From: Klebsiella phage ST437-OXA245phi4.1
Sequence record: NC_049448.1
Length of the DNA stretch: 39,642 nucleotides
Reading direction: 5' to 3' (one strand)
Below are positions 1 through 39,642 of this stretch, one piece after another. How positions within the stretch are numbered: the stretch's first letter is position 1; each line of letters begins with the position of its first letter. The notes beneath the pieces are model-generated. The model saw only the letters and a list, made by a program, of their open reading frames with translations. It did not search any database and was not told where the DNA came from. Both the position numbers and the translations under genes were made by a program.

Positions 1-483
1 ATGACTAAGAAAAAAGCCCACAAACCTGGATCAGCCACCATTGCGCTGAATAAACGCGCCCGTCACGAATACTTTATCGAAGATGAATACGAGGCTGGTC
101 TCGCCCTGCAGGGCTGGGAAGTCAAATCCCTGCGTGCAGGCAAAGCCAACATCGGCGATAGCTATGTCATCCTGAAGGATGGCGAAGCCTTCCTGTTCGG
201 CGCCAACTTTACGCCCATGGCCGTGGCTTCCACCCACTATGTCTGCGACCCGACGCGCACCCGTAAGCTGCTGCTCAACCAGCGTGAGCTGGACACGCTG
301 TACGGCCGCATTAACCGCGAAGGTTACACCGTCGTCGCCCTGTCGCTGTACTGGAAGAACGCCTGGTGCAAAGTGAAAATCGGCGTCGCCAAAGGTAAGA
401 AACAGCACGACAAGCGTACCGACCTGAAAGATCGTGAATGGGCGCTGGACAAGGCGCGTATTATGAAGCACGCCGGACGTTAA
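1..483 (+). CDS. smpB: SsrA-binding protein SmpB
   Basis: 160-aa ORF, near-identical over its whole length to E. coli SmpB as I recall it ([15 protein letters not shown]...KARIMK). It sits immediately upstream of the tmRNA gene, as in enterobacteria. Confidence 0.95.
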
Positions 484-627
484 TTTCCCCTCCCCGAAGG
501 CCAGCTCTCGCTGGCCCTTACGCTATATCCTTGTTGATGCTGATTTTTCGTCCACCCTGCTGAAATAATCCTGCGTGATGGGGCTGGTAACGACATTCAC
601 AAATCTGTTATACTTGACCTACACATT

Positions 628-990
628 GGGGCTGATTCTGGATTCGACGGGATTTGCGAAACCCAAGGTGCATGCCGAGGGGCGGTTGGCCTCGTAAAAA
701 GCCGCAAAAAATAGTCGCAAACGACGAAAACTACGCTTTAGCAGCTTAATAACCTGCTCTGAGCCCTCTCTCCCTAGCTTCCGCTCTTAAGACGGGGATC
801 AAAGAGAGGTCAAACCCAAAAGAGATCGCGTGGATGCCCTGCCTGGGGTTGAAGCGTTAAATCTAATCAGGCTAGTTTGTTAGTGGCGTGTCTGTCCGCA
901 GCTGGCAAGCGAATGTAAAGACTGACTAAGCATGTAGTGCCGAGGATGTAGGAATTTCGGACGCGGGTTCAACTCCCGCCAGCTCCACCA
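628..990 (+). ncRNA. ssrA: tmRNA (transfer-messenger RNA, SsrA), 363 nt
   Basis: It begins GGGGCTGATTCTGGATTCGACGGG. It carries the tag-peptide reading frame (GCAAACGACGAAAACTACGCTTTAGCAGCTTAA, encoding ANDENYALAA). It ends in the tRNA-like T-arm GGTTCAACTCCCGCCAGCTCCACCA. Its position directly downstream of smpB is as expected. Confidence 0.92.
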
Positions 991-992
991 AA
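946..992. repeat. att core, tmRNA-proximal copy (47 bp; the phage-supplied 3' end of ssrA)
   Basis: The 47-bp sequence ATGTAGGAATTTCGGACGCGGGTTCAACTCCCGCCAGCTCCACCAAA recurs exactly at 37512-37558. The flanking bases differ on both sides. Confidence 0.85.
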
Positions 993-1000
993 TAAAACAA

Positions 1001-1032
1001 GGGGTTACGTGAAAGCGTGACCCCTTTTTTTT
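1001..1032 (+). terminator. Rho-independent terminator after tmRNA (phage-supplied)
   Basis: GGGGTTACG / CGTGACCCC stem (one G.U pair) followed by a T8 run. Confidence 0.6.
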
Positions 1033-1086
1033 GGATTGTGGCGGCAAAATGGCGGCAGACATTTATCAATGCAAAGGACTACCGAT

Positions 1087-1464
1087 ATGAAAAAATCTCT
1101 TTTGATGCTGATACTTTTGACCTCATGCAACGCTTTCGCCGACAAAATCCCGAACTCTATTGAGAATCTAATTGCTGTGTTCGACACCAGGACGCATAGC
1201 CTAGAAAGCGGCGTACTCTCGATCAAATACAGCAAACAGAAATTGCACATTGATGCGGCTGATGCAATGTTTGAAGGCATTTGCACTGACCTATCAATGC
1301 ATAAGTGGAAACCCGAAACAATTAAGAAGATTAGGCTACTCAACGTCTCACTTGATCAAGGTTTTGAGATAGATGCCGGCGGTGCTGAATGTAAAAAAAC
1401 GGGTAAGATGACTTTTGATGAAGCGCGGGCTTACAGGCAAGGCTTTATCAAACCTATTCCGTAA
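1087..1464 (+). CDS. Hypothetical lipoprotein (moron between att and ogr)
   Basis: The ORF runs 1036-1464. The likely start is the ATG at 1087, preceded by AAGGA. The N-terminus MKKSLLMLILLTSCNAF is a signal peptide with an LTSC lipobox. It is AT-rich relative to the neighbouring phage genes, and on the opposite strand to ogr and D. Confidence 0.55.
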   Translation: MKKSLLMLILLTSCNAFADKIPNSIENLIAVFDTRTHSLESGVLSIKYSKQKLHIDAADAMFEGICTDLSMHKWKPETIKKIRLLNVSLDQGFEIDAGGAECKKTGKMTFDEARAYRQGFIKPIP

Positions 1465-1491
1465 ACCCTCTTTGATTTGTAGGTTAAAAGC

Positions 1492-1710
1492 TCAAAAATT
1501 CATATGCCCCTGCCCGCTTGTTGCCGGATGTGGCGGGGCATTATCAATTACACCTGGCGTCATGATGAACCTCACGACGGTTTCGTGAGTAATAAATGTA
1601 GTACCGCAATTAATATTCTGGCACTGGCAATACCGCTCTTTTGTCTGGTCTGTTACTCGAAAGCTACTTCGTGTATGCGCCGCATGTCCGCATTTTGGGC
1701 AATTCATCAT
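1492..1710 (-). CDS. ogr: Ogr / 186 B-type zinc-finger late-gene activator
   Basis: 72 aa, starting MMNCPKCGHAAHTRSSF...CQCQNINCGTTF. It has the C4 zinc-finger pattern and the size of P2 Ogr. It sits between att and D, as in P2. Confidence 0.85.
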   Translation of the reverse strand: MMNCPKCGHAAHTRSSFRVTDQTKERYCQCQNINCGTTFITHETVVRFIMTPGVIDNAPPHPATSGQGHMNF

Positions 1711-1776
1711 TTCCGTTTCTCCGCCGCCGCCTCTGAAGTCGCGTTAATAATACACAACATCAATATTGAGAGCCAA

Positions 1777-2871
1777 CTATTCAATATTGAGATCATCTAT
1801 TTTCACTTCCAGTTCGATGCTGGTCGTAAATCCACTATCCGGGTTGACCGTGTGCGTTAACGTGGTGATGGTCCAGCTGGCATCATCAATGGGTTGTTTA
1901 AAGCCGGTGACCTTCACGGGCATTTCCGTATAGAGATCTGCGCGGCCTTCTGCCAGCTGCAGGGAAAATGACGCCACACCGCGCTGCAGCCGCTCCCAGT
2001 TCATTTTTGCTGCACGCTCCGCATTACTGCGGTTCGCATAGGTCCGGTTCAGAACCAGCACGTTCTCATCCGTCCCGATCAGGTAATCCCCCTGCTTTGC
2101 TTCTGGCTCTTTTGGTTTTGTCGTTTTCCGGCGACGCTTCACTTTGGTGGTTTCTTTTTTCTCCGGTTCGCGCGTATGCAACCAGTGAGCAATCACCCCG
2201 GTATACGCTCCCCTGTCCGCCATGCTGAAGCGGTGACTGTCACCGTCCCGGCGGGTAATAGTGATGACCGGCAGCGCTTTACCGCTGGCTGTTCTCCCCT
2301 GCCCCTGCCGGATAAACAGCAGGTTACTATCCTTCACCGATGCAATCGCGCCGTACTGACGCGCCAGCTTCATCAAAAAGCTGGCGTCGCTTTCGTTGGT
2401 CTGGTCCAGGTGATCCAGCGCCTGCTCCGCGACATCTTTACCGATGGCAACCTTCAGGCTGTGCCGCGCGGCAATCTCCTTCACCACCTCGCCCACCGTC
2501 GTTTTATGCCACGACTTTTCACGCCGTACATTCAGCGTTTCCCTGAAGTCTGCGCTACGGGCACGGATTGTCAGTCGGTCCGGGCTGCCGCTATGCTCGA
2601 TCTCATCAACGGTAAACTTCCCTTTTGAAAACAGCGGCTCGCCTTTCCATCCCAGCGCCAGAGAAATCACCGCGCCCCGACGCGGCATAATTACCAGGCC
2701 GTCCGCGTCGTCCAGCTCCAGATCGAGCTGGTCGGCTTCAAATCCGCGGTTGTCGGTCAACGTCATACTCAGCAGGCGCTTATCCAGTGTCTGCGTGGCA
2801 TCCTTACCTGCAATCACGATGCGAAAGGCCGGGGTCTTGCTGAGGTTGAGTAAATCAGTCATCTCGCTCAC
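1777..2871 (-). CDS. D: Tail protein D (late control gene D family)
   Basis: 364 aa. Its size and position after U and before ogr match P2 gpD. Confidence 0.85.
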   Translation of the reverse strand: MSEMTDLLNLSKTPAFRIVIAGKDATQTLDKRLLSMTLTDNRGFEADQLDLELDDADGLVIMPRRGAVISLALGWKGEPLFSKGKFTVDEIEHSGSPDRLTIRARSADFRETLNVRREKSWHKTTVGEVVKEIAARHSLKVAIGKDVAEQALDHLDQTNESDASFLMKLARQYGAIASVKDSNLLFIRQGQGRTASGKALPVITITRRDGDSHRFSMADRGAYTGVIAHWLHTREPEKKETTKVKRRRKTTKPKEPEAKQGDYLIGTDENVLVLNRTYANRSNAERAAKMNWERLQRGVASFSLQLAEGRADLYTEMPVKVTGFKQPIDDASWTITTLTHTVNPDSGFTTSIELEVKIDDLNIE

Positions 2872-3353
2872 TGCAGCAACCCTCCTACCGTGGTTTTGAT
2901 ATTCCCTACCGCTGCCGCTGCGGAATCCTGCAGGCTGCTAAGCTGGTCACTCAGGCTGCCGAACATTTCGGACAGCGACTCATCAACACGCTTTAGCCCC
3001 AGCGAAAACTCTATTTTTCTCGCTTCACCGCTGGCGAAAAATTCCGTTTTTGTCTGGCTCAGATTTTCAATCACGTACATACCGTAGATGGTCCCGCCCC
3101 CCTCGATCAGCGGCCAGGCCTTCCCCTGCTCCGCCATCAGCTCCAGCGCCAGCAGCGACAACCGGCCTCCGGTCACTTCCGGCATGAGGACGCCGGATAG
3201 CGTGAGCTGATCATTATCTGGCCCCAGAAACTGCGTTGTCGGACGGCGATTAACGCGGTTGTTGGTGACGTGCCGCCAGTTCCGCTGATACTGCAGTTGC
3301 TGATAGGGCACCGTGCGCAGCTGAAACACAAACAAACCCAGAACCATCATCAT
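2868..3353 (-). CDS. U: Tail protein U
   Basis: 161 aa. It overlaps both D and T with ATGA-type junctions, in the P2 order T-U-D. Confidence 0.8.
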   Translation of the reverse strand: MMMVLGLFVFQLRTVPYQQLQYQRNWRHVTNNRVNRRPTTQFLGPDNDQLTLSGVLMPEVTGGRLSLLALELMAEQGKAWPLIEGGGTIYGMYVIENLSQTKTEFFASGEARKIEFSLGLKRVDESLSEMFGSLSDQLSSLQDSAAAAVGNIKTTVGGLLQ

Positions 3354-5980
3354 GAATCATACCCCCCTTGATCGCTGAAGTTGCTGCGTGCCTTCGCCAT
3401 TAAACGCCGCTCATGCTCCGCAAACATTCGCGCAACCTCTTTCGCAATATCCTGCGAACTTTGCCCCGGTAATGCCTGGATAATAAATTGCGGCTTCGAT
3501 TCGATATGAATGATCGGCTGCCCCCCTGCCGGCTTCTCAGCTGCAGGCCGATAGGATGTTGCCGGCAGGCTCATTGGATGAAGTGGCGCAGCCTCTGCCG
3601 GAATCGCTCCCCCCATCATCCCGGCGACAACGGACGCCAGCGCCGCCGTCCTTCGGCGGCTGGTCACATAGGCCGGGCCGTTAATCAGTTCCGGGCCATT
3701 CTCGCCAGCAATGCCCACCTGCCCGCGTGGAATATATCCACCGCTGTCATACATACCCGCAAAGAATCCGCCTGCTCCTTTCTGCTGAAGTGCACCTGGC
3801 GATTTGTCGCCGCCGGTCATCCAGTCCGGCAGGTAGCTTTTCACCGATGCCAGCTTGCTCTTGAGCATCTCCCACTTCTCATTGATACCGCTCAGGATGC
3901 CGTCAATGATCGCACCGCCCACCGCTTTAAACTTCGCGGGCAGCGCGGCAACATCACTTAGAATTTCATCCCATTTGCTGCTAATAGTCCGTTTAATTAC
4001 AGTCCATACCCTGGATACCCCTGACGAAATGGCGTCCCACATTGCGGTGAATTTTGGCCCCAGCGTTTCCCAGTTCTGCCAGATATAAATGGCTCCCATC
4101 GCAATCAGGCCGACTATCGCCAGGATGGGGTTAGCCATCATCAACCTGCCCAGCCACAGGATCGCCTGGCCTGCACCGCCGATGACTTGCTTAATCAGAC
4201 CAAAAGCGGAGGCAAACTTAATTCCCAGAACCCCAGCGCTCACACGTACTATCGCCATTGGCCCCAGAATAGATGCCAGCGCCAGCGACAACACGCCCGC
4301 TGCGGTAGCTACCACGGCAAACACCGCCGCAATCTTAAACAGCGCCGCCGTCAATTGCGGATGCCGCTTAACAAAACCATCCAGCGCGGACGCCAGATTT
4401 CCCAGCCAGTCCGCAATATTTTTCAGTACCGGCGCGACGGTTTCACCGATGCTCGCCATGGCGTTGGTAAAGGAGCCGCCAGCGGCTTCCCATTTGTTGC
4501 CCAGGGTATTAAGGGATGCCTCGACGCGCTCGCGCAGGGTTGCCTGATTATCCAGTTTGGCGGCTGTTTCACGATACCCCGCAATCCCTTTGGTGATCAT
4601 GATGTTCAGCGCCTGCAGGGTTTCTGCATCATCACCAAAAAGAGCCGCTTTGACAGCCTGTTTTTTTCCATCGTCAGTGATTTTATTCAGCTTATCCAGT
4701 TGCTTATACAGGTTTTCCAGCCCCGCAAACTGGCCTTTACTGTTCTGAAAACTTAGCTTTATCCCCGTTCCAGCCAGCTCATCATTTGCCTTACTGATTT
4801 TTTTATTGTTCAGCGTGGCCTGGAAAATCTTGCGATAGGCGTTACCTGCAGACTCTCCCGCCATTGAAGCCTGATCAGCCATAACCAGCAGCGGCGCGAA
4901 TGTTTTTGCGGCATCCAGGCCTTGCTGCTTGATAATGTCCATCGCGGCGCTGATTTTTGAAAAACCCTGCAGCATATTGCCAGGGTCAACGCCCGCGTAA
5001 TAACCCCGCTGGATCACGTCCATCAGGCTCATCATGTCTTTTTCGGTGGTCTGCGTGGCGTCCTGCAGTTTTGCGGCGAACTCTGCGGCATCCGTCGGTG
5101 CCATCTGCAGCTGCACGCCGAGATACGCCGCCGACTCACCCAGCCCGCCCAGAATGACCTGCGCAGACATACCCTGACGGCGTAACATGGTCATCATGTT
5201 TTGAAAGTCTGCCGTGGTGCCTGGCAGCCGATCACCCAGTGCTATCGCCAGCTTGTTCAGCTTCAGGAACTCCGGCGCAACCTTGCCGCCCGGCCCCATC
5301 ATGGAGCCTGCCAGCTGGTTAGCCGCGTTCTCTGATTCCGAATAGGCGCGAATGGGGGCCAGCAGCGTCGCGCCCGTTGTCACCCCGGCGGCCATCATCC
5401 CGGCCCCGTTCCCCGCGAGGCTGTTACGCACGTCGCGCATCTTGTCAGCTTTCGCCCTGACCGCATTCAGCTTGCGCTGGCGCTCGCCCACGTCCCACAA
5501 GCGTCGCTCCTGTTCTGCCAGCTGCTTGTTATAGCGATCCGTTTCGCGGGTAATGCGGGCTGTTTCACGGGCACCGCCTCCCGCAGAGATGCCGAGGCGG
5601 TACAGCTCTGCCCTGGCCGCCGCCATCTGCCGCGTTTCCTGCCCCTGCTTTTGCTCCAGACGTGACACGGCCCGCCATTGCGTTTCAAGCGCCGCCGTCT
5701 GCTTTTTCGTGGGGGATTCAAGGGCTGACATTTCGCGGGTCATCATCTGGGCACGCAGCCGCGCCTGGTCCAGTTCGTTACTGGTCCGGCTCAGGCTCTG
5801 TGACAGCTGATCGAATGATTTTAACTGGCCCCCTGCATCGTTCAGCCTCTTAAGCTGTTCGCGGGTCTGCCGGACAGCGGAGGCCAGCTCCTTAGAACCA
5901 GCCTGCGCAACTTTTAAAGGGCGGGTGAGCTTATCAACCGCATTCAGAACCACCTGCAGACGCAGGTTTTTATCACTCAT
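3350..5980 (-). CDS. T: Tail tape-measure protein T
   Basis: 876 aa, rich in Ala, Gly, Gln and coiled coils, with hydrophobic central segments. It follows E/E'. Confidence 0.9.
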   Translation of the reverse strand: MSDKNLRLQVVLNAVDKLTRPLKVAQAGSKELASAVRQTREQLKRLNDAGGQLKSFDQLSQSLSRTSNELDQARLRAQMMTREMSALESPTKKQTAALETQWRAVSRLEQKQGQETRQMAAARAELYRLGISAGGGARETARITRETDRYNKQLAEQERRLWDVGERQRKLNAVRAKADKMRDVRNSLAGNGAGMMAAGVTTGATLLAPIRAYSESENAANQLAGSMMGPGGKVAPEFLKLNKLAIALGDRLPGTTADFQNMMTMLRRQGMSAQVILGGLGESAAYLGVQLQMAPTDAAEFAAKLQDATQTTEKDMMSLMDVIQRGYYAGVDPGNMLQGFSKISAAMDIIKQQGLDAAKTFAPLLVMADQASMAGESAGNAYRKIFQATLNNKKISKANDELAGTGIKLSFQNSKGQFAGLENLYKQLDKLNKITDDGKKQAVKAALFGDDAETLQALNIMITKGIAGYRETAAKLDNQATLRERVEASLNTLGNKWEAAGGSFTNAMASIGETVAPVLKNIADWLGNLASALDGFVKRHPQLTAALFKIAAVFAVVATAAGVLSLALASILGPMAIVRVSAGVLGIKFASAFGLIKQVIGGAGQAILWLGRLMMANPILAIVGLIAMGAIYIWQNWETLGPKFTAMWDAISSGVSRVWTVIKRTISSKWDEILSDVAALPAKFKAVGGAIIDGILSGINEKWEMLKSKLASVKSYLPDWMTGGDKSPGALQQKGAGGFFAGMYDSGGYIPRGQVGIAGENGPELINGPAYVTSRRRTAALASVVAGMMGGAIPAEAAPLHPMSLPATSYRPAAEKPAGGQPIIHIESKPQFIIQALPGQSSQDIAKEVARMFAEHERRLMAKARSNFSDQGGYDS

Positions 5981-6406
5981 CGCTGGCCCCGCTTCGCATT
6001 ATCGCTCTGTGCCGCCACTCCAGCACTTCTGTAAGCGGCATAACGTCAGTGACGGACGGCGGCCAGTGAAAGATCGTGGCGATATCCGCCACCAGGTCAT
6101 CTACCGTCAGGCTGTCGGCAAATCGGCAAACGCCGACTTCGGCAACAAAAAAAGGACCACCTCGATCGACATCGCGGCCAGGTCTGCCGGGTCGAGGTCC
6201 GCCATTTCCTGCGGGGTCAGCGTCGGCGTGGAGATACGGGGGATCACGGTCATCATTGAGGCCACGTCCATCTCCATCACCGCCTGCAGCCGCGTACCGC
6301 GCAGTGCGCCGGATTGCGGTTTACGCAGCACAATTTCCGTAATCGTGGCATCACCACGCGTGATAGGGCTATCCAGCTTCACCGTTGCTACTGTTTTCTC
6401 ACTCAT
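5973..6406 (-). CDS. E': E+E' -1 programmed-frameshift product (about 143 aa)
   Basis: T TTT TTG lies on the coding strand (plus-strand A-run 6147-6153) at E codons 85-87. I translated the -1 frame by hand from 6146 downwards (VAEVGVCRFADSL...GASDE). It stays open to the TGA at 5975-5973, 8 nt into T. The total length matches the 142-aa P2 E+E'. Confidence 0.6.
6107..6406 (-). CDS. E: Tail assembly chaperone E
   Basis: 99 aa, between FII and T. It contains the slippery TTTTTTG heptamer. Confidence 0.85.
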   Translation of the reverse strand: MSEKTVATVKLDSPITRGDATITEIVLRKPQSGALRGTRLQAVMEMDVASMMTVIPRISTPTLTPQEMADLDPADLAAMSIEVVLFLLPKSAFADLPTA

Positions 6407-6458
6407 GCTCTTTTCCTGTTATGGGGTGGCTGGCGCGGCATCCCGCGCCAGTGCTGCA

Positions 6459-6974
6459 TTAAAGGCCGATGGCGTTGCGGTGCTCTTCCATCAGGTCAAC
6501 GCCATCAACAATTTCAATCATGTTGATCACATCGACCTCGTACAGCACCTCGCCGTTAATGGTCAGCTTCGCATAGCTGTTAACGCTGCTGACTTTGGTG
6601 GTATTGCTCTCGCCGGTTTTCCACTCGCCGGAATCCACCTCTTTGTGGCGTCCGCGTACAACCAGCTCAACGGCCTGCACCTCGCCGGTGTCATCGCGCT
6701 GGATAGAGCCGGTGAAGCGCATCTGCACCCCGTCCACCGTGGCCTTGCCCATCTGTTTAAACAGCAGTGCCTCAGTGCCGCCGATGGTCATTTCCGTGTC
6801 CAGTGCGCCATCATCCAGCCCCAGATCGATACCGACTGAACCGGGCATGCCGCCCCCGCGATAGTTCTCAAGCTTGCGGGAAAATTTCGGCAGGGTGACG
6901 GATTCAGCAATGCCCATCCAGCTGTTACCGGCGTTGAAGATGTTCAGGTGTTTTAGTTTGCGTGGTAAGGCCAT
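6459..6974 (-). CDS. FII: Tail tube protein FII
   Basis: 171 aa. Its position and size match P2 FII. Confidence 0.9.
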   Translation of the reverse strand: MALPRKLKHLNIFNAGNSWMGIAESVTLPKFSRKLENYRGGGMPGSVGIDLGLDDGALDTEMTIGGTEALLFKQMGKATVDGVQMRFTGSIQRDDTGEVQAVELVVRGRHKEVDSGEWKTGESNTTKVSSVNSYAKLTINGEVLYEVDVINMIEIVDGVDLMEEHRNAIGL

Positions 6975-6983
6975 GGGTCCCCC

Positions 6984-8156
6984 TTATGCGCTTACGCGGG
7001 TGGTGAAATCCACCAGGTAACGGTCAGTGATGCGCTGGCGCAGCATCAGGTTTTCCAGCGGCGGCACTGGCGTATAGTCGTAGTCGATCCAGAGCTTCCC
7101 GGCTTTCAGGCTGTCTTTGTCGTTAACGCTGTCATCAATCCAGCAATCACCGCCGATGAGGTAGCCCTGATTCACCAGGCTGCGCATTTTGGCGCGGATA
7201 CCTTCGATAATATCGCGGGCCAGCGACGGGTTAAGCGGCATATCCACCGCCCACATATGGCCCTCTGCCATGGTGTCAGCCAGTACCTGCGCGGTGCGGG
7301 TGTAGTTTTCAAACTGGAACAGCGGATCATCACTGAGGCAGCGGGAACCCCAGAAGCGGAAACCATCCTTCCTGATCAAGGTGGTGACGTCGTTCTGGTT
7401 CAGCAGTCCGGCATCAGTTGCCGGGTCCTGCAGATCCCAGAACACATCCGCAGACAAGCCGGTTACGCCGTTGACGCCCACGTTAGACAGGGTTTTGTGC
7501 CAGCCGGTTTGCTCGTCGATTTTAGCGCGCAAGCCAAGGGCGCGGGCGGTAGCGTAGGCGGTCGCATCCGCCTGCAGCACCGTGTCAAAGTTTATGAAGT
7601 CAGGCCAGATAATCATTCCTTCACGCTGGCTGAAGTTGTCGCGGTAAGTGATCGCCTCTGCCACGGTTTTACAGCCGTAAGCTGACATATACGCAAAGGC
7701 CCGCAGGCTCTGCGCCACGCTCAGCAGCTCAGTGGATACGGCCTGCGTATCATGCCCCGGCACGCCGAGAATGCGCGGTTTCACGCCCAGCTGCGACTGC
7801 GCGGAAAGTAGCGCCTTCATGCCGGTTTTCTTACCGTCGGCAGTCACGCCGCCGATAATATTTGAGGTGGTTTCCGCTTCGGTTTCGCCCTGGGCAACGC
7901 GCACCACTACGGTGACGGGTTTTGCCTGGTCTGCGATCGCGTCCAGTGAGCGGGCCAGCGTACCGGACTCGCCCGCTTTACCGCTGGCGGTCAGTACATC
8001 GGTAAGCAGTACAGGCTTATTGAGCGGGAACATGGAGGCATCGGCATCATCGCCGGTGCACACCATGCCCACAATCGCCGTGCTCACCGTCGTGATAGAG
8101 CGGGTGCCGTCGTTAACTTCTACAACGCGCACGCCGTGGTGGTAGTCTTGCGCCAT
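6984..8156 (-). CDS. FI: Tail sheath protein FI
   Basis: 390 aa. It is the first gene of the F operon, with an AGGAGA ribosome-binding site. Confidence 0.9.
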
Positions 8157-8226
8157 GGAATGAATCTCCTGTTTAGGGGTTCACCCATGGTAGGGAAATC
8201 ACTCACCGCAAGCCGTTGATGCCCGT

Positions 8227-8244
8227 TGTACCGTGGTTGATACA
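8227..8244. promoter_or_regulatory. Candidate Ogr-binding dyad TGT-N12-ACA (late promoter P_F)
   Basis: The sequence is TGTACCGTGGTTGATACA. Its centre is about 55 nt upstream of a plausible transcription start 24 nt ahead of the FI ATG. This matches the position of the P2 late-promoter activator site. Confidence 0.45.
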
Positions 8245-8253
8245 ACCGCAGGC

Positions 8254-8278
8254 AGAAAAAAAGCCCCGTTACGGGGCT
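8254..8278 (-). terminator. Rho-independent terminator after the tail-fibre operon
   Basis: AGCCCCG TTA CGGGGCT hairpin, followed on the minus strand by a T7 run. Confidence 0.55.
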
Positions 8279-8304
8279 GATTTTGTCATAGTTCGCCTGG
8301 CGAT

Positions 8305-9378
8305 TCAGGCAACGCGGCTCCAGCACATCAGCAGGGTGTGAGCTTCCACCACGCTGAACGATTTACCCTCGCCGAGGTTGTCAGTTTTGCCGCTGGTCGT
8401 GTGTTTGTGCGGCGGTACTGTGACTTCGTGGTCGTGCTCTCCGGCATCATCCGTCACACCCGGCTCTTTCGGGTTAAAGAGCTGCCGCACATCCCCGCCG
8501 ATTTCCCACGGGTCATTTTTACCGGCCACACCACCATGATGGTGAATACCACCGCGCGTGGTCGTCAGCTTCTGCTCAGGCTGCTCGCTGGTTTCCCCGC
8601 TTACATCAATCTGCACGGCGGGAAGATTCGCCCGCTGAAGGGTGACCGTATCGCTGCCACCGGTGGCGCCGACGTTCGAACCGTCCGCTTTTGCCACCCG
8701 GAGGGTTCTGTTCTCACCGGTATACGTCCACGTTGACCACGGGTAGCGCTCATTCGGATCAACATGCTGGCTGTAAAACCGGACCGTGCCGACGGGGTTT
8801 TCCGCTTCCCAGAAATCACGAATGGCGGTGCTGACCGCTGAGGTGATGGCCTCCCTTGTCTCATTCTCCAGCGTGGAAACAATGTCATCGGCATAATCTT
8901 TGGCGTTGTTCCCCGCCCGGCGGACCTCTTCCACCGTCGCCAGGATGACTGACGGGTCCGCAATCATCTGCACATCGGCGGTCTGACTCACCATCAGCCA
9001 GATATTAATCACCTGGAAACGTCCCGACCCTTCCGCCAGAAGCGGCTTGTAGGATTCGGGCAGGTTCGCCACCGCCAGGCAGATGCCGGTCTCGTCAAAG
9101 AGTGCGGCCTCGCGTATCCAGAAGCCCCCGGCCTGTGGCGGCATTATCATTTCGGCGCGGATAACATTTGCCGCCTGGTCGGCGATGACCAGCCGGTTTA
9201 ATGGTGCGCGGTACTGCTCGTTAATCAGGGCGGTCTGGTCCGGGGACGGCACCGGCAGGACGCCGCCCCCGTCGCCGACAGCCATGTGAGTGATACCCAG
9301 GGGGATACCCTTCACCGCCGCAGCGGCCAGGCGTTCAGCCCCCTGCGCGGTCAGTATGGCGCTGAATTTTTTACTCAT
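8305..9378 (-). CDS. Tail fibre protein carrying the P2 gpH N-terminal (baseplate-anchor) domain; short, His-rich C-terminus
   Basis: The N-terminus MSKKFSAILTAQGAERLAAA...MAVGDGGG...FWIREAALFDETG...ANLPESYKPLLAEGSGRFQ follows the conserved P2 H N-terminus motif for motif. The C-terminus has HHHGG and HDHEVTVPPHKH stretches. The gene is only 357 aa, against 669 for P2 H. Confidence 0.8.
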   Translation of the reverse strand: MSKKFSAILTAQGAERLAAAAVKGIPLGITHMAVGDGGGVLPVPSPDQTALINEQYRAPLNRLVIADQAANVIRAEMIMPPQAGGFWIREAALFDETGICLAVANLPESYKPLLAEGSGRFQVINIWLMVSQTADVQMIADPSVILATVEEVRRAGNNAKDYADDIVSTLENETREAITSAVSTAIRDFWEAENPVGTVRFYSQHVDPNERYPWSTWTYTGENRTLRVAKADGSNVGATGGSDTVTLQRANLPAVQIDVSGETSEQPEQKLTTTRGGIHHHGGVAGKNDPWEIGGDVRQLFNPKEPGVTDDAGEHDHEVTVPPHKHTTSGKTDNLGEGKSFSVVEAHTLLMCWSRVA

Positions 9379-9429
9379 AAGGCAGTCCGTAATAGCGGGC
9401 TTCCCCGCCGGAGCGGGGCAGCCTCGTGA

Positions 9430-10548
9430 TTAACTCAGGGGCGCGTAATACACCGGGCGCAGACCCATCTCGGAATTCAGCACCTCGATATTGTTGGCAA
9501 AGCCAAACTGGAAAATATCGTTCTTACCGCGCACCGGATGCATGCAGCTTGTCGCGCCCGCGTTGTAGTTGACCGTGGACCCCGCCGGGACAATCGCCTT
9601 ACCGGTCAGGGACGGCCATACGCCATACAGCTCCAGAAGATTCTTTACCGCTTCCGGCAGCGTGTTCTGCGGCTGAACGAAGGTCCCGCCCCAGGCCGGG
9701 TGATAAAACTCGTTGTCAGCCAGCCCGGTGGTTTTTGTCACCGCCCGCACGCTGTTGGGGGTGGTGGCCACATAGTCCGCCGTGGTGGTGTTCCCGGTGT
9801 GCGTCGGGGTGATAAAGGCCCCGGTCACCGCATGGATAGCGTACCAGCCCGGCACATCAGCGCCGTGCGCACTGAATACAGCGGAGGCGGCGAGCGCGGC
9901 CTCATTGCCGGTCCCGTAGAGCTGGATTTCGCCACCCACCACACGCGCGCCGTAGGTACGCTCCCAGACGTTTCCGGCAAGGTCGCTGATGCCGTTGTAT
10001 TTTTTGTCCTGGCGATAAGAGACCGGACCGGAGCCGGTATAAATGCGCGGAGACTGCGAGGACAAATCGCCCGCCTCTTTGCCGTCGATACGGCGTCCGG
10101 TCTGGGTCGCATCCAGCGCGGACTTGCCGTACACATCGGCCCCCAGGGGACTGTACCGGCTTTTCACGGCCATCGCCTGCATCAGCGCCCACTCGACCGA
10201 CGTCATGCCGTGCCAGGTGCTACCCATCGCTTTCAGTAACGGGAAAAGGGTGGCGCTGGTTGCGTTACAGGCATTCGCATCCACGTTGGGCAGACTCAGG
10301 ACCTCGCCGTTCAGCACGCATCCCTGATAGGTTCCGACATACAGATACGGGATTTCCCTGTCGCCCTGCTTAAAGGCCGGATGTACGCCGGAAATCCCCA
10401 GCGCCGGGTTCATGCTTTCGATACTCACCTTCGGGATAATATTCACAAAGGTCGGCTGTCCCTTCGGGGTATACAGCACCGTCTGTTTTCCGCCCGAAGC
10501 CGCCTCAACGGAGGCCCGCAGCGCATCTTTGACTAAAATCGTGGTCAT
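9430..10548 (-). CDS. Putative tail-fibre / receptor-binding component (372 aa)
   Basis: It lies within the tail-fibre operon. It is rich in Gly, Thr, Asn and Ser, like a fibre shaft or tip. I recognised no family. Confidence 0.5.
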   Translation of the reverse strand: MTTILVKDALRASVEAASGGKQTVLYTPKGQPTFVNIIPKVSIESMNPALGISGVHPAFKQGDREIPYLYVGTYQGCVLNGEVLSLPNVDANACNATSATLFPLLKAMGSTWHGMTSVEWALMQAMAVKSRYSPLGADVYGKSALDATQTGRRIDGKEAGDLSSQSPRIYTGSGPVSYRQDKKYNGISDLAGNVWERTYGARVVGGEIQLYGTGNEAALAASAVFSAHGADVPGWYAIHAVTGAFITPTHTGNTTTADYVATTPNSVRAVTKTTGLADNEFYHPAWGGTFVQPQNTLPEAVKNLLELYGVWPSLTGKAIVPAGSTVNYNAGATSCMHPVRGKNDIFQFGFANNIEVLNSEMGLRPVYYAPLS

Positions 10549-10557
10549 GGTGGGTCC

Positions 10558-12507
10558 TTACTGTTGGTAGCTGAAAAAAGTGTCCAGGTATGCAATACGC
10601 TGTCGGGTCCAGTCCATCATCTGGTCCAGACTGGTGATGCTCAGGGAGGGCACATTCGGCCATTTTTCATATTCAGCCTGCATCAGTTCCGGGGTGTAGC
10701 GTCCCAGCAGGTCTCGGGCCAGCTCCAGCACGCCGCACTGTGAAAACAGACCGTTATCCCGCAGTTCCGCATAGCGGGCATTCATTTCCGCCTGGAAGGT
10801 GGTACGGACTTTCTTCCAGAAGGTGCGGTTGACCTGCATGGCGAGGCCGTTATCAAACAGATTCAGGTCTGGCGGATAGGCAATGGACGTCCCGGCGTAA
10901 TGCAGACCAAAGGTGGTATCCAGGTCATAGGGCATGAAAAACCATTTCGTGCCGTCCCAGGTGATAAACGTGGTGTTCTTCTGCACGCAGTCCGGGGCGC
11001 AGATAAAGCTGAGGAAGACGTAGAAATCCACCACGTTGTTTTTATCCAGATGCGTACCGGCGGCGGCGGTAAACGCGTCCTGCGCGGACTGCGCGAAGTC
11101 CCGCCAGCGGTCGAGGCAGGCAGCCGTTTCCGCCGTGGGTTTCGAAGGTGAGTCCATCACCCAGGTGCCGTTATCCGTGAGCGCCGGGATGTTAATCGCC
11201 CCGTCCCAGATAATCATGATTTGCTCCGGGCTGTTTTTGGCGATGTTGTAATCCTTGCGCGACGAGTTGTAGAGAAAATCCCCTATCCCGTAAAACTCAC
11301 CGTTGATATACAGCACGCAGGCGTACCCCTTCGGGCAGCCGATGGCGCCGGTATCAATGGCGCTGGCCCCCAGCTTCCCCACGTAGCTGTTATCAATATC
11401 CCGGCGCGGCCAGCCGCTGCGGGTCGCCATCACCTTCTGCCACAGGTTGTAGCAGAGCACATTGCGCAGGTGGGTCGAGTCAATCCAGTTCGCCTTGAAA
11501 ATCCATTTATCCTTCGGCACCACATCCCCGATTTTCAGGCTGACATTTTCGGTATGCGCCGCGTCGGCAAACAGCTCGAATTTCATGTTCTTTTTCGGGT
11601 ACCCCGCTGACGACGCCCCCTGAACCTTGAAGGACACGTATGCCGTGAACATCTCCCCGTCGACGTCCACCTTTAAGGTGCCGTTAACCGGGTTGTCCTT
11701 GCTGGTCGGTGCGCCGCTGTCGGAGGTCACGTCCAGGCGAATCAGACCGCGCGGCTCACCAAAGGCAAACACGCCCGGATATTTCGCCTGCGCCTCCCGG
11801 TTTCCCGTGCCACTGCCTGCCGCTGAGGGGTCGAAGCCGTCGAGCGGGAGAAGCTGACGGGCCAGCACCTGGAAGGCATAGAGGTTACTCAGCTGATGAC
11901 TTTCCACCTCCTCGGGGGTGGCCTCCACCAGAGCCAGCGCCCGCATACCGGACTGAAACGCCAGCATCAGCGCCTGAATCTGGTCTGACTGGCTTTTTTG
12001 TGAAGCGGCCATGCTGGTCACCTGCGCGGCCATCTCATCAAGACCGAGCTGCATCAGGGCGGCCGTCAGCGACTGGAGACCGGACTGCAACGCGGTCAGG
12101 CCATCCAGCGCTGAGCCGGTGTCCTGCTCCAGCTGCTGGCGCAGGGACGTAATCGCCTGCTGACTTGCCAGTGCATTCAGCCGGTTCGCCTGGCCGTTGC
12201 GCTTCTGGTAATAGATAAAGGCCAGCAGTTGCCCCTCGCTGTCAGGCACCACCACGCGAAAGAGTTTCCCCTCCGGCGTACCGGCAAGCCCCGCAAGGGT
12301 GCCGTCCGGGTCATCCGGGGTCATGAAGAAGGTGTAATCCCGGTAGTCCTGCAGCGACTCAACGGCGGTTTTTAAATAGCGGGTACGGTTCGCCAGCTGC
12401 CGGGCCTGTTTGTTTGACGGACCATAAATGCCGCCCTCCACCCGGTCTTCGCGCGCCAGCAGGTAAACCTCATCTTCCCATTTTGTCTGTTCGTTAATTG
12501 CACTCAT
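10558..12507 (-). CDS. Tail fibre / tailspike protein (about 650 aa)
   Basis: The start was placed at the ATG at 12507. It has a GGAGAAT ribosome-binding site and a TAATG overlap with the I stop. The ORF-track start at 12780 would overlap I by 270 nt. It has a conserved fibre-like N-terminus (KWEDEVYLLAREDRVEGG...LANRTRYLK), an Ala/Gln-rich coiled-coil shaft, and a C-terminal globular domain of roughly 350 aa. Confidence 0.7.
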   Translation of the reverse strand: MSAINEQTKWEDEVYLLAREDRVEGGIYGPSNKQARQLANRTRYLKTAVESLQDYRDYTFFMTPDDPDGTLAGLAGTPEGKLFRVVVPDSEGQLLAFIYYQKRNGQANRLNALASQQAITSLRQQLEQDTGSALDGLTALQSGLQSLTAALMQLGLDEMAAQVTSMAASQKSQSDQIQALMLAFQSGMRALALVEATPEEVESHQLSNLYAFQVLARQLLPLDGFDPSAAGSGTGNREAQAKYPGVFAFGEPRGLIRLDVTSDSGAPTSKDNPVNGTLKVDVDGEMFTAYVSFKVQGASSAGYPKKNMKFELFADAAHTENVSLKIGDVVPKDKWIFKANWIDSTHLRNVLCYNLWQKVMATRSGWPRRDIDNSYVGKLGASAIDTGAIGCPKGYACVLYINGEFYGIGDFLYNSSRKDYNIAKNSPEQIMIIWDGAINIPALTDNGTWVMDSPSKPTAETAACLDRWRDFAQSAQDAFTAAAGTHLDKNNVVDFYVFLSFICAPDCVQKNTTFITWDGTKWFFMPYDLDTTFGLHYAGTSIAYPPDLNLFDNGLAMQVNRTFWKKVRTTFQAEMNARYAELRDNGLFSQCGVLELARDLLGRYTPELMQAEYEKWPNVPSLSITSLDQMMDWTRQRIAYLDTFFSYQQ

Positions 12508-12508
12508 G

Positions 12509-13192
12509 TTATTCTCCTGCGTAAACGCCACGGCCATCGTGAAAAGTGCGCCCGTCATAGCGATGTGAGTCTTCTCCCCGCTGGTTTTCGGTATAGGTGA
12601 CCGACCCGGAATGGAACCCGCCGCCGTCATAACGGGCGGCCTCATCCGGCGTATATTCCGGCGGATACACGCTGATGACCTCCCCGCTGCACGATGCGGC
12701 ACCGGTATACACCGGACCGGTGGTCCCCGCTGACAGTGACAGGCGGGCAATGTGGCGGCTGACCGGCCGCGCATCGCCAATAATCCGCTCCAGCTCCTTA
12801 ATCATCGTCTCGGTAATACCGATATCATTCAGGTCAATCTCAAGGCGGAATGTCCCGGCGGGGTCGGCCACCTCCCACCATTCCTGAAGCGTCATGCTGT
12901 AGCCGAGGTTTTCAATCACCCGGCGAACCGCCGCCACCGTCCCCTTGCGTTGGTGGATCCAGAACGCATCGCTGACCGCCTGGCGCTTATCCCTCTCTGA
13001 CCAGGTTTCCTCCCAGCGGTCGACGGAAAACGCCCACGCCAGATACGGCAGGAATTTCACCGGGCATTTCCACGGGTTCCAGAGGTCACGCAGTGGCACG
13101 CTTAAATCACTGATACCTGAACAGGCCTGCACCAGCCTGCGCTCCAGTGATGACGATCCCGGCGGTAACAGGCTATTCATCAGAGCCACCAA
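12509..13192 (-). CDS. I: Baseplate assembly protein I
   Basis: 227 aa, in the P2 order J-I-H. Confidence 0.85.
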   Translation of the reverse strand: MVALMNSLLPPGSSSLERRLVQACSGISDLSVPLRDLWNPWKCPVKFLPYLAWAFSVDRWEETWSERDKRQAVSDAFWIHQRKGTVAAVRRVIENLGYSMTLQEWWEVADPAGTFRLEIDLNDIGITETMIKELERIIGDARPVSRHIARLSLSAGTTGPVYTGAASCSGEVISVYPPEYTPDEAARYDGGGFHSGSVTYTENQRGEDSHRYDGRTFHDGRGVYAGE

Positions 13193-14081
13193 TTTCTGCT
13201 TTAAAATCGGTGCAATAGGACGCCTGCGTTTTATCTATCACCATGTCAGCCAGGGGCTGCATCAGCTCAACCCGCTGCACGCCCTGAACATGCAGAGCGG
13301 CATAAATCGCAGACAGCCGCACATCACGCCCCAGGCGGCGCTGCTCATTGATGTATGCAGTGCCCTGCTCTTTCGCGGCAGCGAGGATGGGTTCCTTTGC
13401 CGGGCCGGGATAGACATACAGAACCGCATCGATTTCATAGCGGACAATCTCAGCAGAGCGGACGCTCACCCGGTCCGCTACAGGCCGCACGGCCTCATCA
13501 TTCAGTGCAACACCAACTACCTGCAGCAAGTCATCCGGCGCAGTGCCATCACCGTCGCGGGCCAGAATAGTCACCACGACTTCCGCCGGTGCCGGGCTGA
13601 ATGCTGATGCATCTGCCACACGGCCATCGGCGCTCAGCGCGTGAAATTCATACGCGCCAACCGGCCCGGCAACGCTCATCCCCTCAAAGGCCGCCGGGAT
13701 GCGCTGCCGATAATCCGCGTCCGATTCCATTTCCGCCTCAGTGGGTGGCGTGGTGGTATCGTCTGCGGGGGTGATCACCCGGCGCTGCACGTTATTGTTA
13801 GCGCCTAAATTATCCAGGTCATCACTGCCGGAATAAGCCACCATGACAGCCCGTGCCGCCTCGTTAATCCGCTGGCGCAGCAGCAGCTCCCGGTACACGT
13901 TTTCCTGCAGCGTTTTTACAATCGGCTCTGACTCAAGCGTTAAAGTACGGGCCACGGCTTCCTGCTCTTCTGCCGGATAGAGCGCGACAAACTCCGCTTT
14001 ACGCTCTGTCAACAGGGTTTCAAAATCTGGCTCATCAACGATTTGCGGTGGCGGCAGCTGGGAAAGGTCAATAACGGCCAT
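13173..14081 (-). CDS. J: Baseplate assembly protein J
   Basis: The start was placed at MAVIDLSQLPPPQ, giving 302 aa. This matches P2 J (MPIIDLNQLPAPD...) end to end. Confidence 0.85.
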   Translation of the reverse strand: MAVIDLSQLPPPQIVDEPDFETLLTERKAEFVALYPAEEQEAVARTLTLESEPIVKTLQENVYRELLLRQRINEAARAVMVAYSGSDDLDNLGANNNVQRRVITPADDTTTPPTEAEMESDADYRQRIPAAFEGMSVAGPVGAYEFHALSADGRVADASAFSPAPAEVVVTILARDGDGTAPDDLLQVVGVALNDEAVRPVADRVSVRSAEIVRYEIDAVLYVYPGPAKEPILAAAKEQGTAYINEQRRLGRDVRLSAIYAALHVQGVQRVELMQPLADMVIDKTQASYCTDFKAEIGGSDE

Positions 14082-14430
14082 TGTCTGCTCCTGTCGATAC
14101 GGAAAGGGACACAGGCACACCGTCATTACGCTGGCCTGCCAGCTCAATCACCATTGAGCCTTCCATGTTGCTGCTGTTAATCGTGATGGTGTCGAGCTGC
14201 AACCGCGGCTCCCAGCGCAGCAACGCGACGTACACCGCAGACATGATCTGCAGGCGCAGCGCCCGATTTTGTGGCTGGTCAATCAGCGCAGACAGCAGGG
14301 AGCCATACTCCCGACGGGCAAGGCGGCTACCCTGCGGCGTCAGCAAAATGTCCCGCACGGACTGGCGCAGGTGATCCGTTTCCGTAATGGCCTTGCCGGT
14401 ATCGCGGTTCATCCCGATATAGAGCGTCAA
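14068..14430 (-). CDS. W: Baseplate wedge protein W
   Basis: 120 aa. It overlaps both V and J. Confidence 0.85.
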   Translation of the reverse strand: MTLYIGMNRDTGKAITETDHLRQSVRDILLTPQGSRLARREYGSLLSALIDQPQNRALRLQIMSAVYVALLRWEPRLQLDTITINSSNMEGSMVIELAGQRNDGVPVSLSVSTGADNGRY

Positions 14431-14999
14431 ATTGGACCTCCCGTTGTTCCGCCGCTGTCGCCAGGGTGTTTATGCTTATCGGCAACGATACCGTTTGAGG
14501 TCATTTCCCCGCCGTCATGGGTCACATCGCCATTAATGATCACGTTGCTGTTAATACGGGTCGTGTCGGCCTCGATCACAAGCTCCCCTGTTTTGCAGGA
14601 AACCAGCTGTGACGACTCAATCAGCACGGCTTTAACGCCCCGGATAATCCAGTGCCCGGTGGCAGGGTCGTATTCGAACCAGCCGCCATCCTCGTATTCG
14701 GTCACGTCCGCGCTTTCAGAGTCTGACGGCGGCGGGCAGGCGTTGGAGTAAATGGCCGGAAGCGCAAAAGCCGTCTCCAGATTGCCGCCCAGGCTGAACA
14801 GCACCACCTGCTCCCCCGGCGACGGACACCACCAGGTGCGGGATTTACCGGCGCGGTAGGTCAGCCAGTTAATCCAGTTGGTTTCGAGGTCGCCAGTTTT
14901 CACCCGGCAAAGCCAGCCGTCCCGGTCCACCTCGGTCACAATGCCGGTGCGGATCAGATTGGTGATAAGGCGCATGATTTCGGTTAATTGAGCATTCAT
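14427..14999 (-). CDS. V: Baseplate spike / assembly protein V
   Basis: 190 aa, with the P2 V-like C-terminus HKHPGDSGGTTGGPI. Confidence 0.85.
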   Translation of the reverse strand: MNAQLTEIMRLITNLIRTGIVTEVDRDGWLCRVKTGDLETNWINWLTYRAGKSRTWWCPSPGEQVVLFSLGGNLETAFALPAIYSNACPPPSDSESADVTEYEDGGWFEYDPATGHWIIRGVKAVLIESSQLVSCKTGELVIEADTTRINSNVIINGDVTHDGGEMTSNGIVADKHKHPGDSGGTTGGPI

Positions 15000-15047
15000 G
15001 TAGACGATACTTACATAAACATTTATCTTGGGGCATAGGAGATGAAG

Positions 15048-15065
15048 TGTATGATTAACGATACA
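15048..15065. promoter_or_regulatory. TGT-N12-ACA dyad between V and the HEPN-motif gene
   Basis: The sequence is TGTATGATTAACGATACA. The Ogr-site pattern is present, but its spacing to the V ATG leaves almost no leader. It could instead drive the plus-strand cargo gene, if that gene starts at its second Met (15136). This pattern is frequent by chance. Confidence 0.25.
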
Positions 15066-15093
15066 ATGACAAATTTTTATGTAAGGACTAGAA

Positions 15094-15960
15094 ATGACTC
15101 CTTTTGGAATTTATGGGTATATTTTCACTAAAGAAATGACATTTGATTTAGGAATATTAACTCCTCGCTTCAACAATCTTCACGAGATCAAGAAAGAAAA
15201 ATGCAACGGAGAGTCTTATATACTTACAGGTTTTTTCACTCCTAACTCAAGCGCAAATAAAAATCTCTCTCAAGCTCTCTTTGATCTTTCAGCAATTCTA
15301 AGCTTTATTGAACAAAAAAATGTAATCATAGCCCATTCACTCAAAGAGAATGAAAGCCCTTTAACATTCGGTGATGACTTCCCCATAACTTTAGATATAA
15401 AAAGGAAACGTGGCCCAGGACAAATAATAATGGAAGACTGTTTCTCTAAAGATGGAAGGTCAGCATTCATTAAGCTTGCCATTAACAAACTCAGTGAAAA
15501 CAATAAGACCAATCAAAACCCATTTAGAACAGCCTTCTTCAAATCTATGCTTTCTTTTAGAGAGAATATAAGCTATGTAGATGTAAACTATTACCTATCG
15601 TTCTCTGCACTTGAATCCCTATGTAGATATATACAAAATGATTATGCACCTTCCAGAGCTCCGCAAATAATTACAACGACTCTACAAAACTATGGTTTCA
15701 ATGTATCAAAAAAAGATAACGCTGTACCACAAAGAAACATCATGCACTATTGCGCACTTCGCAACGCATTGTTTCACAAAGGCGATTACATTGCGCTCGT
15801 CGAATATAACAATCCTGACAGCATTATATATTTGAAGGATTACTCATCCTGTATTAGCCTACTTCTCTCTTTATTGATAATGAAACACATAGGATTTGAT
15901 GACAATTATATTAATTGGGACTCATGGATTGACAGGCAACCATTCATTAGCAAAAAATAA
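15094..15960 (+). CDS. HEPN-motif protein (candidate Abi-like RNase), moron between V and S
   Basis: 288 aa, AT-rich and on the opposite strand to the tail genes. It has an Rx4H motif (RNALFH, residues 223-228) in a helical region. It occupies the position of low-GC orf30 in P2. Confidence 0.55.
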   Translation: MTPFGIYGYIFTKEMTFDLGILTPRFNNLHEIKKEKCNGESYILTGFFTPNSSANKNLSQALFDLSAILSFIEQKNVIIAHSLKENESPLTFGDDFPITLDIKRKRGPGQIIMEDCFSKDGRSAFIKLAINKLSENNKTNQNPFRTAFFKSMLSFRENISYVDVNYYLSFSALESLCRYIQNDYAPSRAPQIITTTLQNYGFNVSKKDNAVPQRNIMHYCALRNALFHKGDYIALVEYNNPDSIIYLKDYSSCISLLLSLLIMKHIGFDDNYINWDSWIDRQPFISKK

Positions 15961-15982
15961 TAAAACAATAATGGTTCTGCTT

Positions 15983-16429
15983 TCATTTTTGAATCCAGTC
16001 TAGCAACGTCTCGCGCGTAATGTCCTCCACTTCATCATTGATGCCGAGTAACCGGCGCTGTGAATACTGCACCTCCGGCCCTCTGCGGCTCACACGGTCA
16101 CGCAGACCGTAATGATGAACGCGGGCAATTCGCTGTACCCTGCCCTCAAATTCGACACTGGCAGAGTCCGGGCTGGCAGCGGCTTTCAGGTATTTTGCGG
16201 TGCGGAGTTTGGCAAACATTTGCCGACGTATGCGGCCAGTTTTCGTGCGCGCCGTTACCCGTCGTGGTTCGTATGCCGTACCGTCCGGGTTGCGCTGCAT
16301 CCTGATATTTTTCTGCTGGCTGCGGCGCAGCTGCTGCGCCAGCTCCCGCATCATGCGCTTACGTGCGGCAGGCTCCAGCCCCGCCAGCAGCGCCTCTAAC
16401 CAGGCGTCAACTTCCTGCAGCTCAGCCAC
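15983..16429 (-). CDS. S: Tail completion protein S
   Basis: P2 S-like sequence (AELQEVDAWLEALLAGLEP...). The probable start is the GTG at 16429, giving 149 aa. The ORF track extends to 16495. Confidence 0.75.
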   Translation of the reverse strand: MAELQEVDAWLEALLAGLEPAARKRMMRELAQQLRRSQQKNIRMQRNPDGTAYEPRRVTARTKTGRIRRQMFAKLRTAKYLKAAASPDSASVEFEGRVQRIARVHHYGLRDRVSRRGPEVQYSQRRLLGINDEVEDITRETLLDWIQK

Positions 16430-16844
16430 GGCGCACCGCCCACATTTCGTCCGGTTCCGGCACCGCTTCGACGCTGGACACGTCACCGTCAGCACTGACG
16501 ATAACGCGCTCTGTCAGCTGTAGATTCAGGCTGATATCGCAGATATCATTGCGCAAGATATCGACCTCAAACGTAAACAGCTTTTCACGCAGTTCCGGGT
16601 TATGGATAGCATCGGGCTGATTCTCCATCAGCCAGGCCAGCACGGGAGCCATCAGTAATCCCTGATCGCCGCTGAAATCCACGATCACCACGTTAAGGGT
16701 ATAGCGATACTCCCAGGACAACGACGCCGCGCCGGTCGCCACCACCGCTCCGTTATCCACGAATAAATGCAACTTGTCCGGGTTGTCCCGGACATACGCC
16801 ACGGTTTTATTCAGGGCGAGGCGTAAGGACTGAGGTTTGTTCAC
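16422..16844 (-). CDS. R: Tail completion protein R
   Basis: 140 aa, in the P2 position between lysB and S. Confidence 0.8.
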   Translation of the reverse strand: MNKPQSLRLALNKTVAYVRDNPDKLHLFVDNGAVVATGAASLSWEYRYTLNVVIVDFSGDQGLLMAPVLAWLMENQPDAIHNPELREKLFTFEVDILRNDICDISLNLQLTERVIVSADGDVSSVEAVPEPDEMWAVRRG

Positions 16845-17097
16845 TGTTTCGCTCCTGGCAGGAAATTATCGTGTCCACCTTGTCAGCACAGACTGACCAG
16901 GCAGCCTCCGCCTCATCCAGCGCCGTCAGTAAATCACCGTTAGTGCGTGCCGCTGACTTTTCCAGGCGGCACTGCGTCACCCTGGGACAACCATTCACGG
17001 TAAGCTGCACCTCCGGCGAGGGCCGGACGTTCGCGCATCCTGATAATGTCAGGAGGCAAAGGAGTACCAGCCCAGCGGCGCAAATCCTCGTTTTCAC
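16807..17097 (-). CDS. lysC: LysC-like outer-membrane spanin (Rz1 type)
   Basis: 96-aa ORF in an alternative frame overlapping the 3' end of lysB. It has a signal peptide with an LSGC lipobox. Confidence 0.45.
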   Translation of the reverse strand: MKTRICAAGLVLLCLLTLSGCANVRPSPEVQLTVNGCPRVTQCRLEKSAARTNGDLLTALDEAEAAWSVCADKVDTIISCQERNSEQTSVLTPRPE

Positions 17098-17368
17098 GTT
17101 TTAGCTCCTCAATCCGGCGCTGACGGCTTCGCAGCAGCGCGTTTGTACTTTCTGCCGCCGCGTAAAGCCGCGCCTGTTCCCGGTTGTTGGTTTCGGTCAG
17201 GATGGACAGGGCGATCAGCTGGCTGTTCGTTTTTGCCAGTTTGTCGCCCGCCGTTTTCAGGTCCCCGCCTTGCTGATCGATGGTACGGCTGGCCTCATTC
17301 AGTCGCCATGACTGCCAGCCCAGCGCCGCCAGTACGAGCGCAAGAATTACCGCCAGCGCGCGCGTCAT
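16940..17368 (-). CDS. lysB: LysB-like inner-membrane spanin (Rz type)
   Basis: 142 aa, with an N-terminal transmembrane segment and a coiled coil. It is in the P2 lysis-cassette position. Confidence 0.75.
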   Translation of the reverse strand: MTRALAVILALVLAALGWQSWRLNEASRTIDQQGGDLKTAGDKLAKTNSQLIALSILTETNNREQARLYAAAESTNALLRSRQRRIEELKRENEDLRRWAGTPLPPDIIRMRERPALAGGAAYREWLSQGDAVPPGKVSGTH

Positions 17369-17748
17369 ACCGTCACCGGCTGCGCATCAACAACCTGCGC
17401 ACGCAGAACCTTAAGCGCGACCAGCGTCAGCAGATAAAATGCCAGGGTGACAACGTGGCCCGTAAAGGCGAGAAAAATCACAAGCAGTGAACGCCTGGCC
17501 CATCTGATCACATTGTTTCCTGGCGTACTGAAAAAGCGCGTAAGCGCCTGCTTTGCCTCTTCCCGATGAGTGCCGCCCGCATACCACCCGGCCAGGCAAA
17601 GCAGCACCGCCACCCAGACCAACAAACAGGCGACCCAGGTCAATGCGGTGACCAGCGCCGAGGCCATGCCGTTGGGGACAAAGAGACTTAAAATCATCAG
17701 CGCCGCGTACAGCACCGAAAGCAACCCACTGATAAATTTCTTTTTCAT
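17365..17748 (-). CDS. lysA: LysA-like membrane protein (putative antiholin)
   Basis: 127 aa, with four hydrophobic helices. It lies between K and lysB, as in P2. Confidence 0.7.
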   Translation of the reverse strand: MKKKFISGLLSVLYAALMILSLFVPNGMASALVTALTWVACLLVWVAVLLCLAGWYAGGTHREEAKQALTRFFSTPGNNVIRWARRSLLVIFLAFTGHVVTLAFYLLTLVALKVLRAQVVDAQPVTV

Positions 17749-17752
17749 TTCG

Positions 17753-18262
17753 TTACGCTCCTTTTAAGCACCAGGCCAGCTCCCGCCCCCGGCGGTTATC
17801 CAGCCCCTGATTAAATATGCCTTTGACATATACCCAGCGCGGCAGCTGATAGCAGGCATCGCGCCAGCGCTTCTGATTGATAAACTTCACCATGGTTGAG
17901 CTGCAGGCATTGCCCGTGCCGACGTTGAACGCCAGCGACACCAGGGCGTCATAAACGTACTGCGGCACGTTCACCAGGACACACCGCGCCAGGGCGGTTT
18001 CAACTCGTAATACATTGGTGATGAAGTTCCCCGCCGCCTGTCGCTCTGTGATGGTTTTCCCCGGCACCACGCCCGACGTGTTACCGATGCCGTCGGTCCA
18101 CACGCCAGCGTCGCACTGGTACGGCTGCAGGCGGCATCCCTCGTAATCGGCTATCAGTTTTAGCCCCTCAACGGAGGTGTGGAGCTGCTGGAAACCGGGC
18201 AGCGTGGCGGCGATAGCCAGCACCGCCCCGACAAGGCAGCGCTTAACGATTGAAGGATTCAT
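17753..18262 (-). CDS. SAR endolysin (P1 Lyz-like lysozyme)
   Basis: GLKLIADYEGCRLQPYQCDAGVWTDGIGNT matches the catalytic region of P1 Lyz. The N-terminal segment RCLVGAVLAIAATLPGF is Gly/Ala-rich and weakly hydrophobic, like a SAR domain. Confidence 0.85.
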   Translation of the reverse strand: MNPSIVKRCLVGAVLAIAATLPGFQQLHTSVEGLKLIADYEGCRLQPYQCDAGVWTDGIGNTSGVVPGKTITERQAAGNFITNVLRVETALARCVLVNVPQYVYDALVSLAFNVGTGNACSSTMVKFINQKRWRDACYQLPRWVYVKGIFNQGLDNRRGRELAWCLKGA

Positions 18263-18461
18263 ATTCCCCCTGGGTTATCTTCCCGCCGCGTAGCAGCTGA
18301 TAGGTTTTGTGTTTGTAGTACCAGTTGATCGCCAGCATCAGCAGACCAATCAGCACACCGCCCACCGTAGAGGCATCTTTAAGCGATAAATCGCCCATCC
18401 ACGCCAGCAGTACAGCAATGCAGTACGTAATAAAGGCGCTGATCCGTTCAAGCGTCATCAT
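18243..18461 (-). CDS. Holin (class II, pinholin-like)
   Basis: 72 aa with two transmembrane domains. It overlaps the start of the endolysin. Confidence 0.75.
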   Translation of the reverse strand: MMTLERISAFITYCIAVLLAWMGDLSLKDASTVGGVLIGLLMLAINWYYKHKTYQLLRGGKITQGEYESFNR

Positions 18462-18665
18462 TCAGTCCCATAACTGGACGGTCTGCACCGTGGTAGTGGT
18501 CGCAATATCCGGCAGCTCCACCTGCAGCCCGTGAGGTAAAAAAGGGCCATGCTCAGCCAGCCCCGGATTTGCCTGCAGTACCTGCTCTGTGACGCCCTGC
18601 GTGCGCCCGTAATGACGCCAGCAAAGCGCATCCACCGTGTCACCCTGGTACGCACGCACTTTCAT
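18462..18665 (-). CDS. X: Tail protein X
   Basis: 67 aa, P2 X-like (MKVRAYQGDTVDALCWRHYG). Confidence 0.8.
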   Translation of the reverse strand: MKVRAYQGDTVDALCWRHYGRTQGVTEQVLQANPGLAEHGPFLPHGLQVELPDIATTTTVQTVQLWD

Positions 18666-19129
18666 CAGATCAGCTCCACCGTACAGTGGGGCGCATCCTG
18701 CACCCGGCTGATTGCCCAGCGGGCATCACGCCACAGATCGCCGCTGGCCTCCGCCAGCTCATCGCCTCGCTTGACGCCGGATGCCGTGGCGTCGTAGTCC
18801 TGGTACCGCTCATTCACCTGCGCACGCGCCCAGCAATACACGGCGTTATGGTAGTGGTGGATGCGCTCGCTTTTGCCGTCCAGCGCTTCCGCCGGTACGT
18901 CTGCCAGGGTCTGAAACCCCAACGACTGCTGGCGCTTGCGGAATTCGTACAGCTCCGCGTTGACCTCCGACATAGCAGACCGGATAAGCTGCCCGAGACG
19001 CGGCGACGTCACCGTACCATCCGTTCGCATCACGCTGCGAAAATCCGACAAATCCACATCGGGCCAGAATGGGGTGTTTTTGATGACCTCCGCCTGTTCC
19101 GGCGCCTGTTCTGGCGCAACAAATCTCAT
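18665..19129 (-). CDS. L: Head completion / stabilisation protein L
   Basis: 154 aa, in the P2 position. Confidence 0.85.
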   Translation of the reverse strand: MRFVAPEQAPEQAEVIKNTPFWPDVDLSDFRSVMRTDGTVTSPRLGQLIRSAMSEVNAELYEFRKRQQSLGFQTLADVPAEALDGKSERIHHYHNAVYCWARAQVNERYQDYDATASGVKRGDELAEASGDLWRDARWAISRVQDAPHCTVELI

Positions 19130-19224
19130 GCGGGTTTTCTCCTGAAAAGGTGGGCGGTGAACGGGATTTTGATAAGGCGCTGCCTGTCGCCATCCCGTGC
19201 CGCCCGTGCGCGGGGCACGTTCCG

Positions 19225-19878
19225 TTAGTGGCTGTTACGCAAATGACGCTCCAGCCGCTCTTTGTCTTTTTTCACACCGCAGCGGGGATCGAGCTGCAGC
19301 GCAAACGTGTAGTGGTTCAGGGCTGCGGCGGGGCGGGACTCGCTGATCACGGCGGCGATAGCTTTATGCAGCCGGGCGCGGGACTGGTCCGGCATGTCCA
19401 GCGCATCCGTCAGCGAAAGCGCCTGCAGCAGCACGTCAGCAGGGAATTCAGCTTTCATTCGCTGCGCGGCCTCCGCCTGATCTGCCAGCTCCTCAGCAAC
19501 AACGGTCTGCACGTTGCGGCGGCCCAGCGCCTGCGGCATCACCCAACCATGCTTAAGCGCGTGCGCGGCAATCTGCAGGCCACCGGCAAAATCACCGGCA
19601 TCGATACGCCAGACCATCAGAAACATCAGCACGTCATCCTGCTGCGCTCCACCGGCTGCCAGAACACCATCCGCCCAGGCGGTATATTTGGGTAACAGCT
19701 CCACCTTGATTTGTGCCTTTTTCACTGTGGACTGCACCCCCTTGAGGCGGCGGCGGTCCTCCGCCAGCTGCAGCAGCATCAGGTCATACCCCGACGCATG
19801 GCGAACACTGCCGCCCTGACGGGCGGCCTGTTCAGCCTGAACGCGCAGGCGGTGCTGCCGTGCGGGACTCAGGCTCAT
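19225..19878 (-). CDS. M: Terminase small (endonuclease) subunit M
   Basis: 217 aa, between N and L. Confidence 0.85.
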   Translation of the reverse strand: MSLSPARQHRLRVQAEQAARQGGSVRHASGYDLMLLQLAEDRRRLKGVQSTVKKAQIKVELLPKYTAWADGVLAAGGAQQDDVLMFLMVWRIDAGDFAGGLQIAAHALKHGWVMPQALGRRNVQTVVAEELADQAEAAQRMKAEFPADVLLQALSLTDALDMPDQSRARLHKAIAAVISESRPAAALNHYTFALQLDPRCGVKKDKERLERHLRNSH

Positions 19879-19881
19879 GCG

Positions 19882-20934
19882 TTACTCCCCTTCTCCGGCG
19901 CTGAAATCGCCAATACTGATGTTTTCCACCAGTGCCACGCAGCGGTAATCCTCCACCACATACGCCTCGTTGACGGATTCGAAGTTTTCGATGCGATCGC
20001 GTTTCGGGTTATCAATGACCGAACGGCGGCGGGTATCTTCCTGCCAGTAGATGGACAGGTTATCCAGACGGGTGATCAGCACGGCATTAGCCGGGAATGA
20101 CGGGGCGCGGACAGCCTGCAGGCCACCCATGCGTTTCTGACTGATAATCAGATCAGCGGCCAGCTTTTCACTGTTTTCCTGCTCCTTATTGACCAGCGGG
20201 AAATACTTGTCAGACAGCAGCTCACGACCACAGATCACGACCAGATCAGCATCATCCTGGAAAACCGGGTCAATCAGCTCATTAACGGCATCCATCACCA
20301 GTGCATCCAGGTTGGCATATTTACCGCCCTTGCCTACCTTCACCGGGTCTGCGGTGGTAGTGCCATCTTCTGCCGTGGTGCTGCCCATCACGCAATCTGC
20401 CGCATCTTCGCGGACTTTCTGCAGCCAGCCTTTATTAACGTCCTGCAGCAGCGGGTTATCGACACGGTTTGAGGTTTTGGCACGCTTCACACCGTTGAAC
20501 CCGATCATGATGCGGTCCAGCGCCTGGCGCTTGACGATGGCGTTACGGATGCGCACCTGGAAATCCTGGAATTTCGCCCACAGGTCAAGTTTTGCGTAGG
20601 TCAGCACTGTATCAAAGTTGGTCTGCTCGCACTTGTACTCAACATCAACCATGACCGTCGGATCGGTTGGTTCGCGTTCCTTCGTGGTCGTGTCAGTCGT
20701 CCCGGCAATGGTGCTACCGACGCCCAGACCCAGCAGCTGGCCTGATTGCTCAGTCACCCCAATGATGTTAATCATGGTCAGGAATGCGGCGGACTGCTGG
20801 ATCTGGTCTTCCAGCGTCTGCTGCACAGACGGCTCCACGGTGAACTTGCTGGACAGCTCCTCAACTTCTACGCCATTCAGGCGCGCCAGCTGCTGCAGGT
20901 AGGCGTTAAAGGCAAAACGTGTTTTCTTTTTCAT
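19882..20934 (-). CDS. N: Major capsid protein N
   Basis: 350 aa, in the P2 position. Confidence 0.9.
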   Translation of the reverse strand: MKKKTRFAFNAYLQQLARLNGVEVEELSSKFTVEPSVQQTLEDQIQQSAAFLTMINIIGVTEQSGQLLGLGVGSTIAGTTDTTTKEREPTDPTVMVDVEYKCEQTNFDTVLTYAKLDLWAKFQDFQVRIRNAIVKRQALDRIMIGFNGVKRAKTSNRVDNPLLQDVNKGWLQKVREDAADCVMGSTTAEDGTTTADPVKVGKGGKYANLDALVMDAVNELIDPVFQDDADLVVICGRELLSDKYFPLVNKEQENSEKLAADLIISQKRMGGLQAVRAPSFPANAVLITRLDNLSIYWQEDTRRRSVIDNPKRDRIENFESVNEAYVVEDYRCVALVENISIGDFSAGEGE

Positions 20935-20950
20935 TGGTTCTTATGCTCCA

Positions 20951-21784
20951 TCAGCAATTGGTCAGGGTGCCTGCCGGCGCGTTACCGCCCGGCGCGCGCT
21001 GGCGATAATCTTTGCGGCTGTCTTCCTGTTGCAGTTGCTGCTCCAGTTCCGCAAAAGCGGTCTGCTGCTCCTGCAGGGATGTTTCCAGCGCAGCAAGGCG
21101 CTTATCCTGCGCGGACAGGGATTGCTCGGTGCGTTCGCTCAGGTTCTGCTGCTCGGTGGCGACCAGCTCAACGGCACGATGCACATCAGAAAAACGCGCA
21201 TCATCGGTTTGCTCTTTTTTGGTAAACATCGCGGTGACGCGGGCAAAGAGGGAGGTTTTTTCGCCCTGGACCTCTTCCCACTCGATCAGCGTCTCTTCTG
21301 CGGCGGTAAAGAGGTTTTCCGGGCTCTGCTTGCGTCCTGCCAGCGGGTTGCTTTTGGCGCTGGCGCTAAACTGCAGCATTTCTGTACCCAGGCTTGCCGG
21401 GTCGTCAGTCGCTGCCAGGCCAACCAGGTACGCTTTGCCGGTATCAGCAAAACTGGTATTGACCTCCATGGAGGTGAACAGCTTTTGCAGCTTGCGGGTA
21501 TACGCCACCAGATCAGCTGACGGGGTGATCCACGCATACAGGGCCATTTTCCCCTTCAGCGGGCCATCCGCAATTTCTTCAGCCTCCAGCTTATCCACGG
21601 TCCCGAAACGGCGGAATGGACTGTCCGGGGTGTAGCCCTTGATATGTTCCAGATTAATCAGCGCCGTATAGACCTGCGGGTTATAACTGGCCGCCATCTG
21701 CTCCAGCCAGGCGCGCTCAATGGTGCGCCCGTCGGTTGTTGCCCCTTCCACACCAATGCGGAAGCGTTTTGCTTTAACTGCCAT
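20951..21784 (-). CDS. O: Capsid scaffolding protein O
   Basis: 277 aa with a coiled-coil C-terminus. It is divergent from P. Confidence 0.85.
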   Translation of the reverse strand: MAVKAKRFRIGVEGATTDGRTIERAWLEQMAASYNPQVYTALINLEHIKGYTPDSPFRRFGTVDKLEAEEIADGPLKGKMALYAWITPSADLVAYTRKLQKLFTSMEVNTSFADTGKAYLVGLAATDDPASLGTEMLQFSASAKSNPLAGRKQSPENLFTAAEETLIEWEEVQGEKTSLFARVTAMFTKKEQTDDARFSDVHRAVELVATEQQNLSERTEQSLSAQDKRLAALETSLQEQQTAFAELEQQLQQEDSRKDYRQRAPGGNAPAGTLTNC

Positions 21785-21860
21785 TTGAGCGACTCCATCA
21801 AATAACTCAGTGAGGCCTTATGGTTGCTGTGATGGAGGGGGCGAAACAACGCGCAGACCT

Positions 21861-21878
21861 TGTGCGGTAAACCACACA
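21861..21878. promoter_or_regulatory. Candidate Ogr-binding dyad TGT-N12-ACA in the P/O divergent intergenic region
   Basis: The sequence is TGTGCGGTAAACCACACA. Its centre is about 55 nt upstream of a start roughly 30 nt ahead of the O ATG. Confidence 0.4.
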
Positions 21879-21924
21879 AAAGCCAGCCGGGGAAAGGCTC
21901 AGGGCAAGCCCGTATGTTTGTCCC

Positions 21925-23688
21925 ATGGAAACGATGACCCCCGCAGAGCTCGATCCCCGTCGGCAGGCACTACTGCTGTATTTTCAGGGATACCGCATAG
22001 CCCGCATTGCAGAAATGCTGGGCGAGAAAGCCGCAACCGTTCACAGCTGGAAAAAACGCGATAAGTGGGGCAGCTATGGTCCGCTTGACCAGATGCAGCT
22101 CACCACGGCCGCGCGGTACTGCCAGCTGATCATGAAGGAGCAAAAAGAAGGGAAGGATTTTAAGGAAATTGACCTGCTGGCGCGCCAGTCCGAGCGCCAC
22201 GCTCGCATCGGAAAATTTAACAACGGCGGCAACGAGGCCGATTTAAACCCGAACGTGGAAAACCGCAACCGCGGCCCCCGCAAACCACCTGAAAAAAACC
22301 TGTTCAGCGACAAACAGATCGAAAAGCTGGAAGAGATTTTCCGCGCTGGCATGTTCGAATATCAGCGCCACTGGTGGGAAGCAGGGATAAAGCATCGTAT
22401 CCGCAACGTGCTGAAGTCCCGCCAAATCGGGGCAACGTATTACTTTGCGCGTGAGGCACTGATCGATGCGCTGGTGACTGGCCGCAACCAAATTTTCCTG
22501 TCAGCAAGTAAAGCTCAGGCGCACGTGTTTAAGCAGTACATCATTGAGTTTGCCAAAGAGGTCGATGTAGAGCTTAAAGGCGATCCGATGGTCCTGCCAA
22601 ACGGTGCCACGCTCTATTTTCTGGGGACCAATGCCCGCACCGCGCAGAGCTACCACGGCAACCTGTACCTTGATGAATATTTCTGGATACCGAAATTCCA
22701 GGAGCTGCGAAAAGTCGCCTCGGGTATGGCGCTGCACAAAAAGTGGCGGCAAACCTATTTTTCCACCCCGTCCAGCCTGACACACAGCGCCTATCCCTTC
22801 TGGTCTGGCGCGCTGTATAACCGTGGTCGCTCAAAAACGGACCGTGTGGATATCGACCTTACCCACTCGGCGCTGGCGGCTGGCCTGCTTTGTGCTGATG
22901 GTCAGTTCCGGCAGATTGTGACGGTGGAAGATGCCGTGCGCGGGGGCTGTAACCTGTTCGACCTCGACCAGCTGCGACTGGAATACAGCCCGGACGAATA
23001 CCAGAACCTGCTGATGTGTGAATTTATTGACGATCTCGCGTCCGTGTTCCCGCTTTCCGACCTGCAGGCCTGCATGGTGGACAGCTGGGAGGTCTGGGAA
23101 GATTTTCATGCACTGGCGCTGCGTCCGTTTGGCTGGGGCGAGGTGTGGATCGGATATGACCCTGCGAAAGGCACCCAGAACGGTGACAGCGCCGGGTGCG
23201 TCGTTATCGCCCCACCATCCGTTCCCGGCGGCAAGTTCCGCATACTGGAGCGCCACCAGTGGCGGGGAATGGACTTCCGCGCCCAGGCAGAAGCCATCCG
23301 CCAGCTAACACTGCAATACAACGTGACCTATATCGGCATTGACTCCACCGGCGTCGGTCACGGCGTTTATGAGAACGTCAAAGGCTTTTTCCCTGCCGTC
23401 CGGGAGTTTGTCTATAACCCCAACGTCAAAAACGCCCTGGTGCTCAAGGCATACGACATCATCAGCCACCGCCGCATTGAGTTTGACGCCGGTCATACCG
23501 ACATCGCGCAGTCATTCATGGCTATCCGCCGGGCCACCACCGCCAGCGGCAACCGTCCAACCTATGAAGCCAGCCGCAGCGAAGAAGCCAGCCACGCAGA
23601 TCTGGCCTGGGCAACGATGCACGCACTATTTAATGAACCGCTGCAGGGCGAAGCCGCCAATACCAGCAACATTGTGGAGATTTTTTGA
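21925..23688 (+). CDS. P: Terminase large (ATPase) subunit P
   Basis: 587 aa, in the P-then-Q order reading towards cos. Confidence 0.9.
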   Translation: METMTPAELDPRRQALLLYFQGYRIARIAEMLGEKAATVHSWKKRDKWGSYGPLDQMQLTTAARYCQLIMKEQKEGKDFKEIDLLARQSERHARIGKFNNGGNEADLNPNVENRNRGPRKPPEKNLFSDKQIEKLEEIFRAGMFEYQRHWWEAGIKHRIRNVLKSRQIGATYYFAREALIDALVTGRNQIFLSASKAQAHVFKQYIIEFAKEVDVELKGDPMVLPNGATLYFLGTNARTAQSYHGNLYLDEYFWIPKFQELRKVASGMALHKKWRQTYFSTPSSLTHSAYPFWSGALYNRGRSKTDRVDIDLTHSALAAGLLCADGQFRQIVTVEDAVRGGCNLFDLDQLRLEYSPDEYQNLLMCEFIDDLASVFPLSDLQACMVDSWEVWEDFHALALRPFGWGEVWIGYDPAKGTQNGDSAGCVVIAPPSVPGGKFRILERHQWRGMDFRAQAEAIRQLTLQYNVTYIGIDSTGVGHGVYENVKGFFPAVREFVYNPNVKNALVLKAYDIISHRRIEFDAGHTDIAQSFMAIRRATTASGNRPTYEASRSEEASHADLAWATMHALFNEPLQGEAANTSNIVEIF

Positions 23689-24731
23689 TGACTGAGAATA
23701 CCGCACAGGATGCGATGCCACCTGACGTACAACCCAATGATGCAGCGACTACCCAGGCGTTCAGCTTTGGCGATCCCATTCCGGTTCTAGACCGCCGCGA
23801 ACTTCTGGACTACGTAGAATGTGTGCAAATGGACCGCTGGTATGAGCCGCCGGTGAGCTTTGACGGGCTGGCGCGGACCTATCGCGCCGCTGTACATCAC
23901 AGCTCACCGATTGCCGTTAAGCGTGACATTCTCAGCAGTACCTACATCCCGCACCGCCTGCTTAGCCAGCAGGCTTTTACCCGTTTTGTGCAGGATTACC
24001 TGGTATTTGGTAATGCCTATCTGGAAAAGCGCACTAACCGGCTCGGTGGCGTACTGTCACTGGAGCCGACCCTGGCGAAATACACGCGGCGCGGAGTTCA
24101 CCTCGACACCTACTGGTTCTTGCAATACGGCATGACCACCCAGCCCTATGAATTTACGCCGGGAAGCATTTTTCATCTGCTGGAGCCAGACATTAACCAG
24201 GAAATTTACGGGCTGCCCGGCTATCTTTCGGCCATCCCGTCAACCCTGCTCAACGAATCCGCAACCCTGTTCCGCCGGAAGTATTATCTCAACGGCAGCC
24301 ACGCAGGATTTATCATGTACATGACCGACGCGGCGCAGAACCAGGAGGACGTGAACAACATCCGCCATGCGATGAAAAGCGCCAAAGGACCGGGCAACTT
24401 CCGCAACCTGTTTATGTACTCGCCCAACGGAAAAAAGGACGGCATCCAGATCATCCCACTGTCAGAAGTAGCGGCAAAGGATGAGTTTCTGAATATCAAA
24501 AACGTCAGCCGGGATGACATGATGGCAGCGCACCGTGTCCCCCCGCAGATGATGGGCATTATTCCCAACAATACCGGCGGTTTTGGTGACGTTGAAAAGG
24601 CCAGTCGTGTCTTTGTCCGCAACGAGCTGATACCGTTGCAAAAGCGACTGCAGGAGCTTAATGACTGGCTGGGTGAGGAAGTGATACGTTTCGAACCGTA
24701 TATCTTGGATATTCAAAAAGAAAATCAATAA
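23685..24731 (+). CDS. Q: Portal protein Q
   Basis: 348 aa. It overlaps P with an ATGA junction. Confidence 0.9.
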   Translation: MMTENTAQDAMPPDVQPNDAATTQAFSFGDPIPVLDRRELLDYVECVQMDRWYEPPVSFDGLARTYRAAVHHSSPIAVKRDILSSTYIPHRLLSQQAFTRFVQDYLVFGNAYLEKRTNRLGGVLSLEPTLAKYTRRGVHLDTYWFLQYGMTTQPYEFTPGSIFHLLEPDINQEIYGLPGYLSAIPSTLLNESATLFRRKYYLNGSHAGFIMYMTDAAQNQEDVNNIRHAMKSAKGPGNFRNLFMYSPNGKKDGIQIIPLSEVAAKDEFLNIKNVSRDDMMAAHRVPPQMMGIIPNNTGGFGDVEKASRVFVRNELIPLQKRLQELNDWLGEEVIRFEPYILDIQKENQ

Positions 24732-24761
24732 AACGCTTAACAAATAATAATCATTATCATA

Positions 24762-24780
24762 GGCCGCAGAATTAGCGGCC
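24762..24780. terminator. Bidirectional hairpin terminator between Q and the convergent small ORFs
   Basis: GGCCGC agaatta GCGGCC hairpin, with AT-rich runs on both sides. Confidence 0.5.
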
Positions 24781-24787
24781 TTATTCA

Positions 24788-25072
24788 TTACCAATTTCTT
24801 TTTTCGGAGTTTAACCAATCAGCGCATGGATAATTTCTTGACGCCCATTCTCTTTGTAAACGAGCTACAAACAGAATATCGTTACTATCAACCCTAGATT
24901 TAAGTCCATCGCGCAGTTGGGCTGCGGTTAAAGTTGTATCTATTAACCAAAACGATTCAAGATGCTTACAATATGTAAAATTTTTTAGATAGTCAAAAAC
25001 TTCATCGTAGTTTCTTCCCGGCGCCTTCAGATCATAGGTAACGCAATAAATAGCCATCTTCATGCTCCGCAT
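24788..25072 (-). CDS. Hypothetical 94-aa protein with a Cas2/VapD-fold-like pattern
   Basis: MAIYCVTYDL...DSNDILFVARL follows the beta-strand / YD / terminal hydrophobic-R-L pattern of Cas2-fold proteins, judged by eye. It is AT-rich and lies between Q and cos. Confidence 0.45.
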   Translation of the reverse strand: MRSMKMAIYCVTYDLKAPGRNYDEVFDYLKNFTYCKHLESFWLIDTTLTAAQLRDGLKSRVDSNDILFVARLQREWASRNYPCADWLNSEKRNW

Positions 25073-25254
25073 TTTTTGTCATTTGGGGAGCATTTTAGAC
25101 TACGACATCTACGACAATACGATTGCGGGATCAGACGCTCACCTTCCACCGTTCTAAAACCAAATACTTCTTCAATTTTATTCAAATCACCACCTGCAAC
25201 GACGCTACAACAAGGACAGACAGCTTCGACTTGGTATGTCATGTTCATCTCCAT
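25060..25254 (-). CDS. Hypothetical Cys4 zinc-ribbon protein (64 aa)
   Basis: CPCC...CRRCRSLKC motif. It overlaps the downstream 94-aa ORF by 13 nt, so the two probably form an operon. Confidence 0.4.
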   Translation of the reverse strand: MEMNMTYQVEAVCPCCSVVAGGDLNKIEEVFGFRTVEGERLIPQSYCRRCRSLKCSPNDKKCGA

Positions 25255-25331
25255 TACACGTGTTTAATGTAGGGTAACTAATCAGCCGCAACAAAATGAG
25301 ACATGGCTCCAGAAACCTTACATAACCCCGC

Positions 25332-25350
25332 TAGCGCGCGCTCGTATCCC
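25332..25350. other. Probable cos site (19-nt cohesive-end sequence of the P2/186 type)
   Basis: The reverse complement reads GGCGTGGCGGGGATACGAG, against GGCGAGGCGGGGAAAGCAC for P2. It is oriented with its G-rich end pointing away from Q, as in P2. Confidence 0.5.
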
Positions 25351-25577
25351 CGCCACGCCTGCCCGCTTTGTGTAGTGGTTTTCATGCACCTGCATGACAC
25401 AGGCGAAAGCCCGCCAGAACTGGCGGGCCCGAGCAGAAATGATCCTTTTGCGATCATTCATTTTCATGCGCTATAGTCATGCAACAAACACATACGAACC
25501 ATATGGTTAGATTACTCATCAAGTCAGATGGATTTTCAGGCAGATTGCCACAGCAATTGTAAAGGAGCGAGATTGAA

Positions 25578-26579
25578 ATGGGTGGAGAGACTTCGGCTAT
25601 ACAACGAGTCGCGGGTAAGATTTCTGATGATATTTTCTCAGTATTCAAATGGGATCGTGCCGCTAGAGCGGATATGAATTGGGATTGTTGCCAAGAGGCT
25701 CATTCTAAGAAAACGCATCCAAGCGATGTTGTATTTTTCTACATAGATCCATATGAGGAGGAAATGGTCTATCTCAACACAGACCTCAAAAGCTATGCAG
25801 AAGGTACTATTGGGAAAAAAATAGTCGAGGGAGCTTTAACATCGCTTGCTTTAGCTACCGAATGTGCAAATGTGAGTGAAGAATGGCGATTGAAATATGT
25901 TCATGATGATTCTTTAGGTTATAACGTAAGAGGGTTATTATTCTTATATAACCATGATAACTTATATGACAAGGACTTTTATGAGAATATTACGAAAAAG
26001 TTAGACCACTCATCTATAAATTGCCCTCCAAACATCAAACTACATTTACTTGACCCTTATAAAATATCAGATTTGATAAACATATCTTCTGACATAACCA
26101 AATTAATTGGTTCAGGAAAACTTCCTCAACCTGATAAGTTCACATATTATTACCCAGATCTTTCACTAACACGAATAAAACACCCTATTAATCAGGCAAC
26201 ACCCGCAACAATTGAATTATTAACATCACCATACATTATAATAAAGCATGAGGCTTTTAGTTGGCTCAGGGATAAAAATCCTGAAGGATATGTTGTTTAT
26301 TATAATCAACCTGGGGATTCAGTAGACGAATTTGTTTACTTCTTTGATATGTTATCAACTTATCAGATACTAACCGAAGGTAAACCAATCGTATTACGCC
26401 ATTGTTACATTCATCCAAATGAAAATGCCATTCATCACTTTGAAAGAGCGAAAAAGAAATACAGCACAGACTGGCTCTTAGGCGAGGATGAAAGACTTTT
26501 TCTTAAAATCGACTTCGACAAGACAGACAAAATTGTTGTTGAATATAATCTTGAAAAAATCGGCATGGAGCAACGATAA
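25578..26579 (+). CDS. Cargo operon gene 1 (333 aa), hypothetical; possible PD-(D/E)xK-like core
   Basis: AGGAG ribosome-binding site 9 nt upstream. The gene is strongly AT-rich. Residues 51-71 (VVFFYID...NTDLK) fit a hhhD-x13-DxK pattern. No Walker motifs. Confidence 0.7.
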   Translation: MGGETSAIQRVAGKISDDIFSVFKWDRAARADMNWDCCQEAHSKKTHPSDVVFFYIDPYEEEMVYLNTDLKSYAEGTIGKKIVEGALTSLALATECANVSEEWRLKYVHDDSLGYNVRGLLFLYNHDNLYDKDFYENITKKLDHSSINCPPNIKLHLLDPYKISDLINISSDITKLIGSGKLPQPDKFTYYYPDLSLTRIKHPINQATPATIELLTSPYIIIKHEAFSWLRDKNPEGYVVYYNQPGDSVDEFVYFFDMLSTYQILTEGKPIVLRHCYIHPNENAIHHFERAKKKYSTDWLLGEDERLFLKIDFDKTDKIVVEYNLEKIGMEQR

Positions 26580-27658
26580 TGGCTAAAAAACTATATTTCG
26601 CAACTGACAAAAATATTTATGATGCATTGCATCATAAAAGGATAACCGCTGCAAAATTGCATGAATTATTGTTGAATAGAGGTGTGTTTTTATCACCAGA
26701 ACTCGACAAGGAAATACTAATTGAGGAAATATCCAAACTTCCTCACGGATTTAATGAATTAGAACACATAAAAAAACTGGTCAAAACATATGACCCAAGA
26801 GAAAGCACTACTAGTGTAAGCTTCCAAACCTCAACAAATCAGGCCGAATTAATAAGTGCAGCTGAAGCACTAAAGAAAACATGCTCACCTAGTAAAGGTC
26901 AAAGCCTGAATATTGTAGCTAAAAAAGATGGCTCACTTACAGTAGAATACAACTATGAAGAAATAGACCTGTCTAAAACTGCATTACGTCAGATCGACAA
27001 GCGGAATGTTATAATAGAACTTCGCCCTGATACTGACAAAGTTGAAGTACGTATGCCTCAAAACCCCGAGGCAAAAAAAGTTATTGAGAGCCTGCAAAAC
27101 GAGCTATCTAAAATCAAGTCCGAGCCTATCGAGCGCTTCGAAATCTCACTACTAGCAATAACTGACCCTACATTGAGAAGTCAGTTCTTTCAAGAATTAA
27201 TGAATGGCCTACGTGGTTATGAGACTGATGACGTAACAAAAGTCGAATTAAATCGCAGTACTGATGCCAGTGAGGATGAAGACAAGGAAGAAACTATTGA
27301 TACCGGATTTGTTAAGAAAGCCGTCCTGAATGGTGAAGGGGTAAACAGTTCAGCTATATTCTCTCAATTACATGAGAAAGGTTATTATATCGGGCGTATT
27401 GCATGGTCTTCAAAACCAACAAGTGGAATTGGAGATAGAATCAACGTCGAAGCATTTTTTAAAGACTCAGAGAAATGCTGTGACTTTGCCTATCAAATTA
27501 AAGGGATAAACAATCAAAAAGAAGATGGTTTCAATGTAACCATTCGCGCGGCAACGGCACAAGAGAAAAAACATATTAGTGAATTAATTGAGTCCGCCGC
27601 TGAAAATGCCTATAATATAATAATAGGATCAGAGGTGAACGAAGATGAAAAAAGTTAA
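26579..27658 (+). CDS. Cargo operon gene 2 (359 aa), hypothetical, acidic
   Basis: It starts in a TAATG overlap with gene 1. It is AT-rich, with no recognisable motif. Confidence 0.7.
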   Translation: MAKKLYFATDKNIYDALHHKRITAAKLHELLLNRGVFLSPELDKEILIEEISKLPHGFNELEHIKKLVKTYDPRESTTSVSFQTSTNQAELISAAEALKKTCSPSKGQSLNIVAKKDGSLTVEYNYEEIDLSKTALRQIDKRNVIIELRPDTDKVEVRMPQNPEAKKVIESLQNELSKIKSEPIERFEISLLAITDPTLRSQFFQELMNGLRGYETDDVTKVELNRSTDASEDEDKEETIDTGFVKKAVLNGEGVNSSAIFSQLHEKGYYIGRIAWSSKPTSGIGDRINVEAFFKDSEKCCDFAYQIKGINNQKEDGFNVTIRAATAQEKKHISELIESAAENAYNIIIGSEVNEDEKS

Positions 27659-28328
27659 ATGGCTTAAGTTAAACATACGGCTTGAGTTTGAAACAGCCGT
27701 CAGACGTCTTTCTCTTGATTCTTTTACAGAGGATAAAGGGAAAGGGTTTATTTTTGATAAAATACGCCATGATTTTGCAAGTGGGCGTTTTGTCGAGCGT
27801 ATTGTTTACCATGACAAAATATCAAGCTTTGACGGAAGTGAAACTACCGTTGAAAGAATCGAGTATCGCACTACAAATTTTAGCGTGGCTGTAGACTCTC
27901 TTCCTGTAATGCAGATCACTAACCCCCCCAGAACTTTAAAGCCTTTTTCTCAGGCTTTGGTAAAAAATCTTGGCTTAGGTGTTAGCTTGGAAGAAATAGA
28001 CATAAACCCTATAAACTGGCTTAATGAAATATCTTCAAGTGTAAATATCAATTTAACACAACTTGATATTTCAAGAGTTAGAGTCTCTGATTATGCCACG
28101 GCTAAAATGCAAATTATTGGCAGCAGTGATCTTAGGAAATATTATAAAGAGGAGTTAGAGGGTAAAAAAATACGAATTGACAGACTTGTTTGCTCTGTTA
28201 ATTCATTAGAGTATTCCGGTAAGCTCAAGATCACCAATAGCGGCCTTGCTTATATTGATGTTAGAAATGAAAATGAGTTTACGAAAATCGTTTTTGATAC
28301 GTTAAAAAAAGTCACCCTTCAATCATAG
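27645..28328 (+). CDS. Cargo operon gene 3 (227 aa), hypothetical
   Basis: It overlaps gene 2 by 14 nt. It is AT-rich, with no recognisable motif. Confidence 0.7.
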   Translation: MKKVKWLKLNIRLEFETAVRRLSLDSFTEDKGKGFIFDKIRHDFASGRFVERIVYHDKISSFDGSETTVERIEYRTTNFSVAVDSLPVMQITNPPRTLKPFSQALVKNLGLGVSLEEIDINPINWLNEISSSVNINLTQLDISRVRVSDYATAKMQIIGSSDLRKYYKEELEGKKIRIDRLVCSVNSLEYSGKLKITNSGLAYIDVRNENEFTKIVFDTLKKVTLQS

Positions 28329-28385
28329 ATGGCTTATAAGGAGTCACTTCACCTAACGCCTCGCCTTACTCGTTGTTCAACCTCA

Positions 28386-28414
28386 TAGGCGTCAGAATCA
28401 AGTTCTGACGCCTA
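28386..28414. terminator. Bidirectional hairpin terminator between the cargo operon and the DinI-like gene
   Basis: TAGGCGTCAGAA tcaag TTCTGACGCCTA, a perfect 12-bp stem. Confidence 0.5.
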
Positions 28415-28423
28415 CAACGTTTC

Positions 28424-28657
28424 TTAATGCAGCCAGCTGTCGTCTTCCCAAACCTGCTGCATGATTTCCATCACTCGTTTTTTGTCTTCATCTAGCTTTA
28501 AGCCGCTTAGCTCAACGCCGTTTGCCGAACCTTTTCGAATACGGATCGCGGTCTTTGGATAGATCGGCTGGAGATTTCGGTAAAGTTCAGCTTCCAGAGC
28601 GTCCAGTATTGCCTGGCTAATCTTCTGCTCTTTATCGATCATTATTTCAATTCGCAT
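28424..28657 (-). CDS. DinI-family protein (186 Tum-like SOS antirepressor candidate)
   Basis: MRIEIMIDKEQKISQAILDALEAELYRNLQPIYPK...QQVWEDDSWLH matches DinI (MRIEVTIAK...ETWESADDW) along its length. Start taken at the MRIEIM Met. Confidence 0.75.
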   Translation of the reverse strand: MRIEIMIDKEQKISQAILDALEAELYRNLQPIYPKTAIRIRKGSANGVELSGLKLDEDKKRVMEIMQQVWEDDSWLH

Positions 28658-28668
28658 AGAGATTCCCC

Positions 28669-28857
28669 TTAACTGGAAATGTCCATTGACCGGTTGCATT
28701 CATGGCTGCGGATTTTTGCCAGGAGCTCGTCTGTCAGCTCTGAAACCCACTGAATGGCAAGCCTCTTTTCTTCATCGCTACACTCACTATCCGCTACAAG
28801 CTTGATAAAAAAATCAATACGCTGGAGTTTCAACGACTCCAAAAGGTAATCCTGCAT
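28669..28857 (-). CDS. Hypothetical small protein (62 aa), upstream partner of the DinI-like gene
   Basis: ORF with its start taken at MQDYLL. It sits between the LexA box and the DinI-like gene. Confidence 0.35.
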   Translation of the reverse strand: MQDYLLESLKLQRIDFFIKLVADSECSDEEKRLAIQWVSELTDELLAKIRSHECNRSMDISS

Positions 28858-28907
28858 TTTCCCTCCTGACCTTACTACGGGATACAGCATAACTGTATAA
28901 ATAACCA

Positions 28908-28923
28908 CTGTTGTTATATACAG
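28908..28923. promoter_or_regulatory. LexA box (CTGT-N8-ACAG)
   Basis: The sequence is CTGTTGTTATATACAG, a perfect match to the half-sites with an AT-rich spacer. It lies 51 nt upstream of the small-ORF / DinI-like operon. Confidence 0.6.
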
Positions 28924-29019
28924 TATATTACGATTTTTCAGTTGTAAAATAGTTTTTATCATTCAATCAGATGTATCCGATGGGATCGAAGAAGAGCGAG
29001 AATTGCTAAAGACGCGTAA

Positions 29020-31404
29020 TCAGTACCACTGCCGCCATTTGTCATCTTCCTGCAGCCGCTGATTGCGGTAAAAAAGCCGCAGCCCGGCCCCCGATGGAAT
29101 GCTGCCACCACGCAGCAGTAGATCGATCTCATTCTCGCTGCCGTCAAACCCTCTGGACTTCAACTCATGTTCAAGCTGCAGGCGCAGCCGATCGTTAATT
29201 TCCTGTTTGTAACCCTTCCGCCGCTTCGGTCTTACCTGTCGCAGCCTCGCATTTAGCTCCCGTAGCTCTTTTCGGCTCATACTATTGAAGTCCGGCAGCG
29301 GTTCCAGCTGTTTTTCACCTGATAAATCCGACTCAAAATAGTTCATTTTTTCCACAGGGGGACAGTTATTGCCACGAGTCCAAGGGGCGCAAGCGCCCTG
29401 GTCGGCTGGCGCCTCCTGAACGTCAACGGCCTTACGAACCATTTTCCACTTCATCGCATGCGTGCAAATCCGTCCCTCAATAATCGGGGACCAGATGCCA
29501 TAAATACGGATGCCGTGATCGCCATAGGCTGATGGCTCGTCATTGAGTTCATAAGCCGTGCGGACCAGGTGATGTTTACGCGGAACCAGTACGCCGCCCT
29601 GTTTCATGATGTAGGTGGCAAAACACCCGGCATCGGCTGCCGCCAGCACGGCATCCAGACGCGGGTTATCCAGTACCGGCGCTCCGGCTTTTTTATCGGC
29701 CTGCTGTCGCGCGGCCTGGCCTGCCAGCAAACGCAGCTCACGGTATGCCTGACGCCCCGGAATACCAAAAAAGCGGAATTGCTGGACGCGATGCAGCGAG
29801 GCCCAGGCATTGACATGTTCGGCATTGTCCCGCAGTGATCTGCCGGTTTCTTTGCTGATTTCGTTAGCCAGGCCACGCCCGTCGATGTTCTTACTGATGT
29901 ACTTCGCGATGTAGCTGGTCGGCGTACCCTTGCGCGGGTTGATCAGCTCAGACTTAAAACGCGGGCCGGTATTGTTGCCCAGCTCCTCGCGGTCCTCACG
30001 GATGGCAAATTTACGCAGCAGTGCAGTGATGGACTTGCGGTCTTTTTTGCGCATGAAGCAAAGCAGGTGCCAGTGCACGGTGCCGTCATGGTGTGGCTCA
30101 GCAACGCGGACGCCATACCAGCGCAGCCCGGCTTTGTGCATCGCCTTACGGAAGGCGGCGAACATATGCACCAGATAATCGCTGCTCTGCCGGACCGTGG
30201 CACTGGTCCATTTTGGGTTTGGCCTGCCGTTATTGAGCGTTGCGTGAAAGCGTGACGGACAGGTGATGGTATAGAACACGGCGCATTCACCACGCATTTC
30301 TGCGATCAGCTCCAGCCCTTTAACGCAGGCCATCATTTCGTTGCGCCGGTGCGCCGGATTGCTGCTGCTGGCGTTTACCACGTCTTCCATATCCAGCGTA
30401 TCGCCCTGCTCATTGGTCAGCTCATGCGAGCGGAAGAACTCCAGCGATTTGCGGCGCTGTTCGCGTTTATGGATCACGGCCTCATAGCTGACATACGGGG
30501 ACGCCTTTTTGTTAACCAGGCAGACGGCGCGCAGCTGTTCTTCCCGCCATTCACACCGCATCTGCCACAGCTTGCGATACCACCAGTCAGCACAGAGCAT
30601 ACGGGCAAGCGAACCCGGAATAAGTTCGTATGGGACCGGGTTACGGCGGTGCTTTTTACGGCGCAGCTGCTCGAAAGCAGGCGGGATAACATCAAGGCGC
30701 ATGGCCTCAGCCGCCACCCTTTCCCATGACCGGCGGATCTCTTCCGGCGTAACGTCTTCATCCGAAAACAGCTCACCGCAGGCAGCATCCAGACACATGC
30801 TCATGTGTGCCGCCACCAAGGTAGATAACCGCTTAACCTGATCCTGGTTCATTTCAGGCAGAACCAGCAGGCCCTCCAGCCCGTCGTGGCTCGCCATAAA
30901 ACGGAATGACGCAGAAACCTGGCTGGTACGCACGCGCTCCAGGCGTTCAAGGCACGGCCTGATGGTTTCACGTAGATAGCGGGAATATGCCTTCGGCTTG
31001 CCCAGGCCCTCGAAATATTTAATGCGCTCAAGCAGTGGCTTGCTGATATGTGATGTTTCAGCGCTTACGTCCGCCAGAATCACCAGATCGGGATTAAACC
31101 GCTGCTGCTCGCGGGCCATTTTGGCACGGCTGATCAGCCGGTCCTGCTCCATTTCCCGCTGAACAGGATCACGGGATTCATTGAAGAAATAGCGGTCCCA
31201 GACCTCATTACTCAGAGCCTCGCGGCGCAGCTGTTCCTGCTCGTTATCCGCAGCATAGAGAGTAATCAGGTTTGAAAGCGCAGAAACCGGCGCTACTTCT
31301 GCCGGGTCCAGATAGGGGTTAATCGCCTTTTTAGGTAAATTCCAGGCAAAAGCAGCGGCGGAATCTTCTGCTCCGCCGTGCTTTTCAACTTCGTGATGAC
31401 TCAC
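29020..31404 (-). CDS. A: Replication initiation protein A (rolling-circle HUH endonuclease, P2 gpA / 186 A family)
   Basis: 794 aa. It has the HUH motif VHWHLL and a YIAKY tyrosine pair. Confidence 0.9.
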
Positions 31405-32249
31405 GCGCGCACCTCATGCACGACAGAGCGATCAGGGCCGCCAGCTAGATCAAAGCCAGCCCATACTCCCGGCTTCAGTACAGCAATAAGTTCGTCAGCA
31501 CTTTTTCCTTCGCCCGCGGCAACGCCGATGCTGCGCTTTACGTTAATGCGGTCATGAGTGAAATTTCGATACAGGGAACGAGTCAGAGAAGTGTCGCTGT
31601 TCGAAACAATGACCGGATGGCCTTCTGATGCCCGGCGCTCAAGAATAGAGGCCAGCTGATACTGATCGTCCTGAGTAAAACCGGCAGTGTGATAGTTGCT
31701 GAAAGTACCGTCATATGGCGGATCGCAATAAATAACATCCCCAGGCACCAATAACGCCAAAGTTTCGTCATAGCTGGCGCAGATAAACGTGGCACGGGTA
31801 GCTTTTTCAGCAAAAGCGCGGATTTCATTTTCAGGAAAATACGGTTTTTTATAATGACCGTAAGGCGCGTTAAATTCGCCCTTTTTGTTATAACGACAAA
31901 GACCACGATAGCAATGACGATTTAAGAATAAAAAGAGAGGCGCTTGCCACTCAGGATCTTTATCCTGATTGAATGAATCCCGGCTATCATAATAACCATC
32001 TGCACTATTGAAAATTTTAAACAGGTGTTTGGCACGCTCAATAAAATCTGATGCGTTTGTAGCTATCTCCCGATATAGATTTATTAAGTCAGGGTTAATA
32101 TCCGCGACAAGATAATGAGGATACTCTGTCGCCATCATCACAGCGCAGGAACCCGCGAAAGGTTCAACCAGTCGCGGGCCTGCAGGCAGGTGCTTTTTCA
32201 GCTCATGCATGATGGCGGTTTTATTGCCCGCCCATTTCAGGATGGTGCT
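31401..32249 (-). CDS. dam: DNA adenine methyltransferase (Dam family)
   Basis: EPFAGSCAV (motif I) and YCDPPY (motif IV). Start taken at [11 protein letters not shown]. Confidence 0.85.
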
Positions 32250-32476
32250 CATACAGCACCCCCATTGTAGTGTTTGCCTTTCAGCTCTGCGATTTCCTGA
32301 CAGGTGATGCAGCACTGCACACCAGGAATAGCACGGCGGCGGGCTGGCGGTATTGGTGCGTCGCAGTCAATGCACAAGACACGGGAAACGCCCGGCGCTT
32401 TATTGCGGGCGGTGTGGATGTGCCGCTGGCGTTCTTCTTCAACGCGCTGCTGTACGAGGTCCATAGAATCAGCCAT
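32249..32476 (-). CDS. TraR/DksA-family C4 zinc-finger protein
   Basis: 75 aa with the CIDCDAPIP...CCITC pattern. Confidence 0.75.
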   Translation of the reverse strand: MADSMDLVQQRVEEERQRHIHTARNKAPGVSRVLCIDCDAPIPPARRRAIPGVQCCITCQEIAELKGKHYNGGAV

Positions 32477-32760
32477 CAGTGGATCTCCTGCGCTTCGTTC
32501 TGGATGTTTTCCGCAGCAACGCGCAGCAGCTCCGCCGCCTCAACGTGATTAAGCTGGCGCGATGTGATGTGACACGCCATGCTATCAAGACGGGCAGCCA
32601 TCGCCGCAGCACGTGCACGGCGTTCTTCCATACGGGCCTCTGTCAGTATCTGGTTAAGACCTGCATCATCCGGGCCGATTTTGTTGGAACGGGTTTCGAT
32701 ATTTCGCATTGTTGTTTCTCCTGAATTTGGGCAAAAAAATGCCCGGCGGGTATACGCCAT
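32476..32760 (-). CDS. Hypothetical early-region protein
   Basis: 94-aa ORF. The start may instead be the internal Met at 32709. It lies in the early operon. Confidence 0.45.
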   Translation of the reverse strand: MAYTRRAFFCPNSGETTMRNIETRSNKIGPDDAGLNQILTEARMEERRARAAAMAARLDSMACHITSRQLNHVEAAELLRVAAENIQNEAQEIH

Positions 32761-32776
32761 TAATTTCTGTTGTCGT

Positions 32777-33115
32777 TTAATTCGGCATGGCTAGCCGTTT
32801 TGGAAATAAACTCACGACTGCGCGAAGATGGTTCATCACACCAATAAGTGCGGTTACCTCGTCACTCGTCAGCTCACTAAACTCAACGCAGTGACGCTCC
32901 TTGCTAATATTTGCAAGAAAAAATAATGCAGCAAGCACACGATTATTCAGCTCGTACTTTTCATCACGCTTATCACGCATTTCGTTAATAAAGCGATTAA
33001 GTTCTTTTTCACAGTCGCCATATAGAGCGGTGCGTAGCACAGATATATGATTTAACGCACTGGCACGCTGCCCGGCGCTCATATTGATAGTGATATCTTC
33101 AGCTTTGAAAGCCAT
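32777..33115 (-). CDS. Hypothetical early-region protein
   Basis: 112-aa ORF in the early operon, downstream of cII. Confidence 0.5.
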   Translation of the reverse strand: MAFKAEDITINMSAGQRASALNHISVLRTALYGDCEKELNRFINEMRDKRDEKYELNNRVLAALFFLANISKERHCVEFSELTSDEVTALIGVMNHLRAVVSLFPKRLAMPN

Positions 33116-33286
33116 GACATTCTTTTCCTGTTACCGGTTAAACCTTCCAGCAGCGCATCCTGAGAGCGGCACGGATGCCAGCGCTTGCCATCCTTCCCCA
33201 TGATCCAGCCATGCCCGAAATGAGGTGATGGGCTTTGCTTAACGAGCAGCGATGCGATAGATGGTTGTTTAGTCAACATAGCCACC

Positions 33287-33796
33287 TCAGATCAAACCAA
33301 ACGAGGCACCCAGGCCAGTGACTGTATCAATGGTGCTGGCCATTGCCGGGCTTGCCTGCAGGCGCGCCTGCAACGTCACTGCGGTTAATGCCATCAGTCG
33401 AGTAACTGAATTAATGCTATCAACAATCTGACGGCGCCCTGCCGTTGTATGCGCTTCGCCGGAAACAGCGCCGGCAGCCACGCGGCCGATTTCTGCCGTA
33501 GCTTTTAGAACATATTCCGGCATCTTTTCGCGCGCGACTTCGTTTAACGGCACGCACGGGAGGCAGTGGATCTGAGCCAGGAAACCATCAACCAACGCTG
33601 AATCCTCGGTCAGATCAGTAAGCAGCCAGATCTCCGGCGCGGTAAGTTGGTGCGGCTGGTCCGGGTTAAGCTTATTGCGCAGAGTCTGAACATTCATCCC
33701 GGCACGCCCTGCCAGTTTCGCCATGTTATGACGCAGTGCGAAAGCCCGGCAGGCTTCATCAAAATGCGGATGTTTGGAAATCTTATAATCAAACAT
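33287..33796 (-). CDS. cII: CII-like lysogeny establishment regulator (186 CII / CP76 family)
   Basis: 169 aa, the same length as 186 CII. MFDYKISKHPHFDEACRAFALRHNMAKLAGRAGMNVQTLRNKLNP matches 186 CII as recalled. Confidence 0.8.
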   Translation of the reverse strand: MFDYKISKHPHFDEACRAFALRHNMAKLAGRAGMNVQTLRNKLNPDQPHQLTAPEIWLLTDLTEDSALVDGFLAQIHCLPCVPLNEVAREKMPEYVLKATAEIGRVAAGAVSGEAHTTAGRRQIVDSINSVTRLMALTAVTLQARLQASPAMASTIDTVTGLGASFGLI

Positions 33797-33828
33797 GTGG
33801 GCCCCTTAAAAAGTTCTCATAATCGAAC

Positions 33829-34071
33829 TTACTGACCAACAATGACGCGGAAGTTGGAATGACCAAGAGACTCACGGACCTGATCGGTTTTGTACATTAA
33901 GTAACGCAGGCTTACGCGACCTTTATTTTTCTCTTTTTTAACCATGTACTTAGCAAGATGACCATGATGAATTTTTTGGTATACAGAGCCACGGGAAATA
34001 CCTTCCCACTCCGCGAACTCTGCAGGCGTAGCCATCTCTTTTGGTACTCGAATTGAAATATCTGTGCTCAT
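33829..34071 (-). CDS. apl: Apl/Cox-family excisionase-repressor
   Basis: Start taken at MSTDISIR, giving 81 aa. It has an HTH resembling P2 Cox / 186 Apl. It is the first gene of the early operon. Confidence 0.6.
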   Translation of the reverse strand: MSTDISIRVPKEMATPAEFAEWEGISRGSVYQKIHHGHLAKYMVKKEKNKGRVSLRYLMYKTDQVRESLGHSNFRVIVGQ

Positions 34072-34142
34072 AGTGCAGTATCTTTTAGTTTTAGTGCGTT
34101 TTATGATGTTCAACCCCAACTTCCAAACTCTCACTTTAGAAG

Positions 34143-34823
34143 TTGGACATAACTTACGATCCCGATATTGGATTGTCAAATGGAGAGTTCAACTTGAAGA
34201 TCAACAGCGGTACAAATACGGGAGGAAGGGAAGCTATCAAAAGGCTAATGACTGCCTACGGTTTCAATACTCAGATTGCTTTAGTTGAGCATCTTCAAGC
34301 TTCTAAAAGTACTATGGCAAACAGGATGTTACGTGACAGCTTTCCTGCTGACTGGGTTATCCAATGCGCTCTTGAAACAGGCATTTCTTTGCTCTGGTTA
34401 ACAACAGGGCAAGGCGAAATGTACCCTCAGGCAGACGAAAAAAATAAGTCCAAAAACGAGAGTCAGCCCACAGTACGCCCCCTTTCTAAGATTGTCGTCC
34501 CGCCAGTGAAACAGGTAACGATAGAGGGCGGTACTTTTAATGAACTGGAGGATATTTATCTTGATCAGGGGCTGATTTCAGGTAAAGCAGAAGACTGTTT
34601 GTACGTAAAAACGACTGAAGGGGATTACGTTATTGATACCTCTACAAAACAGCTCAGTAACGGAATCTGGCTTATCGATATTGATGGAATGAAAAGTATC
34701 GTGAAGATTGCCCGCATCCCAGGGAATAAAATTATTGTCCATCAAGATGACACCTCTTTTGAATGCTCTGTCGACGACGTTGAGGTAATTGGCCGTGCAG
34801 TAAAAGTCATTAAGAGCATTTAA
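34143..34823 (+). CDS. cI: CI immunity repressor (186 CI type)
   Basis: AYGFNTQIALVEHL...CALETGISLLWLTTGQGE matches the N-terminal domain of 186 CI. The true start is probably downstream of 34143, since 186 CI is 192 aa. Confidence 0.75.
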   Translation: MDITYDPDIGLSNGEFNLKINSGTNTGGREAIKRLMTAYGFNTQIALVEHLQASKSTMANRMLRDSFPADWVIQCALETGISLLWLTTGQGEMYPQADEKNKSKNESQPTVRPLSKIVVPPVKQVTIEGGTFNELEDIYLDQGLISGKAEDCLYVKTTEGDYVIDTSTKQLSNGIWLIDIDGMKSIVKIARIPGNKIIVHQDDTSFECSVDDVEVIGRAVKVIKSI

Positions 34824-34825
34824 TT

Positions 34826-35851
34826 ATGACGATCAGAAAGCAGCCGAACGGAAAGTGGTTATGCGAGTGTTATCCGAACGGACGTGACGGGAAGCGCGTG
34901 CGCAAGCAATTTGCGACAAAGGGCGAGGCTGTAGCATTCGAAAATTTCACCATGGATGAAGTGAACAAAAAACCGTGGCTGGGTGAAAAGGAAGATCGGC
35001 GGCGTTTGTCAGAATTGATTGAGCAGTGGCACTCCCTTTACGGCCAGACGCTGGCAGACCCTAAGCGCCTAATGGCGAAATTGAATATTATCTGCAATGG
35101 CCTGGGCGATCCCGTCGCCTCTGAATTAACCGCCAGTGACTTTACAAAATATCGTGAAGCACGATTAAAAGGTGAGGTTCGTAACGAAGACGGTGCGCTA
35201 ATGTCGCCAGTAAAGCCCCGCACGGTAAACCTGGAACAGCGTAACTTATCATCCGTTTTTGGCACCTTGAAAAAGTTGGGCCACTGGTCAGCCCCTAACC
35301 CACTAGCAGGGCTGCCAACATTCAAAATCGCAGAGGGAGAACTAGCGTTCCTGGCCCCGGACGAAATTAAACGCCTGCTTGATGCCTGTGCTGACTCTCA
35401 AAGCTCCAGCTTGCTGATGATTGCAAAAATATGCCTGGCCACCGGCGCACGCTGGAGTGAGGCCGAAAACCTTCAGGGCCATCAGTTGTCAAAATACCGG
35501 ATCACCTATACCAAAACCAAAGGCAAGAAAAACCGAACCGTACCGATATCTCAGGATCTGTATGACGAACTCCCCAAAATCAGAGGGAAGCTATTCACGC
35601 CATGCAGAAAAGCCTTTGAGCGTGCAGTGAAACGCGCAGGAATCGACTTGCCAGAGGGTCAATGCACCCATGTGTTGCGTCATACTTTCGCCAGTCACTT
35701 TATGATGAATGGCGGAAACATACTGGTACTGCGAGATATTCTGGGGCATTCAGACATTAAAATGACAATGGTTTATGCTCATTTTTCACCAGATCACCTA
35801 GAAGATGCTGTGACGAAAAACCCTCTTAATAACTTGGTGTATTGGAAATGA
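34826..35851 (+). CDS. int: Tyrosine integrase (P2/186 family)
   Basis: 341 aa with HxxR...Y catalytic-region motifs (VLRHTFASH...MVYAHF). It lies downstream of cI, as in 186. Confidence 0.9.
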   Translation: MTIRKQPNGKWLCECYPNGRDGKRVRKQFATKGEAVAFENFTMDEVNKKPWLGEKEDRRRLSELIEQWHSLYGQTLADPKRLMAKLNIICNGLGDPVASELTASDFTKYREARLKGEVRNEDGALMSPVKPRTVNLEQRNLSSVFGTLKKLGHWSAPNPLAGLPTFKIAEGELAFLAPDEIKRLLDACADSQSSSLLMIAKICLATGARWSEAENLQGHQLSKYRITYTKTKGKKNRTVPISQDLYDELPKIRGKLFTPCRKAFERAVKRAGIDLPEGQCTHVLRHTFASHFMMNGGNILVLRDILGHSDIKMTMVYAHFSPDHLEDAVTKNPLNNLVYWK

Positions 35852-37398
35852 AAAAAATAACGGTCTTAGATTCAGATATCCTATCTAAAATGAAGATGAG
35901 AGCTGTCAAATCGGCAATCCGAAAATTACAGCCAGAAACATTTATTCGTCAATGTATGGATTATAATCTCCAGAGATTTAAAGATAGTCTAGACATGTTG
36001 AAACATCACCCTTGGATTGTAAATCTATGCATCAAGTGGGCAGCATCAAGCATAGGTGATAAAAGGGCCACAAAAGTTGGTGATACTCGCACACTCAATA
36101 AAATTCTACAGCAAACATACGATGTAATGCCTTACATCCCAGTTGGTTTGAAAAGTGCTGATAGTATTGATTTCTTCTTTAGAAATAATCTATATCAGCA
36201 GCTAATGTACCAAACTTCATCTACTGGTCACTACATTAGCAGAGAAGCCTTCATATTTGGAAGGCTCGATCCTCATCATAAATTATCAAGAAGGTTCTTT
36301 GAATTAACTAATTTATCAGTTGAACGCTTTGTCATGTTATCAATTACATTCACCTTCTTAATCAGCAGCAAAAAAAATGTAATAAAAGAAGTAACAGCTG
36401 ACATGTTTAGTATATTGACACCATATATAAGCCGAGAAGAAATTTTCTATTTTTTGGATTCATTATCAATTAGTTATGAAGATCTTCCTGAGTTTTGCAA
36501 AAGAAAAACCACGGAAAATCCGTTAAAAGAATACTTCTTACCTTCACCATTTATTGAGAACCCATTAATAAAATACAACGACAAATTTTTATTACTACAT
36601 ACTCAACTGACTTTAGCTAGCCTTCAAACATTTATCTATGACTTATTAAGAAGAGATGATCCTGAAAAGTTTATGGACAGCTTTGGCTCAATATTTGAAA
36701 ATCTTGTCAAGGATATATTTGATGAAAGCAAAATAAGATACATTGATGAGCAATCACTTAAAAAACATTTGCCTCAAGAAAACAAAGTGGTTGATTTTTT
36801 AATACCCCATGAGGCAGCGAACATATTCATTGATGCTAAAGGGGTTGAGATACATGAGCGGGGCATGGTTACTCTCAGTCATAGTGAAATATCAGGGAGG
36901 ATAAAAAACTCAGTATTAAAAACAATCGAACAAGCGCACGCCGTTAATAGGGAAATCCTTAACTCACCTAAATTAATAACAGATTTCAAAAGTGAATCTT
37001 ATATTTTATGCATAACGTATAAAAACCTCATGCTTGGAAATGGCACCTTTTTAGAAAAGTCATACGCCACTGATGGAGTTTCAAAAATACGGAAAAATCA
37101 CGATGATGCATATCAAATTCCAGATAGTCATATTTTTTGCATTAGCATTGAAGAATTTGAGTACCTGATGTCATCTTGTAAAGAGCATGGTCGCCAACCA
37201 TATGAAGTTTTAAGGTATGCCGTTGAAATGAATAGAACACCATCACAAACTGTATTTTTATTCATTCAGCACCTCGAAAAATTCTTTGGTCAAGTTACAA
37301 AGTCGGAAATGATTAGGAAAACAGGTTTAGATTTACTTGAACGAATGACAGAGAACATTCCCGGACTTAAACAAAATGTAAATTTGGTTAATGAGTAA
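35848..37398 (+). CDS. Cargo protein (516 aa) with a PD-(D/E)xK-like core, translationally coupled to int
   Basis: Its ATG overlaps the int TGA (ATGA). It is AT-rich. Residues about 316-331 (VVDFLIP...IFIDAK) fit the hhhD-x12-DxK nuclease pattern. Confidence 0.65.
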   Translation: MKKITVLDSDILSKMKMRAVKSAIRKLQPETFIRQCMDYNLQRFKDSLDMLKHHPWIVNLCIKWAASSIGDKRATKVGDTRTLNKILQQTYDVMPYIPVGLKSADSIDFFFRNNLYQQLMYQTSSTGHYISREAFIFGRLDPHHKLSRRFFELTNLSVERFVMLSITFTFLISSKKNVIKEVTADMFSILTPYISREEIFYFLDSLSISYEDLPEFCKRKTTENPLKEYFLPSPFIENPLIKYNDKFLLLHTQLTLASLQTFIYDLLRRDDPEKFMDSFGSIFENLVKDIFDESKIRYIDEQSLKKHLPQENKVVDFLIPHEAANIFIDAKGVEIHERGMVTLSHSEISGRIKNSVLKTIEQAHAVNREILNSPKLITDFKSESYILCITYKNLMLGNGTFLEKSYATDGVSKIRKNHDDAYQIPDSHIFCISIEEFEYLMSSCKEHGRQPYEVLRYAVEMNRTPSQTVFLFIQHLEKFFGQVTKSEMIRKTGLDLLERMTENIPGLKQNVNLVNE

Positions 37399-37511
37399 TG
37401 GCGGCAAAGTGGCGACAGCACATTAAAAATGCATAAAACCGCCAAACACCAAATAACACTAATTAGCTGTATTTAAAGATAAATATCTGTTTTCATTACA
37501 CAACAAATGGT

Positions 37512-37558
37512 ATGTAGGAATTTCGGACGCGGGTTCAACTCCCGCCAGCTCCACCAAA
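37512..37558. repeat. att core, int-proximal copy (displaced original 3' end of ssrA)
   Basis: Exact 47-bp repeat of 946-992. It is followed by a native-looking terminator. Confidence 0.85.
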
Positions 37559-37602
37559 ATTCTCCATCGGTGATTACCAGAGTCATCCGATGAAGTCCTG
37601 AA

Positions 37603-37636
37603 AGCCCGCACGGCGCAAGCCCTGCGGGCTTTTTTG
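37603..37636 (+). terminator. Rho-independent terminator (native ssrA terminator displaced by the prophage)
   Basis: AGCCCGCA ... TGCGGGCT hairpin followed by a T6 run. Confidence 0.5.
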
Positions 37637-37798
37637 TGCCCTCAATTTATCCCGCGCAGTCCAAAGAGAACTCATTAAATCCGAACCTTTTAGGCCTATT
37701 GATTGGCCCAACGAAAAGCTCTGTTGTTTTCGCGCTACCAATTACCCGCCCCCCCTCTCAGGATAAGACAACCCACAACATCTCGCACAACCCTTTCA

Positions 37799-37826
37799 CC
37801 CTCCGGCCGCGTCCGCGGCCGGAGGG
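37799..37826. repeat. Perfect 13-bp-stem palindrome (REP-like, or terminator for the minus-strand gene)
   Basis: CCCTCCGGCCGCG tc CGCGGCCGGAGGG, immediately 3' of the nucleotidyltransferase gene. Confidence 0.3.
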
Positions 37827-37832
37827 ATAGAT

Positions 37833-38633
37833 TTACCCCTTGTGAGAATACGCGTCCAGCATGGCAAGGACCGCCCGACGCGCCGCATCGTCTGCGATAT
37901 TGTCAGGCAGCGCATCAGCCCGCAGGTTGACATAAGCGTCAGCAGCCCTTCGAATGGCAATCCCGACGGAGTGACGATCGTGTGTTGCCAGAGTGGAAGT
38001 CAGCAGGCCATCGGGATCAATGCCGAGGGCTTCTATTCGACGAACGCCGCGTTGCGGTAGATTGGCGCGACGAAACAGCATCGGTCCCAACACTTGTTCC
38101 CGGAAGAAAGACAGCATCCCCAGCGCTTCGAAGAGTTCCCCCCTGCCCAGTTTAACCACGGCATAATGCAGCCAGATCCAGGCCCGGGACTCAAACCACT
38201 CCGGCGTCATGTTCGGCCAGTGCGCGCAAAATTTTGCCAGCTGTCGCTTGAGAGCATCGTTATCACGGGTAAATAGCACGGCAGGCTCCTCAACGCGCTG
38301 AGTGAGCATGTCCAGGGTGATAAATTTCAGATCGACATGCAGAAGTTCCGGGCCAAACAGGCAGATCAGCAGGCGAGGCTCACCGACGTGTTCCCCGGTG
38401 AAAGCATGTAGCAGATGGCCGAGCGTTCCGGCGAACGCCATACGCTGAGCCATGATTTCGTCATAATAGAGAGGGTCGATCACCACCACGAAATCCAGAT
38501 CGGAGTATTGATCAAACCCGCCATGGATAAACGAGCCGCCGGCGAGAAGGGAGTGGATCCGCGAATCAGACTGTAATTTAAGCTTCAGTTGCTCTGCAAA
38601 ACTTCTGTGTAAATCGGGTAGCGTATTAAGCAT
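37833..38633 (-). CDS. Nucleotidyltransferase-domain protein (minimal NTase fold; ANT/Lnu-like class)
   Basis: GGSFIHGGFDQYSDLDFVVVID is a GS-x(n)-DxD NTase motif. Confidence 0.65.
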   Translation of the reverse strand: MLNTLPDLHRSFAEQLKLKLQSDSRIHSLLAGGSFIHGGFDQYSDLDFVVVIDPLYYDEIMAQRMAFAGTLGHLLHAFTGEHVGEPRLLICLFGPELLHVDLKFITLDMLTQRVEEPAVLFTRDNDALKRQLAKFCAHWPNMTPEWFESRAWIWLHYAVVKLGRGELFEALGMLSFFREQVLGPMLFRRANLPQRGVRRIEALGIDPDGLLTSTLATHDRHSVGIAIRRAADAYVNLRADALPDNIADDAARRAVLAMLDAYSHKG

Positions 38634-38757
38634 ACTTTTTCCTGTTCACAAAAAATACAAAGCATTACAGAATATCGAGCGATTCATCAGCAGACCAGAT
38701 ATTTCTGCTGGAACCCTACCCTCCATCGCGAAGCGCTAAATGCAAGCAATACTCCCC

Positions 38758-39642
38758 TCAAACCACCTCGCTCATCCACTCAGCAAACGCCCGCACGGCG
38801 GGAGAGAGAAAGCGCTGGTGCGGATAGAGCAATGTGACGGGTACCGGGGGCGGCTGCCAGTCCGTCAGCACTTCCACCAGTCTCCCCTCCTGCAGGTGGT
38901 CAGCAACGATATTCTCCGCCAGCTGCGCCAGCCCAAATCCTGCCAGGCACATTTTTATATAGAGCCCCGTTTCATTCACCGCGGCGTTGCCGCTGACGGG
39001 TACAGAAAAGGTCTCGCCATGGCGAACGAAGCGGAACTCATCGGCCCGCCTCGCCTGACCGGAGAAATAATGCACAGCCCGGTGCTGAGAGAGCGCCTCC
39101 GGTGACGGCGGCACACCATATTCCCTGAGATAGTCCGGTGACGCGCAGGTGACCCAGCGAAAGCGGCCCAGAGGGCGGGCCACCAGGCTGGAGTTGTTCA
39201 GCTCTCCCGTTCGTATCACGCAGTCGACGCCTTCCTGAATGAGATCGACCTGGCGATCGCTGACGCCGATCATCAGGTAGATATCGGGATAGCGCCGGTA
39301 AAAGTCCGGCAGATGGGGCATGACGATGAAATGCGCGATGCCCGCGGGCATATCAACCCGCAGGCGCCCCTGAGGCCGCGCGACAGACTCGCTCAGGGTG
39401 GATTCACTATGTTCGATGAGGGCGAGAATTTCCCGGCACTGCGCCAGATACTGCATCCCTTCCGGGGTAAGGCTCACCCGCCTTGTGGTCCGGTTCAGCA
39501 GCCGTACCTTCAGGTATTTTTCAAGGTTTTTAATGGTACTGGTGACAGTGGAGGCCGGCAGGGAAAGGGTTTCCGCGGCACGCACGAAGCTTCCTGCCTC
39601 CGCGACGCGCATAAACATCTGCATAGCCTGAATACGATCCAC
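38758..39642 (-). CDS. LysR-family transcriptional regulator (N-terminus at the window edge)
   Basis: N-terminal wHTH AEAGSFVRAAETLSLPASTVTSTIKNLE and a LysR substrate-binding domain. The first codon is a GTG at the last three bases of the window, so the start may lie beyond it. Confidence 0.8.
   Translation of the reverse strand: MDRIQAMQMFMRVAEAGSFVRAAETLSLPASTVTSTIKNLEKYLKVRLLNRTTRRVSLTPEGMQYLAQCREILALIEHSESTLSESVARPQGRLRVDMPAGIAHFIVMPHLPDFYRRYPDIYLMIGVSDRQVDLIQEGVDCVIRTGELNNSSLVARPLGRFRWVTCASPDYLREYGVPPSPEALSQHRAVHYFSGQARRADEFRFVRHGETFSVPVSGNAAVNETGLYIKMCLAGFGLAQLAENIVADHLQEGRLVEVLTDWQPPPVPVTLLYPHQRFLSPAVRAFAEWMSEVV

Follow-up and report, generated by a model that had tools for sequence, protein, structure and literature searches.

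The 3HP anti-phage system is represented by pFR109, the "hp + hp + hp" clone from Escherichia coli E1114 (Rousset et al. 2022, Cell Host Microbe). Expressed from its native promoter, pFR109 protects E. coli from phage P1, and P1 was the only one of eight phages against which protection was reported (Rousset et al. 2022). The locus is found beside cos in P2-like prophages, in a slot known as the GpA-GpQ defence hotspot. In P2, the same position holds old and tin, which exclude competing phages. Old is a nuclease of the ATPase-Toprim type; the target of Tin is the single-stranded DNA-binding protein of T-even phages.

GAPS4 is composed of GapS4a and GapS4b (Mahata et al., GMT-island paper and 2025 preprint). 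This system protects broadly, and the D49A and D59A substitutions abolish its defence (Mahata et al.). The mechanism described in the 2025 preprint (Mahata et al.) is abortive: the complex is a2b2, with the GAPS4b subunits arranged as a ring, and either nalidixic acid or a DNase effector sets off its DNase activity. The nuclease is reported to dock on the N-terminal helical domain of GAPS4b. Two other groups of proteins are relevant here by their fold. RdgC (E. coli and Pseudomonas aeruginosa; PDB 2OWL, 2OWY) is a recombination-associated DNA-binding ring, and dimers of the RdgC fold are ring- or horseshoe-shaped and embrace DNA without sequence specificity. The RdgC fold is also found in RexA, the phage-exclusion protein of phage lambda.

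The window analysed here is the whole 39,642-nucleotide record of Klebsiella phage ST437-OXA245phi4.1 (NC_049448.1). It contains three co-oriented plus-strand genes, Hp1 (25578-26579, 333 aa), Hp2 (26579-27658, 359 aa) and Hp3 (27645-28328, 227 aa). A first-pass annotation of the DNA had described these as three translationally coupled ORFs in an AT-rich island, and the ORFs and both junctions were re-read exactly as given: Hp1 and Hp2 share a 1-nt TAATG overlap, and Hp2 and Hp3 overlap by 14 nt. The AGGAG ribosome-binding site that it placed ahead of the first gene was read from the sequence at 25563-25567 (plus strand), 10 nt before the ATG at 25578. The GC content of the cassette is 0.34-0.40, compared to ~0.55-0.63 in the flanking phage genes, bearing out the AT-rich island and marking its composition as foreign to that of the phage core.

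The cassette is an already described, experimentally validated system. In the PADLOC search that the first-pass annotation had proposed, all three 3HP models match from residue 1 to the end of both protein and model: Hp1 (PDLC03004, E 1.8e-239), Hp2 (PDLC03005, E 4e-248) and Hp3 (PDLC03006, E 9.8e-158). When compared to the pFR109 proteins, taken from Table S2A of Rousset et al. 2022, 330 of 333 residues of Hp1, 354 of 358 of Hp2 and 222 of 227 of Hp3 are identical (99%, 99% and 98%). Matches at E 1e-158 to 1e-248, and the recurrence of the triad in 159 other loci, lie beyond chance. The genes are adjacent and lie in the order Hp1-Hp2-Hp3, which is kept in the 159 other loci. The first-pass annotation had proposed a candidate anti-phage system that was either 3HP or undescribed. 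The protection conferred against P1 by the 98-99% identical pFR109 upholds the first part, and the full-length models together with this identity settle the choice in favour of 3HP and against an undescribed system. The cassette and pFR109 have in common the three genes, their order, the P2 hotspot beside cos and the upstream region; they differ by 3, 4-5 and 5 residue substitutions as well as in host and prophage backbone. Most records of exactly identical proteins come from Klebsiella pneumoniae; in complete E. coli genomes, the best DNA match reaches 96%. The cassette is thus almost certainly 3HP, borne by a P2/186-like prophage as cargo of its main defence hotspot, GpA-GpQ, next to cos.

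The cassette sits on the non-portal side of cos. The cos core, GGCGTGGCGGGG, is an exact match to the P2/186 type at 25348-25359 (minus strand) and recurs in the native upstream DNA that pFR109 carries. Cos bounds the cargo slot on its portal side and belongs to the setting of the operon, not to the operon itself. The portal gene ends at 24731, and the portal side of cos is not empty because two small minus-strand genes (24788-25254) lie between them. On the other side, the cassette is followed by a DinI-family gene (28424-28699, minus strand) and then by a replication endonuclease gene (29020-31404, minus strand). The earlier placement in the P2 old/tin hotspot stands: the slot is the GpA-GpQ hotspot, where related phages have unrelated defence genes as cargo. 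The cassette occupies the genomic position of P2 Old and Tin and has their ecological role, in which a P2-like prophage excludes competing phages. Their proteins are unrelated to Hp1, Hp2 and Hp3, and neither Old nor Tin matched the cassette proteins in PADLOC or Pfam.

The triad is not confined to P2-like prophages. An exhaustive representative search with the Hp1 profile yielded a family of 559 clusters; among the matches listed, there were only close relatives, and canonical GAPS4 was absent. Half of the IMG/VR viral contigs bearing the triad are P2-like, and a megablast search of the cassette against the phage collection gave no match. In 79 of 80 sampled reference genomes, the triad lies outside any P2-type slot, with integrases, Abi_2 and IS elements as neighbours. 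This distribution bears on whether the cassette instead serves the prophage, as a recombination, RecA-modulating or addiction module whose protection against P1 is a side effect. RdgC modulates RecA, the neighbouring DinI-like gene encodes another RecA-filament binder, and the cassette adjoins cos and the replication genes, all of which would suit such a role. However, the triad is found by mobile elements outside P2-type slots, its composition is foreign to that of the phage core, related phages have unrelated defence genes at this position, and anti-phage activity has been measured for pFR109 against P1. We regard a non-defence function as very improbable. A phage life-cycle role in recombination or RecA modulation was rejected as the main explanation, given that the triad is mostly found outside phages.

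Hp1 is predicted to be a GAPS4a-type PD-(D/E)xK nuclease and the effector of the system. When aligned with hhalign, the Hp1 profile matches canonical GapS4a at 96.5-97.5% probability (E 1e-9 to 5.8e-12). The alignment pairs KKTHPSD of Hp1 with KKTHGID of GapS4a, placing D50 of Hp1 on D49 of GapS4a. In 42 diverse homologues the Hp1 motif H47-P-x-D50 ... D69-x-K71 does not vary; its aligned counterpart in canonical GapS4a is H46-G-x-D49 ... S69-x-K71. E4 of Hp1 is likewise invariant across the family. The Pfam domain PF26115 (PDDEXK_GAPS4) is precomputed on Hp1 homologues, both near-identical and distant, and Hp1-type proteins carry a nuclease name in PGAP and UniRef. The first-pass annotation had tentatively seen a PD-(D/E)xK-like core in the first gene, and this call is supported by the GapS4a homology, the Pfam domain and the PGAP name. 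Its choice of D57 does not hold, as the first acidic residue should be D50; D57 is variable, with N, H or E in homologues, and was rejected as a catalytic residue.

Hp1 has no NCBIfam match even at E up to 10 and does not reach the 270-bit cutoff of GapS4a (NF047933), for which the canonical Ewingella GapS4a scores 290.6 bits. Local scans of Pfam, NCBIfam and PHROGs gave no function for Hp1 or Hp3. PF26115 and the GAPS4b_N domain PF26110 are newer than the scanned Pfam copy and were seen as precomputed annotations of proteins with 99% and 98% identity as well as of distant homologues. Profile searches against PDB sequences with the Hp1, Hp2 and Hp3 families returned nothing useful.

Hp2 is, by its sequence, a predicted remote homologue of GAPS4b. 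The NCBIfam GapS4b model matches residues 14-314 of Hp2 at 25.1 bits (E 6.8e-6), a score far under the 300-bit cutoff of NF047934, compared to 319 bits for canonical GapS4b. The same model matches a Pseudoalteromonas orthologue of Hp2 at E 2.5e-9, and PF26110 is precomputed on Hp2 homologues. In hhalign, the match of Hp2 to GapS4b is weak (E 1.3e-3, 18.6% probability) and covers 206 collinear columns, while mismatched controls gave E 0.19-0.6. Domain-level homology to both GAPS4a and GAPS4b (PF26115, PF26110) is present in 3HP. Hp3 was also considered as a sequence paralogue of Hp2 or GapS4b and was rejected at an hhalign probability of 0.2-0.5%; the likeness is structural only.

Predicted monomer models of Hp2 and Hp3 have an RdgC-like fold over most of each protein. 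In Hp2, a helical N-terminal domain of the SAP/HeH-like type precedes the RdgC-fold body. The likeness to RdgC is one of fold: identity in the structural alignments is ~10%, no Pfam or NCBIfam match places Hp2 or Hp3 in the RdgC family, and there is no detectable sequence similarity. Compared to RdgC, Hp2 has the extra N-terminal helical domain, and Hp3 is shorter (227 aa versus ~300). Unlike RdgC, both are encoded with a predicted nuclease. The structural match of lambda RexA to Hp2 and Hp3 is much weaker than that of RdgC and has no sequence relationship behind it, and the partner of RexA is the membrane protein RexB, not a nuclease. The next-best structural matches are Iml3 and CENP-L for Hp3 and Chl4 and CENP-N for Hp2. 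In Iml3-Chl4 and CENP-L-CENP-N, a small and a large RdgC-fold protein pair as a DNA-facing horseshoe, a precedent for an Hp2-Hp3 heterodimer. These are eukaryotic chromosome-segregation complexes that resemble Hp2 and Hp3 in fold only, and the heterodimer is an analogy. At the level of monomer models, any Hp2-Hp3 ring is conjecture. DNA binding by Hp2 and Hp3 is not guaranteed, because in kinetochore Iml3/Chl4 this fold also acts as a protein scaffold.

The two accessory proteins differ in charge. Hp2 is acidic overall (pI 5.3). Hp3 is basic, with a pI of 9.2 (family median 8.3) and conserved basic residues at K3, K5, R48, R52, R96, K99 and K154, which would suit a ring or horseshoe dimer with a basic pore for DNA. 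Mean pairwise identity within the families is 0.40 for Hp1, 0.30 for Hp2 and 0.22 for Hp3. Hp3 is a basic, fast-evolving RdgC-fold protein and is the component that sets 3HP apart from the two-gene GAPS4.

3HP and GAPS4 have adjacent, overlapping genes in equal order. Homology between Hp1 and GapS4a extends to the N-terminal H-x-x-D ... x-K motif, predicted to be catalytic in Hp1, which aligns in register, and GapS4b is similar in size to Hp2. The systems differ in the motif itself, HPxD...DxK in 3HP and HGxD...SxK in GAPS4, in reported phage range, which is narrow for 3HP (P1) and broad for GAPS4, and in the number of genes. Hp3 is present in all 159 loci with enough downstream DNA, in diverse bacteria, and the gene overlaps are conserved across triad loci. 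Canonical GAPS4 was reached through a weak tblastn match on an Ewingella plasmid. Of the 17 canonical loci examined, the 11 with both genes and downstream DNA were counted, and none of these 11 has a coupled third ORF or an Hp3-like ORF (best E 0.49). The two-gene GAPS4 architecture does not describe 3HP, and the strict conservation of the third gene across phyla marks 3HP as a distinct three-component branch. 3HP is a three-part relative of GAPS4 with one nuclease, as predicted, and two RdgC-fold partners. By analogy, 3HP and GAPS4 may both be DNases controlled by a ring-forming partner.

The explanation that we favour overall, 3HP identity combined with a GAPS4-like mechanism, is probable. 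In this mechanism, the three proteins would be made in fixed proportion from one coupled operon and would assemble as a complex. The conserved gene overlaps and the presence of the triad in every complete locus speak for complex formation. Hp2 and Hp3 would load onto free DNA ends or breaks arising in infection, such as the linear, terminally redundant P1 genome before circularisation. Loading would license DNA degradation by Hp1, a GAPS4a-type PD-(D/E)xK DNase with D50, D69 and K71 as its predicted catalytic residues, and the phage would be stopped directly or the infected cell killed. Hp3 would be an extra, rapidly evolving subunit that probably tunes sensing or forms a surface exposed to phage counter-measures. 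The full chain, from sensing of free ends or breaks by RdgC-fold subunits to licensing of the Hp1 DNase, is plausible but tentative. Against this mechanism stand the weak profile-profile homology between Hp2 and GapS4b, the scores of Hp1 and Hp2 far under the NCBIfam GapS4a and GapS4b cutoffs, the P1-only protection among eight phages as opposed to the broad range of GAPS4, and the acidity of Hp2.

The narrow range against P1 also fits a protein-triggered form of abortive infection, where Hp2 and/or Hp3 recognise a specific phage protein, not DNA ends, and release the Hp1 nuclease; a P1 recombination, replication or anti-restriction factor could be such a trigger. Hp3 and Hp2 diverge much faster than Hp1, as expected of arms-race sensors. 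GAPS1, a related PD-(D/E)xK system, is triggered by a capsid protein, and DNA binding is not strictly required for exclusion by lambda RexA. A protein trigger is nonetheless unlikely: GAPS4 escape mutants could not be isolated, the GAPS4 trigger was DNA damage, the fold predicted for both accessory proteins is one that embraces DNA, and basic residues are conserved in Hp3.

The outcome for the cell separates the GAPS4-like mechanism from a direct, restriction-like defence in which, as with RecBCD or Old, incoming linear phage DNA would be bound at its ends by the complex and would be the only DNA degraded, and the cell would survive. P1 enters the cell as linear DNA, and ring-type DNA binders thread easiest onto ends. 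GAPS4 degraded incoming lambda DNA besides host DNA. However, GAPS4 also degraded the chromosome and made cells less viable when the multiplicity of infection was high, and the 3HP operon carries no modification or self/non-self marker in PADLOC, Pfam, NCBIfam and PHROGs scans. Purely direct defence is improbable.

Sensing of free ends in the GAPS4-like mechanism can be extended to GAPS4 itself. 3HP and GAPS4 could form one family of "DNA-end sentinels", each a PD-(D/E)xK DNase with RdgC-fold rings. In 3HP, an Hp2-Hp3 heteromer (cf. Iml3-Chl4) would thread onto free ends and switch the nuclease on, and Hp3 would set which ends count as foreign. As one possibility, Hp3 might spare the cos-ended DNA of the P2-like phage that carries it. 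This unifying proposal is possible but doubtful.

The finding itself is ordinary: a published and validated system recurs, almost unchanged, at the location already described for it, and PADLOC or DefenseFinder in their current versions would recognise it. What is new is the assignment of Hp1 as a predicted GAPS4a-type nuclease with an HPxD...DxK motif, of Hp2 as a predicted remote GAPS4b homologue, and the constancy of Hp3. To our knowledge, no mechanism has been published for 3HP, and neither the RdgC fold of Hp2 and Hp3 nor a link between 3HP and GAPS4 was found in the searchable literature. Three leads make the 3HP mechanism directly testable. The first two 3HP genes are predicted homologues of GAPS4, whose break-triggered DNase mechanism was just proposed. 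The RdgC fold predicted in both accessory proteins offers a structural rationale for the possible sensing of DNA ends by a GAPS4-type system. The third is the strictly conserved third gene.

The sequences flanking the operon contain candidate regulatory elements. A candidate sigma-70 promoter (TTGCGA, an 18-nt spacer and TATAGT; 25448-25477, plus strand) lies ~100 nt upstream of Hp1. In a consensus scan it matches at 9 of 12 positions, and promoter-like sites in the region are no commoner than in shuffled sequence; the site is plausible, and its region is conserved in pFR109, a clone active from its native promoter. The first-pass annotation had described hairpins on both sides of the cassette, and both fold far better than shuffled sequence. 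The GC-rich hairpin at 25409-25428 (plus strand), between cos and the operon promoter region, has an 8-bp stem and a 4-nt loop (-19.6 kcal/mol, z -3.5; 0 of 200 shuffles as stable) and is kept in the pFR109 insert. The second hairpin (28387-28413) has a weak T-tract and was not picked up by a terminator scan. Its 12-bp stem lies between the convergent Hp3 and DinI-like genes and is strong on both strands (-23.4 kcal/mol on the plus strand and -26.5 on the minus strand; z -6.5 and -7.0), and it is probably a bidirectional terminator.

The three genes of the AT-rich operon (Hp1, Hp2 and Hp3) lie on the plus strand at 25578-26579 (333 aa), 26579-27658 (359 aa) and 27645-28328 (227 aa), where the first-pass annotation had placed them, and are coupled as described there, by a 1-nt TAATG overlap at the Hp1/Hp2 junction and a 14-nt overlap at the Hp2/Hp3 junction. 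The AGGAG it had noted before the first gene is found at 25563-25567 on the plus strand, 10 nt 5' of the ATG. The AT-richness and the flanking hairpins also held: cassette GC is 0.34-0.40 compared with ~0.55-0.63 for the phage genes on either side, and the hairpins at 25409-25428 (upstream, z -3.5) and 28387-28413 (downstream, both strands, z -6.5 and -7.0) are each much more stable than shuffled controls. A P2/186-type cos core, GGCGTGGCGGGG, was located by sequence match at 25348-25359 on the minus strand. Along the window come terminase, the portal gene (which ends at 24731), two small genes on the minus strand, cos, the cassette, a gene of the DinI family and the replication endonuclease gene, in agreement with annotated 186/Fels-2-like prophages. 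The core and this order confirm the proposed position between cos and the DinI-family and replication genes.

The cassette is almost certainly the 3HP system, one of the two options offered earlier, and as such is already known. The PADLOC models, proposed as a check, match Hp1, Hp2 and Hp3 end to end (E 1.8e-239, 4e-248 and 9.8e-158). The P2 hotspot was the source of eight systems cloned by Rousset et al. (2022); in their Table S2A, pFR109 is the E. coli E1114 clone "hp + hp + hp", which retains the native upstream region. Identical residues between the window and pFR109 proteins number 330/333 for Hp1, 354/358 for Hp2 and 222/227 for Hp3, and the pFR109 upstream region has the same cos core, hairpin and promoter stretch. 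Because of this near-identity to a tested clone, which protects against phage P1, the cassette is assigned as an anti-phage system on sequence grounds; a phage-internal or addiction role is highly improbable beside it.

Hp1 carries the GAPS4a nuclease motif, and nuclease activity is predicted. All Hp1 homologues have the precomputed Pfam domain PF26115 (PDDEXK_GAPS4), and UniRef and recent PGAP entries name Hp1 a (GAPS4) PD-(D/E)XK nuclease domain protein. The Pfam scan of Hp1 itself was empty because the scanned model set did not include PF26115 or the other GAPS4 models. Profile comparison matched Hp1 to Ewingella GapS4a at 96.5% probability and to the GapS4a profile at 97.5% (E 5.8e-12). 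In the alignment, KKTHPSD of Hp1 stands opposite KKTHGID of GapS4a, and therefore Hp1 D50 is the counterpart of GapS4a D49, whose D49A substitution abolishes GAPS4-RiKo defence. Among 42 diverse homologues, E4, H47, P48, D50, D69, L70 and K71 are invariant. This set includes D69 and K71 of the catalytic residues first suggested; the third, D57, varies across homologues.

Hp2 appears to be homologous to GAPS4b, with a weak signal at the profile level. Its match to the NCBIfam GapS4b model is weak and nearly full length (E 6.8e-6, residues 14-314), its Pseudoalteromonas orthologue reaches E 2.5e-9, and homologues are annotated with Pfam GAPS4b_N. In profile-profile comparison, 206 collinear columns aligned at E 1.3e-3, whereas mismatched controls gave 0.19-0.6. 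Domain-model and profile searches with Hp3 found no sequence relative beyond its own family, and comparison of Hp2 with Hp3 gave no sequence relationship. As predicted models, both adopt the RdgC fold. The Hp3 model is confident (pLDDT 92.3, pTM 0.83), and two independent methods agree on RdgC as its best PDB match (Foldseek E 6.5e-7, TM 0.56), with P. aeruginosa RdgC also matched. RdgC dimerises into rings with DNA held in a basic pore. Hp3 is basic (pI 9.2; median for the family 8.3), has conserved Lys/Arg positions, and is unlikely to be an enzyme because it has almost no other invariant residues. The small and the large partner of the Iml3-Chl4 heterodimer both have the RdgC fold, as does RexA, a prophage exclusion protein. 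Mean pairwise identity is 0.40 for Hp1, 0.30 for Hp2 and 0.22 for Hp3, and the order of evolutionary rates, Hp1 < Hp2 < Hp3, is kept in 94% of locus pairs. Between the cassette and the replication endonuclease gene, the minus strand at 28424-28962 encodes the DinI-family protein (Pfam E 2e-23) and a small ORF matching phrog_698. Because DinI is a RecA-filament binder and RdgC a modulator of RecA, two kinds of protein linked to RecA or recombination are neighbours here.

Canonical GAPS4 has two genes where 3HP has three, and 3HP falls below the curated GapS4a and GapS4b cutoffs. The canonical GAPS4 on the Ewingella plasmid, by comparison, scores 290.6 bits for GapS4a (cutoff 270) and 319 bits for GapS4b (cutoff 300). 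Seventeen canonical loci were compared. In the 11 that contain both genes as well as downstream DNA, no third ORF is coupled to the pair, and the Hp3 HMM gives no match (best E 0.49). Since the third gene is constant in 3HP and missing from those 11 canonical loci, 3HP forms, by sequence criteria, its own distinct three-component branch within the GAPS4 superfamily. Names in Pfam and UniRef already imply the homology. Neither 3HP nor P2-like phages nor RdgC is mentioned in the GAPS4 preprint, and no paper linking RdgC to either system was found in the searchable literature. The leads added here are modest but testable: an RdgC fold for both Hp2 and Hp3, a strictly conserved third gene and a corrected set of candidate catalytic residues.

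The preprint describes GAPS4 as an a2b2 complex in which GAPS4b forms a ring, and as a non-selective DNase that is switched on by nalidixic acid and by a DNase effector and behaves abortively when the multiplicity of infection is high. From this reported mechanism, we infer that Hp1, Hp2 and Hp3 would assemble into a single complex, in which the RdgC-fold subunits Hp2 and Hp3 may bind or encircle DNA and detect free ends or breaks, thereby licensing Hp1 for DNA degradation. The full chain is put forward tentatively, at slightly less than an even chance. P1 DNA enters the cell as a linear, terminally redundant molecule that needs circularising, which, as speculation, is compatible with an end sensor. 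Direct, non-suicidal restriction of linear DNA would also act on such a molecule; next to the abortive behaviour of GAPS4 it is improbable. A phage protein as the trigger is unlikely, if somewhat less so, beside activators such as nalidixic acid. End or break sensing by Hp2 and Hp3 is the preferred reading.

Exact copies of the window proteins occur in at least 1000 contigs, mostly of Klebsiella pneumoniae, and only 18 of 5,426 complete E. coli genomes have the cassette, at ≤96% DNA identity. It is a small family: a search of 1.84 billion proteins gave 559 clusters at 50% identity. Megablast of the cassette (25450-28420) against 50,697 phage records gave no match; UniRef nevertheless has Caudovirales entries for Hp2 and Hp3 (A0A482IMQ3_9CAUD, A0A482IIZ1_9CAUD), and IMG/VR contigs encode 99-100% identical Hp1. 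From the Hp1 alignment, 80 reference-genome loci and 80 viral contigs were sampled, the genomes spanning Proteobacteria, Cyanobacteria, Verrucomicrobia, a Clostridia MAG, Caldiserica and Paceibacterota. Iterated HMMs found an Hp1-like ORF in 168 sources and the whole triad in 159; in 9/9 of the remainder the locus is interrupted at a contig end. Where the sequence is complete, the three genes always occur as one translationally coupled unit, and most of the junctions are overlaps of 1, 4 or 13-14 nt.

The portal-RepA slot holds the triad in 40/80 viral contigs, even where Hp1 identity is 36%, and 79/80 genome loci lie outside it, with integrases, Abi_2 or IS26 as neighbors. In viral contigs L125-L139, L152 and L167, a triad with Hp1 33-37% identical to that of the window is flanked by a P2-type portal gene and RepA. 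Such divergence implies that 3HP either has been linked to the slot for a very long time or has been captured repeatedly in different variants. TIR/SEFIR or AIPR cargo occupies the same position in related phages, and a 2026 survey names GpA-GpQ the main P2 defence hotspot. Among clinical plasmids, an Enterobacter roggenkampii IncR plasmid (L169) carries a divergent triad (363, 415 and 215 aa; Hp1 33% identical) adjoining IS26, with similar matches on ~15 others from Enterobacter, Citrobacter and Klebsiella. This variant may escape PADLOC-type models.

Other genes of the prophage were also noted. An AT-rich 518-aa ORF at 35842-37398 (plus strand, GC ~0.33), starting 10 nt upstream of the integrase gene end, matches the GapS1 family model NF047931 over its full length (393 bits, cutoff 320). 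The prophage thus has two known defence genes or systems, the second of them located in the minor integrase-att hotspot; GapS1 is not among the PADLOC 2023 models. An AT-rich 288-aa ORF (15094-15960, plus strand, GC 0.34) is inserted in the Z/fun-type accessory slot on the strand opposite to the tail genes. It matches phrog_4373 (unknown function) and nothing in Pfam, NCBIfam or PADLOC, and is a candidate uncharacterised cargo gene. The portal-cos interval holds two overlapping minus-strand genes (24788-25254). The 94-aa product (phrog_1090) has weak Cas2-like matches (PADLOC Cas2b E 1.3e-4; Pfam CRISPR_Cas2 E 0.005, below cutoff), and the 64-aa product (phrog_19700) has a CxxC...CxxC pattern. 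This slot is variable too. The pair recurs in viral contig L088, and E. coli relatives have a single 97-aa protein in this slot, or a ParA-family gene and a hypothetical. A Dam-like orphan N6-adenine methyltransferase (31401-32315, minus strand; Pfam MethyltransfD12 E 1.3e-67, PADLOC oMTase) may have an anti-restriction function. Its gene lies directly downstream of the replication endonuclease gene, as is typical of 186-like phages.
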